In this document: positions 1-64,000 of the stretch, in pieces
Numbering within the stretch: the stretch's first letter is position 1
Layout of the letters: every line of letters starts with the position of its first letter
NCBI RefSeq assembly: GCF_055900595.2
Contig: NZ_CM148325.1
Length of the DNA stretch: 64,000 nt
Reading direction: 5' to 3' (one strand)
Position numbers and translations under genes: made by a program
The notes under the pieces: generated by a model
Told to the model about the DNA's origin: nothing
Database searches by the model: none
The model's input: the letters and a program-made list of their open reading frames with translations, nothing else

Positions 1-134
1 AAGGGCAAACCACTGACTGGATCAACATTAACAGCGATAACGACAATAAACGCTGCGTCTCAAAAATCACCTTTTCCGGCCATACGGTGAACTCATCGGA
101 TATGGCCACGCTGAAAATTATCGGCGACGACTAA
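1..134 (+). CDS. yaaI: 3' end of YaaI-like protein (DUF2541); start lies outside the window
   Basis: Open frame 3..134 ending in TAA at 132..134 (…TLKIIGDD*); sits 25 bp upstream of yaaW as in K-12. Confidence 0.5.
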
Positions 135-159
135 CGCCAGAATATAGAAGCCACAAAAA

Positions 160-873
160 ATGAATGTTAATTACCTGAATGATTCAGATCTGGATTTTCT
201 CCAGCATTGTAGTGAGGAACAATTGGCAAATTTCGCCCGGCTGCTCACCCATAATGAAAAAGGCAAAACTCGCCTCTCCAGCGTACTGATGCGCAACGAA
301 CTGTTTAAATCGATGGAAGGACATCCCGAGCAACATCGCCGCAACTGGCAGCTGATTGCCGGAGAATTACAGCATTTTGGTGGCGATAGTATCGCCAACA
401 AACTGCGTGGACACGGTAAATTGTATCGGGCCATTTTGCTCGATGTTTCAAAACGATTGAAGCTGAAAGCCGACAAAGAGATGTCTACGTTTGAAATTGA
501 GCAACAGTTACTGGAACAATTTCTGCGTAATACCTGGAAGAAAATGGACGAGGAACATAAGCAGGAGTTTCTGCACGCGGTCGATGCCAGGGTGAATGAG
601 CTGGAAGAGCTGCTGCCGCTGCTGATGAAAGACAAATTATTGGCAAAAGGCGTGTCGCATTTGCTTTCCAACCAATTGACCCGCATTTTACGCACCCACG
701 CAGCAATGAGCGTACTTGGGCATGGTTTGCTGCGCGGCGCGGGGCTGGGAGGCCCTGTAGGCGCGGCACTAAATGGGGTTAAAGCGGTCAGCGGCAGCGC
801 CTATCGCGTGACGATTCCAGCCGTACTGCAAATCGCCTGCCTGCGTCGGATGGTTAGTGCCACTCAGGTCTGA
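160..873 (+). CDS. yaaW: UPF0174 family protein YaaW
   Basis: 237-aa ORF, length and position match K-12 yaaW between yaaI and satP. Confidence 0.8.
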   Translation: MNVNYLNDSDLDFLQHCSEEQLANFARLLTHNEKGKTRLSSVLMRNELFKSMEGHPEQHRRNWQLIAGELQHFGGDSIANKLRGHGKLYRAILLDVSKRLKLKADKEMSTFEIEQQLLEQFLRNTWKKMDEEHKQEFLHAVDARVNELEELLPLLMKDKLLAKGVSHLLSNQLTRILRTHAAMSVLGHGLLRGAGLGGPVGAALNGVKAVSGSAYRVTIPAVLQIACLRRMVSATQV

Positions 874-1021
874 TACCGGAAACCGGGGAAAATTTTCATT
901 TTCCCTTCAAAAGATCGTAGACACTGCCCCACTGGCTGATTATTATGCCGCGCCCTGAAAACACTACAGTTATTCAGGGAAATTATTTCACCATTCATTC
1001 GATGATGATTTTTGAGGAATT

Positions 1022-1588
1022 ATGGGCAACACTAAGTTGGCTAATCCGGCACCGCTGGGCCTGATGGGCTTCGGCATGACCACCATTCTGCTTAACCTGC
1101 ACAACGTGGGTTATTTCGCTCTTGACGGTATTATTCTTGCAATGGGCATTTTCTACGGCGGCATCGCGCAAATTTTTGCTGGTCTGCTGGAGTACAAAAA
1201 AGGCAACACTTTCGGTTTAACCGCATTCACCTCTTACGGTTCTTTCTGGCTGACGCTGGTTGCGATTCTGCTGATGCCGAAACTGGGTCTGACCGATGCG
1301 CCAAATGCACAGTTCCTTGGTGTATACTTGGGTCTGTGGGGCGTATTTACGCTGTTTATGTTCTTCGGCACGCTGAAAGGCGCACGCGTTCTGCAATTCG
1401 TTTTCTTTAGCCTGACCGTGCTGTTTGCCCTGCTGGCGATCGGTAACATTGTCGGTAATGCCGCGATCATCCACTTTGCCGGCTGGATTGGTCTGATCTG
1501 CGGTGCCAGCGCAATCTATCTGGCGATGGGTGAAGTACTGAACGAGCAGTTTGGTCGCACCGTTCTGCCGATTGGTGAATCCCACTAA
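1022..1588 (+). CDS. satP: succinate-acetate/proton symporter SatP (YaaH)
   Basis: 188-aa hydrophobic ORF, GPR1/FUN34/YaaH family; synteny upstream of mog. Confidence 0.9.
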   Translation: MGNTKLANPAPLGLMGFGMTTILLNLHNVGYFALDGIILAMGIFYGGIAQIFAGLLEYKKGNTFGLTAFTSYGSFWLTLVAILLMPKLGLTDAPNAQFLGVYLGLWGVFTLFMFFGTLKGARVLQFVFFSLTVLFALLAIGNIVGNAAIIHFAGWIGLICGASAIYLAMGEVLNEQFGRTVLPIGESH

Positions 1589-1598
1589 TTGTTTTGAG

Positions 1599-1626
1599 AT
1601 CCCCCCGCTCGGGGGGATTTTTTTAT
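1599..1626 (+). terminator. rho-independent terminator after satP (hairpin ATCCCCCC-GCTC-GGGGGGAT plus T-run); overlaps the mog stop codon
   Basis: Perfect 8-bp GC-rich stem at 1599-1618 followed by TTTTTTTATT. Confidence 0.75.
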
Positions 1627-2210
1627 TCGCTAACTTCGCGTCTTGCACTCTTCGGTCTGAATGCTGCAACTACTTCCGGTGCCGTTTCAACGTATGGCCC
1701 TTCCAGCAATTGAATGCAGTACGGTACGCTGGCAAAAATACCGTGTACCACAACGTTACCCTCAGCATCCTTCACCCCTTCCAGCGTCTCTTTAATAGAC
1801 TTCGGCTGACCGGGTAAGTTAAGGATTAGTGCTTGTTTGCGAATCACGCCCACCTGGCGCGAAAGGATCGCGGTTGGAACAAAATGCAGGCTAATTTGGC
1901 GCATCTGTTCACCAAAGCCTGGCATCTCGCGGTCCGCTACTGCCAGCGTCGCATCGGGTGTGACGTCACGACGCGCCGGGCCAGTTCCGCCCGTGGTGAG
2001 CACCAGATGGCAACTCATTTCATCCACCAGCTCACACAACGTTTGCTCGATGATCGCCTGCTCGTCGGGGATTAAGCGGGTTTCCAGTTCAAACGGCGTG
2101 GTTAGCGCCGATGTCAGCCATTCTTCCAGCGCTGGGATGCCTTTATCCTGATAAACGCCGCTGGATGCGCGATCAGAGATGGAAACTAAGCCAATACGTA
2201 AAGTATTCAT
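1623..2210 (-). CDS. mog: molybdopterin adenylyltransferase Mog
   Basis: 195-aa ORF (MNTLRIGLVSISDRASSGVYQDKGIPALEEWL…), MoaB/MogA fold; synteny. Confidence 0.9.
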   Translation of the reverse strand: MNTLRIGLVSISDRASSGVYQDKGIPALEEWLTSALTTPFELETRLIPDEQAIIEQTLCELVDEMSCHLVLTTGGTGPARRDVTPDATLAVADREMPGFGEQMRQISLHFVPTAILSRQVGVIRKQALILNLPGQPKSIKETLEGVKDAEGNVVVHGIFASVPYCIQLLEGPYVETAPEVVAAFRPKSARREVSE

Positions 2211-2324
2211 TAAGATTTTTCCGTTTAAACAGTCTCGTTAAACAGAATGATACACTGCGAAGGGAGTGACAGACAGGCTTCAGAAGAGGTAGCGTGACCG
2301 ACTTCCCGGTCACGCTAAGAATGA

Positions 2325-3278
2325 TTACAGCAGATCGCCGATCATTTTTTCCAGTTTTTCCTGGTCAACAGCAAACTTACGGATACCTTCTGCCAGTTTA
2401 TCTACTGCCATTGGATCCTGGTTGTGCTGCCACAGGAACTCGGACTCAGTGATACGCGCCGGACGCGCTTTCACTTCGCCGGTGTAAGACAGTTTACGCT
2501 CGACAGCCCCTTCGCTCTCAGCCAGCTCTTTCAGCAGTGCCGGTGCGATGGTCAGACGGTCGCAGCCTGCCAGTTCCAGAATTTCGCCGATGTTACGGAA
2601 GCTTGCGCCCATCACCACGGTTTCATAACCGTGCTCTTTGTAGTACTGGTAGATTTCAGATACAGAAACCACGCCCGGATCTTCTGCCGGAGCGTACTCT
2701 TTCTTATCAGTATTCGCTTTGTACCAGTCAAGAATACGGCCAACAAATGGCGAGATCAGGAACACGCCTGCTTCCGCACAAGCACGAGCCTGAGCGAAGG
2801 AGAACAGCAGGGTCAGGTTACAGTTGATACCTTCTTTTTCCAGCTGTTCTGCAGCACGGATACCCTGCCAGGTAGAAGCCAGTTTGATCAGAATACGATC
2901 GTTGCTAATACCTGCATCGTTGTAGAGTTTGATCAGGCGTTTTGCTTTCGCAATTGACGCTTCGGTGTCATAGGAAAGACGCGCATCAACTTCAGTTGAG
3001 ATACGGCCCGGAACCAGTTTCAGGATTTCCAGACCAATATTTACTGCCAGTTTGTCGGTCGCGTCCACGATTTGCTGCGCGCGATCGTTGCTCTGCTGTT
3101 TCGCCCAGGCGACAGCATCATCAATCAACTTACGATATTCCGGAATCTGCGCTGCGTTAAGAATGAGAGAAGGGTTGGTTGTGGCATCCTGCGGTTGATA
3201 CAGCTTCATTGCCGCGATGTCCCCAGTGTCGGCCACTACGGTGGTGTACTGACGAAGGGAGGTCAATTTGTCCGTCAT
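2325..3278 (-). CDS. talB: transaldolase B
   Basis: ORF 2325..3341; the known TalB N-terminus [20 protein letters not shown] begins at an internal Met, giving 317 aa. Confidence 0.92.
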
Positions 3279-3556
3279 GATAGTATTTCTCTTTAAACAG
3301 CTTGTTAGGGGGATGTAACCGGTCTGCCCTGATGATATCACGACGCAACGTCAGCGCAACCGCCGACAAGACGGTTATCGCCTGGCGAGACTGTTTCGGA
3401 TTTCTGACACTGCGTTGATATCGCCCGCCATTTTTATACAAAACCTCATGTATGCTACGCAGAAGTTATCAACTACCTCGTAGCGTATATACTTCTTAAA
3501 CAATTGGTAACGTTTACACAGGAAAGTCATCGCGACCGGCAATAAGAGGGATATGC

Positions 3557-4987
3557 ATGCCAGATTTTTTCTCCTTTATTAACAGCGTCCTTTGGGGATC
3601 GGTAATGATTTACCTGCTCTTCGGCGCAGGTTGTTGGTTCACTTTTCGCACCGGATTTGTGCAGTTTCGCTACATCCGCCAGTTTGGCAAAAGTCTTAAA
3701 AATAGCATTCATCCACAGCCAGGCGGTTTAACCTCATTTCAGTCATTGTGTACCAGTCTTGCGGCGCGCGTGGGTAGCGGCAACCTGGCTGGCGTTGCGC
3801 TGGCTATTACCGCCGGTGGACCAGGTGCCGTCTTCTGGATGTGGGTTGCCGCGTTTATCGGCATGGCGACCTCGTTTGCCGAATGTTCCCTTGCACAACT
3901 TTATAAAGAACGTGACGTTAATGGGCAGTTTCGTGGCGGACCGGCATGGTATATGGCGCGCGGGCTGGGGATGCGCTGGATGGGCGTTCTGTTCGCCCTC
4001 TTTTTGCTCATCGCCTACGGCATAATTTTCAGCGGAGTTCAGGCGAACGCCGTTGCCCGAGCCCTGAGTTTTTCTTTTGATTTTCCCCCGCTGGTGACAG
4101 GCATTATTCTTGCTGTCTTTGCTCTGCTGGCAATCACTCGCGGTCTTCATGGCGTCGCCCGGCTCATGCAGGGGTTTGTCCCGTTGATGGCGATAATCTG
4201 GGTACTGACCAGCCTGGTAATTTGCGTAATGAATATCGGGCAACTTCCCCACGTCATTTGGTCTATTTTTGAGAGTGCTTTTGGCTGGCAGGAAGCGGCA
4301 GGCGGCGCGGCGGGATATACCTTAAGCCAGGCGATTACTAACGGTTTTCAGCGCAGTATGTTTTCCAATGAGGCGGGAATGGGGTCGACGCCAAACGCGG
4401 CAGCGGCAGCTGCGTCCTGGCCTCCGCATCCCGCAGCGCAAGGGATTGTCCAGATGATTGGCATTTTTATCGACACCCTGGTCATCTGTACGGCAAGCGC
4501 CATGCTGATATTACTGGCGGGTAACGGCACAACCTACATGCCACTGGAAGGTATTCAGCTTATCCAGAAGGCGATGCGGGTGCTAATGGGTTCCTGGGGT
4601 GCGGAGTTTGTTACCCTCGTGGTTATTCTGTTTGCCTTCAGCTCCATCGTTGCCAACTACATTTATGCCGAAAACAATCTCTTCTTCTTACGCCTGAACA
4701 ACCCTAAAGCGATCTGGTGTCTGCGAATCTGCACCTTCGCAACGGTCATCGGCGGCACCTTGCTAAGTCTTCCGCTGATGTGGCAACTGGCAGATATCAT
4801 AATGGCCTGCATGGCTATTACCAATTTGACCGCCATATTACTGCTCTCGCCTGTGGTTCATACCATTGCCAGTGATTATCTACGCCAGCGTAAACTCGGC
4901 GTGCGCCCGGTGTTTGATCCGTTGCGTTATCCGGATATTGGTCGCCAGCTTTCTCCGGACGCGTGGGATGATGTTTCGCAGGAGTAA
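3557..4987 (+). CDS. yaaJ: alanine/glycine:cation symporter family transporter YaaJ
   Basis: 476-aa polytopic membrane ORF; AGCS family; synteny. Confidence 0.85.
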   Translation: MPDFFSFINSVLWGSVMIYLLFGAGCWFTFRTGFVQFRYIRQFGKSLKNSIHPQPGGLTSFQSLCTSLAARVGSGNLAGVALAITAGGPGAVFWMWVAAFIGMATSFAECSLAQLYKERDVNGQFRGGPAWYMARGLGMRWMGVLFALFLLIAYGIIFSGVQANAVARALSFSFDFPPLVTGIILAVFALLAITRGLHGVARLMQGFVPLMAIIWVLTSLVICVMNIGQLPHVIWSIFESAFGWQEAAGGAAGYTLSQAITNGFQRSMFSNEAGMGSTPNAAAAAASWPPHPAAQGIVQMIGIFIDTLVICTASAMLILLAGNGTTYMPLEGIQLIQKAMRVLMGSWGAEFVTLVVILFAFSSIVANYIYAENNLFFLRLNNPKAIWCLRICTFATVIGGTLLSLPLMWQLADIIMACMAITNLTAILLLSPVVHTIASDYLRQRKLGVRPVFDPLRYPDIGRQLSPDAWDDVSQE

Positions 4988-5056
4988 TCACAACTATCGA
5001 TCAACTCATTCTCTTTTTTTGCTAAAGTCGGCATAAATTTCCTGCAAGGACTGGAT

Positions 5057-5833
5057 ATGCTGATTCTTATTTCACCTGCGAAAACGCTCGATTACCAAAG
5101 CCCGTTGCCCACCACGCGCTATACGCTGCCGGAGCTGTTAGACAATTCCCAGCAGTTGATCCATGAAGCGCGGAAACTGACGCCTCCGCAGATTAGCACG
5201 CTGATGCGCATCAGCGACAAACTGGCGGGTATCAACGCCGCTCGCTTTCATGACTGGCAGCCAGATTTCACGCCAGAGAATGCCCGACAAGCGATTCTGG
5301 CATTTAAAGGTGATGTCTATACTGGCTTGCAGGCCGAAACCTTCAGCGAAGATGATTTCGATTTTGCCCAACAGCATTTGCGAATGCTTTCCGGCTTGTA
5401 TGGCGTACTGCGCCCGCTCGATTTAATGCAGCCTTATCGTCTGGAAATGGGGATCCGTCTTGAGAATGCCCGAGGGAAAGATCTGTATCAATTCTGGGGA
5501 GATATCATCACCAACAAGCTGAACGAGGCGCTCGCAGCACAAGGCGATAATGTGGTGATTAATCTGGCGTCAGATGAGTATTTTAAATCGGTGAAGCCGA
5601 AGAAATTGAATGCCGAGATTATCAAGCCAGTGTTCCTCGATGAGAAGAACGGCAAATTTAAGATCATCAGCTTCTACGCTAAGAAAGCACGCGGTCTGAT
5701 GAGTCGTTTCATTATTGAAAATCGGCTGACCAAACCAGAGCAACTGACTGGTTTTAATAGCGAAGGTTACTTCTTTGATGAAGCTTCCTCCAGCAACGGC
5801 GAACTGGTGTTTAAACGCTACGAGCAGCGTTAA
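5057..5833 (+). CDS. yaaA: peroxide stress resistance protein YaaA (DUF328)
   Basis: 258-aa [19 protein letters not shown]…; synteny. Confidence 0.88.
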
Positions 5834-5844
5834 GTTTGCAGTAA

Positions 5845-5965
5845 ATGCCGGATGCGGCGTGAACGCCTTATCCGGCCTACAAAAGCATGCAGATTCAATA
5901 TATTGCAGAATTAACGTAGGCCTGATAAGACGCGCCAGCGTCGCATCAGGCGCTGAATGCCGGAT
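5845..5965. repeat. REP (repetitive extragenic palindromic) elements
   Basis: GCCGGATGCGGCGTGAACGCCTTATCCGGCCTAC and TAGGCCTGATAAGACGCGCCAGCGTCGCATCAGGC motifs. Confidence 0.85.
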
Positions 5966-5985
5966 TGTTACCCAGCATTTGTCAT

Positions 5986-6282
5986 TTAGCGGTGATGTTT
6001 GCCTGGACCATGACCGCCGTGATGATCATGAGGAGCTTTCTTATGGTGGCGCGGCGGTGGCGGCGGTCCGTGTGGGTGCCAGCGATTGCCTCGCCATTCA
6101 TAATGTTGTTTCCACCAGCCGTGGTCGCGCCAGTGACCGCCATCCCAGTAATAGCCACGATTATCACGATCGCCTATCTGTAATTTTACTGACGGGACTA
6201 ACGTAATTTCCGCAGCCTGTGCTGCCATGGGAGCGACCAGAACCAGGGAAAGTGCGAGTACGATAGATTGCATCTTTTTCAC
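5986..6282 (-). CDS. yaaX: DUF2502 protein YaaX (signal peptide, His/Pro-rich C-terminus)
   Basis: 98-aa [26 protein letters not shown]…; synteny between yaaA and thrC. Confidence 0.7.
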
Positions 6283-6495
6283 AGGTTACTCCTTTTATCA
6301 TTGCCCGTTATGGGTCGATATCCGGAGATTACGCGATGAGAACGGCGGTTGTTATTCTCCGCAATCCTAATCTCTAAGTTACCGCATTTATTGAGAATTT
6401 CTCCTTTTTTCCTGTCGTTTTTCTCCATATTTTCTTCATAAAAAAGCCGGGCTGTATAAAAGCAAACCCGGCCTGATTGAGATAATGAATAGATG

Positions 6496-7782
6496 TTACT
6501 GATGATTCATCATCAATTTACGCAACGCAGCAAAATCGGCGGGCAGATTATGCGAAAGCAAGGGTAAATCAGCACGTTCTGCCAGCTCTTTTGGCAGATC
6601 CAATGTTTCACCGAGAATCGCTTCCACGCTCTCTTTAAATTTCGCCGGATGCGCGGTGCCGAGGAACAAGCCATATTCGCCTGGATGCAACTGGTCACGC
6701 AGCGCACGATAAGCTACGGCAGCGTGCGGCTCCGAGGTATAGCCCAGTTCTTTTAACTCACGCATTGTCTGTTGCGTGGTTTCATCATCTACGGCTGCAT
6801 AACCCAGCTCTTTCAGTTGCCAGATTTTGCGGCGGAATAACTCCTCCACACGCGGCCAGTTGTTCGGCTGACTCACGTCCATCGCATTGGATAATGTCGC
6901 CTGAGTCGCTTTAGGGGACCACTGCCCGTCGTGCAGGAAACGCGGCACGGTATCGTTCACGTTAGTGGCAGCGATAAAACGCTTCACCGGCAGGCCAAGA
7001 GATTTCGCCAGCAGGCCCGCAGTCAAATCGCCGAAGTTACCGCTCGGCACCGAGACAACCAGCTGGTTGCGCGCTTCCTGCGGCAGCTGCGCAACAGCTT
7101 CAAAGTAGTAGCAAATCTGCGCCAGCAAACGGCTGATGTTAATGGAGTTAGCAGAGTTTAGCCCCAGCGCCACTTTCAGTTCTTCATCATCAAACGCCTG
7201 CTTCACCAGCGCCTGACAGGCATCGAAATCGCCGTCGATGGCAACAGTTTCAATATTGCCGCCCAATGTACAGAACAGTTTTTCTTGCAGTGGACTGATT
7301 TTGCCTCGTGGATAGAGGATAACCACTTTCACATTCGGCAAACCGTAGAAAGCATGAGCCACTGCCGCTCCGGTATCACCGGAGGTCGCAGTCAGAATGG
7401 TCACTGGCTTATCGCCCGCAATATGGGTCAGCATTTGTGCCATAAAGCGACCGCCGAAATCTTTAAATGCCAGCGTTGGCCCGTGAAACAACTCCAGACA
7501 ACCGACATCGCTTTCAACATTGGCGACCGGAGCCGGGAAGGCAAACGCCGCGCATACGCGCTCTTCCAGGATTTCCTGCGGGATTTCATCACCAATAAAC
7601 GCCGAGAGGATCTTCGCACTGCGGGTGACAAAATCCAGCTTCAGCATCTCATCAATTTCAGTCAGGCTGAATTCCGGCAGGTCGTGCGGGAAAAACAGCC
7701 CCTGATTTTTGCCCAACCCCTGAGTTACGGCTTGCGCAAAGCTGACCTGTTCGTTGTGATCTTTCAGATTGTAGAGTTTCAT
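6496..7782 (-). CDS. thrC: threonine synthase
   Basis: 428-aa ORF MKLYNLKDHNEQVSFAQAVTQGLGKNQGLFFP…; last gene of thrABC. Confidence 0.95.
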   Translation of the reverse strand: MKLYNLKDHNEQVSFAQAVTQGLGKNQGLFFPHDLPEFSLTEIDEMLKLDFVTRSAKILSAFIGDEIPQEILEERVCAAFAFPAPVANVESDVGCLELFHGPTLAFKDFGGRFMAQMLTHIAGDKPVTILTATSGDTGAAVAHAFYGLPNVKVVILYPRGKISPLQEKLFCTLGGNIETVAIDGDFDACQALVKQAFDDEELKVALGLNSANSINISRLLAQICYYFEAVAQLPQEARNQLVVSVPSGNFGDLTAGLLAKSLGLPVKRFIAATNVNDTVPRFLHDGQWSPKATQATLSNAMDVSQPNNWPRVEELFRRKIWQLKELGYAAVDDETTQQTMRELKELGYTSEPHAAVAYRALRDQLHPGEYGLFLGTAHPAKFKESVEAILGETLDLPKELAERADLPLLSHNLPADFAALRKLMMNHQ

Positions 7783-8715
7783 TTAGTTTTCCAGTACTCG
7801 TGCGCCCGCCGTATCCAGCCGGCAAATATGAACAAAACCTTCCTGATTTTGCAGGTAGTTCTTACCCAACCAGTCGGCAACGCGCTGGACGGTATCCGGC
7901 TTGTCACACAGAGCGAACAAGGTCGGCCCGGATCCGGAGATACCGCTCGCTACCGCGCCGATTTCCGCGACCGCCTGCCGCGCCTGCTTGAAGCCAGGCA
8001 GTAAACGTTCACGGTAAGGTTCAGCGATAACATCTTTCATCAACTTCGCGGCAAGCTCAGGTTGACGGGAATAGCAGGCGTGAATGAAGCCTGCCAGATG
8101 TCGCCCGTGCGCAATGCAATCCTGGCGGCGATACTGTGCCGGTAAAATCGCCCGGGCTTCTGCCGTCGAGACTTTAATCCCCGGATATGCCAGCACCCAC
8201 AGCCACTCATCAAACCCCGGCACTTGCTGGCTGATGATGTCGTTTTCTTCGATCATCAACTGCATACCACCAAGAAAACACGGTGCCACGTTGTCGTAAT
8301 GAATGCTGCCGGAGATACGCCCTTCCAGCTCGCCCATCAAAGCCAGCAAACGAGTGTCATTAAGCGGCTTGCCGCAGTGTTCATTCATCGCCATCAGCGC
8401 CGCGACCACCGAACAGGCACTGGAGCCTAAGCCCGAGCCGATCGGCATATTCTTTTCCAGCGTCATTGCCACTGGAATTTGCTTGCCCAGCTCCTGGCAA
8501 AAACGCTCCCAGCACTGATAAACGATATTTTCCCGTGGTTCTGACGGCAGCTTATCGGCAAAGCGTCCAAGGTTGTTGAGACTGAATGTCTCTGCCGCCT
8601 CAACCGTGACTACATCTCCGAGCAATGCACCATCAACGGGTGTCACCGCCGCCCCGAGCACATCAAACCCGACGCTCATATTGGCACTGGAAGCCGGGGC
8701 ATAAACTTTAACCAT
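7783..8715 (-). CDS. thrB: homoserine kinase
   Basis: 310-aa [27 protein letters not shown]…; GHMP kinase. Confidence 0.95.
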
Positions 8716-8716
8716 G

Positions 8717-11179
8717 TCAGACTCCTAACTTCCATGAGAGGGTACGTAGCAGATCGGCAAAGACACCAGCAGCTGTAACGTCATTGCCCGCGCCATATCC
8801 GCGCAGAACCAACGGCAGCGGCTGATAATAGTGGCTATAGAAGGCCAGGGCGTTTTCGCCATTTTTCACTTTGAACAGCGGATCATTGCCATCCACTTCG
8901 GCAATCTTCACGCGGCAGATGCCATCTTCATCAATATTGCCAACATAGCGCAAAACTTTGCCCTCATCACGAGCCTTCGCCACGCGTGCGGCAAAGAGAT
9001 CGTCGAGCTGTGACAGATTCGCCATAAAAGCTGCAACATCACCCTCTGCGTTAAACTCTGCGGGCAGCACAGGTTCAATTTCAATATCCGCCAGTTCCAG
9101 TTCACGTCCCGTTTCACGGGCGAGAATCAATAGCTTACGCGCCACATCCATACCAGAAAGATCATCTCGCGGGTCCGGTTCGGTATAACCCATTTCCCGC
9201 GCCAGCGTGGTCGCCTCGGAGAAACTCATGCCTTCGTCTAACTTGCCGAAGATATAAGAAAGCGAACCGGAAAGAATGCCGGAGAACTTCATTAATTCAT
9301 CACCTGCGTTGAGCAGATTTTGCAGGTTCTCAATAACCGGTAATCCAGCCCCAACGTTAGTGTCATAGAGGAATTTACGCCGCGATTTTTCCGCCGCATA
9401 ACGCAACTGATGGTAGTAATCCATCGACGAGGTGTTGGCCTTTTTGTTTGGCGTAACCACGTGGAAACCTTCGCGCAGGAAGTCAGCATACTGATCCGCC
9501 ACCGCCTGGCTGGAGGTACAGTCGACAATCACCGGATTCAGCAAATGATATTCTTTCACCAGGCGAATTAAGCGCCCGAGGTTAAACGGCTCTTTGGCTT
9601 GCGCCAGTTCTTCCTGCCAGTTCTCCAGATTAAGGCCATGCACATTGGTGAGCAGAGCCTTTGAGTTGGCAACGCCGCAGACACGTAAGTCGATATGTTT
9701 ATTCTTCAGCCAGCTTTGCTGGCGCTTCAGTTGCTCCAGCAGCGCACCGCCAACACCACCGACGCCAATCACAAACACTTCGATAACCTGATCGGTATTG
9801 AACAGCATCTGGTGGGTAACGCGCACGCCAGTGGTCGCATCATCGTTATTTACCACGACAGAGATTGAGCGTTCAGAAGATCCCTGAGCAATGGCGACAA
9901 TGTTGATATTGGCGCGGGCCAGCGCGGCAAAGAATTTCGCCGAGATCCCACGCAAGGTGCGCATACCATCACCTACCACCGAGATAATGGCTAGCCGTTC
10001 CGTCACCGCCAGCGGCTCCAGCAAGCCTTCCTTCAGTTCAAGATAGAACTCTTCCTGCATCGCCCGTTCAGCTCGCACACAGTCGCTTTGTGGAACGCAG
10101 AAACTGATACTGTATTCAGAAGACGATTGCGTAATCAGCACCACTGAAATGCGAGCGCGTGACATCGCTGCAAAGACGCGCGCCGCCATGCCGACCATCC
10201 CTTTCATTCCCGGACCGGAAACGCTAAACATTGCCATGTTATTCAGATTGGAAATGCCCTTGACTGGTAATTCGTCTTCATCACGGCTGGCGCCAATGAG
10301 CGTACCTGGTGCTTGAGGATTTCCGGTGTTTTTAATCAGGCAAGGGATTTGGAACTGGGCGATGGGGGTAATGGTGCGGGGGTGAAGAACTTTAGCGCCG
10401 AAGTAGGAAAGCTCCATCGCTTCCTGGTAGGACATCGACTTCAACAACCTCGCATCGGGCACCTGACGCGGGTCGCAGGTATAGACCCCGTCAACGTCCG
10501 TCCAGATCTCGCAACAATCGGCGCGTAAACAGGCAGCCAGTACCGCGGCGGAGTAGTCGGAACCGTTACGTCCAAGCACCACCAGTTCGCCTTTTTCATT
10601 ACCGGCGGTGAAACCTGCCATCAGCACCATGTGGTCAGCCGGAATGCGGCTTGCCGCAATACGGCGGGTGGACTCAGCAATATCGACGGTAGATTCGAGG
10701 TAATGACCGACTGCCAGCAGTTTTTCGACCGGATCGATTACGGTAACGTTGTGACCACGCGCTTCTAACACGCCGGCCATAATGGCGATCGACATTTTCT
10801 CGCCACGGCAAATCAGTGCCGCGTTGATGCTATCCGGGCACTGCCCTAACAAACTAATACCATGCAGGACATGTTTAATTTGGGCAAATTCCTGGTCGAC
10901 GAAAGTTTTCAGCTGCGCCAGCGGGAATCCCGGCTGAGCGGCGGCGAGTCCCGTCAGAAGTTCGGCAAAAATACGTTCGGCATCGCTGATATTGGGTAAA
11001 GCATCCTGGCCGCTAATGGTTTTTTCAATCATCGCCACCAGGTGGTTGGTGATTTTGGCGGGGGCAGAGAGGACGGTGGCCACCTGCCCCTGCCTGGCAT
11101 TGCTTTCCAGAATATCGGCAACCCGCAGAAAACGTTCTGCATTTGCCACTGATGTACCGCCGAACTTCAACACTCGCAT
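8717..11179 (-). CDS. thrA: bifunctional aspartokinase I / homoserine dehydrogenase I
   Basis: ORF 8717..11221; canonical start [18 protein letters not shown] is an internal Met at 11179, giving 820 aa. Confidence 0.95.
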
Positions 11180-11204
11180 GGTTGTTACCTCGTTACCTTT
11201 GGTC

Positions 11205-11240
11205 GAAAAAAAAGCCCGCACTGTCAGGTGCGGGCTTTTT
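11205..11240 (-). terminator. thr operon attenuator (leader terminator hairpin plus U-run)
   Basis: AGCCCGCAC-CTGACA-GTGCGGGCT hairpin followed by T8 on the minus strand, between thrL and thrA. Confidence 0.85.
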
Positions 11241-11259
11241 TCTGTGTTTCCTGTACGCG

Positions 11260-11328
<69 letters not shown>

Positions 11329-11538
11329 TGTTGTGTACTCTGTAATTTTTATCTGTCTGTGCGCTATGCCTATATTGGTTAAAGTATTTAGTGACCTAAG
11401 TCAATAAAATTTTAATTTACTCACGGCAGGTAACCAGTTCAGAAGCTGCTGTCAGAGACACTTTTTTTAATCCACACAGAGACATATTGCCCGTTGCAGT
11501 CAGAATGAAAAGCTGAAAAACACTTACTAAGGCGTTTT

Positions 11539-12225
11539 TTATTTGGTGATATTTTTTTCAATATCATGCAGCAAACGATGCAACATTGCCGTGTCTCGTT
11601 GCTCTAAAAGCCCCAGCCGTTGTTGTAACCAGTCGACCAGTTTTGTGTCATCTGCCACTGCCATGGTCGTCAGCAATGACATGGCTCGTTCGCGTAAAGC
11701 TTGCAGTTGATGTTGGTCTGCCGTTGTGTCACTTTTGGCCGGTTGTTGTATTAATGTTGCTAATTGATAGCAATAAACCATCACCGCCTGTCCCAGATTC
11801 AGCGAAGGATAATCTGCCACCATCGGGACACCAGTAAGAACGTCAGCCAAGGCTAACTCCTCGTTAGTCAGCCCGGAATCTTCGCGACCAAACACCAGCG
11901 CTGCATGGCTCATCCACGAGGATTTTTCCTCTAACAGCGGCACCAGTTCCACCGGCGTGGCGTAGTAATGATATTTCGCCCGACTGCGTGCAGTGGTGGC
12001 GACAGTGAAGTCGACATCGTGTAACGATTCAGCCAGAGTTGGGAAAACTTTAATATTATCAATAATATCACCAGATCCATGTGCAACCCAGCGGGTAGCT
12101 GGCTCCAGGTGTGCCTGACTATCGACAATTCGCAGCTCGCTAAACCCCATCGTTTTCATTGCCCGCGCCGCTGCCCCAATATTTTCTGCTCTGGCGGGTG
12201 CGACCAGAATAATCGTTATACGCAT
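11539..12225 (-). CDS. yjtD: SpoU/TrmH-family RNA methyltransferase YjtD (LasT)
   Basis: 228-aa ORF MRITIILVAPARAENIGAAARAMKTMGF…; synteny next to thrL. Confidence 0.85.
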   Translation of the reverse strand: MRITIILVAPARAENIGAAARAMKTMGFSELRIVDSQAHLEPATRWVAHGSGDIIDNIKVFPTLAESLHDVDFTVATTARSRAKYHYYATPVELVPLLEEKSSWMSHAALVFGREDSGLTNEELALADVLTGVPMVADYPSLNLGQAVMVYCYQLATLIQQPAKSDTTADQHQLQALRERAMSLLTTMAVADDTKLVDWLQQRLGLLEQRDTAMLHRLLHDIEKNITK

Positions 12226-12624
12226 ATTGACACTCTTCTTGACCTAATAACCGCGCACAGGGTGATCATTGTCAACTTATTACGCGGATCGAATTTACAA
12301 ACCCTTAACGTAAGTCGCAGAAAAAGCCCTTCACTTAACTTAAAAAAGGCTAAACTATTTCCTGACTATACTAATGGTTGAATTGTTAAAAAATGCTACA
12401 TATCCTTCTGTTTACTTAGGATAATTTTATAAAAAATAAATCTCGACAATTGGATTCACCACGTTTATTAGTTGTATGATGCAACTAGTTGGATTATTAA
12501 AATAATGTGACGAAAGCTAGCATTTAGATACGATGATTTCATCAAACTGTTAACGTGCTACAATTGAACTTGATATATGTCAACGAAGCGTAGTTTTATT
12601 GGGTGTCCGGCCCCTCTTAGCCTG

Positions 12625-12765
12625 TTATGTTGCTGTTAAAATGGTTAGGATGACAGCCGTTTTTGACACTGTCGGGTCCTGAGGGAAAGTACCCACGACC
12701 AAGCTAATGATGTTGTTGACGTTGATGGAAAGTGCATCAAGAACGCAATTACGTACTTTAGTCAT
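12625..12765 (-). CDS. yjjY: small protein YjjY (46 aa)
   Basis: Hand-translated minus-strand ORF MTKVRNCVLDALSINVNNIISLVVGTFPQDPTVSKTAVILTILTAT*, about 96 bp from arcA start. Confidence 0.6.
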   Translation of the reverse strand: MTKVRNCVLDALSINVNNIISLVVGTFPQDPTVSKTAVILTILTAT

Positions 12766-12860
12766 GTTACGCCGATCATGTTAATTTGCAGCATGCATCA
12801 GGCAGGTCAGGGACTTTTGTACTTCCTGTTTCGATTTAGTTGGCAATTTAGGTAGCAAAC

Positions 12861-13577
12861 ATGCAGACCCCGCACATTCTTATCGTTGAAGACGAGTTGG
12901 TAACACGCAACACGTTGAAAAGTATTTTCGAAGCGGAAGGCTATGATGTTTTCGAAGCGACAGATGGCGCGGAAATGCATCAGATCCTCTCTGAATATGA
13001 CATCAACCTGGTGATCATGGATATCAATCTGCCGGGTAAGAACGGTCTTCTGTTAGCGCGTGAACTGCGCGAGCAGGCGAATGTTGCGTTGATGTTCCTG
13101 ACTGGCCGTGACAACGAAGTCGATAAAATTCTCGGCCTCGAAATCGGTGCAGATGACTACATCACCAAACCGTTCAACCCGCGTGAACTTACTATTCGTG
13201 CACGCAACCTGCTGTCCCGTACCATGAATCTTGGTACTGTCAGCGAAGAACGTCGTAGCGTTGAAAGCTACAAGTTCAATGGTTGGGAACTGGACATCAA
13301 CAGCCGTTCGCTGATCGGCCCTGATGGCGAGCAGTACAAGCTGCCGCGCAGTGAGTTCCGCGCCATGCTTCACTTCTGTGAAAACCCAGGCAAAATTCAG
13401 TCCCGTGCTGAACTGCTGAAGAAAATGACCGGCCGTGAGCTGAAACCACACGACCGTACTGTAGACGTGACGATCCGCCGTATTCGTAAACATTTCGAAT
13501 CTACGCCGGATACGCCGGAAATCATCGCCACCATTCACGGTGAAGGTTATCGCTTCTGCGGTGATCTGGAAGATTAA
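12861..13577 (+). CDS. arcA: aerobic respiration control response regulator ArcA
   Basis: 238-aa [46 protein letters not shown]…; OmpR family. Confidence 0.95.
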
Positions 13578-13593
13578 TCGGCTTTACCACCGT

Positions 13594-13630
13594 CAAAAAA
13601 ACGGCGCTTTTTAGCGCCGTTTTTATTTTT
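13594..13630. terminator. bidirectional rho-independent terminator between arcA and creD
   Basis: AAAAAAACGGCGC-TTTTTA-GCGCCGTTTTTATTTTT: stem flanked by an A-run and a T-run. Confidence 0.8.
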
Positions 13631-13635
13631 CAACC

Positions 13636-14988
13636 TTATTTCCAGATACGTAACTCATCGTCCGTTGTAACTTCTTTACTGGCTTTCATTTTCGGCAGTG
13701 AAAACGCATACCAGTCGATATTACGGGTCACAAACATCATGCCGGCCAGCGCCACCATCAGCACACTGGTTCCCAATAACAGTGCGCTATCGGTAGAGTT
13801 GAGCAGTCCCCACATCACACCATCCAGCAACAACAGCGCGAGAGTAAACAACATGCTGTTGCGCCAGCCTTTTAATACCGCCTGCAAGTAAATACCGTTC
13901 ATTAACGCCCCTATCAGGCTGGCGATTATCCATGCCACGGTAAAACCGGTATGTTCAGAAAGCGCCAGCAAGAGCAAATAAAACATCACCAATGAAAGCC
14001 CCACCAGTAAATATTGCATCGGGTGTAAACGTTGATCGGTAAGCGTTTCAAAAACAAAGAAGGCCATAAAAGTCAGCGCAATCAGCAAAATAGCGTACTT
14101 AGTCGCCCGATCCGTTAATTGGTATTGATCGGCTGGCGTCGTCACTGCGACGCTAAACGCCGGGAAGTTTTCCCAGCCGGTATCATTACCTGAAGCAAAA
14201 CGCTCACCGAGATTATTAGCAAACCAGCTGCTTTGCCATTGCGCCTGAAAACCAGACTCGCTGACTTCCCGTTTGGCTGGCAGAAAATCACCTAAAAAAC
14301 TGGGATGCGGCCAGTTGCTGGTTAAGGTCATTTCGCTATTACGCCCGGCAGGCACCACAGAAAGATTGCCGGTACCGCTTAAATTCAGCGCCATATTCAG
14401 CTTCAGGTTCTGCTTGCGCCAGTCCCCTTCGGGTAAAGGGATATGCACGCCCTGCCCGCCTTGCTCTAACCCGGTGCCGGGTTCAATGGTCAGCGCCGTT
14501 CCGTTAACGTCAGGCGCTTTCACCACACCAATACCACGCGCATCCCCGACGCTAATCACAATAAATGGCTTGCCTAAGGTGATATTTGGCGCGTCGAGTT
14601 CGCTAAGACGCGAAACATCGAAATCGGCTTTTAGCGTTAAATCACTGTGCCAGACCTGACCGGTATAAATCCCAATCTTGCGTTCTTCCACGTTCTGATT
14701 GCCATCAACCATCAATGACTCAGGTAACCAAAAATGGATAAAACTTCGTTTCCGCTCCACGGTTTTATCCTCTTCCTGCACCGTATAAAGCTCGGTCACA
14801 GGAATAGCGATGAGCGGCCCAACGAGTTTTTGCGGCCCGCTGGTACTTTGGCGAATCGCATCTTCCACATCGCTACGATAATCGGCACGTTCGACAATCA
14901 GCTGCCGAATCAGCATTATCGGAATCAACAACAGCAATACTGCACCAAACAGGGTGGTCATTTTCCAGAACAGGGGGGATTTCAACAT
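13636..14988 (-). CDS. creD: inner membrane protein CreD
   Basis: 450-aa ORF; synteny downstream of creC. Confidence 0.9.
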   Translation of the reverse strand: MLKSPLFWKMTTLFGAVLLLLIPIMLIRQLIVERADYRSDVEDAIRQSTSGPQKLVGPLIAIPVTELYTVQEEDKTVERKRSFIHFWLPESLMVDGNQNVEERKIGIYTGQVWHSDLTLKADFDVSRLSELDAPNITLGKPFIVISVGDARGIGVVKAPDVNGTALTIEPGTGLEQGGQGVHIPLPEGDWRKQNLKLNMALNLSGTGNLSVVPAGRNSEMTLTSNWPHPSFLGDFLPAKREVSESGFQAQWQSSWFANNLGERFASGNDTGWENFPAFSVAVTTPADQYQLTDRATKYAILLIALTFMAFFVFETLTDQRLHPMQYLLVGLSLVMFYLLLLALSEHTGFTVAWIIASLIGALMNGIYLQAVLKGWRNSMLFTLALLLLDGVMWGLLNSTDSALLLGTSVLMVALAGMMFVTRNIDWYAFSLPKMKASKEVTTDDELRIWK

Positions 14989-15045
14989 AGTCTTCTCCTT
15001 TGCAATGGCAGCAGGATACGAAGGCTATGTGGGAAGAATTTGAAG

Positions 15046-16470
15046 CTATGTGAAGTGACGGTGAAGTCGAAGCGAGGCCAGCACGCCACCTTCCTGCACG
15101 TTGTGCAGCGTGACTTCGCCGTTAAACAAACGGGCGACCTCACTGGCGAACGCCAACCCCAGACCACTACTTTTTTGCCCATTCGCACGCGGCAAAGAGT
15201 AAAAGCGCTCAAAAACACGCGACAGGGCGTAGTCAGGAATACCACTACCGGTATCCAGCACCTTAAGCGTAACGTGTTCATGATCCACTTCAGCGCTTAG
15301 CGTTATACGACCGCCCTCGGGGGTAAAATCGATGGCGTTATCCAATAAATTCCCCAGCGCCTGCTCCAGTAACGCCGATTCAGCAGCAACGTTAACCTCT
15401 GTGGGCATAACATGTAGAGTGATGTTTTTTTCCGCCAACTGCACGGTGCGCGCTTCGCTGATGCGGCGAAATAATGCCGCCACATCAACAGCAGTCAGAA
15501 CGACTTCCTGACGATTCTCCAGTCTTGCCTGGCGTAGTAACGTTTCCACCAGCGCCTGCATTCGCGCATTTTGTGTCAGAATGTTGTCAGTAAAACGAGC
15601 CACCACTTCCGGCGGCGGACCTTCGCGTAAAATTTCCGCCGCACCACGAATCGCCGCCAGTGGGCTTTTTAGCTCATGAGTTAACGCATAAACATACTGC
15701 TCAATATAGTTTTTCCCTTCCAGCTTCACGCGCATACTTTCCAGCGCCTGAGCGAGTTTACGCAGCTCGCTACTACCGAGATCGGGGAGAGGAACGGGCT
15801 TATTGTCAGTGACAGAATCAGCATAGCGAGTGAGCCGGGCAATGGAGCGGTTGATCCACCAAACCATGCCTGCGCCAATCACCAGTGCAATCCCCAACAA
15901 AATGGCGCTGGCCCATAAAATTCGCCGCTCGCTGCGCTTAATGACCGGAGCCATCGCCGCGTTCGGTTTGCCTACGCTCAAAACGCCAATAAGCCGCGAG
16001 CCGTCCATAATCGGCGCGGCAACATACATCACAGAACTTTCGGGATCGGCAGGATTTTGCAACGTGCTGCGCGCACCATACTGACCACGCAACGTTAGCC
16101 AGACGTCATTCCAGCGCGAATAATCCTGTCCAACGGCTTTATTTGCCGAATCGAACAATACTTTGCCCTGCGCATCGGTCATATAGACATGATATTCATT
16201 GCGCACTTTGTTAATGCCACCGATATTGGCGCGAAACGGCCGATGTTGTAGCTGATTAAACGCCTGCGCCAGTTGCCCATGCGTTGGGTCCCCAGAGAGC
16301 AAATCGGGACGCGCCAGCTCCGCCAGCAACGTTGCGGTGTCGATCAACGTCCCCTCCGTTGCTCTTCGCACGCCCGGTTTAACTTCTTTGACAAAAATTG
16401 CCAGTACGAACCAGGCCGCCACTGCCACCAGTAAAAAATAGCCCAGCAACAACCGCATGCCGATACGCAT
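15046..16470 (-). CDS. creC: sensor histidine kinase CreC
   Basis: 474-aa ORF with HisKA/HATPase motifs (…HELKSPLAAIRGAAEIL…, …GSGLGLAFASEVARLFNGEVTL…). Confidence 0.92.
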   Translation of the reverse strand: MRIGMRLLLGYFLLVAVAAWFVLAIFVKEVKPGVRRATEGTLIDTATLLAELARPDLLSGDPTHGQLAQAFNQLQHRPFRANIGGINKVRNEYHVYMTDAQGKVLFDSANKAVGQDYSRWNDVWLTLRGQYGARSTLQNPADPESSVMYVAAPIMDGSRLIGVLSVGKPNAAMAPVIKRSERRILWASAILLGIALVIGAGMVWWINRSIARLTRYADSVTDNKPVPLPDLGSSELRKLAQALESMRVKLEGKNYIEQYVYALTHELKSPLAAIRGAAEILREGPPPEVVARFTDNILTQNARMQALVETLLRQARLENRQEVVLTAVDVAALFRRISEARTVQLAEKNITLHVMPTEVNVAAESALLEQALGNLLDNAIDFTPEGGRITLSAEVDHEHVTLKVLDTGSGIPDYALSRVFERFYSLPRANGQKSSGLGLAFASEVARLFNGEVTLHNVQEGGVLASLRLHRHFT

Positions 16471-17158
16471 TACAGTCCCCTCAGGCTATATCCCATGCCG
16501 CGATGAGTATTAATCGGGGAAAGATCGGGGTTAATGGCGCGCAGCTTGGCACGCAGCGTTTTAATGTGGGTATCGACGGTGCGATCGTAGGTGTCCTGCG
16601 CATCTTCCCATACGCTATCCATCAGTTGCTGGCGGGACCAGACGCGGCCCGGTGACTTGAGTAACGTCTTCAACAATAAAAACTCATACCGAGTCAGCGC
16701 TAATGGCGTGTCAAACCAGCTGATCTGCGCCGCGGGTTCATTCAATTCAAAATGTCCAATACGGATGACGGGAGACGGCGTCGAGAACTTCTTCACCCGA
16801 CGCAGTAGGTGCGCACCCTGGCGCACACTTCGCGGGGTGAAAACGGTTTAGCCACGTAGTCGTCAGCACCAATTTCCAGCCCAAGCAGGCGATCGACCTC
16901 TTCACTTCGGGCCGTCAGGAACAGTACAGGTAACGCCGGATGGAGCGCCAGTAACTGGCGGCACAATTCAAAGCCGCTAATATCCGGCAGACCAACATCG
17001 AGAATCATGACGTCGGGTACCTGCTGGCGAGCTTTATCCAGCACCGGCAAGCCTCGCTCAAAGACCTCGACGGCAAAACCTTCCTGCTGCAACATGTAGA
17101 CCAGCGTGTCGGCGATCCCTTGCTCGTCTTCTACTAACCAGACCGTTTCCCGTTGCAT
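16470..17158 (-). pseudogene. creB: creB response regulator disrupted by a 1-bp frameshift (receiver domain and winged-helix domain in different frames)
   Basis: Two overlapping ORFs 16793..17158 (121 aa, receiver) and 16470..16826 (118 aa, DNA-binding); span is 689 nt, one short of the 690 nt needed for 229 aa plus stop. Confidence 0.7.
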
Positions 17159-17170
17159 AAATCGCCTCTG

Positions 17171-17644
17171 TTATTGCCGCCACGGCATGACAGGAACCGC
17201 GCTAATCGCGTTTTTCGGCGAACCTTCTACAACTTTGTCGGAGTAAGCCAGATAAGCGAGCGCGTTGCGTTTGGCATCATAAAAGCGCACGACCTGTAAC
17301 GACTTAAAGACCAGGGACGTGCGTTTTTTGAAAACTACCTCGCCCTGAGCTTTGCCGTTTTTAATACGATCCGACAGTTCAATCGGCCCGACTTGCTGAC
17401 AAGAAATAGCCGCATCGGAAGTATCTTCCGCCAGGCCCAATCCCCCTTTAATACCGCCGGTTTTCGCCCGGCTCACATAGCAGGTGACATTTTTCACATC
17501 GGGATCGTCAAAGGCTTCCACAACAATTTTGTGATCAGGGCCGATCATTTTAAATACAGTGTCGACCGAACCAATCTCTTCTGCATGAGCCAACGGCCCC
17601 AGCATTATCAGGCTTAAAGACAGAATCAAATGCTTGTATTTCAT
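17171..17644 (-). CDS. creA: periplasmic protein CreA
   Basis: 157-aa ORF with signal peptide [21 protein letters not shown]; first gene of creABCD. Confidence 0.9.
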
Positions 17645-17854
17645 ATTGTTACCATTTTTATCTATTACATGAGCAATTAGTTCACCACGATAAATAACAT
17701 ATTGATTAAGAACAAAATCTCAATACTTTTATTTCCGTCAAGCCCTAAAACATACGCTACTAAGAAAAAAACACTGAATGCTAAAACAGCAAAAAATGCT
17801 ATTATCCAATTACCTGATGTCAGGTGCTCGTTGTTGAAAGGATGAGGATATTTT

Positions 17855-18724
17855 ATGGATCAGGCCGGCATTATTCGCGACCTTTTAATCTGGCTGGAAG
17901 GTCATCTGGATCAGCCCCTGTCGCTCGACAATGTAGCGGCGAAAGCAGGTTATTCCAAGTGGCACTTACAGAGAATGTTTAAAGATGTCACTGGTCATGC
18001 TATTGGCGCGTATATTCGTGCTCGTCGTTTGTCGAAATCGGCGGTCGCACTACGCCTGACTGCGCGTCCAATTCTGGATATCGCGCTGCAATACCGCTTC
18101 GACTCTCAACAGACATTTACTCGCGCATTCAAGAAGCAGTTTGCCCAAACTCCTGCTCTTTACCGCCGTTCTCCTGAATGGAGCGCCTTTGGTATTCGCC
18201 CGCCGCTGCGTCTGGGTGAATTCACCATGCCAGAGCACAAATTTGTCACCCTGGAAGATACGCCGCTGATTGGTGTTACCCAGAGTTACTCCTGTTCGCT
18301 GGAACAAATCTCTGATTTCCGCCATGAAATGCGTTATCAGTTCTGGCACGATTTTCTTGGCAACGCGCCGACCATTCCGCCTGTGCTCTACGGCCTGAAT
18401 GAAACGCGTCCGAGCCAGGATAAAGACGACGAGCAAGAGGTGTTCTATACCACCGCATTAGCCCAGGATCAGGCAGATGGCTATGTATTGACCGGGCATC
18501 CTGTGATGCTGCAAGGCGGTGAATATGTGATGTTTACCTATGAAGGTCTGGGAACAGGCGTGCAGGAGTTTATCCTGACGGTATACGGAACGTGCATGCC
18601 AATGCTTAACCTGACGCGCCGTAAAGGTCAGGATATTGAGCGATACTACCCGGCAGAAGATGCCAAAGCGGGAGATCGCCCAATTAATCTGCGCTGTGAA
18701 CTGCTGATTCCGATCCGTCGTTAA
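17855..18724 (+). CDS. rob: AraC-family right-origin-binding protein Rob
   Basis: 289-aa ORF MDQAGIIRDLLIWLEGHLDQPLSLDNVAAKAGYSKWHLQRMFKDVTGHAIGAYIRARRL…. Confidence 0.95.
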   Translation: MDQAGIIRDLLIWLEGHLDQPLSLDNVAAKAGYSKWHLQRMFKDVTGHAIGAYIRARRLSKSAVALRLTARPILDIALQYRFDSQQTFTRAFKKQFAQTPALYRRSPEWSAFGIRPPLRLGEFTMPEHKFVTLEDTPLIGVTQSYSCSLEQISDFRHEMRYQFWHDFLGNAPTIPPVLYGLNETRPSQDKDDEQEVFYTTALAQDQADGYVLTGHPVMLQGGEYVMFTYEGLGTGVQEFILTVYGTCMPMLNLTRRKGQDIERYYPAEDAKAGDRPINLRCELLIPIRR

Positions 18725-19368
18725 CGCTGCAGCTCATCTAATGCAGGGGCGTCCAGATGCGAGATGTCCCCTGCGGTTTCAACCACCCAGCCAGACGCCA
18801 GCCACAAGCTTTCCTGATAATCCACGCGCGAAATAGAACAGTTACGCAGACGTAAGCGACGCTCTGCCCATGCTGGTAATCCGAGAATCGTACTCACCAG
18901 GCATCCCAGTGCAATACCGTGGCTCACCAGCAGCGGTCGGCTTCCCTGCGGTAATTCCCGACAAGATTCCAGTGCCGCATTGACACGATCGCTGAGCTCC
19001 TGCATAGACTCGCCTTCAGGAATACGTCCGTCGACAGTGCCATTGACCAGTTGGCGACGCCAGTTTTCTTCTTCTTCGGTGAGTGAATCGATATTTCTTG
19101 TTTCCAGTACACCCATATTTAATTCACGCAGGCGAGAATCAAAGATGATGTCACAGCCGCAGGCCTGGGCGATGATTTCCGCCGTGCGGCGGGTGCGCCC
19201 TAAATCGCTACTGATGATATGCGTAATGCCAAGCTCTTTGGCACGGGTCGCCACCTGCATCGCCTGTTGCTCACCTTTGGCAGTCAGCGGGCTGTCAGAC
19301 TGGCCCTGAATACGTCGCTCGGCGTTCCACTGCGTTTCACCGTGGCGGACTAGGTATACCTGTAACAT
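18721..19368 (-). CDS. gpmB: probable phosphoglycerate mutase GpmB (YtjC)
   Basis: 215-aa ORF MLQVYLVRHGETQWNAERRIQGQSDSPLT…; His-phosphatase RHG motif. Confidence 0.9.
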   Translation of the reverse strand: MLQVYLVRHGETQWNAERRIQGQSDSPLTAKGEQQAMQVATRAKELGITHIISSDLGRTRRTAEIIAQACGCDIIFDSRLRELNMGVLETRNIDSLTEEEENWRRQLVNGTVDGRIPEGESMQELSDRVNAALESCRELPQGSRPLLVSHGIALGCLVSTILGLPAWAERRLRLRNCSISRVDYQESLWLASGWVVETAGDISHLDAPALDELQR

Positions 19369-19407
19369 GCTTTTTTTCCGTATACTGCTGTAACGTTAAT
19401 TTTCTGA

Positions 19408-20270
<863 letters not shown>

Positions 20271-20302
20271 TTAGCGGGGGAAGCAAAATACCTCCCCCGG
20301 TT

Positions 20303-20320
20303 GTACTCGCTAAAGAGTAC
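20303..20320 (-). promoter_or_regulatory. TrpR operator in the trpR promoter (autoregulation)
   Basis: Palindrome GTACTCGCTAAAGAGTAC about 50 bp upstream of trpR start, matching the GTACT…AGTAC Trp-box pattern. Confidence 0.7.
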
Positions 20321-20344
20321 GATAGCATATCATAAACGTGCGGA

Positions 20345-22282
20345 TCAGTAACGACGTCCCCATTCCGTGGCGCTCATCAACGTTGGTTTATCCCCCATGA
20401 AATAGCGGTAGTAAGCGTCATAAGCCAGCACGTTCTTCACATAACCGCGCGTCTCGGAGAACGGAATACTCTCGACAAATGCCACTGCGTCGATACGACC
20501 AGCGCTATTGCCAAGCCAGGTGCGCACTCGTCCAGGTCCGGCGTTATAAGCTGCTGAGGCGAAAATACGGTTATTGCCAAACTGCTGATAAACATATTGC
20601 AGGTAACTGGTGCCGATGTTGATGTTCGTTTCCGGATCCAGCAATTGCCCAGGGCTGCTGTAGCCAGGAATAGAGAACATCTTCACCGTATGGGTCGCCG
20701 TACCAGGCATAATCTGCATCAGCCCGCTGGCCCCTACCGGTGACTTCACTTTCGGATTCCAGGCACTCTCCTGACGGGCAATCGCCATCGCATAGCTTTG
20801 CGGGATCTCCTTACCGCTGGTGTAACGTTTGAAAAGATCGTTGTAGGCCAGCGGGAATCGCTCTTCCAGATGATCCCACAACTTCCCGGCGATCGTCGCC
20901 TGAACGCTGAGATCCCACCATTGGTTGTTGAAAGCATACCGTGCCAGCTGTGCCTGCTCTGTTTTTGACTTGCTCTTCACCAGATTGGCCCACTCGCTAC
21001 GCGCGGTGTTATCGAGATTCCAGTACATCAACTCGCGCACGCGCGCCATCTCCGGCCCCTGAGTCAGAGTGCTGTCAACATTCTGCGGCGCTTTATCAAT
21101 CTTCAGCTCATACTCTTCGCCGATGCGCTGTGCAGCAACCATCGGGTAGAAACCACGCTGTTGCATAAGTTGATGCAGAATCTCTTTCGCTTCAGCTTCA
21201 CGTCCGCGTTCCAGCAATAAATCGGCCTGCCAGTAACGCCATTCATCTTTCTCTTTCGCTTCCATCGGCAAACGCGCCAGCCAGGTATTCAGGCCACGCC
21301 GATCGCCAGTACCAAGCGCCATCCGCACTCGGCGTTCAATCAACGAGGTGGATTGCGAGCGCATAATGGCGTCATCGCGCCATTTCGCCTGCTCGTCGGT
21401 GACATCGTTGCCCATCAAACGCCAGGCGACGATATCGCGCAGTTCCTGAATCTGATCTTCATTAAGCTGCTGTGCCTGAGCAAGCGATGGAATCATCAGC
21501 CGTGCATTTTCAGCATCCTGCCGCGCCACGCTGGCAAACGCCACCGCCGCCATTTGACGGGTAAAATCGGTCGCACCGGTTGTACGCGCGAAGGTCAGTA
21601 CCGTATTAGGGTTGTTCGCCAGAGAAATAATCGCCGAGGCGATAGTCTGGTAATCAGCAGGCATCTGCCCTGCCAGCACTGTCACCAGGCCTGTGTTACC
21701 CGCTTTCATCGCCAGACGGATACGCTCCAGATACGCCAGCGGATCTTGTTTGCCTGACGCACGCCAGACGCTAAATAACTTGTCACAGGCGTTAGGCTGG
21801 CTCTTGCCGGTTAGCCACAGCTCTTTCGCCCCTTGCCAGGCTTCTTCACTCTGCCCGGTGTTCCATTTCGCATAGTAGTAATTACATTGCGCTTCGGTAG
21901 TTCCGGGCTTTTCCGGGCTAAAGGCTAACAAGCCACGCCAGTCTTCACGCCGCGCCAGTTCATTGACGAAACGAGATTGCAGCGTGCGAGCGGGAGGAAG
22001 CGTGGGGTTAGCGCGAACAAAGTTAGTGACCGTCACCGCCGGTTGATTCATCAGGTCATCGGTGATCTGGCGGTATTCCAGATAGGGATAAAGTGGATAA
22101 TCCTTCAATCCAGGCATCATTTGTTCGACCACATCCATTTGTCGATTATCCCAGGCCTGCTTAATTTGCGCGTAACGGCTACGCTGCTCATCCAGTGAGT
22201 CGGCTCGCGCCACGCTGCTGACCGTCAGCAGACAGACACCGACAGCCAACAGCCGCCAGGTAACGTGTTTGGCTTTTTCCAC
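20345..22282 (-). CDS. slt: soluble lytic murein transglycosylase Slt70
   Basis: 645-aa ORF with signal peptide and C-terminal lysozyme-like motifs (…ESAWNPKVKSPVGASGLMQIMPGTA…). Confidence 0.93.
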   Translation of the reverse strand: MEKAKHVTWRLLAVGVCLLTVSSVARADSLDEQRSRYAQIKQAWDNRQMDVVEQMMPGLKDYPLYPYLEYRQITDDLMNQPAVTVTNFVRANPTLPPARTLQSRFVNELARREDWRGLLAFSPEKPGTTEAQCNYYYAKWNTGQSEEAWQGAKELWLTGKSQPNACDKLFSVWRASGKQDPLAYLERIRLAMKAGNTGLVTVLAGQMPADYQTIASAIISLANNPNTVLTFARTTGATDFTRQMAAVAFASVARQDAENARLMIPSLAQAQQLNEDQIQELRDIVAWRLMGNDVTDEQAKWRDDAIMRSQSTSLIERRVRMALGTGDRRGLNTWLARLPMEAKEKDEWRYWQADLLLERGREAEAKEILHQLMQQRGFYPMVAAQRIGEEYELKIDKAPQNVDSTLTQGPEMARVRELMYWNLDNTARSEWANLVKSKSKTEQAQLARYAFNNQWWDLSVQATIAGKLWDHLEERFPLAYNDLFKRYTSGKEIPQSYAMAIARQESAWNPKVKSPVGASGLMQIMPGTATHTVKMFSIPGYSSPGQLLDPETNINIGTSYLQYVYQQFGNNRIFASAAYNAGPGRVRTWLGNSAGRIDAVAFVESIPFSETRGYVKNVLAYDAYYRYFMGDKPTLMSATEWGRRY

Positions 22283-22492
22283 AAGCGCATCCTCTAAGTG
22301 TCAATACATCAATGCAGCGTCATGCCGCGTAATAGATTTATGCTAACCAGTCATTGCCGTTTACGCCACGTTACGGACACTTTTTTACTTTTACTGCGAG
22401 GGTGATCGACCGGCTGGGATTAGATAAGGAAACAGGCTACACTTCGCCTTTGAAAACTCATCATCACGATAAACATAGAGGCGAAGTCCAAC

Positions 22493-24160
22493 GTGGCTCA
22501 ATTCGTTTATACCATGCATCGTGTCGGCAAAGTTGTTCCGCCGAAACGTCATATTTTGAAAAACATCTCTCTGAGTTTCTTCCCTGGGGCAAAAATTGGT
22601 GTCCTGGGTCTGAACGGCGCGGGTAAGTCTACCCTGCTGCGCATTATGGCGGGCATTGATAAAGACATCGAAGGTGAAGCGCGTCCGCAACCGGATATCA
22701 AGATTGGTTACCTGCCGCAGGAACCTCAGCTGAACCCGGAACACACCGTGCGTGAGTCCATTGAAGAAGCGGTTTCTGAAGTGGTTAACGCTCTGAAACG
22801 TCTGGATGAAGTGTATGCGCTGTATGCCGATCCGGATGCCGATTTTGACAAGCTGGCCGCTGAACAAGGCCGTCTGGAAGAGATCATTCAGGCTCATGAC
22901 GGTCATAACCTGAACGTTCAGCTGGAGCGTGCGGCTGATGCGCTGCGTCTGCCGGACTGGGACGCGAAAATCGCTAACCTTTCCGGTGGTGAGCGTCGTC
23001 GCGTGGCGTTGTGCCGCCTGCTGTTGGAAAAACCAGACATGCTGCTGCTCGACGAACCGACCAACCACCTGGATGCCGAATCCGTAGCGTGGCTGGAACG
23101 CTTCCTGCACGACTTCGAGGGCACCGTGGTGGCGATTACCCACGACCGTTACTTCCTCGATAACGTTGCAGGCTGGATCCTCGAACTTGACCGCGGTGAA
23201 GGTATTCCGTGGGAAGGTAACTACTCCTCCTGGCTGGAGCAGAAAGATCAGCGTCTGGCGCAGGAAGCTTCACAAGAAGCAGCGCGTCGTAAGTCGATCG
23301 AGAAAGAGCTGGAGTGGGTACGTCAGGGAACTAAAGGCCGTCAGTCGAAAGGTAAAGCACGTCTGGCGCGCTTTGAAGAGCTGAACAGCACCGAATATCA
23401 GAAACGTAACGAAACCAACGAACTGTTTATTCCACCTGGACCGCGTCTGGGCGATAAAGTGCTGGAAGTCAGCAACCTGCGTAAATCTTACGGCGATCGT
23501 CTGCTGATTGATGATCTGAGCTTCTCGATCCCTAAAGGGGCGATCGTCGGGATCATCGGTCCGAACGGCGCGGGTAAATCAACCCTGTTCCGTATGATCT
23601 CTGGTCAGGAACAGCCAGACAGCGGCACCATCACTTTAGGTGAAACGGTGAAACTGGCATCTGTCGATCAGTTCCGTGACTCAATGGATAACAGCAAAAC
23701 CGTTTGGGAAGAAGTTTCCGGCGGGCTGGATATCATGAAGATCGGTAACACCGAGATGCCAAGCCGCGCCTACGTTGGCCGCTTTAACTTTAAAGGGGTT
23801 GATCAGGGTAAACGCGTTGGCGAACTCTCCGGTGGTGAGCGTGGTCGTCTGCATCTGGCGAAGCTGCTGCAGGTTGGCGGCAACATGCTGCTGCTCGACG
23901 AACCGACCAACGACCTGGATATCGAAACCCTGCGTGCGCTGGAAAACGCCCTGCTGGAGTTCCCGGGCTGCGCGATGGTTATCTCGCACGACCGTTGGTT
24001 CCTCGACCGTATCGCCACACACATTCTGGATTACCAGGATGAAGGTAAAGTTGAGTTCTTTGAAGGTAACTTTACCGAGTACGAAGAGTACAAGAAACGC
24101 ACGCTGGGCGCAGACGCGCTGGAGCCGAAGCGTATCAAGTACAAGCGTATTGCGAAGTAA
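22493..24160 (+). CDS. ettA: energy-dependent translational throttle EttA (ABC-F ATPase, YjjK)
   Basis: 555-aa ORF with two ABC cassettes (GLNGAGKST…LSGGERRR…LLLDEPTNHLD; GPNGAGKST…LSGGERGR…LLLDEPTNDLD). Confidence 0.95.
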   Translation: MAQFVYTMHRVGKVVPPKRHILKNISLSFFPGAKIGVLGLNGAGKSTLLRIMAGIDKDIEGEARPQPDIKIGYLPQEPQLNPEHTVRESIEEAVSEVVNALKRLDEVYALYADPDADFDKLAAEQGRLEEIIQAHDGHNLNVQLERAADALRLPDWDAKIANLSGGERRRVALCRLLLEKPDMLLLDEPTNHLDAESVAWLERFLHDFEGTVVAITHDRYFLDNVAGWILELDRGEGIPWEGNYSSWLEQKDQRLAQEASQEAARRKSIEKELEWVRQGTKGRQSKGKARLARFEELNSTEYQKRNETNELFIPPGPRLGDKVLEVSNLRKSYGDRLLIDDLSFSIPKGAIVGIIGPNGAGKSTLFRMISGQEQPDSGTITLGETVKLASVDQFRDSMDNSKTVWEEVSGGLDIMKIGNTEMPSRAYVGRFNFKGVDQGKRVGELSGGERGRLHLAKLLQVGGNMLLLDEPTNDLDIETLRALENALLEFPGCAMVISHDRWFLDRIATHILDYQDEGKVEFFEGNFTEYEEYKKRTLGADALEPKRIKYKRIAK

Positions 24161-24171
24161 TGCGTAAAATG

Positions 24172-24201
24172 CCGGATGCGGCGCGCCAGCATCGCATCCG
24201 G
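24172..24201. terminator. REP-like hairpin between the convergent ettA and antitoxin stop codons
   Basis: CCGGATGCG-(12 nt)-CGCATCCGG inverted repeat. Confidence 0.5.
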
Positions 24202-24215
24202 TAATAGTTAAATGA

Positions 24216-24500
24216 TTAATGGGAGGCAAGTTCCCGGAAAAAGGCAGGATTTTCTTTAATTGTGGCAAGTACTTTTGCAGCCAATCCCGTAGGATTTCTT
24301 CGCTTCGATTCCCAGCTTTTAATGGTATCCACACTGGTTCCCAGAGCTTTTGCCATCTCACTTTGCGAAACGTTGAGTTGCTCACGAATAGCTTTAACAT
24401 CCGCAATTTCGTAGCGGGTCACCCGTGCAGGTTCTTTTAAACCTTGTTTAATCTCGACAGCCTCTTCCAGAGAGGTTTTCAACTCATCAAAAAAACTCAT
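24216..24500 (-). CDS. XRE-type helix-turn-helix antitoxin (HigA-like)
   Basis: 94 aa from ATG at 24500 (MSFFDELKTSLEEAVEIKQGLKEPARVTRYEIADVKAIREQLNVSQSEMAKALGTSVDTIKSWESKRRNPTGLAAKVLATIKENPAFFRELASH); SD GAGG 8 nt upstream; starts 1 nt after the toxin stop. Confidence 0.75.
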   Translation of the reverse strand: MSFFDELKTSLEEAVEIKQGLKEPARVTRYEIADVKAIREQLNVSQSEMAKALGTSVDTIKSWESKRRNPTGLAAKVLATIKENPAFFRELASH

Positions 24501-24501
24501 T

Positions 24502-24834
24502 TTATACCTCACCTTTGAGCAGTTTCGTCAACTTCTTTAGTTGAGCTTTTTCCGTATCTGTCAGACTGTCTTTGGCATTCTTCGGATAGGCCATAATCAA
24601 ATAAATAATCTCTTCCGTCGCCAGAAAGTAAATTATTCTGACACTACCACTTTTTCCCTGTGAACCCGCAGCCATTCGGACTTTACGCAATCCACCAGTC
24701 TGCTGAATGAGATCACCTTTATCGGGAGTTCCGATGAGTTCTTTTTGCAATTCCTTTAATTCATCATCGGTTGCAATCTGCTTGATCTGACGCGTAAACA
24801 TTGGCGTCTCTATAAATATTATCGCCTTGCCCAT
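24502..24834 (-). CDS. RelE/ParE-superfamily toxin, HigB-like (Gp49-type)
   Basis: 110 aa from ATG at 24834 (MGKAIIFIETPMFTRQIKQIATDDELKELQKELIGTPDKGDLIQQTGGLRKVRMAAGSQGKSGSVRIIYFLATEEIIYLIMAYPKNAKDSLTDTEKAQLKKLTKLLKGEV); conserved GGLRKxR…GKSGxxRxIY core; SD GGAGG upstream. Confidence 0.75.
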   Translation of the reverse strand: MGKAIIFIETPMFTRQIKQIATDDELKELQKELIGTPDKGDLIQQTGGLRKVRMAAGSQGKSGSVRIIYFLATEEIIYLIMAYPKNAKDSLTDTEKAQLKKLTKLLKGEV

Positions 24835-24850
24835 TACCCCTCCCTGGCAG

Positions 24851-24884
24851 GTACATTGTACACCAAAATGGAGTACTAAGTACA
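24851..24884 (-). promoter_or_regulatory. putative operator and promoter of the toxin-antitoxin operon (two GTAC-core inverted repeats)
   Basis: GTACA-T-TGTAC at 24851-24861 and GTACT-A-AGTAC at 24874-24884, in the 91 bp between nadR stop and toxin start. Confidence 0.45.
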
Positions 24885-24925
24885 CTTTTGAATCAGTAAT
24901 ATCACTCAACATCTTATAAAGATGA

Positions 24926-26158
24926 TTATCCCTGCTCCCCCATCATCTCCCGCACCAGCTCCACGCAGCGCAGGAAACGGCTGTCGTAATCGTCCTCTTC
25001 AACCCGCACAAATTCGATATTGTTCTTTTCCAGCATCTCCACCAGCAAGTTCTGGAACTCTTTGCGATCCACCGAACTGCCGAGACTGCGTAAACCATCC
25101 GCCACCCACGGCGTGTTGTTCTCCAGCAGAATCACCAGATCGAAACGGTATTCATCGATCAGCGCCTGTACGAACGGATGCTCGCGCCCTTCGTACTTTT
25201 TGCAGAACGCCTGAGTTGTCACAAAATCGGTGTCGATAAACGCCACTTTATTGGCATATTTTACTGCAAAATCAATATATTGAGCGTGTCCAAGTGCGAT
25301 TTTATCGTAGTCGGAATACTGCAATGCAATCTCATCGCCGCCAAGATGCGAAAAGACATAATCGCGACCATATTCCCATGCACTGGTAGTGTTGAAGATA
25401 TTGGCAAGTTTGTTTACCAGGGTGGATTTACCGCTCGATTCGCCGCCGAGGATCGCCACGGTGCGCACAAAGAACGGCTTCACTTCGGTAGGAATATATT
25501 CCCAGTAGCGGAACGGATTTTCGCGGATCTGCGCACCACTGATACTCATAAAAGTACGTTTCGGATCGACCAACACCGTTTCGATCCCCAGATGTTCCAT
25601 ATACTGCGGCGCGTCGGCTTCTTCCGAGGTGTAGATCAGATCCGGTTGGATCCCTTTTTCAGCCATAAACTTTTTGATGCCGTTGCTCCACACATCCCAG
25701 CCATGCGGATACGGCTCCATGCCCTCTTCGTTGAAGGCATGAATGCGAATATTTTTCTGATATTTAAAAGTTTGCAATAACCAGCGCAGACGATCCGGCA
25801 CCGTGGGCTGCTGCGACATGGCGCTATCTTCGAACAACGCGCGGTCGCGGGTATCGTCAAAGCCCATAATGATATGCAGTTCGTCAACCTGACTACAGGC
25901 ACGCTGGATAAGGTAGATATGTCCGGTATGCAGCGGGTAAAACTTACCGAATACAACACCAATAGTTTTCTTCTGCCGGGGAAATTCAAGTCCCAAATAA
26001 CGGTGCAACGCCTCCAGCTTTTGCGCGCTGGGGCTTTTAATTTTGGCATTCAGTAACTGGCTTAAATACCCTTTGGTCATACCGCTGGCATCAGCCACCT
26101 GCTGTAGCGTACAGCCCTGTTGCTTGATGGCAGTTTTCAGATAATCAAATGACGACAT
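24926..26158 (-). CDS. nadR: trifunctional NAD biosynthesis/regulator protein NadR
   Basis: ORF 24926..26179; NadR N-terminus MSSFDYLKTAIKQQGCTLQQVADASGMTKGYLSQLLN begins at an internal Met, giving 410 aa. Confidence 0.93.
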   Translation of the reverse strand: MSSFDYLKTAIKQQGCTLQQVADASGMTKGYLSQLLNAKIKSPSAQKLEALHRYLGLEFPRQKKTIGVVFGKFYPLHTGHIYLIQRACSQVDELHIIMGFDDTRDRALFEDSAMSQQPTVPDRLRWLLQTFKYQKNIRIHAFNEEGMEPYPHGWDVWSNGIKKFMAEKGIQPDLIYTSEEADAPQYMEHLGIETVLVDPKRTFMSISGAQIRENPFRYWEYIPTEVKPFFVRTVAILGGESSGKSTLVNKLANIFNTTSAWEYGRDYVFSHLGGDEIALQYSDYDKIALGHAQYIDFAVKYANKVAFIDTDFVTTQAFCKKYEGREHPFVQALIDEYRFDLVILLENNTPWVADGLRSLGSSVDRKEFQNLLVEMLEKNNIEFVRVEEDDYDSRFLRCVELVREMMGEQG

Positions 26159-26178
26159 ATCTCCCTCCGTATCTCTCA

Positions 26179-27561
26179 TTATAAGTCGTCGAACACGCTA
26201 AGCGCGTCGGAGAGTTTTTTAACGCCAAAAATCTGCATCCCTTCCGGCGCTTTTTTCGGCACGTTGGCTGCCGGAACAATCGCCCGCCGAAAACCATGTT
26301 TCGCCGCTTCAGAAATCCGCTCCTGGCCGCTGGGCACCGGGCGGATCTCCCCTGCCAGCCCGACTTCACCAAACACCACCAGATCCTGCGGTAGTGGTCT
26401 GTCGCGCAGGCTGGAAACCATCGCCAGCAGTAACGCTAAATCGGCACTGGTTTCGGTTACCTTCACGCCACCGACCACGTTAACAAACACATCCTGATCG
26501 GCCATTTGCAACCCACCGTGACGGTGAAGCACCGCCAGCAGGATTGCCAGACGGTTTTGCTCCAGCCCTACTGCCACGCGGCGTGGATTCGCCATCATCG
26601 AGTGATCGACCAGCGCCTGGATCTCCACCAGCAGCGGACGCGTTCCTTCCCACACCACCATCACTGAGCTGCCGGAGGTCACTTCATCGCCGCGACTTAA
26701 GAAAATTGCCGAAGGGTTACTGACTTCACGCAGTCCCTGTTCAGTCATCGCGAAGACGCCCAGCTCATTCACCGCGCCGAAACGGTTTTTATGGCTGCGT
26801 AAGGTGCGGAAACGGGAATCGGCATCGCCATCCAGAAGCACCGAACAGTCAATACAGTGTTCCAGCACTTTAGGGCCAGCCAGCGAACCATCTTTGGTTA
26901 CGTGCCCCACCATGACAATCGCCACACCGCGCGTTTTGGCGAAGCGCGTCAGATAAGCCGCCGTTTCACGCACCTGTGCCACGCTGCCAGGCGATGACTG
27001 AACATCCGCCATATGCATCACCTGGATGGAGTCAATGACCATCAGCTTCGGTTGCTCTTCTTCGGCAATCAGGCAGATCTGTTCGATGCTGGTTTCCGAC
27101 AACATATTGAGATTGTCAGTCGGCAGGCCGAGGCGATGAGCGCGCATTGCCACCTGTTGCAGCGACTCTTCGCCAGTGACATATAGCGTTTTCATCTGCT
27201 GCGCCAGTTTGCACAGCGTTTGCAGTAGCAGCGTGGATTTCCCCGCGCCTGGGTTACCGCCAATCAGAATAGCGCTTCCTGGCACTACGCCACCGCCTAA
27301 TACGCGGTCGAACTCTTTAAATCCGGTGGAAAAACGCGGCAACTCCTCAAGGCTGATATCGGAAAGTTTCTGGACTTTTGCCACCCCGGCGCTACCGGCA
27401 TAGCCACTGAGACGCTCGTTACGCGCCACCGTTGGCGACGCAGCAAGACGCACCTCGGTGATGGTGTTCCAGGCATGGCAGGCGCTGCACTGCCCCTGCC
27501 AGCGCGGATAATCGGCCCCGCATTCATTACAAACAAAGGCGCGTTTTGGAGCTTTTGCCAC
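26179..27561 (-). CDS. radA: DNA repair protein RadA (Sms)
   Basis: ORF 26179..27609; zinc finger CNECGADYPRWQGQCSACHAWN, Walker A GNPGAGKST, Lon-like C-terminus; likely GTG start at (M)AKAPKRAFV. Confidence 0.92.
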   Translation of the reverse strand: MAKAPKRAFVCNECGADYPRWQGQCSACHAWNTITEVRLAASPTVARNERLSGYAGSAGVAKVQKLSDISLEELPRFSTGFKEFDRVLGGGVVPGSAILIGGNPGAGKSTLLLQTLCKLAQQMKTLYVTGEESLQQVAMRAHRLGLPTDNLNMLSETSIEQICLIAEEEQPKLMVIDSIQVMHMADVQSSPGSVAQVRETAAYLTRFAKTRGVAIVMVGHVTKDGSLAGPKVLEHCIDCSVLLDGDADSRFRTLRSHKNRFGAVNELGVFAMTEQGLREVSNPSAIFLSRGDEVTSGSSVMVVWEGTRPLLVEIQALVDHSMMANPRRVAVGLEQNRLAILLAVLHRHGGLQMADQDVFVNVVGGVKVTETSADLALLLAMVSSLRDRPLPQDLVVFGEVGLAGEIRPVPSGQERISEAAKHGFRRAIVPAANVPKKAPEGMQIFGVKKLSDALSVFDDL

Positions 27562-27609
27562 GGTGTACCTCGTTAATGCTGTGCCGCCCGCAGGATGACG
27601 GGCGGGCAA

Positions 27610-28578
27610 TTACTTCTGATTCAGGCTGCCAGAGAGGATGCAGAATACCCCCATCAGGTCAGCGTGACGGATGGTGACTTCCGTCTTTTCATTCACTTTT
27701 GGCTTGGCATGGTAGGCAATCCCCAGACCTGCCGCTTTGATCATCGGCAGGTCGTTGGCACCATCGCCAATCGCCACGGTTTGCGCCAGCGGGATTTCAT
27801 ACTCCTGCGCCAGGCGGGTCAGGGTTTTCGCTTTATACTGAGCGTCTACAATGTCGCCAATCACATTACCGGTAAATTTACCGTCCATGATCTCCAGTTC
27901 ATTGGCTACTACGGCGGTCAGGCGCAGCTTATCGCGCAGGTATTCGGCAAAGAAGGTAAAACCGCCGGAGGCAATCGCCACTTTCCAGCCCAGCGTTTCC
28001 AGCTTGAGTACCAGTTGCGTTAAGCCTGGCATCAGCGGCAAATTTTCACGCACCTGTTGCAGAATATTGGCGTCAGCGCCTTTCAGCGTTGCCACTCGAC
28101 TGCGCAAGCTGGCAGCAAAATCGAGTTCGCCGCGCATCGCCCGCTCGGTTACTTCCGCCACCATCTCGCCGGTTCCGGCCAGTTTGGCAATTTCGTCAAT
28201 ACATTCAATCTGAATGGCGGTGGAATCCATGTCCATCACCAGCAGACCTGGCGTGCGCAGATGCGGAATTTTCCCCAGCGGCGCGACATCCAGTTGTGCT
28301 TCATGGGCCAGGCGCGTAGCCCGGGCGGTAAGCGAACCTGCCAGACGAATCACCTGATAATCTTCCACGCACCAGGCGGCAACAATCACCATCGCCGCGC
28401 CCAGTTTGCTCTGGTATTGGGTCAGACGTTGTTTATCCAGCCCACGACCATACAGCAGCCAGCCGCTACGACCTGCGTGGTAATCCAGTGGCATTACTTC
28501 ATCACCACTTAATGAAAGAGGCAGACCAGGCCATAAAGAGACATCTTCAGGCAGGTCGCACCAGGTAATGTTAGGCAT
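27610..28578 (-). CDS. serB: phosphoserine phosphatase
   Basis: ORF 27610..28716; SerB N-terminus MPNITWCDLPEDVSLWPGLPLSLSGDE begins at an internal Met (322 aa); HAD motif DMDSTAI. Confidence 0.93.
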   Translation of the reverse strand: MPNITWCDLPEDVSLWPGLPLSLSGDEVMPLDYHAGRSGWLLYGRGLDKQRLTQYQSKLGAAMVIVAAWCVEDYQVIRLAGSLTARATRLAHEAQLDVAPLGKIPHLRTPGLLVMDMDSTAIQIECIDEIAKLAGTGEMVAEVTERAMRGELDFAASLRSRVATLKGADANILQQVRENLPLMPGLTQLVLKLETLGWKVAIASGGFTFFAEYLRDKLRLTAVVANELEIMDGKFTGNVIGDIVDAQYKAKTLTRLAQEYEIPLAQTVAIGDGANDLPMIKAAGLGIAYHAKPKVNEKTEVTIRHADLMGVFCILSGSLNQK

Positions 28579-28683
28579 TAAGGCTCCTGTAAAATCGTTC
28601 GAAGCAGGGAAAATAACGCATGAGGCTACCTTGTATCCATTGCTTCTGGCAACATTAAGTCTCAAATTTTCAAAGGGTGGAAG

Positions 28684-29328
28684 ATGGCTCGCACAAAACT
28701 GAAATTCCGGCTGCATCGGGCAGTGATTGTCCTGTTCTGTCTTGCCTTGTTAGTGGCGCTGATGCAGGGGGCATCATGGTTTAGTCAAAACCACCAGCGA
28801 CAGCGTAATCCGCAGCTGGAAGAACTGGCCCGCACCCTGGCGCGGCAGGTGACGCTGAACGTTGCGCCGCTGATGCGTACCGACTCGCCGGATGAAAAAC
28901 GTATTCAGGCGATCCTCGATCAGTTAACGGATGAAAGCCGCATCCTCGACGCGGGCGTGTATGACGAACAAGGCGATCTTATCGCCCGTTCTGGCGAAAG
29001 CGTCGAGGTGCGTGACCGGCTGGCGCTCGACGGTAAAAAAGCGGGCGGCTATTTTAACCAGCAGATTGTCGAACCCATTGCAGGGAAAAATGGTCCGCTT
29101 GGCTATCTGCGCCTGACGCTCGACACCCATACGCTCGCCACCGAAGCTCAACAGGTGGATAACACCACTAACATTTTACGCCTGATGTTGTTGCTCTCGC
29201 TGGCAATCGGCGTAGTGCTGACCCGCACGCTGCTACAGGGTAAACGCACCCGCTGGCAGCAATCCCCCTTCCTGTTAACCGCCAGCAAACCGGTGCCGGA
29301 AGAGGAAGAAAGCGAGAAAAAAGAGTGA
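28684..29328 (+). CDS. ytjB: membrane protein YtjB (Smp)
   Basis: 214-aa ORF; synteny between serB and lplA. Confidence 0.8.
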   Translation: MARTKLKFRLHRAVIVLFCLALLVALMQGASWFSQNHQRQRNPQLEELARTLARQVTLNVAPLMRTDSPDEKRIQAILDQLTDESRILDAGVYDEQGDLIARSGESVEVRDRLALDGKKAGGYFNQQIVEPIAGKNGPLGYLRLTLDTHTLATEAQQVDNTTNILRLMLLLSLAIGVVLTRTLLQGKRTRWQQSPFLLTASKPVPEEEESEKKE

Positions 29329-29355
29329 CCCATTACTACAAGAAAGGAAATCGTT

Positions 29356-30372
29356 ATGTCCACATTACGCCTGCTCATCTCTGACTCTTACGATCCGTGG
29401 TTTAACCTGGCGGTGGAGGAGTGTATTTTTCGCCAGATGCCCGCCACGCAGCGCGTTTTGTTTCTCTGGCGCAATGCTGACACCGTGGTGATTGGTCGCG
29501 CGCAGAACCCGTGGAAAGAGTGTAATACCCGGCGGATGGAAGAAGATAACGTCCGCCTGGCGAGGCGCAGTAGCGGTGGCGGCGCGGTGTTCCACGATCT
29601 CGGCAATACCTGTTTTACCTTCATGGCTGGCAAGCCGGAATACGATAAAACGATCTCCACCTCGATTGTGCTCAATGCACTGAACGCGCTCGGTGTCAGC
29701 GCCGAAGCGTCCGGACGTAACGATTTGGTGGTGAAAACCGCCGAAGGCGACCGTAAAGTCTCAGGCTCGGCCTATCGCGAAACCAAAGATCGTGGCTTCC
29801 ACCACGGCACCTTGCTACTCAATGCCGACCTTAGCCGCCTGGCAAACTATCTCAACCCGGATAAAAAGAAACTGGCGGCGAAAGGCATTACGTCGGTACG
29901 TTCCCGCGTGACCAATCTGACCGAATTGCTGCCGGGAATTACCCACGAGCAGGTTTGCGAAGCCATAACCGAGGCCTTTTTCGCCCATTATGGCGAGCGT
30001 GTAGAAGCGGAAATTATCTCCCCGGACAAAACGCCGGACTTGCCGAACTTCGCCGAAACCTTTGCCCGCCAGAGTAGCTGGGAATGGAACTTCGGTCAGG
30101 CTCCGGCGTTTTCGCATCTGCTGGATGAACGCTTTACCTGGGGCGGCGTAGAACTGCATTTCGACGTCGAAAAAGGCCATATCACCCGCGCCCAGGTGTT
30201 TACCGATAGCCTCAACCCCGCACCTCTGGAAGCTCTCGCCGGACGACTGCAAGGCTGCCTGTACCGCGCGGACATGCTGCAACAAGAGTGTGAAGCGCTG
30301 TTGGTTGACTTCCCTGAACAGGAAAAAGAGCTACGGGAGTTGTCGACGTGGATAGCGGGAGCGGTACGGTAA
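29356..30372 (+). CDS. lplA: lipoate-protein ligase A
   Basis: 338-aa [69 protein letters not shown]…. Confidence 0.95.
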
Positions 30373-30403
30373 CTCGCTGATTAAAATATCCAGGGAAGGA
30401 AAT

Positions 30404-30667
30404 ATGATCGATCTGAAGAACCAGGAACGGGAGATTATCAATTTAATGTTCAGCCAGGGTATATCCTGGCTAACCGCCGTGCGTATCAGGCATAAACTAT
30501 CACTTGCTGAAGTTAGTAAAATGTTGGGTATCTCGATTAATTCTCTAAAACAAATCGAAAAGACGGAACGGCTTAGTTCAAACATCAAAAACAAAATGGC
30601 AGGAATTTATGGTTGTCCGCCAGAGTTGCTGATATGCCCTTACTGGATGACGGCTGAACATAAATGA
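30404..30667 (+). CDS. small hypothetical protein with a helix-turn-helix motif (87 aa), in the position K-12 yjjJ occupies
   Basis: ORF with strong SD (AGGGAAGGAAAT-ATG) 31 bp after the lplA stop; HTH-like segment LSLAEVSKMLGISINSLKQIEK; AT-rich. Confidence 0.4.
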   Translation: MIDLKNQEREIINLMFSQGISWLTAVRIRHKLSLAEVSKMLGISINSLKQIEKTERLSSNIKNKMAGIYGCPPELLICPYWMTAEHK

Positions 30668-30766
30668 ATAGATTCGTGAATAGATACTCGAATGGATTTA
30701 ATTTTCTATCCATATGAAAAATAATAGTAAATCTATAAATCAGTCGCTATTGATGAATAGATACTA
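30664..30766. repeat. three direct copies of TGAATAGAT(A/T)C downstream of the small HTH ORF
   Basis: Copies at 30665-30673, 30678-30686 and 30755-30763; the first overlaps the ORF stop codon. Confidence 0.5.
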
Positions 30767-30794
30767 AAAAGCCGGAGCGGTCTCCCGCTCCGGC
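30766..30794 (-). terminator. rho-independent terminator of the deo operon (after deoD)
   Basis: GCCGGAGCGG-TCTC-CCGCTCCGGC hairpin followed by a U-run on the minus strand. Confidence 0.85.
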
Positions 30795-30827
30795 TTCACA
30801 CGACAATCGCCTTTCAGCGAAACACAA

Positions 30828-31547
30828 TTACTCTTTATCGCCCAGCAGAACGGATTCCAGTGCGATTTTGATCATGTCGTTGAAGGTAGTCTGACGCTCA
30901 GCGGCAGTGGTTTGCTCGTGAGTGCGGATGTGGTCAGACACGGTGCAGATGGTCAGGGCTTTCGCGCCAAACTCTGCAGCCACGCCGTAGATACCAGCCG
31001 CTTCCATTTCCACGCCGAGGATGCCGTATTTTTCCATCACGTCGAACATTTCGCCGTCCGGAGAGTAGAACAGGTCAGCGGAGAACAGGTTACCAACGCG
31101 AGCATCAATGCCCAGTGCTTTAGCTGCATCTACTGCGTTACGCACCATGTCGAAGTCAGCGATAGCGGCAAAGTCATGGTCTTTAAAACGGATGCGGTTA
31201 ACTTTGGAATCGGTGCAGGCACCCATACCAATCACTACGTCACGCAGTTTTACGTGCGGCAGAACTGCACCACAGGAACCAACGCGAATGATTTTCTTCA
31301 CGCCGAAATCGGTGATCAGTTCTTTAGTGTAGATGGAGCAGGACGGGATACCCATACCGTGGCCCATTACAGAAATTTTGCGGCCTTTGTAAGTACCGGT
31401 GAAGCCCAGCATACCGCGAACGTTGTTCACTTCACGAGCATCTTCAAGGAAAGTTTCAGCAATATACTTCGCACGCAGCGGGTCGCCTGGCATCAAAACT
31501 ACGTCAGCGAAATCGCCCATTTCTGCATTAATGTGTGGAGTAGCCAT
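30828..31547 (-). CDS. deoD: purine nucleoside phosphorylase DeoD
   Basis: ORF 30828..31604; DeoD N-terminus [33 protein letters not shown] begins at an internal Met (239 aa). Confidence 0.95.
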
Positions 31548-31603
31548 CATTTTATCCTTTTTGTGACATATTAAAGGCGGAGTCACTGCTCCGCCCAAAT
31601 CCA

Positions 31604-32848
<1,245 letters not shown>

Positions 32849-32878
32849 TCAAATTTAAATGATCAGATCAGTATACCG

Positions 32879-34201
32879 TTATTCGCTGATACGGCGATAG
32901 ACAGTCGGTGTGCTTTCCGGTGCTTTATCGGCAAGTTTAATTGCCGCTTTCACCGCTTTCGCCGCTTCCTGCCAGCTGTTTTCGTCTTTCGCGTGGATAA
33001 CCGCCAGCGGACGCTGACCGTCTACCTGGTCGCCCAGACGCGCCATATCAGTAAAGCCGACGCTGTAATCGATGGTGTCAGATGCCTGACGGCGACCGCC
33101 GCCCATTGCAACCACTGCCATTCCCAGCGCGCGGGTATCCATTTCACTGACAAAACCTTCGGTATCAGCATAGACTGCTTTCGTCAGCATCGCTGTCGGC
33201 AGATACTTCGCGTAGTTCTCAACGAAGTCGGTCGGGCCTTTTTGTGCTGCCACCATACGACCAAAGACTTCTGCCGCTTTACCGTTGTCCAGCACCGCCT
33301 GCAATTTCGCGCGCGCTTCGGCGTCATCTTTCGCCAGTTTGCCGGAGGTAAGCATCTCCACGCACAGTGCCATCGTGACATCAAACAGACGCGGGTTACG
33401 ATACTCACCCGTCAGGAACTGCACCGCTTCACGAACTTCAACCGCGTTACCTGCACTGGAGGCCAGCACCTGATTCATATCGGTGAGCAGCGCGGTGGTG
33501 CGCACGCCAGCACCGTTAGCCACGCCAACAATCGCTTCGGCAAGGGCTTCAGAGAGTTCGTAGGTCGGCATAAACGCGCCGCTACCCACTTTCACGTCCA
33601 TCACCAGCGCGTCCAGACCTTCCGCCAGTTTCTTCGCCAGGATCGAGGCAGTGATCAGCGGGATGGAATCCACGGTTGCGGTAATATCGCGGGTCGCGTA
33701 GAAACGTTTATCTGCCGGAGCCAGTGAACTGGTCTGGCCAATAATCGCCACGCCGACGTCTTTAATAATTTCGCGGAAACGGTTGTCATCCGGGAAAATG
33801 TCGAAGCCAGGGATGGATTCCAGTTTGTCGAGCGTACCACCAGTATGGCCGAGGCCGCGACCGGAGATCATCGGAATATAGCCGCCGCAGGCAGCGACCA
33901 TTGGCCCCAACATCAGCGAAGTCACATCGCCGACGCCGCCGGTCGAGTGTTTATCAACAATCGGGCCATTCAGATGCAGGCTTTTCCAGTCGAGAACGGT
34001 TCCTGAATCTCGCATCGCCATCGTCAGCGAGACACGCTCCGGCATTGTCATATCGTGGAAGAAAATGGTCATCGCGAGGGCGGCAATCTGCCCTTCGGAG
34101 ATAGTGTTGTCGCGAATGCCGTTGATAAAGAAGCGAATTTCTTCATCGCTCAGCGCATGACCATCACGTTTTTTACGAATAATTTCTTGTGCGAGAAACA
34201 A
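32879..34201 (-). CDS. deoA: thymidine phosphorylase DeoA
   Basis: 440-aa [50 protein letters not shown]…. Confidence 0.95.
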
Positions 34202-34254
34202 GGTAACCTCCCGTGGAATAAGTTTGAAGGCGTTGTTGCCAGATGGCGGATGTT

Positions 34255-34350
34255 GTTATTGCCTGATGCGATGCTGACGCATCTTACAAGGCCTACACGG
34301 CACTCGACCCGTAGGCCGGATAAGGCGTTCGCGCCGCATCCGGCATCCAC
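34255..34350. repeat. REP elements between deoC and deoA
   Basis: GCCTGATGCGATGCTGACGCATC… and …GTAGGCCGGATAAGGCGTTCGCGCCGCATCCGGCA palindromic units. Confidence 0.8.
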
Positions 34351-34368
34351 CCTCTGGCAAAAGGCAGC

Positions 34369-35148
34369 TTAGTAGCTGCTGGCGCTCTTACCGTCGCCGT
34401 GGCCCAGCGCTTTCAGCAGGCTTGCCAGCAGGCTGGAAGCACCAAAGCGGTAGTGACGCGCATCTGCCCAGTCAGCACCGAACAGTTCATCTGCAATCGC
34501 GAGATATTTCTGCGCATCTTCCGCAGTACGCACGCCGCCCGCAGGTTTGAAACCAACGGTTTTCTCTACGCCCATATCACGGATCACTTCCATCATGATG
34601 CGCGCGCTTTCCGGCGTCGCGTTCACTGCAACTTTACCGGTAGAGGTTTTGATGAAATCAGCACCCGCTTTAATGGAGATTTCAGACGCTTTGCGGATCA
34701 GCGCTTCGTCTTTCAGTTCGCCGGTTTCGATGATCACTTTCAGCAGTACATTCGCTGCCGCGCAAGCCTCTTTACAGGCTTTCACCAGGTCAAAACCAAC
34801 CTGCTCGTTACCCGCCATCAGCGCACGGTACGGGAACACCACATCAACTTCATCGGCACCGTAGGCGATTGCCGCGCGGGTTTCGGCCAGCGCGATTTCA
34901 ATATCGTCGTTACCGTGTGGGAAGTTGGTTACCGTAGCGATACGGATTTCCGGGGTGCCCTGCTCTTTCAGCGTTTTGCGAGCAATCGGGATAAAGCGAG
35001 GATAGATACAGATAGCGGCGGTATTGCCGACCGGAGTTTTGGCCTGATGACACAGAGCGATCACTTTCTCATCGGTGTCGTCGTCATTCAGGGTGGTCAG
35101 GTCCATCAATTTCAGTGCACGCAGGCTGCTTGCTTTCAGATCAGTCAT
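34369..35148 (-). CDS. deoC: deoxyribose-phosphate aldolase DeoC
   Basis: ORF 34369..35172; likely start at [26 protein letters not shown] (259 aa). Confidence 0.93.
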
Positions 35149-35192
35149 TTCATTCTCCTGGCTTGTCGCCAATAAAATTCACCTTGCGAGTT

Positions 35193-35208
35193 TGTTAGTA
35201 TTCTAACA
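35193..35208. promoter_or_regulatory. DeoR operator O2 at deoP2
   Basis: 16-bp palindrome TGTTAGTATTCTAACA about 45 bp upstream of deoC, matching the DeoR consensus TGTTAGAA/TTCTAACA. Confidence 0.8.
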
Positions 35209-35406
35209 TCGACTCCGCAACACACTTCGATATACATCACAATTAAGGAAATCTACTTACAAAATTGCATTACTGTAATGCGATCTGGTTCAAATAATTC
35301 ACTTTCAAATGAATGCGTCAGTGGTGGCAAACGCATCAGGATCAAAGTGAACATCACGAAACTTCTTACAATGGCGCATCACCTTCGGCATAAAAAGGAA
35401 CAGAAG

Positions 35407-36957
35407 ATGCCCACTTCTCATGAAAATGCACTGCAACAACGTTGCCAGCAAATTGTCACCAGCCCGGTACTTAGCCCGGAGCAGAAACGCCATTTTCTGG
35501 CGCTGGAAGCAGAAAACAATCTGCCTTACCCGGCGTTGCCTGCCGAAGCCCGCCGCGCGCTGGATGAAGGTGTAATCTGCGATATGTTTGAAGGTCATGC
35601 GCCGTATAAACCGCGCTATGTCTTACCCGATTACGCCCGTTTTTTGGCCAACGGTTCCGAATGGCTGGAGCTGGAAGGCGCAAAAGATCTTGATGACGCA
35701 CTCTCTCTGCTGACCATTCTTTACCACCACGTTCCTTCGGTCACATCGATGCCGGTCTACCTGGGGCAACTGGATGCGTTGTTGCAACCGTATGTTAGAA
35801 TTCTAACACAAGACGAGATCGATATTCGAATAAAACGTTTCTGGCGTTATCTCGACAGAACCCTGCCAGACGCCTTTATGCACGCCAATATTGGCCCATC
35901 TGATTCACCCATTACCCGTGCGATTTTACGCGCAGACGCAGAGCTGAAGCAGGTTTCACCGAACCTGACTTTTATCTACGATCCTGAAATCACCCCTGAT
36001 GACCTGCTGCTGGAAGTGGCGAAAAACATCTGTGAATGTAGCAAACCGCACATCGCCAACGGTCCCGTGCATGATAAAATTTTCACAAAAGGGGGCTACG
36101 GGATTGTGAGCTGTTACAACTCACTGCCGTTAGCGGGTGGTGGCAGCACGCTGGTACGCCTCAACCTGAAAGCCATTGCCGAGCGCAGTGAATCGCTGGA
36201 TGACTTCTTTACGCGCACTCTACCGCACTACTGCCAACAGCAGATCGCCATCATCGATGCGCGGTGTGAATTCCTCTATCAACAATCACACTTCTTTGAG
36301 AATAGCTTCCTGGTGAAAGAAGGGCTGATTAACCCTGAACGTTTTGTGCCAATGTTTGGCATGTACGGACTGGCAGAAGCGGTTAACTTGCTGTGTGAAA
36401 AAGAAGGAATTGCCGCGCGTTACGGTAAAGAAGCCGCCGCAAATGAAGTGGGTTATCGCATTAGCGCGCAACTGGCGGAGTTTGTCGCCAATACCCCCGT
36501 GAAATATGGCTGGCAAAAACGCGCCATGTTACACGCACAGTCGGGGATAAGTTCCGATATCGGCACCACGCCGGGCGCGCGTTTGCCGTATGGCGATGAG
36601 CCAGATCCGATCACCCATCTGCAAACTGTCGCCCCGCATCATGCTTATTATTATTCCGGCATCAGCGACATTTTGACGCTCGACGAAACCATCAAACGTA
36701 ATCCGCAGGCGCTGGTACAGCTTTGCCTCGGTGCCTTTAAAGCCGGAATGCGTGAATTTACCGCCAATGTCAGCGGTAACGATCTGGTTCGCGTTACCGG
36801 TTATATGGTGCGTTTGTCGGATCTGGAAAAATATCGTGCCGAAGGCTCACGTACCAACACCACCTGGCTGGGAGAAGAAGCCGCACGCAACACTCGTATT
36901 CTGGAACGCCAGCCGCGCGTTATAAGCCATGAACAGCAGATGCGCTTTAGTCAGTAA
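35407..36957 (+). CDS. yjjI: YjjI-family glycine radical enzyme (function unknown)
   Basis: ORF 35278..36957; start likely at [15 protein letters not shown] (516 aa); C-terminal glycyl-radical-like motif [13 protein letters not shown]. Confidence 0.85.
35793..35808. promoter_or_regulatory. DeoR operator O1 at deoP1, located inside the yjjI coding region
   Basis: Perfect 16-bp palindrome TGTTAGAATTCTAACA, 600 bp from the O2-like site, matching the reported 599-bp O1-O2 spacing. Confidence 0.8.
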
Positions 36958-37792
36958 GATTATCCCCTTCTCCTGCGTTGACGGGCCAGGCAGTCGTCTG
37001 GCTCTGTTTTTACAGGGCTGTAATCTGCGCTGCAAAAACTGTCACAATCCGTGGACAATGGGGCGCTGTAATGATTGCGGGGAGTGCGTGCCACAGTGTC
37101 CGCATCAGGCGTTGCAGATTGTTAACAGCAAAGTAGTGTGGAACGCAGCCGTCTGCGAGCAGTGTGATACCTGCCTGAAGATGTGTCCACAACACGCTAC
37201 GCCGATGGCGCAATCCATGAACGTGGACGAGGTGCTTAGTCACGTCCGCAAAGCGGTGCTGTTTATTGAAGGGATAACGGTAAGCGGCGGTGAAGCCACG
37301 ACCCAGTTGCCGTTTGTGGTGGCGCTGTTTACTGCTATCAAAAATGATCCACAACTGTGTCATCTCACCTGTCTGGTGGACAGTAACGGCATGTTGAGCG
37401 AAACCGGCTGGGAAAAATTACTCCCGGTGTGCGACGGCGCGATGCTCGATCTCAAAGCGTGGGGAAGCGAATGTCATCAACAGCTAACCGGACGCGATAA
37501 TCAGCAGATCAAGCGCAGCATTAGTCTGCTTGCCGAGCGCGGCAAACTGGCAGAACTGCGTTTGCTGGTAATCCCTGGCCAGGTGGATTATTTGCAGCAT
37601 ATCGATGAGCTGGCGGCGTTTATCAAGGGACTTGGCGATGTTCCGGTACGCCTGAACGCGTTTCATGCTCACGGCGTGTATGGCGAGGCGCAAAGCTGGG
37701 CGAGCGCCACGCCGCAAGACGTTGAGCAATTAGCTGATGCGTTACGGGAGCGCGGGGTAAGTCGGTTGATATTTCCAGCGCTGTATTTGTGA
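36929..37792 (+). CDS. yjjW: glycyl-radical enzyme activating protein YjjW (radical SAM / ferredoxin-like Cys clusters)
   Basis: 287-aa ORF with CxxCxNP and additional Cys clusters ([24 protein letters not shown]); overlaps the yjjI 3' end. Confidence 0.85.
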
Positions 37793-38021
37793 CATGCCGG
37801 ATGCGGCCTACGGTTCGGCACAGGCCTGTAGGCCTGATAAGACGCGTCAGCGTCGCATCAGGCATTCTGCGCCAACTGCCGGATGCGGCGTGAACGCCTT
37901 ATCCGGCCTACGGTTCGGCACAGACTTGTAGGCATGATAAGACGCGTCAGCGTCGCATCAGGCATTGTGCGTCGACTGCCGGATGCGGTGTGAACGCCTT
38001 ATCCGGCTTACGAAGGGCAGA
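37793..38021. repeat. BIME/REP cluster (several REP units)
   Basis: Repeated GCCGGATGCGGCGTGAACGCCTTATCCGGCCTACG and TGATAAGACGCGTCAGCGTCGCATCAGGCA units. Confidence 0.9.
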
Positions 38022-38804
38022 CTACCCACGAACGTTAAACACCGCGTACGTGTTATTAAGCAACACTTCGGCAATCTCATCCGCGGGTTCCGGGCGTAAC
38101 TCGCACAGCACGGCAAACACACGGGCGGCCTGCTCCGGGCGGTTAGCCTGCCCCTGAAAACCATTGAGCGGCATATCTGGTGCGTCGGTCTCCAGCAACA
38201 ACGATGCCAACGGTAATTTTGCGATGACATCACGGGTTTTACTGGCGCGTGGGTAGGTGATAGTACCGCCTACGCCAATTTTGTAGCCCAGCTGCACAAA
38301 CCGTTCGGCCTGTTGCAGGCTGCCAGAAAAACCATGAACCACACCAGTGCGTGGCAAATTTTGGCGTTTAAGATGCATCGCCAGTTTGTCGTGCGTGCGC
38401 CGTGAATGAAGGATCACCGGCAGATCGTAGCGTTTCGCCAGTTTCAGTTGTTCATCAAGCAACCACTGCTGCCTCTCAAATTGCGGATCGTCACCAAAGA
38501 GATCCAAGCCGATCTCCCCCACCGCCACCACCTTCGTCGGACGTCTTCCCAACGCCTGCTGTAACTGATCCAGCGATGCATCGTTATGTTTTTCCAACAT
38601 CCCCGGATGCAACCCTAAAGCGGCATACAGCGGTTGATAATTTTCCGCTAACGCCTGCACGCGGGCAAAATTTGCCGCCTCGGTGGCCGGAACAATGATC
38701 TTGCCTACGCCCGCTTGTGCCGCGCGTTGCAGGCTGGCCTCTTCATCGCCACTAAACGGCGGGAAATCAAAATGGCAGTGGGTGTCGATAAAACGGCAAA
38801 TCAA
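38022..38804 (-). CDS. yjjV: TatD-family metal-dependent hydrolase YjjV
   Basis: 260-aa ORF MICRFIDTHCHFDFPPF… (TatD HxH motif). Confidence 0.85.
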   Translation of the reverse strand: MICRFIDTHCHFDFPPFSGDEEASLQRAAQAGVGKIIVPATEAANFARVQALAENYQPLYAALGLHPGMLEKHNDASLDQLQQALGRRPTKVVAVGEIGLDLFGDDPQFERQQWLLDEQLKLAKRYDLPVILHSRRTHDKLAMHLKRQNLPRTGVVHGFSGSLQQAERFVQLGYKIGVGGTITYPRASKTRDVIAKLPLASLLLETDAPDMPLNGFQGQANRPEQAARVFAVLCELRPEPADEIAEVLLNNTYAVFNVRG

Positions 38805-39874
38805 GCCAAATCCTCATTGTTAAATGTCGGGTCGTTCGCCTGTGGAGCGTCTATCACCTCGGTAACCAGCGTATCGTTGGCGACGGGTGCAGGCGGAATA
38901 ACGATCGACTCCGGCGTCACCACCGGCACCAGATGGCGGCTCAGCGGCGCTTTTTCAGTCAATAACTTACCGACCGTTGCCAGAAAATAACGCCCGCATA
39001 AACGCCCAAGTTTATAGTCTTCACGCAGCGCCGGAATCCGACTGCCGAGCGCGATACTATGTAATGGCTTCGGCGGATAAATTTCGAATATCCGCAGCTT
39101 GCCCGGTGGTTTCTCAATAAATTGCTGAATCTCACGATAGCTGGTTTCATGATGCTGCACCAGATTGACCAGCGGCTGCAGGCTACTGTCACCCAACCAG
39201 CGTTCCATGCGTTTGAACCACTGCGGCGTATAGTACATTTGTGACGGCACAGTGCGGATGACGACCAACGTTTTTGCGCCCTGCCTTGCCGCCTCTTTAA
39301 CCGGGATCGCATCACTGATCCCGCCATCCAGGTAATTAATGCCTTCCAGCGACACTCCGGTACGATAAAAGCCCGGTATCGCACTGGAGGCGCGAATCAC
39401 ATCCAGCCAGTTTTGTTTAGTTGGCAAAAAGTAATTCGGCGCATAGTCATCCTGACGACAGGCGCACATATAAAATGATTTGCCGCTGTCAAATAGCCGC
39501 GCTGCGGTGTCCATTTGCAACGGCATCTGGCTTGCGGTGGCCTCCACCAGCCAGTCGAGATCGATAAGATTTCCTCCACGGACAAAGCGCAATGGATCGA
39601 AAAATTCGCGTTTTGTGGTGTAACGCATGATGACTTTGCGCGCGTAACCGGGCTGATTGCAGATATACGCCGAGAGGTTCTGCGCCCCAGCAGATGTGCC
39701 GAGATAAAGATCGAAAGGATTAAACTGCGCGCGCATAAACTCATCCAGCACGCCAGCTGTGAAAATTCCACGCTGCCCGCCGCCTTCGCACACCAGAGCT
39801 ATTCGTCCAGGCTGGAACGGCCTTAGCGACAACGGCGCAATATTACCAAGCGTTACAGGTATTCGCTGCCCCAC
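38801..39874 (-). CDS. yjjU: patatin-like phospholipase YjjU
   Basis: ORF 38801..39910 with GxGxxG (CEGGGQRG) and GTSAG lipase motifs; likely internal Met start. Confidence 0.85.
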   Translation of the reverse strand: MGQRIPVTLGNIAPLSLRPFQPGRIALVCEGGGQRGIFTAGVLDEFMRAQFNPFDLYLGTSAGAQNLSAYICNQPGYARKVIMRYTTKREFFDPLRFVRGGNLIDLDWLVEATASQMPLQMDTAARLFDSGKSFYMCACRQDDYAPNYFLPTKQNWLDVIRASSAIPGFYRTGVSLEGINYLDGGISDAIPVKEAARQGAKTLVVIRTVPSQMYYTPQWFKRMERWLGDSSLQPLVNLVQHHETSYREIQQFIEKPPGKLRIFEIYPPKPLHSIALGSRIPALREDYKLGRLCGRYFLATVGKLLTEKAPLSRHLVPVVTPESIVIPPAPVANDTLVTEVIDAPQANDPTFNNEDLA

Positions 39875-39995
39875 CTCTGCCTTCCTGTTTTTGTTGTGAA
39901 AGAATGACAAAGTAACGCAATTTATTATTCGCTAAAACCGCAAAAGCCAGTCCGTTGGACTGGCTTTGGATAAAATTTTCTTAATGGTCTGAAAT

Positions 39996-40157
39996 CTAGG
40001 GTCGTTTTCGGCCCATGAACAAACTCACCAGGAACAGAATAATCCCGACGACAAAGACAATTTTAGCTGCGCCTGCAGCAGTACCGGCCAGACCACCAAA
40101 CCCAAGTGCGGCGGCGATTAACGCGATAACCAGAAATATGATGCCCCAACGAAACAT
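39996..40157 (-). CDS. ytjA: DUF1328 small membrane protein YtjA
   Basis: [53 protein letters not shown] (53 aa). Confidence 0.8.
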
Positions 40158-40283
40158 AAGCGTCTCCTTTACCATAGTTAATGTCACCGCTTGATATGAG
40201 CGTGAAAATCACTCAATGCGATATTTTTAGTGTGGTGCACATCGCGCCTCCCGACAAAGTTCGGGAGGTCGAATTACGACGAA

Positions 40284-40889
40284 TTACTTAGTTTTCAGAT
40301 CATTTTTAACGCTTTTCACACCGTCTACCGCTTTGGCGATACTTTCAGCACGGTCGCTCTGTGCCTGAGAATCTACGGTACCGGAGAGCTGAACCACACC
40401 ATCGGTGGTTTCAACTTTCACTTTACGTGAAGGGACGATATCGTCCGCCAGCAGCTTGGCTTTGATTTCACTGGTGGTGGCGGTGTCACCCGCGTAGCCC
40501 TTCACAGAGCCTTCTTTAGCGTCGCGAACGTGCAGTTTGTCGCTGACAGAGGTCACGCCTTCAACGCCTTTCGCCACTTTCACTGCCTCTTCGGCCTGGG
40601 CCTGGCTTTCAACGAAACCGCTCAGAGTCACGACTTTTTGATCGGTTTTGACAGAGATATCGGTGCTCTTGATGTTGTCATGATCCACCAGGGCCGCCTT
40701 CACTTTCGCGGTGATGGCGCTGTCATCCATGAAATTACCGACTTTATTCATAGAGCTATCGACTTTTTGCCCTGCGCTTTCATTGGTAGTCTGCGCGTTG
40801 TTTTCTGCGTAGGCAGAGCCGGTCGCGACGGCAGAGGTCAACATTACAGCCAGCAGAGTTTTCGAAATCTTCAGTCTTGTCATAGTCAT
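40284..40889 (-). CDS. osmY: osmotically inducible periplasmic protein OsmY (two BON domains)
   Basis: ORF 40284..40967; likely start at [28 protein letters not shown] (201 aa). Confidence 0.92.
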
Positions 40890-41281
40890 CGATTTATTCC
40901 TGTATGTTTGCTCGTAATTTGAGCCGGGCAACACGAGGTTGCATTGCTGAATAGGGAGAGACTTCACCCTCTACAGAAGTCAATGGTCGCCATCACAAAA
41001 GCGATGGGTGATGAATAACGACCATTACAGCCTCTGAATCAGTTATTAATATCGGTAGAATGACAATCGACGGCTTTAGATACTGATATCTACGCATTGA
41101 ACGGTATTTAACGCCGCCAGAAATGTCATTACTTTGTTAAATATAGATCACAATTTTGAAACCGCTCGGGATATCCGCTAAAACATAAGCAAAAGTGAAT
41201 GTTTTAAGAACATTCCGTAAGCGGCTAATAAGGAAGGGAAATTGACAGGGCGCAGCGGCTGCCGCACCCTGGAGGCAAGAA

Positions 41282-42871
41282 TTAATGCTCGCGAGTCTGG
41301 TGGAACTGAACGTCCGGATAACGTTCCTGCGCCAGGCGCAGGTTGACCATGCTGGTAGCGATGTAAGCGAGGTTATCGCCGCCATCAAGCGCCAGTTGGC
41401 TTTCGTTCTTACGCTTGAACTCTTCGAATTTCTTCGCGTCCGCACATTCTACCCAGCGTGCAGTGGCAACGTTGACTGACTCATACACTGCTTCAACGTT
41501 GTATTCGCTCTTCAGGCGCGCTACCACCACATCAAACTGCAGCACACCAACCGCACCAACGATCAGGTCGTTGTTGGAGATCGGACGGAACACCTGCACC
41601 GCGCCTTCTTCGGAAAGCTGTACCAGCCCTTTGAGCAGCTGTTTTTGCTTCAGCGGATCTTTCAGGCGGATACGACGGAACAGTTCCGGCGCAAAGTTCG
41701 GGATACCGGTGAACTTCATCATCTCACCCTGGGTAAAGGTGTCGCCGATCTGAATAGTGCCGTGGTTGTGCAGACCAAGGATGTCGCCCGGATACGCTTC
41801 TTCAACATGCGAACGGTCGCCCGCCATAAAGGTCAGCGCGTCGGAGATCACCACATCTTTCGCGGTGCGCACTTGGCGCAGCTTCATACCTTTTTCATAT
41901 TTACCAGATACCACACGCATAAACGCCACGCGGTCGCGGTGTTTCGGGTCCATGTTGGCCTGAATTTTAAATACGAAGCCGGTAAATTTATCTTCGCTCG
42001 CCTCTACGGTACGGGTATCAGTCTGACGCGGCATCGGCGCAGGTGCCCACTCTACCAGGCCATCCAGCATATGATCGACGCCGAAGTTACCCAGCGCAGT
42101 ACCAAAGAACACTGGAGTAATTTCGCCCGCAAGGAACAATTCTTTGTCGAACTCGTTAGACGCGCCTTTCACCAGTTCCAGTTCGTCACGCAGCTGCTGT
42201 GCCAGATCTTCACCAACCGCAGCATCGAGATCCGGGTTATTCAGCCCTTTAACAATACGGACTTCCTGAATGGTGTGCCCTTTACCGCTCTGATAGAGAT
42301 AGGTTTCATCTTTATAAAGGTGGTAAACGCCTTTAAACAGCTTGCCGCAGCCAATCGGCCAGGTGATCGGTGCACAGCCGATTTTCAGCTCGTTCTCAAC
42401 TTCATCGAGCAGCTCCATCGGGTCGCGGATATCACGGTCAAGTTTGTTCATAAAGGTGAGGATCGGCGTGTCGCGCAGACGGGTAACTTCCATCAGCTTG
42501 CGGGTACGATCTTCAACACCTTTTGCGGCGTCGATAACCATCAGGCAGCAGTCCACCGCCGTCAGAGTACGATAGGTATCTTCCGAGAAGTCTTCGTGCC
42601 CCGGGGTGTCGAGCAGGTTAACCAGGCAGTCGTGATACGGAAACTGCATCACAGACGTAGTAATGGAGATCCCACGCTGCTTTTCCATCTCCATCCAGTC
42701 CGACTTAGCGTGCTGGTTGGAACCACGGCCTTTTACTGTACCGGCAGTCTGAATGGCCTGTCCGAACAGCAGCACCTTCTCGGTGATGGTCGTTTTACCG
42801 GCGTCCGGGTGAGAAATAATGGCAAAAGTGCGGCGCTTCGCCACCTCTTGCAAATAAGGAGACAACGTCAT
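41282..42871 (-). CDS. prfC: peptide chain release factor 3 (RF3)
   Basis: ORF 41282..42898; translational GTPase motifs [20 protein letters not shown]; start at [14 protein letters not shown] (529 aa). Confidence 0.95.
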
Positions 42872-42961
42872 AATTCTTTCTTCTTGAGTAAGCGGCATCG
42901 CGCCGCGCTTGTTGAAAACGAAAAATTGCGGCTATTTTACCCATCAACGGGGGGGAGGCAA

Positions 42962-43639
42962 TCAGTGTTTACACAGGAGCTGCTCCAGTTCGTGCAACGA
43001 AGAAACGGTCCAGGTAGGCGCGATGCCTTCTGGTTGCTCGCGATTGTGCGCATTCAGCCAGCAGGTCGCAAGCCCGGCGTTGATGCCACCGAGAATATCG
43101 GACTCGGCAGTGTCGCCAACCATCAGCACGCGTGAACGGTCAGGATTGCCCGCCTGTTCCAGCGCATAATCGAAAATTTTCTTATTCGGTTTGGCTACGC
43201 CAACTTCTTCGGAAATCACCAACAAATCGAAATAATCACGCAGGCCCGTGCGTTCCAGACGCACTTGCTGCAAGGCGCTAAAGCCGTTGGTGATGATGCC
43301 GATTTTGGCGTTGCCGCGAATGGCATTAAGCAGGGAAACCGCGCCCGGCAGCGGTGTGCAAATTTCCGCCATCGCATTAATGAAGGCCTCGTTGAGTTTA
43401 CCTGGCTCGACGTTCAGCCGTTCGGCCCAGCTCTCAAAACGCCCGTGCTGAAGCTGTAATGAAGTGATCGCACCGTTTTGATAATCTACCCACAGGGGCT
43501 TGTTAACGGCCTGATAGTCCTGAAAATCTTCAGCGGTAAAAGTGACGCTGTAATCAAGAAACATCCGCTGCAGGCCGGTGAATGAGTCAAAGGTAAACAG
43601 CGTTTCATCGGCATCAAAGAAAATCCAGTCCCACTTCAT
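42962..43639 (-). CDS. yjjG: HAD-family pyrimidine 5'-nucleotidase YjjG
   Basis: 225-aa [23 protein letters not shown]… (HAD DxDxT motif). Confidence 0.88.
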
Positions 43640-43653
43640 TATTCCACCTTGTC

Positions 43654-44100
43654 TTACATACTGATTGGCAACGCCATGATGATGGCGTCTTCGCGACCGT
43701 CCTTGGTGGGGTAGTAATTGCGGCGAATCGTCGCCTCGTTAAAGCCTAAACTTTCGTACAGGGCAATGGCGGCAGCGTTTGAGGCACGGACTTCCAGCCA
43801 TAGCGTCGCCACACCGCGTTTTTCCAGTTCGTCGATCAGATGTTCCAGCAGCGCCCTTCCCAGTCCCTGACGCTGATAGTCAGGATCGACCGCAATATTG
43901 AACAATGTAGCTTCATCCAGTACCACTTGCGTAATCGCAAACGCCGCCATTTTGCCGTTTTGCGTTAACTGAAAGTTGAGATAACGCTCGCCCTGATTAC
44001 TGGCAAAGGTTTTTTCACTCCACGGAAAGGCGTGGGCGCGTTGTTCAATGTGGAAAGCCGTTGGTAAATCAGTCGTTTCGAGGGAAGAAATCGTGTTCAT
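43654..44100 (-). CDS. rimI: ribosomal protein S18 alanine N-acetyltransferase RimI
   Basis: 148-aa GNAT ORF (…[22 protein letters not shown]…). Confidence 0.9.
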
Positions 44101-44482
44101 ATGTGCAAATTTGTTGCCATAACGCGGCGCGTGCCGTTGGGTTTGCCCGTAATTCGGTGAGCGCCGGTGATGCCACCTGAGCGCCTTCCAGTGATAGCGG
44201 TTCGTCAGTACCCAACCGCCAGCTGTTGCAGCGACTGCCTTGCGGCAGCATCGCGATTTTTTCTGGCGTCAGTTGCAGCACTTGATCGGGGCTGACGGTT
44301 AATGCACGCAGAACATCGCTCACCAGAGGATCGGTCAGGGCGGGAAGATCGTTTGCCACCATCACCAGACGGACGTGTGCCGGGATCGCAATGGCAATCT
44401 CCCCCTGCAACGCGCCAGGGCGACGCAGCGACCACTGGGTAATGCCCAGTTGCTGTAACTGCCAGTCTCGTCGGGATGTCAT
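44069..44482 (-). CDS. holD: DNA polymerase III psi subunit HolD
   Basis: 137-aa ORF MTSRRDWQLQQLGITQWSLRRPGALQGEIAIAIP…; overlaps rimI start. Confidence 0.9.
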   Translation of the reverse strand: MTSRRDWQLQQLGITQWSLRRPGALQGEIAIAIPAHVRLVMVANDLPALTDPLVSDVLRALTVSPDQVLQLTPEKIAMLPQGSRCNSWRLGTDEPLSLEGAQVASPALTELRANPTARAALWQQICTYEHDFFPRND

Positions 44483-44584
44483 AGCGAATCGCTCCTGTTG
44501 TCAGGGGCGCAAATATAGCAAATTCGTCGATACCGCGCCAACATATGGCTATAATCGCCGCCAGTATCAATTGAGGAGCATTCC

Positions 44585-45616
44585 ATGTCTGCATTTACCC
44601 CGGCAAGTGAAGTCTTGCTGCGTCACAGTGATGATTTCGAACAAAGCCGTATTCTTTTTGCCGGAGACTTACAGGATGACCTGCCCGCGCGTTTAGATAC
44701 CGCGGCCAGCCGTGCTCATACCCAGCAATTCCACCACTGGCAGGTGTTAAGCCGCCAAATGGGTGATAACGCCCGTTTTAGCCTGGTGGCAACGGCGGAT
44801 GACGTCGCAGATTGCGATACGCTGATTTACTACTGGCCGAAGAACAAACCGGAAGCCCAGTTTCAGTTAATGAATTTACTTTCTCTGCTGCCGGTGGGGA
44901 CGGATATTTTTGTTGTTGGCGAGAACCGCAGCGGCGTGCGCAGCGCCGAGCAGATGCTTGCAGATTATGCGCCGTTGAATAAAGTCGACAGCGCCCGTCG
45001 CTGTGGCCTCTATTTTGGTCGTCTGGAAAAACAGCCGGTATTTGATGCCGATAAATTCTGGGGCGAATACAGCGTCGATGGCCTGACGGTGAAAACGCTG
45101 CCTGGCGTGTTTAGCCGCGACGGTCTGGATGTCGGTAGCCAGTTGCTGCTCTCGACGTTAACTCCGCACACGAAAGGTAAAGTGCTGGATGTCGGCTGCG
45201 GTGCAGGCGTTCTTTCAGTTGCCTTTGCACGCCACTCACCGAAGATTCGTCTCACGTTGTGCGATGTTTCTGCGCCAGCGGTTGAAGCCAGCCGTGCAAC
45301 ACTTGCGGCCAACGGTATTGAAGGTGAAGTCTTTGCCAGCAACGTCTTTTCTGAGGTGAAAGGTCGTTTTGATATGATCATCTCCAATCCGCCGTTCCAC
45401 GATGGGATGCAAACCAGTCTGGATGCAGCACAAACGCTGATTCGCGGCGCGGTGCGTCATCTTAACAGCGGCGGCGAGCTGCGAATTGTAGCGAACGCCT
45501 TCCTGCCTTACCCGGACGTGCTGGATGAGACATTTGGCTTCCACGAAGTGATCGCGCAAACCGGGCGCTTCAAGGTGTATCGCGCCATTATGACCCGCCA
45601 GGCGAAGAAAGGTTAA
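44585..45616 (+). CDS. rsmC: 16S rRNA (guanine1207-N2)-methyltransferase RsmC
   Basis: 343-aa ORF with SAM-binding [11 protein letters not shown] and NPPFH motifs. Confidence 0.92.
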
Positions 45617-45634
45617 GTATCCCGCCGCAAGCCT

Positions 45635-45790
<156 letters not shown>

Positions 45791-45916
45791 CGTTAGTTTC
45801 CTGATGGACATTTTTCCAGCAATTACACCTCCGTCGATAATTAACTATTGACGAAAAGCTGAAAACCACTAGAATGCGCCTCCGTGGTAGCAATTCTTTT
45901 TAAGAATTGATGGTAT

Positions 45917-46003
45917 GCGAAGGTGGCGGAATTGGTAGACGCGCTAGCTTCAGGTGTTAGTGTCCTTACGGACGTGGGGGTTCAAGTCCCCCCCCTCGCA
46001 CCA
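45917..46003 (+). tRNA. leuV: tRNA-Leu (anticodon CAG)
   Basis: GCGAAGGTGGCGGAATTGGTAGACGCGCTAGCTTCAGGTGTTAGTGTCCTTACGGACGTGGGGGTTCAAGTCCCCCCCCTCGCACCA; copy 1 of 3. Confidence 0.93.
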
Positions 46004-46031
46004 AAAACCACGTTGATATTGCTCGCACTGG

Positions 46032-46118
46032 GCGAAGGTGGCGGAATTGGTAGACGCGCTAGCTTCAGGTGTTAGTGTTCTTACGGACGTGGGGGTTCAA
46101 GTCCCCCCCCTCGCACCA
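46032..46118 (+). tRNA. leuP: tRNA-Leu (anticodon CAG), variable-arm variant (T at 46079)
   Basis: Identical to the flanking copies except C to T at tRNA position 48. Confidence 0.9.
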
Positions 46119-46151
46119 AACGAGGCGATATCAAAAAAGTAAGATGACTGT

Positions 46152-46238
46152 GCGAAGGTGGCGGAATTGGTAGACGCGCTAGCTTCAGGTGTTAGTGTCC
46201 TTACGGACGTGGGGGTTCAAGTCCCCCCCCTCGCACCA
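46152..46238 (+). tRNA. leuQ: tRNA-Leu (anticodon CAG)
   Basis: Third tandem copy, identical to copy 1. Confidence 0.93.
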
Positions 46239-46276
46239 ATTATCTTTACTTCCTTTCTTGTTTCTTCCTTGTTTTT

Positions 46277-46513
46277 TCATCCCTGATTCCAGTTCATTAT
46301 CATCAGCATAACGCCAGCAATAAGCGCCAGGCACGATGGTAGCAAAATGTAATGCCGTAACTGTTTGTGATACAACATCGCTGGCGTCAACACCAATCCC
46401 ATCAGAATAACAATCCGCCACTGATCCGGCGATATATCCACATACGTCAGCCCTGCAATCAGCAATCCTGGCAGCAACACTCCCCAACCACTGCCCAGCA
46501 TACGTTGCAACAT
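46277..46513 (-). CDS. yjjZ: small membrane protein YjjZ
   Basis: 78 aa from internal Met: MLQRMLGSGWGVLLPGLLIAGLTYVDISPDQWRIVILMGLVLTPAMLYHKQLRHYILLPSCLALIAGVMLMIMNWNQG. Confidence 0.7.
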   Translation of the reverse strand: MLQRMLGSGWGVLLPGLLIAGLTYVDISPDQWRIVILMGLVLTPAMLYHKQLRHYILLPSCLALIAGVMLMIMNWNQG

Positions 46514-46530
46514 GGTTTCATCTCTTTCAT

Positions 46531-46570
46531 TGATAATGATAACCAATATCATATGATAATTTTTATCATT
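46531..46570. promoter_or_regulatory. Fur box(es) in the yjjZ / fhuF control region
   Basis: TGATAATGATAACCAATATCATATGATAATTTTTATCATT, 17/19 match to GATAATGATAATCATTATC; second Fur-like site GCAATCATTATCATT at 46621-46635. Confidence 0.7.
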
Positions 46571-46653
46571 TGCAAGCCAGAGAAATCCCTTGCTATCGGG
46601 TAAACCTATCGTTAGGATTAGCAATCATTATCATTTAGATTACTATCCCGATT

Positions 46654-47442
46654 ATGGCCTATCGTTCCGCACCGCTCTATGAAGATGTTATCTGGCGAAC
46701 GCATCTCCAGCCGCAGGATCCTGGACTTGCAGAAGCAGTACGGTCGACGATCGCAGAAAATCGTGAACATTTGCTGGAGTTTATCCGCCTGGATGAACCC
46801 GCCCCATTTAGTGCCCTGACGCTGGCGCAATGGTCATCACCGAATGCGTTAAGTTCTCTGTTAGCTGTTTATTCCGATCATATCTACCGCAATCAACCAA
46901 CGATGATCCGCGAGAATAAGCCGCTGATCTCCCTGTGGGCGCAATGGTACATCGGCCTGATGGTGCCGCCATTAATGCTGGCCCTGTTAACGCAGGAAAA
47001 AGCATTAGATGTGTCGCCGGAACATTTCCACGTTGAGTTTCACGAAACCGGACGCGCCGCCTGTTTCTGGGTCGATGTGTATGAAGATAAAAACGCAACA
47101 CCACATTCACCGCAGCAGCGAATGGAAACGTTAATTAGCAAGGCGCTTGTTCCGGTTGTGCAAGCATTAGAAGCGACTGGAGAAATTAACGGTAAACTTA
47201 TCTGGAGTAATACCGGTTATTTGATCAACTGGTATCTGACTGAGATGAAACAGTTGCTCGGCGAGGCGACAGTTGAATCGCTGCGCCATGCCCTCTTTTT
47301 TGAGAAAACGCTCACTACCGGTGAAGATAATCCACTCTGGCGTACCGTGGTGCTGCGCGACGGCCTGCTGGTGCGCCGCACTTGCTGCCAGCGTTATCGC
47401 TTGCCGGATGTGCAGCAATGTGGTGACTGTACGCTGAAATAG
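46654..47442 (+). CDS. fhuF: ferric-siderophore reductase FhuF (C-terminal Cys cluster for 2Fe-2S)
   Basis: 262-aa ORF MAYRSAPLYEDVIWRTHLQP… ending …RRTCCQRYRLPDVQQCGDCTLK. Confidence 0.92.
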   Translation: MAYRSAPLYEDVIWRTHLQPQDPGLAEAVRSTIAENREHLLEFIRLDEPAPFSALTLAQWSSPNALSSLLAVYSDHIYRNQPTMIRENKPLISLWAQWYIGLMVPPLMLALLTQEKALDVSPEHFHVEFHETGRAACFWVDVYEDKNATPHSPQQRMETLISKALVPVVQALEATGEINGKLIWSNTGYLINWYLTEMKQLLGEATVESLRHALFFEKTLTTGEDNPLWRTVVLRDGLLVRRTCCQRYRLPDVQQCGDCTLK

Positions 47443-47480
47443 AAAAATTTGCCGGGGAAGTAAACCCGGCATTAAGCGTA

Positions 47481-48158
47481 TTAATAGGGGTGCAACACGT
47501 TACTTGCTTCGCAATGACGCATACATAACAGAATGTCTGCGGCCTCCAACAACCCTGCATCAGAACTGACGCCCAGTTTCGACATTACATTAAATTTATG
47601 CGCGCGGATCGTTTTGATATTGCGTTTAAGCTGCTCGGCAATTTGTGTCATTGAGTAGCCACGCGACATAAAGCGCAATATTTCTCTCTCCGTCGGGCTT
47701 AGCGTCCGGCTTTGGTTAATGTACCACTGATTGTTCAATCGGTCGGTCGCCTGACGCACACCATTTAATGACAAAAAGAGTTCCTGATGAAAAATCTCCA
47801 GCGTCGACGCTTTACTTAATACACCGTCCAGCGGTGATGGCGACAATGAACCAATCAGCCGAGCTTCAATATCATCATCCGCAATAACTAAACGTCGGGT
47901 ACGCGGAAACTTAATCGCCAGTTCAGTCAGGCAAGATAATCCCTCTCTGCGTTTACTTCTCATGGCAGAAAAAGAAAAAATGACCGCCGCAAACGAGATC
48001 CGCGACATGGCATCCTGAAATGACTCCTGACTGGTATAGATATGGAGCTTATAAGGGTTACCTGCAAACTTTCTGAATAAACTCTCAATACCGATACTGC
48101 TCATGACGCATTTTTCTATGAGTGCGACATTTCTCTTCTTAATTCGGCTGTGTTCCAT
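47481..48158 (-). CDS. bglJ: LuxR-family transcriptional activator BglJ
   Basis: 225-aa ORF with C-terminal LuxR HTH (…[42 protein letters not shown]…). Confidence 0.9.
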
Positions 48159-48841
48159 TCTGCGGCATCTCCATAAACAGAAGGCAAGTTAAGTTCTCTT
48201 GCACCCTGCGCGCTATTTATCCATGCATACATTTCAGCGTTGCTGTGAATTGCCAGTCGACGCATCGCACTGTTTTTTTGGGCGCTGATAGTTTTATTAC
48301 TTTTCTTAAGCAATGAAGCTATCTGGTTGATGCCCCATCCTTTACCTAATAGCCGCAGTACTTTGCGCTCTGAAAGAGTGAGAATAACGGAGCGATAGCT
48401 AAAATCATGCGTTTCAGTCATTGCCGGAGAGGTCAGCATGGCACTGATACGCTCTGCGTGCGTATTGCCAGAACGCACGGTCTTGACCAGATTCTCAATG
48501 GGTTCAACATCAGACAATAATGTCGCCGTAGGGCACATGAGCAGTTCTACCGCCTGGGAATACCAGGAGCGTGACACCATGAAAACCCAGTGAATTTCCC
48601 GATATTGTGAGATTAAAGAATAATAATGCTCACAAACAGAACGAGGATCTTCACTTTCACCGGCTAAATCTGCAATAACTAATCCGGAACGACGTAATTG
48701 TAATAAGGTAAGGTCCTCCGCAGAGGCGCTGGATATTATTTTATATTCAGGGAAGTGAGTCCTCATGACCTCTTTTAACCCTGCTTGCATAACAGGTATT
48801 TTACTGATAACAATTCCATTTTTGCAGCATCCTGGCAACAT
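48116..48841 (-). CDS. yjjQ: LuxR-family regulator YjjQ
   Basis: 241-aa ORF with C-terminal LuxR HTH; overlaps bglJ start (yjjQ-bglJ operon). Confidence 0.9.
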
Positions 48842-49396
48842 ATTTCCTCCACATCCACTGTCTAAAAATCATGATGGTCTATTCAGGATATTCATTCCTT
48901 AAATGTTTCCAGCAAATTAATAGATTAAGCGAATAAATTATCCTTTGCATTCACTTTCATATCAGCATACTCCTGCTGCACAATAACTCCACTGCATGTG
49001 TCAGAAGGTTAGCATCAAATGATAACCTGGTGAAATAGCCTGGAGACATTTAAAATATCTACATTAAGTTGTTAGAAATACTTAATGAAAAACAGAATCC
49101 TCATTCATTTAATTTATAATTAACTGATATCCCTTCCCGCAGGATGCAAAATCACACAATCAATATTTATTCAATAAAATCTGATAGTTTTAACTTGTTA
49201 AAATTAAAAAACGCGCCCAGTTATCTTTTATCCTGATTCGTAAGGGCTAAACAATAAATTCATTATAGTGATAATATTCATGCGATAATTTGTTTGCGGC
49301 GAGAGATAATTCGCTTTTTAACACCGAGCTTCTCCCGATAACCAGGATTAATCAGCGCAATTTTGATCTTAACCTGCCGCAAAACAACCGCGCTTC

Positions 49397-50694
<1,298 letters not shown>

Positions 50695-50801
50695 AATTGC
50701 CTCACTTAAAGCACGCGGATGAGAGACAGCCTCCTCTCCTCCGTGTGTTACTATAAAAGTTATCTCCCTTCTCGTTCATCGTTCCATATTTGAGAAACAG
50801 T

Positions 50802-51341
50802 ATGTCTTCCAGAGTTTTGACCCCGGACGTCGTTGGTATTGACGCCCTGGTACACGATCACCAAACCGTTCTGGCAAAAGCTGAAGGCGGTGTGGTTGCC
50901 GTATTTGCTAACAATGCCCCGGCGTTTTATGCCGTCACGCCTGCGCGCCTGGCTGAACTGCTGGCGCTGGAAGAAAAGCTGGCGCGTCCAGGAAGCGATG
51001 TCGCTCTGGACGATCAACTCTATCAGGAACCGCAAGCCGCTCCCGTTGCTGTACCCATGGGGAAATTCGCCATGTATCCGGACTGGCAACCCGATGCCGA
51101 CTTTATCCGCCTGGCGGCGCTATGGGGCGTGGCGCTAAAAGAGCCGGTGACCACCGAAGAACTGGCCTCATTCATTGCCTACTGGCAGGCGGAAGGTAAA
51201 GTCTTTCACCATGTACAGTGGCAACAAAAACTGGCGCGCAGCCTGCAAATCGGCCGTGCCAGCAACGGCGGACTGCCGAAACGAGATGTGAATACGGTCA
51301 GCGAACCTGACAGCCAAATTCCACCAGGATTCAGAGGGTAA
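50802..51341 (+). CDS. dnaT: primosomal protein DnaT
   Basis: ORF 50790..51341; start [45 protein letters not shown] (179 aa). Confidence 0.93.
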
Positions 51342-51343
51342 CG

Positions 51344-52081
51344 ATGAAAAACGTTGGCGACCTGATGCAACGCCTGCAAAAAATGATGCCTGCCCATATC
51401 AAACCTGCGTTTAAAACGGGTGAAGAACTACTGGCCTGGCAGAAAGAACAAGGGGCGATCCGCTCCGCCGCTCTCGAACGTGAAAATCGGGCGATGAAAA
51501 TGCAGCGCACCTTTAACCGCTCCGGTATTCGTCCACTGCATCAGAACTGCTCCTTTGAGAACTATCGCGTTGAGTGTGAAGGGCAGATGAATGCGTTAAG
51601 CAAAGCGCGCCAGTATGTCGAAGAGTTTGACGGCAACATCGCCAGCTTCATCTTTTCTGGCAAGCCAGGAACCGGCAAAAACCATCTGGCGGCGGCAATC
51701 TGCAACGAGCTACTGCTACGCGGTAAATCCGTATTGATCATCACCGTGGCCGATATTATGTCGGCGATGAAAGATACCTTCAGGAATAGCGGTACCAGCG
51801 AAGAACAACTGCTTAACGATCTGAGCAACGTTGATCTGCTGGTGATCGATGAGATCGGCGTGCAGACCGAATCGAAATACGAAAAAGTGATCATCAACCA
51901 GATCGTCGATCGCCGCTCTTCTTCCAAACGCCCAACCGGGATGCTGACTAACAGTAATATGGAAGAGATGACCAAGTTGCTGGGCGAACGCGTGATGGAT
52001 CGTATGCGCCTGGGTAACAGTTTGTGGGTGATCTTCAACTGGGATAGCTACCGTAGCCGGGTAACGGGTAAAGAGTATTAA
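51344..52081 (+). CDS. dnaC: replicative helicase loader DnaC
   Basis: 245-aa ORF with AAA+ Walker A FSGKPGTGKNHLAAAI. Confidence 0.95.
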   Translation: MKNVGDLMQRLQKMMPAHIKPAFKTGEELLAWQKEQGAIRSAALERENRAMKMQRTFNRSGIRPLHQNCSFENYRVECEGQMNALSKARQYVEEFDGNIASFIFSGKPGTGKNHLAAAICNELLLRGKSVLIITVADIMSAMKDTFRNSGTSEEQLLNDLSNVDLLVIDEIGVQTESKYEKVIINQIVDRRSSSKRPTGMLTNSNMEEMTKLLGERVMDRMRLGNSLWVIFNWDSYRSRVTGKEY

Positions 52082-52129
52082 TCCCCGTTTCTGGCGGTAT
52101 ACTGCGACACAATTCCACATTGAGTAATA

Positions 52130-52624
52130 ATGATGAAAACTGTTAAACACTTTCTGTGCTGTGCCCTTGCCGCCAGCGCATTAATTTCCACCGGGGTGCA
52201 TGCTGCATCCTGGAAAGATGCGCTCTCCAGCGCCGCCAGCGAACTTGGCAACCAAAACAGCACGACACAAGAAGGCGGTTGGTCGCTCGCTTCATTAACT
52301 AGCTTGCTTAGCAGCGGGAACCAGGCCTTAAGCGCAGATAACATGAACAATGCCGCAGGCATACTGCAATACTGCGCGAAGCAGAAGTTGGCTTCGGTAA
52401 CCGATGCCGAAAACATCAAGAACCAGGTGCTGGAAAAGCTGGGCCTGAACAGTGAAGAGCAAAAAGAAGACACCAACTATCTGGATGGCATTCAGGGTTT
52501 GCTGAAAACCAAAGATGGTCAGCAACTCAATCTGGATAACATCGGAACGACTCCGCTGGCAGAAAAGGTGAAAACCAAAGCCTGCGATCTGGTGATAAAG
52601 CAGGGGCTAAACTTCATTTCCTGA
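52130..52624 (+). CDS. yjjA: periplasmic protein YjjA (signal peptide)
   Basis: 164-aa ORF MMKTVKHFLCCALAASALISTGVHA…. Confidence 0.8.
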   Translation: MMKTVKHFLCCALAASALISTGVHAASWKDALSSAASELGNQNSTTQEGGWSLASLTSLLSSGNQALSADNMNNAAGILQYCAKQKLASVTDAENIKNQVLEKLGLNSEEQKEDTNYLDGIQGLLKTKDGQQLNLDNIGTTPLAEKVKTKACDLVIKQGLNFIS

Positions 52625-52877
52625 TCCGCGAAACGCCGCGTTTTAGCTGTTACCCGGCTGACGCGGCTCTCTCCTGCCCTTTTCCCTGCTCCTGTACGGT
52701 TTTCCCCCTGTTACACGGGAAGCGACCGTAATCAAAAAAGTCTGTTTATAAACTAATTCCTAACAACATCGCATTTTTTTGACACTAGAATTGCAGCAAT
52801 ATGGCGACGCCATTACATTGTGCTTCTCAAAAAGCTTAAACGTTGGCTAAACGGCCCGGTTTAGTGAGGATCGCCCG

Positions 52878-55169
52878 TTGTCAGAACTACTCTCTTTCGC
52901 CCTTTTTCTCGCCTCTGTGCTGATTTACGCATGGAAAGCGGGACGTAACACCTGGTGGTTTGCAGCCACGTTAACGGTGCTGGGGCTATTTGTCGTTTTA
53001 AATATCACCCTGTTTGCCAGCGACTATTTTACTGGTGATGGTATTAACGACGCGGTTCTCTATACCTTAACCAACAGCCTGACCGGTGCTGGCGTCAGCA
53101 AATACATTCTTCCGGGTATCGGCATTGTGCTGGGGCTGACGGCGGTGTTCGGTGCTCTGGGCTGGATCCTGCGCCGTCGTCGTCATCATCCGCACCATTT
53201 TGGTTACAGCCTGCTGGCACTCTTACTGGCGCTGGGTTCAGTGGATGCCAGCCCGGCATTTCGTCAGATAACGGAACTGGTGAAATCCCAGTCACGCGAC
53301 GGCGACCCGGACTTTGCGGCTTATTATAAAGAGCCGTCGAAAACTATCCCTGACCCGAAACTCAACCTGGTTTATATCTACGGCGAAAGTCTCGAGCGAA
53401 CCTATTTTGATAACGAAGCTTTCCCGGATCTCACGCCTGAACTGGGCGCGTTGAAAAATGAAGGCCTGGATTTCAGCCACACGCAGCAGCTGCCAGGAAC
53501 GGATTACACGATTGCGGGCATGGTGGCTTCTCAGTGCGGCATACCGCTGTTTGCTCCCTTTGAAGGCAACGCCTCCGCTTCTGTTTCCAGCTTCTTCCCA
53601 CAGAACATCTGTCTGGGCGATATCCTGAAGAACTCGGGTTATCAGAACTATTTCGTGCAGGGCGCGAATCTGCGTTTTGCCGGTAAAGATGTGTTTCTGA
53701 AGTCGCACGGCTTCGACCATTTATATGGCTCAGAAGAGCTGAAAAGCGTGGTGGCAGACCCACACTATCGCAACGACTGGGGATTCTACGACGATACCGT
53801 GCTGGATGAAGCGTGGAAAAAGTTTGAAGAGCTTTCCCGCTCTGGCCAGCGATTCTCACTGTTTACCCTGACGGTCGATACCCATCACCCGGATGGTTTT
53901 ATCTCGCGCACCTGTAACCGCAAAAAATATGATTTTGACGGTAAGCCAAATCAGTCATTCAGTGCGGTAAGTTGCAGCCAGGAGAACATCGCAACGTTTA
54001 TCAACAAAATCAAAGCGTCACCGTGGTTTAAAGATACTGTTATCGTCGTCTCTTCTGACCATTTAGCGATGAACAACACGGCGTGGAAATACCTTAATAA
54101 ACAGGATCGCAATAACCTGTTTTTTGTCATCCGTGGAGACAAGCCGCAGCAAGAGACGCTGGCGGTGAAGCGTAACACGATGGATAACGGCGCGACGGTG
54201 CTGGACATTCTCGGTGGCGATAACTATCTCGGACTTGGTCGTAGCAGTTTATCCGGGCAGTCGATGTCGGAAATCTTCCTCAATATCAAAGAGAAAACAT
54301 TGGCGTGGAAGCCAGATATCATCCGCCTGTGGAAATTCCCTAAAGAGATGAAAGAGTTCACCATCGACCAGCAGAAAAACATGATTGCCTTCTCGGGTAG
54401 CCATTTCCGTTTGCCGCTGCTGTTGCGGGTTTCAGACAAGCGCGTAGAACCGCTGCCGGAAAGTGAATACTCAGCACCGCTGCGTTTTCAGCTGGCCGAT
54501 TTTGCTCCACGCGACAATTTCGTCTGGGTTGACCGTTGCTATAAGATGGCACAACTCTGGGCTCCGGAACTGGCACTTTCCACCGACTGGTGTGTCTCGC
54601 AAGGGCAGCTTGGCGGTCAGCAAATTGTCCAGCATGTTGATAAAACAACATGGAAGGGCAAAACGGCATTTAAAGATACGGTCATCGACATGGCGCGTTA
54701 CAAAGGCAATGTCGATACGCTGAAGATTGTTGATAACGATATTCGCTACAAAGCCGACAGTTTCATCTTTAACGTCGCCGGTGCGCCAGAAGAGGTGAAA
54801 CAGTTTAGCGGGATTTCTCGTCCGGAGTCGTGGGGCCGCTGGTCCAACGCACAGCTGGGCGACGAAGTAAAAATCGAGTACAAGCATCCGCTGCCGAAGA
54901 AATTTGACCTGGTGATTACCGCCAAAGCATACGGCAATAACGCCAGCCGTCCTATTCCGGTACGCGTTGGCAATGAAGAACAAACCCTTGTGCTAGGCAA
55001 TGAAGTAACCACCACCACGCTGCATTTCGATAACCCAACCGATGCTGACACGCTGGTGATTGTGCCACCTGAACCCGTCTCAACCAATGAAGGGAATATC
55101 CTCGGACACTCGCCGCGTAAGCTTGGTATCGGCATGGTGGAAATTAAAGTGGTGGAACGTGAAGGGTAA
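52878..55169 (+). CDS. opgB: phosphoglycerol transferase I OpgB (MdoB)
   Basis: 763-aa ORF with N-terminal TM segments and a sulfatase-like domain. Confidence 0.92.
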
Positions 55170-55303
55170 TTCCTGACTGATTTGTAGGTCGCATAAGGTG
55201 CGACCTACACACCTTCTCCGGCTCACAACACATTATTAAGAAACAAAAAAAACAGCGCCCAACACTTCCCCGGACGCTGCATGGCAACTTTAATAATCTC
55301 GCC

Positions 55304-56329
55304 TTATAAGAAAGTAATTACACCCTTAATCAACTCACGGTTGTTAATCACATCGCGCTCATAGGTTTCTGCCAGCGTGGCGAACGGATAGCGATGGGTT
55401 AACATCATGTCGGCAGTGATTTTTCCTTCCGCCATCAGTCGACCGACTTTAGCGAAATCTTCCGGCGTGGCGTTGCGGCTGCCCATCATCGTCGTTTCTT
55501 TTTTATGGAATTCCGGATCGGAGAACTGCAACTCACCTTTAAACAGACCGACAAATACCACCGTGCCGCCGTGACGAATCAGATTTACGGTGTTATTCAT
55601 CGCATGTTGATTACCTGTCGCGTCGATCACTTTCTGCGCCAGCGAACCACCAAACTGCGCCCGCAGCTGCGCGTCAAAATCTTCGGCTGACGGGTCCAGC
55701 ACGGGCAACTCCAGACGCGTTGCCACATGTTCTCGGCGTGCCGGACTGGTATCCGCCACCACCACCTGTGCGCCATCAGCTTTAGCGATTGCCGCCGCGC
55801 CCAGACCGATTGGCCCCGCCCCGACCACCAGCACCTGCTCGCCGGGAGCAATGGCTGCACGACGCACCGCATGTGCGCTAATAGCGAAAGGTTCAATCAA
55901 TGCTGCCGCCTGCGGGTCAATACCGTCTGCGGGCAAAATGTTCGCCACCGGCACGCTCAAATACTCACTAAAACCACCATCCTGATGCACACCAATAACT
56001 GAAATTTTTTCACAGCAATTGGTGCGACCGCTTTTACATGCCGGGCATTGCTGACAGGCAACATAAGGGATCACCGCAACTTGCTGACCATTTTTAAGAT
56101 TTGCAATATTTTTACCCAGCCCAACAATCTCCCCACATATTTCATGGCCTAAAACGCGTGGATAACTAAAAAATGGTTGATTCCCACCCCAGGCATGAAT
56201 ATCGGTACCACAAATCCCGACAGACTTAATTTTTATTAATGCTTCATTGTCACCCGGAATAGGTATCTCGCGTTGTTTCCAGACTAATTCTTTCGGCTGC
56301 TGGCAAATTAAAACATTCATCGTAGACAT
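55304..56329 (-). CDS. lgoD: L-galactonate-5-dehydrogenase LgoD (YjjN), zinc-type alcohol dehydrogenase
   Basis: ORF 55304..56344; MDR motifs GHEICGEI, GAGPIGLG; start likely MSTMNVLICQQPKEL. Confidence 0.88.
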   Translation of the reverse strand: MSTMNVLICQQPKELVWKQREIPIPGDNEALIKIKSVGICGTDIHAWGGNQPFFSYPRVLGHEICGEIVGLGKNIANLKNGQQVAVIPYVACQQCPACKSGRTNCCEKISVIGVHQDGGFSEYLSVPVANILPADGIDPQAAALIEPFAISAHAVRRAAIAPGEQVLVVGAGPIGLGAAAIAKADGAQVVVADTSPARREHVATRLELPVLDPSAEDFDAQLRAQFGGSLAQKVIDATGNQHAMNNTVNLIRHGGTVVFVGLFKGELQFSDPEFHKKETTMMGSRNATPEDFAKVGRLMAEGKITADMMLTHRYPFATLAETYERDVINNRELIKGVITFL

Positions 56330-56467
56330 GATTCGGCTCTCCATTTTTTGTTGCCTTAGATATCAATGAAAATGAAAAATGGCAGCGGAACGGAAAATCT
56401 GTTTTGTGAAAACACACGCATAAAAATGTTTTAAATCGGGTTTTAATGGACTCACAAGGAGGAAAAT

Positions 56468-57382
56468 ATGAGTCGCTCACAAAATTTACGCCACAATGTG
56501 ATTAACCAGGTCATTGATGATATGTCGCGGGGTCACATCCCTTCCCCACTTCCATCGCAAAGTGCGCTGGCGGAAATGTACAACATCAGCCGCACCACAG
56601 TGCGTCATATTCTCAGCCACTTACGCGAATGCGGCGTCTTGACGCAGGTTGGAAACGACTATGTTATTGCGCGTAAACCTGACCATGATGACGGTTTCGC
56701 CTGTACAACCGCTTCAATGAGTGAACAAAACAAAGTGTTTGAGCAGGCTTTTTTTACGATGATAAACCAGCGCCAGTTACGCCCAGGGGAAACTTTTTCT
56801 GAACTGCAACTGGCGCGGGCCGCGGGTGTCAGCCCGGTGGTTGTAAGAGAATATCTTTTAAAATTCGGCCGTTATAATCTTATTCAAAGCGAAAAGCGCG
56901 GCCAGTGGAGCATGAAGCAATTCGATCAATCCTACGCCGAGCAGCTGTTTGAGCTACGCGAAATGCTCGAAACACATTCACTTCAGCACTTTCTCAACCT
57001 GCCTGATCACGATCCCCGCTGGCTGCAGGCGAAAACCATGCTCGAACGTCATCGGCTACTGCGTGACAACATCGGCAATAGCTTTCGCATGTTCTCGCAA
57101 CTTGACAGAGATTTTCACTCCTTACTGCTTTCAGCTGCCGATAATATCTTTTTTTATCAATCGCTTGAGATCATCTCAGTCATCTTTCATTTTCACTATC
57201 AATGGGACGAAAGCGATCTTAAACAGCGCAATATCATTGCCGTCGATGAGCATATGACCATTCTCAGCGCTCTGATTTGCCGCAGTGACCTGGATGCCAC
57301 CCTTGCGCTCCGTAACCATTTGAATTCAGCTAAACAATCAATGATTCGATCCATTAATGAGAACACGCGTTATGCTCATTAA
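56468..57382 (+). CDS. lgoR: GntR/FadR-family regulator LgoR (YjjM)
   Basis: 304-aa ORF with N-terminal GntR HTH (…LAEMYNISRTTVRHILSHLRE…). Confidence 0.88.
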   Translation: MSRSQNLRHNVINQVIDDMSRGHIPSPLPSQSALAEMYNISRTTVRHILSHLRECGVLTQVGNDYVIARKPDHDDGFACTTASMSEQNKVFEQAFFTMINQRQLRPGETFSELQLARAAGVSPVVVREYLLKFGRYNLIQSEKRGQWSMKQFDQSYAEQLFELREMLETHSLQHFLNLPDHDPRWLQAKTMLERHRLLRDNIGNSFRMFSQLDRDFHSLLLSAADNIFFYQSLEIISVIFHFHYQWDESDLKQRNIIAVDEHMTILSALICRSDLDATLALRNHLNSAKQSMIRSINENTRYAH

Positions 57383-57596
57383 GTACGGATTAAAAACAGC
57401 AAACTATTAGCGGGTGCACGGTTTTATCAAAAGATAAATACCGGAAAATTCCCGCTTACCTATGCTCACAATCAGTCGACTAAAAATGTTTTTGTGAGCG
57501 GTAGTAAAGTCCTAAAACTTTTACCTGCCGTTAATGTCAACCTTGCGTAATGCACAATTACGTAAACAATTAAAATTATAAATACAGGAGTCCGGC

Positions 57597-58958
57597 GTGG
57601 AAAAAGAAAATATCACCCTCGATCCGCGTTCTTCATTTACTCCATCTTCGTCGGCAGATATTCCCGTGCCACCAGATGGATTAGTTCAACGCAGTACCCG
57701 AATTAAACGCATTCAAACCACCGCCATGTTGTTATTATTTTTTGCGGCGGTAATCAATTATCTCGACCGCAGTTCACTGTCGGTAGCAAATTTAACGATT
57801 CGTGAAGAATTGGGATTAAGTGCCACCGAAATCGGCGCTTTGCTCTCCGTGTTTTCACTCGCTTACGGGATTGCGCAACTTCCTTGCGGCCCACTATTGG
57901 ATCGTAAAGGCCCGCGCCTGATGCTGGGACTGGGGATGTTCTTCTGGTCACTGTTCCAGGCAATGTCTGGCATGGTGCACAGCTTTACGCAGTTCGTGTT
58001 GGTGCGTATCGGTATGGGAATTGGTGAAGCACCAATGAACCCATGCGGTGTAAAAGTCATTAACGACTGGTTCAACATCAAAGAGCGCGGACGCCCGATG
58101 GGCTTCTTCAACGCAGCTTCTACCATTGGCGTTGCCGTAAGCCCACCGATTCTGGCGGCGATGATGCTGGTGATGGGCTGGCGCGGGATGTTTATTACCA
58201 TTGGTGTGTTGGGTATTTTTCTCGCCATCGGTTGGTATATGCTCTATCGCAACCGCGAGCACGTAGAACTGACTGCCGTTGAACAAGCTTATCTCAATGC
58301 CGGTAGCGTCAATGCCCGCCGTGATCCACTCAGTTTTGCTGAATGGCGCAGCCTGTTCCGTAACCGCACAATGTGGGGAATGATGCTCGGATTCAGTGGC
58401 ATCAATTACACTGCGTGGCTGTATCTGGCCTGGCTTCCTGGTTACCTGCAAACAGCCTATAACCTGGATTTAAAAAGCACAGGATTGATGGCGGCTATCC
58501 CTTTCCTGTTTGGGGCTGCCGGGATGCTGGTCAACGGTTACGTTACCGACTGGCTGGTCAAAGGGGGAATGGCTCCGATTAAAAGCCGTAAGATCTGCAT
58601 TATTGCCGGGATGTTCTGTTCTGCCGCCTTTACGCTGGTCGTACCGCAAGCGACAACATCCATGACAGCGGTTCTGCTGATTGGCATGGCACTGTTCTGT
58701 ATTCACTTTGCCGGAACATCCTGCTGGGGCTTGATCCACGTCGCAGTTGCTTCTCGCATGACTGCGTCGGTGGGCAGTATCCAAAACTTTGCCAGCTTCA
58801 TCTGCGCTTCTTTCGCGCCGATCATTACTGGTTTTATTGTCGATACCACCCACTCATTCCGTCTGGCGCTAATCATCTGCGGTTGCGTCACCGCGGCGGG
58901 TGCACTGGCATACATCTTCCTGGTTCGTCAGCCGATCAACGACCCACGTAAAGATTAA
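57597..58958 (+). CDS. lgoT: MFS L-galactonate transporter LgoT (YjjL)
   Basis: 453-aa polytopic ORF, major facilitator superfamily. Confidence 0.88.
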   Translation: MEKENITLDPRSSFTPSSSADIPVPPDGLVQRSTRIKRIQTTAMLLLFFAAVINYLDRSSLSVANLTIREELGLSATEIGALLSVFSLAYGIAQLPCGPLLDRKGPRLMLGLGMFFWSLFQAMSGMVHSFTQFVLVRIGMGIGEAPMNPCGVKVINDWFNIKERGRPMGFFNAASTIGVAVSPPILAAMMLVMGWRGMFITIGVLGIFLAIGWYMLYRNREHVELTAVEQAYLNAGSVNARRDPLSFAEWRSLFRNRTMWGMMLGFSGINYTAWLYLAWLPGYLQTAYNLDLKSTGLMAAIPFLFGAAGMLVNGYVTDWLVKGGMAPIKSRKICIIAGMFCSAAFTLVVPQATTSMTAVLLIGMALFCIHFAGTSCWGLIHVAVASRMTASVGSIQNFASFICASFAPIITGFIVDTTHSFRLALIICGCVTAAGALAYIFLVRQPINDPRKD

Positions 58959-59005
58959 TCTCCCTATGCCCGATAACATTTTGCTTATCGGGCATTTTAT
59001 GGCGA

Positions 59006-60670
59006 TTAAAACGTTTCCCAGTTCTCTCCGCTATCTGCCACTGTCACTTTGCGCGGCGCTACTGGCGTCACAGTTTTTACTACTGCCGATGCTTCGCGCT
59101 GGCGTTGCTGCTCTTGCTGAATCCGGAACACTGCCACAGCTTCGGTCAGGCGACTGGCCTGCTCCTCCAGCGCGGCGGCGGCGGCGGCAGATTCTTCCAC
59201 CAGCGCAGCGTTCTGTTGGGTTACTCTGTCCATCTCAGCTACTGCTAAGCCAACCTGATCGATACCACGGCTCTGCTCATCAGAAGCCGAAGCAATTTCG
59301 CCCATAATGTCCGTCACGCGGGTCACAGCGCTGACAATCTCTGCCATGGTTTCCCCGGCGCTTTCGACCAGCGTAGAGCCAACATCCACTTTGCCCACCG
59401 AGTCTTCAATCAGGCTTTTAATTTCGCGAGCCGCCTGAGCGCTACGCTGGGCCAGATTACGCACTTCTCCCGCAACCACCGCAAAACCGCGCCCTTGCTC
59501 ACCCGCACGCGCTGCTTCAACCGCCGCGTTCAAAGCAAGAATATTGGTCTGGAAGGCAATGCCGTCAATTACGCTGATAATATCGGCGATTTTCTGCGAG
59601 CTGGTGGAGATATCGCGCATGGTCTGCACCACGTTATCAACCACTTTGCCGCCACGTTGCGCCGTTTCGGAAGCACTTAATGCCAGATGGCTAGCCTGAC
59701 GCGCATTCTCGGCGTTCTGTTTCACCGTTGCGGTCAGTTGCTCCATGCTGGCTGCCGTCTCTTCCAGCGAAGCGGCCTGTTGCTCGGTGCGCGAAGAAAG
59801 ATCGTTATTGCCGGTGGCGATTTCGCTGGCACCGCTATAGATAGCATTGGCCCCGTTGCGCACATCACCGACGGTACGCATCAGCTCTCCCTGCATATGG
59901 CGCAAACTCTCTGCCAGTTGCCCCATCTCATTAGAACCATCCACCTCAATCGGTTTCACCAGATCGCCACCTGCAATATGACGAATGCTGTCAATCAGGC
60001 GATTCATTGGCGCTACCAACGAGGCTTTAATACCGAACCAGACGGCGAAGATGACCGCCAGTACGACGATCATCACGCCCACCAGAATCCACATCGCCTG
60101 GCTGTAGGAGGCATTATTATCGCTGACGGCGATATCATAGAGCCGATCGTTTTGCTCCATGTAAGCCACATACTGCTTCTCGAAACCGTCCTGATATCCC
60201 TGAGTCGGCTGATCAAAGAATTCGTTGATTTTGCCTGCACCTAACAGTTGGATCAGTTCCGCCAGCGCATTGTGATAAATATCGTAATTACGTTTGATCT
60301 CTGCCGATGCGGCGGTGCTCTGACGCGGGTCACGCGGCAATGCTTCGTAATCCGCCCAGTTTTTTTCCGCCTGTTTCAGCGAAATACTGGCACTCTGCAT
60401 CAGCTCGGCAACGGTTGAACCGCTACCAATATTGTTCTGATCCATCATGTAGCGGATACCCGCGCGGTTGAGGGTGTTACGCGTCTGCAACAACGCGACC
60501 CAGCTGCCATTCAGCGTGGATTGCTGCTGGCGAATGGTTTGTAAAACAGTGAAATTTTCTTTGTCATTCTTTAAGGCATTAAAGAACAGACCGCCTGATG
60601 TCAGTTGTAAAAGGCCAAAAACGGCCAAAACCAGCAGTAAGCTGGTCACGATCTTGATACGTTTTAACAT
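59006..60670 (-). CDS. tsr: methyl-accepting chemotaxis protein I (serine chemoreceptor) Tsr
   Basis: ORF 59006..60685; start [23 protein letters not shown] (551 aa); HAMP and MCP signalling domains, C-terminal NWETF. Confidence 0.95.
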
Positions 60671-60701
60671 GGTTTCTCTTTCCACTAGACAGATACACTG
60701 G

Positions 60702-60728
60702 TTGTCGGCCTGGTGGTGGAAAACTTTA
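60702..60728 (-). promoter_or_regulatory. sigma-28 (FliA) class-3 flagellar promoter of tsr
   Basis: Minus strand TAAAGTTT-11 nt-GCCGACAA, matching consensus TAAAGTTT-N11-GCCGATAA, about 30 bp upstream of tsr start. Confidence 0.8.
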
Positions 60729-60809
60729 TGCTGTGGAAAAGCGTCGGCACTGCTTTTGTTGCAGCAAACTTGCGTTTTTTGTGAGGGTCACACTCTATAG
60801 CGGCAGTTT

Positions 60810-61715
60810 ATGGTACAAAGTATCAATCTTCTTCGAATCAGTGATACTCCTATGGCTTATAGCATCGATATCATCTCCTGCATTACCGAACGGTTTATGG
60901 CGTTAACAGCCACTGAAAAGCGTATCGCACAATTTATTCTTGATGACGTCTCTGCCGCAGTAGAGTTGCCAATTGCTGAGCTGGCACGGTTAACGCAAAC
61001 CAGTCAGGCGTCGGTGACGCGTTTTGCCCGTGCACTGGGGTGCAAAGATGTCCGCGAGTTGAAAGTAAAACTGGCGCAGTCACTGGCTGTCGGGCAGCGG
61101 TTTATTCTCGATGTACCGGATCTTGACGGTGTTCAGGGGATCTACGAAGCGATTATTAGCGTGCTGGAAACGCATCGTCGTTCGCTGGATATGAATGCCA
61201 TCAGCCAGGCTGTAAGCTGGTTAAGTCAGGCGCGGCAAATTCTTGCATTGGGAACTGGCGGCGGTTCCACTATCTGTTCACAGGAGATTCAGTACCGTTT
61301 ATTCCGTCTGGGGCTACCAGTGGTCAGTCAGAATGATGCCCTGATGATGAGAATGATGTGCTCGGCAGTGATGCCGCAGGATGTGGTGATTGTGCTGTCG
61401 CTGGGCGGTTATACACCGGAAATCATCGAAAGTGCGGCAATCGCCCGTCAGTATGGCGCGCGTGTTATTGCCATTACGCCAGCACAAACACCGCTGGCGG
61501 AACAGGTGGATCTGGTATTGCCGTTACTGGTTCAGGAAAGTGATTACATCTTTAAGCCCACCCCTTCCCGCTACGCGATGTTAGCCATGGTCGATGTACT
61601 GGCAACAGAACTGGCAATGGCAAATAAAGCGCAGGCGAAAGATCGCCTGCGGCGGATAAAACTGGTGTTAGACAGCCACCGTGGGGGCGCTAACCGCCAG
61701 CCACTTGGCGATTAG
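60810..61715 (+). CDS. RpiR/MurR-family transcriptional regulator (N-terminal HTH plus SIS domain)
   Basis: 301-aa ORF (possible true start at MAYSIDII…, 60849); HTH …TEKRIAQFILDD…IAELARLTQTSQASVTRFARALG…; not in the K-12 tsr neighbourhood as I recall it. Confidence 0.75.
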   Translation: MVQSINLLRISDTPMAYSIDIISCITERFMALTATEKRIAQFILDDVSAAVELPIAELARLTQTSQASVTRFARALGCKDVRELKVKLAQSLAVGQRFILDVPDLDGVQGIYEAIISVLETHRRSLDMNAISQAVSWLSQARQILALGTGGGSTICSQEIQYRLFRLGLPVVSQNDALMMRMMCSAVMPQDVVIVLSLGGYTPEIIESAAIARQYGARVIAITPAQTPLAEQVDLVLPLLVQESDYIFKPTPSRYAMLAMVDVLATELAMANKAQAKDRLRRIKLVLDSHRGGANRQPLGD

Positions 61716-61724
61716 CACTGTCGG

Positions 61725-63194
61725 TTATGCTTCTTCAGGTTTGGTGATCACGACACTCTGGTTTTCACGCTCATTGGTGATAATCGCCAAAGCTTCTTCC
61801 CGGCTGACCTGACTAGCTGGCGTTACCAACGTCACCAGTACGCCAGCGACCAGGCTGCCCAGCACTGACGGAATACACGGATTACCCCAGTAAGCCAGCC
61901 AGTCGGCATTCATCAGCACCACAATGGACATCACCATACCGCTCACTAACGCCGCCAGCGCGCCCTGCCAGTTAAAGCGTAGCCAGAAGCGACCGAGGAT
62001 TGAGCAGATAAACAGCCCGGACATCAGCATCGAAATCATTTTGGTAATGTAGCTGATGATGTCATTAGAGGTCAGAGCAAAGGCCAGCGCCAGGCCAATA
62101 ACAAAGGTCAACATCCAGCGTGAGTAAGTAATGGCCTTGTCCTCCGGCGGCATTCTGCCGGTAATCATGGTGTAGACGTCGCGCATCATAATCGCCACTG
62201 CCGCAATGGCATCGGAGCTGGCAGAAGACATGGTGGCAGAAAGCCCGGCAATCAGTACCACCAGCCCAAGAATGGCGGGTAAGAAGCTGGTCGCGAACAA
62301 GAAGGCATAGTTACTGTTTTCCAGATTCGGGTTCATGGTGAACGCCGCCATGCCGATAATGGCAGGCAGAATCGAGAAGAACAGATACAACACGCCAGTA
62401 ATAACAAATGAACGCCGTACAGAGGGAACGTCTTTTCCCGAGTAAATACGCTGGCGATAAGATGGTGTGGCCAGTACGCCGACACCAATAACCAGCGCCA
62501 GCGAAAGCGCAGGCAGCACGCCCATTTTATCAATCGCAAACAGGCTCATCGCTTTTGGGTCCATCGCCTGTTCAATCGCACTCCAGCCGCCAACGTGAAC
62601 AACGGCAAGAATAGCCATTAATATAAAGCCAAAGAACAGAATTAGGGCCTGAATAGTATCTGTCCACACTACCGCCGAATAACCACCGATAATAACGTAA
62701 ATCGCAAAAGCTAAGGCAATAATTAATTTTGCCACCGTAAGATCAATACCTGTTGCCCAGGCAAGATACATACTCCCACCTAATATATGCGCCCCCAGCC
62801 AGCCAATAGAGGCAATAAATATCATCAGGCCGACAATATTTTTAATTAAATGGCTGCCGCCAGTATAATAAGATATTTCTTCACTCATGGTCATAAAACG
62901 TAATTTACGTACCGGTGCAAACAGCCACGCCACCAGTAATATACCTACGGCCCCACCGACGCCATAAAGCATTCCGGCCCAGCCATTGCTGTAGCCAAAG
63001 CCCACTGCGCCCATACTGGAACCAGTGCCAACCATCGTGGCAACGGTTGACCCCAGCGTCAGAAACAGCGGCAGCGAACGCCCGCCCAGCAGAAAATCTT
63101 CTCCGTTTTTCTGATTACGAGAAACAAACCAACCAAGCCAAATCATGGCGATGGCATAAATAATAAAGCCGACTAAAAAGATATGACTGTTCAT
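61725..63194 (-). CDS. sodium:solute symporter family (SSF) transporter
   Basis: 489-aa polytopic ORF MNSHIFLVGFIIYAIAMIWLGWFVSRNQKNGEDFLLGGRSLPLFLTLGSTVATMVGTGSSMGAVGFGY…, typical SSF N-terminus. Confidence 0.75.
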   Translation of the reverse strand: MNSHIFLVGFIIYAIAMIWLGWFVSRNQKNGEDFLLGGRSLPLFLTLGSTVATMVGTGSSMGAVGFGYSNGWAGMLYGVGGAVGILLVAWLFAPVRKLRFMTMSEEISYYTGGSHLIKNIVGLMIFIASIGWLGAHILGGSMYLAWATGIDLTVAKLIIALAFAIYVIIGGYSAVVWTDTIQALILFFGFILMAILAVVHVGGWSAIEQAMDPKAMSLFAIDKMGVLPALSLALVIGVGVLATPSYRQRIYSGKDVPSVRRSFVITGVLYLFFSILPAIIGMAAFTMNPNLENSNYAFLFATSFLPAILGLVVLIAGLSATMSSASSDAIAAVAIMMRDVYTMITGRMPPEDKAITYSRWMLTFVIGLALAFALTSNDIISYITKMISMLMSGLFICSILGRFWLRFNWQGALAALVSGMVMSIVVLMNADWLAYWGNPCIPSVLGSLVAGVLVTLVTPASQVSREEALAIITNERENQSVVITKPEEA

Positions 63195-63296
63195 AATTCA
63201 CATCCTGCCAGTAGAGAGAGAATAATGTAAGAGTTCCCGGAGTGCTGAATGTATTCAGCACTCAATTGCGGTCTGTTTTTTTAATTCTTAAATTTA

Positions 63297-63692
63297 TTAG
63301 CGGGTCGCGTTATAACAGGTCACATCGACTTCGACTTTACAATCGACAACCAGATCAGCCACACAACAAATACGTGCAGGCGGATTCTCGCCAAAAAATT
63401 CTCTGAATACTTTATTAAATGACTGGAAATAGCGGGCGTCGGTCAGGATCACTTTCACGTGAACCACATCCGCCAGGCTATAACCGGCTTCAGTCATGAT
63501 GTCGACACAGTTTTGGATCGCCAGTCGTGACTGTTCAACGATTCCGCCTTCTACCACTTCACCGTTTTTCATGGGTGTTTGCCCGGAGACGTACAGCCAG
63601 CCGCCCGCCTCAACCGCCCTGGCAAAAGGCAAATGCTGCCCGCCAGTGCCTGTTCCACCTTCCGTACCGTAACGTTTAATGCTCATATTCAC
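63297..63692 (-). CDS. RidA/YjgF/TdcF-family protein (putative enamine/imine deaminase)
   Basis: 131-aa ORF (…GQTPMKNGEVVEGGIVEQSRLAIQNCVDIMTEAGYSLADVVHVKVILTD…FNKVFREFFGENPPARICCV…). Confidence 0.75.
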   Translation of the reverse strand: MNMSIKRYGTEGGTGTGGQHLPFARAVEAGGWLYVSGQTPMKNGEVVEGGIVEQSRLAIQNCVDIMTEAGYSLADVVHVKVILTDARYFQSFNKVFREFFGENPPARICCVADLVVDCKVEVDVTCYNATR

Positions 63693-63695
63693 TCC

Positions 63696-64000
63696 TTAAT
63701 GTGAGGTCTGCCGGCGCAGGAAGCGTCCCGCACGGCCTGTAATATGTTTATCGCGACCATAGCTCATAACGCCGTTCACCATCACCGCCTCAATGCCATC
63801 TGCCGGGCGTTTGGGATCAGAAAAGCTGGCAACATCACGAATGGTTTGTGGATCGAACAACACCAGGTCCGCAAAATAACCGACTTTCACCAGTCCTCGC
63901 TGGGGCAAGCGAAAACGGCTGGCAGAAAGCCCGGTCATTTTGTGGATAGCCGTGGTCAGTGGGAATAAGCCTTCATCACGGCAATAGTGGCCCAGCACGC
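63696..64000 (-). CDS. 3' end of an amidohydrolase, D-aminoacylase-like (partial; start outside the window)
   Basis: C-terminal 100 codons (…LTTAIHKMTGLSASRFRLPQRGLVKVGYFADLVLFDPQTIRDVASFSDPKRPADGIEAVMVNGV…) resemble N-acyl-D-amino-acid deacylase C-termini; stop 3 nt before the RidA start. Confidence 0.5.
   Translation of the reverse strand, partial: VLGHYCRDEGLFPLTTAIHKMTGLSASRFRLPQRGLVKVGYFADLVLFDPQTIRDVASFSDPKRPADGIEAVMVNGVMSYGRDKHITGRAGRFLRRQTSH

Follow-up and report, generated by a model that had tools for sequence, protein, structure and literature searches.

The region between yjjQ and yjjP in the window (the whole stretch of 64,000 nucleotides that was analysed) is very probably the divergent regulatory region of the E. 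coli yjjQ-bglJ and yjjPB operons, which is silenced by H-NS, relieved by LeuO and without a gene of its own. This region is already known and characterised, and the conserved modules described below refine the known system without changing it. Our analysis adds a boundary of 618 bp and places published ChIP peaks and IS points on the sequence. Moreover, a cross-species footprint pins the candidate core elements to a few bases and could guide site-directed tests. The locus is of interest as a textbook-style example of silencing by H-NS that a specific antagonist, LeuO, counteracts. Under its control are two LuxR-type regulators with links to motility, virulence and the activation of bgl, as well as a succinate exporter repeatedly targeted by adaptive IS insertions in the mouse gut.

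According to open reading frames and RefSeq annotation, positions 48842-49396 are non-coding and lie between the divergent yjjQ-bglJ (minus strand) and yjjP-yjjB (plus strand) genes. The locus is made up of the following features.

47481 to 48158, minus strand: bglJ, second gene of the yjjQ-bglJ operon (ORF, RefSeq, NCBIfam)
48116 to 48841, minus strand: yjjQ, LuxR/FixJ-type HTH regulator, first gene of the operon and controlled from the gap
48842 to 49459, no strand: full yjjQ/yjjP intergenic control region, 618 bp, GC 0.343
49460 to 50230, plus strand: yjjP in its 256-aa form, first gene of yjjPB (RefSeq)
50221 to 50694, plus strand: yjjB, second gene of yjjPB (RefSeq, NCBIfam)

The first 43 nt of bglJ overlap the 3′ end of yjjQ. 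NCBIfam equivalog models matched both BglJ (382.6 bits, cutoff 176) and YjjB (PRK09917, 325 bits, cutoff 249), and the HTH of YjjQ resembles the BglJ, RcsB and NarL models. YjjP and YjjB are annotated as putative succinate exporters in MG1655. By megablast, 5424 of the 5426 complete E. coli genomes contain a 1.1-kb stretch around the gap, split or partial matches being seen in ~25 genomes, and RefSeq names the same neighbours in each record inspected. A plasmid search for the region returned mislabelled chromosomal records only. The window aligns collinearly with E. coli LR-58-1 at 99.5% identity; its identity to most other E. coli, K-12 among them, is ~96%. In both K-12 and the window the gap measures 618 bp, and the two versions are 95.5% identical with no indels. 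Thus, published K-12 coordinates can be transferred to the window, the NC_000913.3 position being 4652318 minus the window position. The corresponding U00096.2 position is the NC_000913.3 position minus 1977. This offset agrees with a published IS table, in which 4600992 is given as −111 from the yjjP ATG.

The original prediction had described a gap of 555 bp. Its left boundary stood, while the right boundary moved from 49396 to 49459, because both RefSeq and cross-species conservation back a yjjP start at ATG 49460 and hence a gap of 618 bp (48842-49459). RefSeq, MG1655 included, places the start at this ATG (256 aa), whereas the first ATG of the long open reading frame is located at 49397 (277 aa). 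Positions 48842-49396 are therefore the full gap minus its last 63 bp. For the cross-species comparison, one genome per species was scanned with YjjQ, which gave 80 loci, 75 of them keeping both yjjP and yjjQ. An ATG equivalent to 49460 is kept in nearly all of these 75 enterobacterial loci; the upstream ATG, equivalent to 49397, is rarely present. In many genera, in-frame stops occur 1-20 codons upstream of the conserved yjjP ATG. Furthermore, ATG 49397 overlaps a conserved −10-like element. The value of 555 bp is obtained when the older yjjP start (277 aa) is used, and the 2008 study by Stratmann and colleagues is said to have used this length for the region as well. Based on RefSeq gene calls, the 64-kb window contains 60 gaps with a median of 90.5 bp, of which the one studied here (618 bp) is the longest; the next-longest divergent gap spans 278 bp. 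The region had rightly been singled out as an unusually long divergent intergenic region, and it had also been described correctly as free of open reading frames of 60 aa or more, the longest within 48842-49396 having 40 aa.

H-NS repression and LeuO activation of yjjQ-bglJ, as had been proposed for this region, match the published view of the orthologous K-12 region (95.5% identical). Citing papers credit this regulation to Stratmann, Madhusudan and Schnetz (2008, J Bacteriol 190:926), and the divergent yjjP gene is also named in the title of that study. Myers et al. (2013, PMC3688515) place an aerobic H-NS ChIP-chip region at 4600344-4604525, equivalent to window positions 45816-49997, and anaerobic H-NS regions at 4600469-4601215 and 4601378-4604641, equivalent to 49126-49872 and 45700-48963. 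The aerobic domain covers 4.2 kb, reaching from the leu tRNA genes to within the 5′ part of yjjP. The same study gives a σ70 ChIP-seq peak at 4600950 (window 49391), which rises from 163 to 907 under anaerobic conditions, and FNR ChIP-seq summits at 4600895 and 4600950 (window 49446 and 49391), for which yjjP is listed as estimated target. The FNR peak was called by 2/3 peak callers with a PatSer ln p of −7.95, and the FNR ChIP-chip signal increased from 0.32 to 0.66 when both hns and stpA were mutated (Myers et al. 2013, PMC3688515). In addition, an RpoD-holoenzyme SELEX peak was reported in the spacer denoted 'yjjP <HNS> yjjQ' (Shimada et al. 2014). All occupancy data originate from K-12, from which the centre of the gap in the window strain differs by 8%. 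Since the K-12 region carries both H-NS, as seen by ChIP-chip, and a σ70 peak at ~49391, the interpretation of the gap as an H-NS/LeuO control region stands. The expectation that it holds regulatory sites is likewise supported by conserved promoter-like elements together with the K-12 σ70 and FNR peaks.

On the yjjP side, three elements stand out.

49268 to 49281, plus strand: island (G/A)TGATAATATTCAT, extended −10-like (TGnTAATAT), from the Escherichia alignment
49363 to 49376, plus strand: FNR-like half-site TTGATCTTAACCTG (TTGAT-N4-nnCnn), centred at 49369.5, from conservation
49398 to 49406, plus strand: extended −10-like element TGATACAAA (TGnTAnAA), conserved and at a fixed distance of 28-29 nt from TTGATC

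The hexamer TTGATC (49363-49368) is invariant in 75/75 species, and a CC at +10/+11, counted from its first base, is kept in 65-70 of the 75. The full pattern of TTGATC and TGnTAnAA occurs in 54 species, with a spacer of 29 nt in 50 and of 28 nt in 4 of them. In 20 of the other 21 species, mostly of the Klebsiella and Kluyvera type, GGTAAAAG or a close variant occupies the position of TGnTAnAA. Transcription of yjjP, as predicted from the −10-like element, would start at ~49411-49413. Relative to this start the TTGATC site would be centred at ~−41.5 to −43.5, which is a class II position. TTGATC-N29-TGnTAnAA is probably the yjjP core promoter with an FNR site. Reading TTGATC as a σ70 −35 hexamer was rejected, as nothing −10-like is found 16-18 nt downstream of it, in the window or in other genera. 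Further upstream, the last 13 nt of the island at 49268-49281, TGATAATATTCAT, are invariant within Escherichia (6 lineages), and a promoter scan returned the match TAAACA-16-GATAAT at 49248-49275. The island may represent a second, upstream yjjP promoter, which we regard as putative.

Which factor recognises TTGATC deserves a closer look. Compared with TTGAT-N4-ATCAA, TTGATCTTAACCTG agrees at 7/10 positions, the left half being perfect and the right half weak (2/5). Matches with up to 3 mismatches to this consensus occur about once per 200 bp of the window, so an assignment to FNR would not be credible from sequence alone. A serious alternative, to which we give somewhat less than an even chance, is that TTGATC has a role unrelated to FNR, be it as a LeuO site overlapping the yjjP promoter, as a site for BasR or another factor, or as a Dam GATC-dependent element. 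The poor fit of the right half-site (2/5) agrees with such a reading, as does the C of TTGATC, which is invariant though not needed by FNR. The abstract of the 2008 study by Stratmann and colleagues reportedly places one LeuO site across the yjjP promoter, which would also count for a factor other than FNR. BasR is listed as a known yjjP regulator by Myers et al. (2013, PMC3688515), who file yjjP among the FNR peaks without an FNR-dependent expression change in glucose minimal medium.

Several observations argue against a factor other than FNR. An FNR ChIP-seq summit lies 21 bp from the centre of the TTGATC site (76 bp if the other summit is taken), and within the gap no better FNR match than TTGATCTTAACCTG was found. 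Moreover, σ70 occupancy is higher anaerobically, and so is yjjPB mRNA, with aerobic/anaerobic ratios of 0.49 for yjjP and 0.43 for yjjB (Myers et al. 2013, PMC3688515), and the spacing of TTGATC would correspond to a class II position. Thus, invariance of TTGATC, its fixed spacing and the published FNR and σ70 peaks 21 bp away make FNR the leading candidate, and we rate this predicted assignment as slightly favoured.

Further evidence on the yjjP side comes from IS elements, which inserted recurrently into the gap during colonisation of the mouse gut (Lourenço et al. 2016). Expression of yjjP was up 2-fold in one IS-insertion clone, and the insertions were located at −111 (IS1), −185 (IS2) and −256 (IS5) from the yjjP ATG (Lourenço et al. 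2016). On the window these points map to 49349, 49275 and 49207, all a short distance upstream of TTGATC. All three insertions spare the TTGATC/−10 module and sever the AT-rich centre from it. This is the pattern that would be expected if IS insertion relieved H-NS silencing of yjjPB. In the natural isolate PS3Tanimalfeces2, IS1 directly abuts yjjP, and the entire gap has been lost together with yjjQ and the 5′ part of bglJ.

The segment severed by these insertions is also the most AT-rich part of the gap.

49097 to 49335, no strand: AT-richest centre, ~72% AT, GC 0.27-0.29

Overall, the GC content of 48842-49396 is 0.339 as compared to 0.515 for the whole window, and only 0.3% of all 555-bp windows are as AT-rich. 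The window-wide minimum for stretches of this size (0.321 at 48734-49288) overlaps the gap, in agreement with the AT-richness ascribed to it in the original prediction. Among gaps of at least 100 bp, its GC of 0.343 ranks second-lowest and is not extreme; the unusual feature is the length of the AT-rich stretch. In contrast to AT-richness itself, the abundance of A/T tracts, which had been taken as a mark of H-NS-silenced promoters, did not hold up as a separate signal. The gap has 12 homopolymer A/T tracts of at least 4 nt as compared to 9.6 ± 2.8 in shuffled sequences (P = 0.24), so composition accounts for them, and a tract excess was rejected. TpA steps are depleted in the gap. The H-NS high-affinity motif TCGATAAATT has 4 matches with up to 2 mismatches in the gap, ~5 times the window average, and was likewise discarded as evidence, since the AT content explains the matches. 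We infer from its composition that 49097-49335 could be the segment on which H-NS nucleates and from which it spreads.

The yjjP / yjjQ-bglJ arrangement is conserved across Enterobacteriaceae. In the 53 species with adjacent yjjP and yjjQ, the gap measures 387-709 bp and has a median GC of 0.364. When each gap is divided into thirds, the third next to yjjQ has a mean GC of 0.352 over these species, the central one 0.281 and the one next to yjjP 0.468. A longer gap of ~2.6 kb is seen in Klebsiella, Raoultella, Kluyvera, Citrobacter amalonaticus and Intestinirhabdus, where pobA and a gene for an AraC-type regulator are inserted between yjjP and yjjQ. Comparison of 6 lineages within Escherichia shows conservation over the 250 bp closest to yjjQ and the 120 bp closest to yjjP, and variability in 49097-49335. 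Identity to K-12 amounts to 91.7% in this central part and to 98% at the two ends. Hence, the AT composition of the centre is maintained while its sequence is not, a pattern that would fit H-NS, which reads AT-richness and DNA shape and not a strict motif.

These comparisons bear on the view that the gap is neutral DNA separating two ordinary promoters, and that it owes its length and AT-richness to mutational bias or to an old horizontal acquisition of yjjQ-bglJ and not to a role in silencing. A centre that evolves ~4 times faster than the ends (8.3% versus 2% divergence from K-12) would agree with this, as would A/T tracts and H-NS motif matches that do not go beyond composition. Furthermore, yjjQ and bglJ are AT-rich themselves (GC 0.445 and 0.454), and the insertion of pobA and its regulator gene between the two halves in Klebsiella and relatives indicates that contiguity is not essential. 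Nevertheless, we consider a neutral spacer very improbable. A length of at least 387 bp in 53/53 species with adjacent genes speaks against it, and the centre is on average the AT-richest third (mean GC 0.281) despite its unconserved sequence. In addition, both H-NS repression and H-NS ChIP signals have been published for the gap, FNR occupancy goes up on deletion of hns and stpA, and yjjP expression is raised by the adaptive IS insertions, which are clustered in the centre.

Less probable still is that an unannotated small protein or small RNA gene explains the length of the gap. Several open reading frames of 21-40 aa are present, one of which (30 aa, 48957-49049, minus strand) is intact in 5/6 Escherichia sequences, and 49040-49095 (minus strand) folds slightly better than shuffled sequences (z = −2.3). 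However, each of the small open reading frames is disrupted in other lineages among the 6 Escherichia compared, through loss of the start or through stops or frameshifts, and the 30-aa frame has 13/30 residues changed and is frameshifted in one lineage. No Rfam family matched within the gap, even at E ≤ 1; the only matches were three tRNA-Leu genes and REP-type naRNA4 repeats ~3 kb from the gap. A scan of the gap for terminators found no terminator-like site, the putative 5′ UTRs fold no better than shuffled sequences, and RefSeq annotates nothing within the gap in MG1655, XL1-Blue or LR-58-1. A small RNA or small gene hidden in the gap is therefore unlikely, and a control region without a gene remains the preferred reading.

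On the yjjQ side of this control region, conservation and sequence scans point to the following elements.

48846 to 48850, minus strand: yjjQ Shine-Dalgarno sequence GGAGG, in ~90% of the 27 genera-representative sequences aligned
48937 to 48965, minus strand: yjjQ promoter-like site CTGATA-17-GATAAT, from a consensus scan, position predicted
49046 to 49086, no strand: best-conserved yjjQ-side block, Escherichia footprint 0.9 invariant, from the cross-genus alignment
49072 to 49084, no strand: palindrome TTAGAAATACTTA (TAAG-N5-CTAA on the yjjQ strand), ~240 nt upstream of yjjQ

For yjjQ-bglJ, Shimada et al. (2014) picked the same hexamers, CTGATA-17-GATAAT. GGATAAT, which contains the −10 of the predicted yjjQ promoter (−10-like element at 48937-48942, minus strand), is kept in Escherichia, Citrobacter and Salmonella, and transcription from this promoter would produce a 5′ UTR of ~90 nt. 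Promoter-like sites number 6 in the gap as compared to 3.0 ± 2.0 in shuffled sequences. The motif T[TA]AG-N5-CTAA occurs 198-261 nt upstream of the yjjQ ATG in 37/75 species, 1.4 being expected from shuffled sequences, a contrast that is inflated by shared ancestry. Judging from the alignments, the block at 49046-49086 with its palindrome is probably a binding site for a regulator. A comparison by hand of TTAGAAATACTTA with the RcsAB box led us to reject that identity; the left half agrees with the consensus, but the right half is shifted by one base.

In the regulatory scheme that we propose, a core promoter with nearby factor sites at each end would flank an unusually long AT-rich centre. 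H-NS bound to the AT-rich DNA, as part of a ~4-kb domain in K-12, would keep both promoters largely off, and LeuO bound within the gap would counteract silencing of yjjQ-bglJ. At the other end, TTGATC located 29 nt upstream of the extended −10-like element would form the yjjPB core promoter, with a site for an FNR-type activator at ~−42 that might be partly masked by H-NS. An IS insertion between the yjjP module and the AT-rich centre would then raise yjjP expression. In this scheme the exact positions of the promoters, the pairing of TTGATC with FNR and the mode of IS action are to be taken as predicted.

A bolder and rather doubtful extension would be that yjjPB is driven by an ancient, H-NS-masked promoter module of the FNR class II type across Enterobacteriaceae, and that the palindrome is a FixJ/NarL-type site feeding back on yjjQ-bglJ. 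If so, anaerobic induction of yjjPB would occur only once silencing has been relieved by LeuO, by temperature or, as during gut adaptation, by IS insertion, and TAAG-N5-CTAA would be bound by YjjQ itself or by an RcsB partner. The conserved modules are not named in the H-NS/LeuO literature consulted, in which Stratmann et al. (2008) is represented by the papers that cite it.

The closest known system is the yjjP / yjjQ-bglJ region of K-12 (Stratmann et al. 2008), which is the same locus with the same neighbours. The window differs from it in carrying the allele of another strain, with the 8% divergence concentrated in the AT-rich centre. On the yjjP side, the gap resembles H-NS-masked FNR sites such as hlyE, which share an FNR peak within an H-NS-bound region and a rise in the hns stpA mutant (Myers et al. 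2013). In contrast to masked sites of the hlyE type, FNR at yjjP is already detectable in the wild type and would act through a weak half-site, and an FNR-dependent change in yjjP expression was not recorded. The bgl operon and leuO promoters follow the same logic as the gap, H-NS on AT-rich DNA silencing transcription and a specific DNA-binding antagonist (LeuO and/or BglJ-RcsB) relieving it, and together with yjjQ-bglJ they form part of one circuit of LeuO, BglJ-RcsB and H-NS. Unlike at bgl and leuO, no BglJ-RcsB site has been reported in the yjjQ/yjjP gap. At bgl, upstream and downstream H-NS sites surround one promoter, whereas in the gap two divergent promoters flank a central AT-rich segment. 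As with yjjP, an upstream IS insertion activates bgl.

The intergenic region between the divergent yjjQ-bglJ (minus strand) and yjjP-yjjB (plus strand) operons spans 48842-49459 with the current yjjP start. The 63 nt between the start codon of the old 277-aa yjjP annotation and that of the current 256-aa one (49397-49459) are non-coding as judged by conservation, and the old ATG overlaps a conserved TGnTAnAA element resembling a -10 box. Because these 63 nt separate the two starts, the length of 555 bp found in the literature compares with 618 bp for the current gap.

Adaptive IS5, IS2 and IS1 insertions were described in E. coli from the mouse gut (Lourenço et al. 2016), which, mapped from K-12, correspond to positions 49207, 49275 and 49349 of the window. 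All three insertion points are located just 5′ of the invariant TTGATC (49363), and the insertions set the predicted yjjP core promoter apart from the AT-rich centre of the region. An IS1 element also adjoins yjjP in a natural isolate, E. coli PS3Tanimalfeces2 (locus L086, 3250-4000), with a deletion that takes in the first yjjP codons, the entire intergenic region, yjjQ and the 5′ portion of bglJ. Split or partial matches to the yjjQ/yjjP stretch were found in about 25 further genomes. Escherichia albertii NBRC 107761 (L009) retains yjjQ and the intergenic region and carries a clean 572-bp deletion within yjjP, equivalent to window positions 49498-50069, which removes roughly codons 13-203. 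In this strain, yjjP thus appears to be a pseudogene.

Under anaerobic conditions, the H-NS domain seen by ChIP-chip splits in two, leaving approx. 160 bp unbound (window 48963-49126, mapped from K-12; Myers et al. 2013, PMC3688515). The unbound stretch coincides with a conserved block upstream of yjjQ (49046-49086). The break could stem from the resolution of the array, or a factor could occupy this stretch.

The yjjZ and fhuF genes (46277-47442) are 91.1% and 91.5% identical to their K-12 counterparts and represent a locally divergent allele, possibly originating from recombination; the neighbouring tRNA-Leu genes are 100% and dnaT/dnaC about 98.5-98.9% identical. Identity to K-12 is only 82% in the rsmC/leuV spacer, where REP-type repeats at 45601-45777 match Rfam naRNA4 (70.3 bits, above the gathering score) alongside a weaker copy. 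Elsewhere, the annotation of the closest, collinear E. coli genome, LR-58-1, places genes for a RelE/ParE-family toxin and a NadS-family protein between ettA and nadR (collinear position 24217-24835) and marks lgoT (corresponding to about 57597-58958) as a pseudogene that contains an internal stop.

In some other enterobacteria, the two operons are further apart. The gap is about 2.6 kb in Klebsiella, Raoultella, Kluyvera, Citrobacter amalonaticus and Intestinirhabdus (loci L072, L030, L043, L081, L010, L027 and others), where yjjP and yjjQ are separated by a gene for an AraC-type regulator and by pobA (4-hydroxybenzoate 3-monooxygenase, 650 bits), and measures 1.8 kb in Pseudocitrobacter. The conserved gene-proximal elements are kept at both sides.

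What the first reader, a model, noticed from the sequence alone, without database searches (positions are those of the whole stretch)
60810..64000. Non-K-12 gene block next to tsr: RpiR regulator, sodium:solute symporter, RidA and D-aminoacylase-like hydrolase
Upstream of tsr, where K-12 carries btsT (yjiY), this window has an RpiR/SIS-family regulator on the plus strand and, converging on it, a minus-strand operon of a partial D-aminoacylase-like amidohydrolase, a RidA-family deaminase and an SSF transporter. Stop-start spacing between the amidohydrolase and RidA is 3 nt. An amidohydrolase plus RidA plus transporter under an RpiR regulator suggests an uncharacterised catabolic module, perhaps for an N-acylated or D-amino acid with RidA quenching a reactive enamine/imine. 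It sits at the edge of the hypervariable immigration-control region and continues beyond the window.
Basis: partly seen in the sequence, partly recalled or inferred. Interest (0 to 1): 0.6.

Follow-up and report, generated by a model that had tools for sequence, protein, structure and literature searches.

The report
E. coli oxidised-amino-sugar (ong) catabolic cassette
The gene block next to tsr is the E. coli copy of the known "ong" core cluster, which in marine bacteria imports and breaks down N-acetylglucosaminic acid (the oxidised sugar released when chitin is cut oxidatively), so it is a catalogued accessory pathway, although nobody has tested it in E. coli.

Summary
The four genes are real and intact: an RpiR/SIS regulator (60852-61715, +), an SSS transporter (61725-63194, -), a RidA protein (63297-63686, -) and the last 100 codons of a D-aminoacylase-fold hydrolase (63696-64000, -). 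Near-identical E. coli loci show a fifth gene past the window, a divergent fold-type III PLP "amino acid deaminase", and then btsT. So btsT is displaced, not replaced.

These five genes are the core of the ong cluster of Pseudoalteromonas prydzensis (Jiang 2022). Identities are OngR 44%, OngIT 57%, OngD 83%, OngB 54% and OngC 45%. All published GlcNAc1A-contacting residues of OngB, and four of its five specificity residues, are conserved.

The predicted pathway is: GlcNAc1A uptake, deacetylation, PLP-dependent deamination to 2-keto-3-deoxygluconate (RidA presumably clearing the imine), then the core-genome kdgK/eda.

The cassette is in 193 of 5,426 complete E. coli genomes and absent from K-12. 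Jiang's Supplementary Data 3 already lists E. coli strains as ong-positive, so I rate it already known.

New here: a conserved candidate OngR operator (60811-60825) and corrected start codons. Close enteric relatives also append DgoK/DgoA-type rather than KdgK/Eda-type enzymes, which leaves the sugar's C4 configuration open.

The parts
60731..60851 (.). Left junction of the insertion and the regulatory region of the regulator gene. Similarity to the K-12 tsr upstream region stops at 60730.
   Evidence: blastn of the K-12 tsr-btsT intergenic region against the window and against L001, L005 and L006 gives the same break point in all of them. No integrase, tRNA or direct repeats are present.
60811..60825 (+). 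Candidate OngR operator, TGGTAC-AAA-GTATCA (6-3-6 inverted repeat). It overlaps a -10-like TATGGT and lies 26 nt upstream of the regulator's start codon.
   Evidence: The same 15-mer (TGGTACAAAGTAyCA) sits about 30 nt upstream of the regulator gene in Shimwellia, Entomohabitans and AP025685.1. A related copy (TGAATAAAAGTAyCA) lies in every ongC/ongB divergent intergenic region, with single copies in Serratia, V. cholerae and Stutzerimonas. The 9-mer core occurs only 4 times on both strands of the 64-kb window. Binding has not been tested.
60852..61715 (+). ongR homologue: MurR/RpiR-family regulator (HTH_6 + SIS), 287 aa.
   Evidence: NCBIfam. 44% identical over its full length to P. prydzensis OngR, a demonstrated repressor. 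71-82% identical to enteric orthologues. RefSeq uses the same start in E. coli.
61630..61651 (-). Terminator-like hairpin (9 pairs, 7 G-C, then CTTTATTTGC) 74 nt after the transporter's stop codon, embedded antisense in the 3' end of the regulator gene. Possible end of the minus-strand operon.
   Evidence: Consensus scan only. The number of such sites in the region is not above the shuffled expectation, so this is weak.
61725..63194 (-). ongIT homologue: sodium:solute symporter, 489 aa.
   Evidence: TIGR00813. 57% identical over 475 aa to P. prydzensis OngIT, which is genetically required for GlcNAc1A uptake. 74-88% identical to enteric orthologues.
63240..63263 (-). Intercistronic hairpin between the RidA gene and the transporter gene: a perfect 11-nt inverted repeat with a 2-nt spacer and no U-tract.
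   Evidence: the repeat finder. RNA fold -21.8 kcal/mol, z = -2.6. Each related genus has a different G+C-rich hairpin at the same place, so the conserved feature is a structure, not a protein-binding sequence.
63297..63686 (-). ongD homologue: RidA-family protein, 129 aa.
   Evidence: TIGR00004. Solved RidA structures with the Arg of 'PAR' conserved. 83% identical to P. prydzensis OngD, which is essential for growth on GlcNAc1A. 80-96% identical in the 120 best hits across Enterobacterales, Vibrionales, Alteromonadales and pseudomonads.
63696..64000 (-). 3' end (last 100 codons plus stop) of the ongB homologue, a D-aminoacylase-fold subtype V amidohydrolase. The gene runs off the window.
   Evidence: Identical to residues 381-480 of the E. 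coli 99-3165 protein. That full-length protein is 54% identical to PpOngB, 84% to K. pneumoniae KleDacyl, PDB 9G5M, and retains the OngB substrate and specificity residues. None of those residues lies inside the window.

Best explanation
The window holds four of the five genes of an accessory E. coli cassette, ongR | ongIT-ongD-ongB | ongC. The fifth gene and most of ongB lie past position 64000. The cassette is the core of the 'ong' pathway for oxidised amino sugar.

Proposed mechanism:
1. Free 2-acetamido-2-deoxy-D-gluconate (GlcNAc1A) is made outside the cell, for example by chitin-oxidising LPMO producers. This source is inferred. It crosses the outer membrane through general porins (inferred).
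2. The SSS transporter takes it up (by homology).
3. The OngB-type metallo-amidohydrolase removes the acetyl group, giving D-glucosaminate (by homology plus conserved substrate-contact residues).
4. The fold-type III PLP enzyme OngC eliminates water and ammonia, giving 2-keto-3-deoxygluconate (by homology).
5. The RidA protein OngD hydrolyses the enamine/imine that OngC releases. This is inference: OngD is essential in P. prydzensis, but its reaction is unknown.
6. KDG is finished by the core-genome kdgK and eda, which KDG itself induces through KdgR. This rests on established E. coli physiology. The cassette carries no kinase or aldolase.
7. The RpiR/SIS protein represses its own promoter and the divergent ongB/ongC promoters through TGGTAC-N3-GTAyCA-type sites, until the substrate or a derivative binds its SIS domain (predicted from the conserved sites).

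E. coli has no LPMO, no OngA hexosaminidase and no TonB receptor in the cassette. It would therefore be a scavenger of the free monomer, not a chitin degrader.
For: Homology to the characterised proteins. The P. prydzensis DSM 14232 ong locus was retrieved with the paper's own primers and its ORF starts match those primers. Identities are OngR 44%, OngIT 57%, OngD 83%, OngB 54% and OngC 45%.

Gene set. The same five-gene set is found in E. coli, Shimwellia, Entomohabitans, Serratia, V. cholerae and Stutzerimonas, in varying order.

OngB active site.
- The Cys/His/His metal ligands, the catalytic Asp and the GlcNAc1A contacts Leu116, Tyr194, Glu226, Lys254, Tyr285, Ser291, Ser292, Gln298, Leu370 and Arg379 are invariant in all nine aligned proteins.
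- The contact Ser290 is kept in E. coli and seven of the others; Stutzerimonas has Gly there.
- The residues that separate OngB from true D-aminoacylases are of OngB type: Ala193, Ala256, Ser292 and Gln298.
- PDB bit scores rank PpOngB (559) above A. faecalis D-aminoacylase (455) and N-acyl-D-glutamate deacylase (387).

Product is a six-carbon keto-deoxy acid. Relatives append a 2-keto-3-deoxy-sugar-acid kinase and aldolase directly after the transporter gene. V. cholerae also adds a GH20 hexosaminidase and a lactonase.

Regulation. A phylogenetic footprint marks the candidate operator at exactly the expected promoters.

Prior listing. Jiang et al. list 13 E. coli strains, E. fergusonii and an Escherichia sp. 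as ong-positive with ongC/R/B/D/IT and without lpmo, kdgK or ongA.
Against: - No experiment exists for E. coli.
- Only 44-57% identity to the characterised OngR, OngIT, OngB and OngC. PpOngB is itself 46% identical to a true D-aminoacylase, so identity alone does not fix the substrate.
- The 84%-identical K. pneumoniae enzyme hydrolyses N-acetyl-D-Met, -Phe and -Trp, although poorly (kcat/Km 1.5-2.8 per min per mM). PpOngB shows no such activity.
- One specificity position differs: Gly348 in PpOngB is Asn in E. coli.
- The closest relatives that carry downstream enzymes use DgoK/DgoA-type enzymes, not KdgK/Eda-type. This would fit the C4 epimer better than the gluco form.
- The window itself contains no active-site residue of OngB and does not contain ongC.
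Confidence: 0.7

Rival explanations
1. Same enzymology, different sugar. The enteric clade, including this E. coli cassette, is tuned to the C4 epimer N-acetyl-D-galactosaminate, or takes both epimers. The product would be 2-keto-3-deoxygalactonate, fed to DgoK/DgoA.
For: - In AP025685.1, Entomohabitans and Serratia fonticola, the transporter gene is followed by a PF05035 (DGOK) kinase 46% identical to K-12 DgoK.
- It is also followed by an aldolase 49-67% identical to K-12 DgoA. For the two aldolases scored (AP025685.1 and Serratia), this exceeds the NCBIfam KDPGal-aldolase cut-off (257-287 bits against 207).
- That aldolase carries the DgoA-like 'AVGGV' motif. V. cholerae, Stutzerimonas and Pseudoalteromonas instead use a PfkB KdgK, and the V. 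cholerae aldolase is Eda-type with 'PTGGI'.
- The E. coli proteins are 65-88% identical to those of the three DGOK-type clusters, but only 44-69% to OngR/IT/B/C of the KdgK-type clusters. OngD is 81-90% identical to all of them.
Against: - Every OngB residue that contacts the sugar hydroxyls, including Glu226 on C4-OH, is unchanged between the two cluster types.
- Serratia and Klebsiella species with this cluster type also carry chitin LPMOs, whose product is the gluco form.
- E. coli and Shimwellia carry no kinase or aldolase in the cassette. From general knowledge, KDG induces kdgK/eda, whereas the dgo operon responds to galactonate.
- No natural source of GalNAc1A is documented in what I read.
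Confidence: 0.15
2. A genuine N-acetyl-D-amino-acid salvage module. The transporter imports N-acetyl-D-amino acids, the hydrolase is a true D-aminoacylase, the PLP enzyme is a D-Ser/D-Thr dehydratase, and RidA quenches 2-aminoacrylate or 2-aminocrotonate.
For: [quoted passage not shown]
- The 84%-identical KleDacyl deacetylates N-acetyl-D-Met, -Phe, -Trp and -aminobutyrate with strict D-specificity.
- P. prydzensis OngC also deaminates D-Ser and D-Thr.
- The nearest solved structure to the E. coli PLP enzyme is annotated as a D-serine deaminase.
Against: - KleDacyl's efficiency is very low: Km 19-32 mM and kcat/Km about 25-47 per M per s. PpOngB on GlcNAc1A gives about 1,600 per M per s. GlcNAc1A was never offered to KleDacyl.
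- The hydrophobic-pocket residues of true D-aminoacylases (Phe, Met, Leu, Met, Thr) are replaced by Ala, Ala, Gln, Asn, Ser.
- Relatives append a keto-deoxy-hexonate kinase and aldolase, which are useless for pyruvate or 2-ketobutyrate.
- An RpiR/SIS regulator points to a sugar-derived effector.
Confidence: 0.1
3. A functionally inert remnant in E. coli. The cassette was inherited or acquired without its kinase, aldolase, hexosaminidase and receptor genes, and no longer supports growth on any substrate.
For: It lacks four or five genes of the full P. prydzensis/Vibrio cluster. It is present in only 3.6% of complete genomes.
Against: - All reading frames are intact in the window. OngD is identical in the four E. 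coli sequences compared (the window and three RefSeq strains), while the DNA of the block diverges from the window by up to about 2% among the E. coli genomes listed.
- The same five-gene form exists in Shimwellia.
- E. coli encodes kdgK/eda and dgoK/dgoA elsewhere (for dgo; kdgK/eda from general knowledge).
- The regulatory sites are conserved.
Confidence: 0.05

Closest known systems
ong cluster of Pseudoalteromonas prydzensis ACAM 620 (Jiang et al. 2022, Nat Commun 13:5899; PMC9537276)
   Same: Five homologous genes: an RpiR repressor, an SSS transporter, a RidA protein, a D-aminoacylase-fold GlcNAc1A deacetylase and a fold-type III PLP GlcN1A deaminase. Identities are 44-83%. The OngB substrate-binding and specificity residues are conserved. 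The authors' own supplementary table lists E. coli strains as carriers.
   Different: - No TonB-dependent receptor, no GH20 OngA and no kdgK in the cassette, and no LPMO in the genome.
- Different gene order and operon structure. In P. prydzensis the regulator sits inside ongCRBD and ongIT heads its own operon. Here the regulator is a separate convergent gene and the transporter follows ongB-ongD.
- OngB position 348 is Asn, not Gly.
- Function is untested in E. coli.
KleDacyl, the 'D-acylase' of Klebsiella pneumoniae (PDB 9G5M/9GV8; Martinez-Rodriguez and Gavira 2025; PMC12149444)
   Same: 84% identical over all 480 residues to the E. coli protein whose C-terminus is in the window. It has the same Gln at the specificity-loop position (Gln292 in KleDacyl).
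   Different: It was characterised only as a biocatalyst on N-acetyl-D-amino acids, where it is slow. That paper does not mention GlcNAc1A or the ong pathway.
[quoted passage not shown]
   Same: [quoted passage not shown]
   Different: The side-chain pocket is polar (Ala, Ala, Ser, Gln, Asn) instead of hydrophobic or basic. The sequence is closer to PpOngB (559 bits) than to these enzymes (455 and 387 bits).
Salmonella dga pathway for D-glucosaminate (PTS uptake, then D-glucosaminate-6-phosphate ammonia-lyase; recalled from Miller et al. 2013, not checked here)
   Same: It also ends in a keto-deoxy-gluconate derivative cleaved by a KDPG-type aldolase.
   Different: It phosphorylates first through a PTS and uses unrelated enzymes. 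The ong route deacetylates and deaminates without prior phosphorylation.

Membership tests
ong (oxidised N-acetylglucosamine) catabolic cluster | OngB-type deacetylase: subtype V Cys/His/His + Asp site, plus the GlcNAc1A contacts (Glu226, Ser290-292, Gln298) and the discriminators against D-aminoacylases (Ala193, Ala256, Ser292, Gln298, Gly348) | tested here: met
   Everything is conserved in the full-length E. coli protein except Gly348, which is Asn. Caveat: this was tested on the near-identical locus L001. The window holds only residues 381-480, which are identical.
ong (oxidised N-acetylglucosamine) catabolic cluster | Adjacent fold-type III PLP deaminase (OngC) | tested here: inconclusive
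   Present, divergent from ongB, in all three E. coli loci examined. It is 45% identical to P. prydzensis OngC, and orthologues carry Pfam Ala_racemase_N + D-ser_dehydrat. It lies beyond position 64000, so its presence in this strain is inferred, not seen.
ong (oxidised N-acetylglucosamine) catabolic cluster | RidA-family OngD, SSS-family OngIT and RpiR-family OngR encoded together | tested here: met
   83%, 57% and 44% identity to the characterised proteins. All three are complete in the window.
ong (oxidised N-acetylglucosamine) catabolic cluster | KDG kinase (kdgK) in the cluster | tested here: not met
   There is no kinase gene between tsr and btsT in L005 or L006. Jiang's table also marks kdgK as absent for E. 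coli. The function is presumably supplied by the core genome.
ong (oxidised N-acetylglucosamine) catabolic cluster | Upstream chitin-oxidation functions: LPMO, TonB receptor OngOT, GH20 OngA | tested here: not met
   Absent from the E. coli loci and marked absent in the published table. The E. coli form is the cytoplasmic core only.
ong (oxidised N-acetylglucosamine) catabolic cluster | Growth on GlcNAc1A, induction by it, and enzymatic conversion to KDG | not testable with these tools
   No E. coli data were found in the literature library.
[quoted passage not shown] | Hydrophobic side-chain pocket (AfDam Phe191, Met254, Leu298, Met346 and a Thr at the PpOngB Ser292 position) | tested here: not met
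   E. coli has Ala, Ala, Gln, Asn and Ser at the equivalent positions.
[quoted passage not shown] | Efficient hydrolysis of N-acetyl-D-amino acids | tested here: inconclusive
   Literature only. The 84%-identical KleDacyl is active but weak, with Km 19-32 mM and kcat/Km 1.5-2.8 per min per mM. The E. coli enzyme has not been assayed.
RidA subfamily (imine/enamine deaminase) of the Rid/YjgF superfamily | Conserved active-site arginine (Arg105 of E. coli/Salmonella RidA, in the 'PAR' motif) | tested here: met
   The 'NPPARICC' segment aligns with 'kPAR' of solved RidA homologues. TIGR00004 scores 82 bits, below the curated 106-bit cut-off, so this is a diverged member.
Mobile genomic island | Integrase or transposase, tRNA target, flanking direct repeats | tested here: not met
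   None is present at the junctions. Three strains share identical break points inside the tsr-btsT intergenic region.

The most novel reading that the evidence does not exclude
The enterobacterial branch of this cluster family, to which the E. coli cassette belongs, may not be a chitin-oxidation pathway. It may instead catabolise the C4 epimer N-acetyl-D-galactosaminate, or both epimers, through DgoK/DgoA-type enzymes. That would be an undescribed route for an oxidised amino sugar. Such a compound could arise from oxidation of mucin-derived GalNAc in the gut, and the cassette would then be a host-niche trait of the poultry, livestock and human E. coli lineages that carry it.
Probability: 0.15. 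Interest if true: 0.55.

Novelty: already known. Interest (0 to 1): 0.28.

Why it matters
If the cassette works as predicted, about 1 in 28 fully sequenced E. coli strains could feed on an oxidised amino sugar that K-12 cannot use. These strains include many avian-pathogenic, ETEC and environmental isolates. They would do so without degrading chitin themselves, so this would be cross-feeding on LPMO products or on chemically oxidised GlcNAc.

It also offers a genetically tractable host for two open questions from the original work: what the essential RidA protein OngD actually does, and what the RpiR repressor senses.

Two practical points follow:
- The DgoK/DgoA-type enzymes in enteric clusters have been treated as kdgK/kdgA and deserve a direct test.

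Tried and rejected
- **Longest-ORF starts.** I rejected ATG 60810 for the regulator and GTG 63692 for RidA. ATG 60810 directly abuts and is contiguous with the conserved non-coding site. GTG 63692 abuts the AAGGAG ribosome-binding site that serves ATG 63686.
- **The 63240-63263 palindrome as an operator.** Rejected. Its sequence is not conserved, but every genus has some hairpin at that spot, so an RNA element is more likely.
- **Operator support from counts within the window.** Not significant: 3 matches at up to 3 mismatches against 2.0 expected. Support rests on cross-genus conservation only, and the motif was derived from the same loci.
- **Mobile-element signatures at the junctions.** None found.
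- **Rfam scan of 60500-64000.** Nothing credible.
- **Base composition.** GC is 0.44-0.55 across the block, not distinctive.
- **Consensus promoter and terminator scan.** Counts are no higher than in shuffles.
- **Separating gluco from galacto substrate using OngB contact residues.** There is no difference between cluster types.
- **Treating the 10-kb hydroxyproline module seen in E. coli 99-3165 as part of the same unit.** Rejected. Only 35 genomes hold it, against 193 with the ong core.
- **** translated the fragment in the wrong frame and was ignored.
- **Literature search for E. coli-specific work on this locus or on GlcNAc1A.** Nothing beyond the supplementary table.

Full report
**What is in the window.**

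Positions 60810-64000 contain four uninterrupted reading frames:
- a plus-strand regulator;
- converging on it, a minus-strand run of a sodium:solute symporter, a RidA-family protein and the last 100 codons of an amidohydrolase that continues beyond the window.

NCBIfam supports each assignment:
- HexR/MurR/RpiR models, E 8e-59;
- TIGR00813 sss, E 6e-49;
- TIGR00004 Rid family, E 3e-23;
- the C-terminal part of an amidohydrolase model, E 4e-16.

The RidA protein aligns with 43 solved RidA/YjgF structures and keeps the arginine of the 'PAR' motif. Base composition is unremarkable, and Rfam finds nothing.

The ATG at 60810 abuts a 15-bp non-coding site that is conserved across genera. The regulator therefore most likely starts at 60852, as RefSeq annotates it.

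RidA most likely starts at ATG 63686, which is preceded by AAGGAG. The gap to the hydrolase stop codon is then 9 nt rather than 3.

**What lies beyond the window, and the comparison with K-12.**

The block is found in 193 of 5,426 complete E. coli genomes, always chromosomal, at 95-99.2% identity. Sources among the genomes listed include poultry and avian-pathogenic strains, human isolates (including O6:H16 strains), cattle, pigs and water.

In strain 99-3165 a further 10-kb hydroxyproline-catabolism module sits between the deaminase gene and btsT. Only 35 genomes hold that module, so it is a separate unit.

K-12 has tsr and btsT back to back, with 377 bp between them. Similarity to K-12 stops at window position 60730 and resumes about 180 bp upstream of btsT. 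The break points are identical in three strains, and there are no integrase genes, tRNA genes or repeats.

However, btsT is displaced rather than replaced, and the unit is a five-gene, roughly 6-kb insertion in the intergenic region.

**What it is.**

The gene set matches the 'ong' cluster described in Pseudoalteromonas prydzensis ACAM 620: RpiR regulator, SSS transporter, RidA, D-aminoacylase-like hydrolase and D-amino-acid-deaminase-like PLP enzyme.

The published work on that cluster shows the following (Jiang et al. 2022, PMC9537276):
- OngIT is required for uptake of GlcNAc1A (2-acetamido-2-deoxy-D-gluconate, the C1-oxidised end product of LPMO action on chitin).
- OngB deacetylates GlcNAc1A to D-glucosaminate.
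- OngC deaminates D-glucosaminate to 2-keto-3-deoxygluconate.
- KdgK phosphorylates that product.
- OngR is a repressor.
- OngD (RidA) is essential, but its role is unknown.

I retrieved the P. prydzensis DSM 14232 locus by scanning genome contigs with one of the paper's primers. The ORF starts match the published primers.

| Protein | Identity of the E. coli protein to the P. prydzensis protein |
|---|---|
| OngR | 44% |
| OngIT | 57% |
| OngD | 83% |
| OngB | 54% |
| OngC | 45% (over the part of OngC held) |

**Whether the hydrolase is an OngB or a true D-aminoacylase.**

PpOngB is itself 46% identical to a true D-aminoacylase, so identity alone is not enough. I therefore used the structural study of PpOngB (PMC12017989). 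It names three groups of residues:
- the metal ligands Cys97, His222 and His252, and the catalytic Asp368;
- the GlcNAc1A contacts Leu116, Tyr194, Glu226, Lys254, Tyr285, Ser290-292, Gln298, Leu370 and Arg379;
- the positions that distinguish OngB from D-aminoacylases: Ala193, Ala256, Ser292, Gln298 and Gly348, against Phe, Met, Thr, Leu or Arg, and Met.

In an alignment of nine OngB homologues, including the E. coli protein, all of these except positions 290 and 348 are invariant. Ser290 is kept in E. coli and seven others (Stutzerimonas has Gly). Position 348 is Asn in E. coli.

Against the PDB, the E. coli protein scores 559 bits to PpOngB, 455 to the A. faecalis D-aminoacylase and 387 to the N-acyl-D-glutamate deacylase.

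None of these residues lies in the window. The window fragment is identical to the corresponding part of the protein I tested.

**Prior knowledge.**

Supplementary Data 3 of Jiang et al. already lists 13 E. coli strains, E. fergusonii and an Escherichia sp. as carrying the ong cluster. They are marked as having ongC, ongR, ongB, ongD and ongIT, and as lacking lpmo, ongOT, kdgK and ongA. The locus-tag order matches this cassette.

I found no paper that tests the pathway in E. coli.

The best PDB match of the E. coli hydrolase is KleDacyl of K. pneumoniae (9G5M), at 84% identity. It was published as a 'D-acylase' for biocatalysis. Its activity on N-acetyl-D-Met, -Phe and -Trp is weak: Km 19-32 mM and kcat/Km 1.5-2.8 per min per mM. 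That paper never mentions GlcNAc1A. For comparison, PpOngB has a kcat/Km of 1.6 per mM per s on GlcNAc1A.

**Independent context.**

The 120 best-scoring homologues of the RidA protein are 80-96% identical across Enterobacterales, Vibrio, Photobacterium, Pseudoalteromonas, Zobellella and pseudomonads. Against non-E. coli genomes it is the most conserved protein of the set.

I fetched six of their loci:

| Organism | Gene content around the five core genes |
|---|---|
| Shimwellia | the same five genes as E. coli, nothing added |
| V. cholerae | adds a PfkB KdgK, an Eda-type aldolase, a GH20 hexosaminidase and a lactonase |
| Stutzerimonas | adds a PfkB kinase and an OprD porin |
| AP025685.1, Entomohabitans, Serratia fonticola | add a kinase and an aldolase directly after the transporter gene |

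A kinase and aldolase for 2-keto-3-deoxy sugar acids attached to the operon is strong evidence that the product is a six-carbon keto-deoxy acid. It argues against pyruvate or 2-ketobutyrate as the product, and therefore against the plain N-acetyl-D-amino-acid reading.

**An unresolved point.**

In the three enteric clusters the kinase is of the DGOK family, 46% identical to K-12 DgoK. The aldolase is of the DgoA type:
- 49-67% identical to K-12 DgoA;
- above the NCBIfam KDPGal-aldolase cut-off in the two clusters scored (AP025685.1 and Serratia);
- carrying the 'AVGGV' motif, where the V. cholerae Eda-type enzyme has 'PTGGI'.

The significance of the Val/Thr position is recalled from work on KDPGal aldolase and was not checked here.

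The E. coli proteins are 65-88% identical to those of these three DGOK-type clusters. They are only 44-69% identical to OngR, OngIT, OngB and OngC of the KdgK-type clusters (OngD is 81-90% identical to all of them). This would fit a substrate of galacto configuration.

Four things argue against that reading:
- The sugar-contacting residues of OngB do not differ between the two cluster types.
- Serratia and Klebsiella species listed with the kdgK-negative form of the cluster also have LPMOs.
- E. coli and Shimwellia carry no kinase or aldolase in the cassette.
- From general knowledge, KDG induces kdgK/eda through KdgR, whereas the dgo operon responds to galactonate.

I keep the galacto reading as a 15% rival.

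**Regulation.**

A 15-bp site, TGGTAC-AAA-GTAyCA, lies 26-30 nt upstream of the regulator gene in E. coli (window 60811-60825), Shimwellia, Entomohabitans and AP025685.1. The surrounding sequence is otherwise unalignable.

A related site, TGAATAAAAGTAyCA, lies in each ongC/ongB divergent intergenic region. Clusters in which the regulator is co-transcribed with an enzyme gene rather than standing alone have a single site.

The 9-mer core occurs only four times on both strands of the window. A mismatch search within the window is not significant on its own. The motif was derived from these same loci, so it is a prediction.

The site has the 6-3-6 layout known for HexR-type RpiR operators (recalled, not checked here). 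In the window it overlaps a -10-like TATGGT, which suggests autorepression.

Between the RidA gene and the transporter gene there is a perfect 11-bp inverted repeat at 63240-63263 (fold -21.8 kcal/mol, z = -2.6). Other genera have unrelated hairpins at the same spot, so I read it as an intercistronic RNA structure.

**Verdict.**

The most likely function is scavenging of free N-acetylglucosaminic acid through deacetylation, PLP-dependent deamination with RidA-assisted imine hydrolysis, and core-genome KDG metabolism, under an RpiR repressor (confidence about 0.7).

The steps rest on homology, conserved residues and gene context. RidA's role, the operator, the source of the substrate and the use of kdgK/eda are inferences. 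Interest is modest.

Noticed in passing
L007 10059-11623; L012 10094-11570; L008 10035-11544 (compare L009 10188-11790): Enteric versions of the cluster carry a DGOK-family kinase and a DgoA-type (KDPGal-type, 'AVGGV') aldolase after the transporter gene. V. cholerae has a PfkB KdgK and an Eda-type ('PTGGI') aldolase. Stutzerimonas and Pseudoalteromonas also have a PfkB kinase. The published survey scores these enteric genes as kdgK-absent or calls the aldolase kdgA.
   Followed up: partly
window 63297-63686 and homologues P0001-P0120: The RidA protein (OngD) is 80-96% identical in the 120 best hits across several orders of Gammaproteobacteria. It is much more conserved than the enzymes it sits with (44-57% to Pseudoalteromonas). 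Its biochemical role is still unknown in the literature.
   Followed up: partly
L001 19919-29949 (beyond the window; E. coli 99-3165): A 10-kb hydroxyproline-type catabolic module lies between the deaminase gene and btsT. It encodes 4-hydroxyproline epimerase, three oxidoreductase subunits, a DHDPS-family protein, an aldehyde dehydrogenase, an APC permease, an Ldh-family oxidoreductase and an AraC regulator. It is present in only 35 of 5,426 genomes, so the tsr-btsT gap is a small hot spot that takes more than one cargo.
   Followed up: partly
PDB 9G5M/9GV8 (K. pneumoniae WP_002887553.1): The solved 'D-acylase' KleDacyl is 84% identical to the E. coli OngB homologue and has the OngB signature Gln. 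The paper that solved it never considers GlcNAc1A, so a ready-made structure and enzyme preparation exist for the decisive assay.
   Followed up: partly
window 60780-60792: A palindrome, TGTGA-GGG-TCACA, lies just inside the insertion and upstream of the regulator gene. Its half-sites look like CRP half-sites, but the spacer is 3 nt rather than 6. It is not seen upstream of the regulator gene in the other genera.
   Followed up: no
window 61630-61651 (minus strand): A terminator-like hairpin is embedded antisense in the 3' end of the regulator gene, 74 nt after the transporter's stop codon. The two convergent genes have only 9 bp between their stop codons, so any terminator must lie inside the opposing gene.
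   Followed up: no
L006 about 20860-20920 (beyond the window): The deaminase gene ends with a clean intrinsic terminator (CCCCTTCG...CGAAGGGG plus a T-run). It is followed by a near-consensus CRP site, TGTGATCTCAATCACA, upstream of btsT. K-12 has the counterpart TGTGATATGAATCACA, so the insertion left the btsT control region intact.
   Followed up: no
L005 4559-7258 (E. coli APEC O2-211): In this strain lgoT, next to tsr, is split by an ISVsa5 (IS4-like) insertion. In strain 99-3165, bglJ carries an internal stop (L001 781-1458).
   Followed up: no
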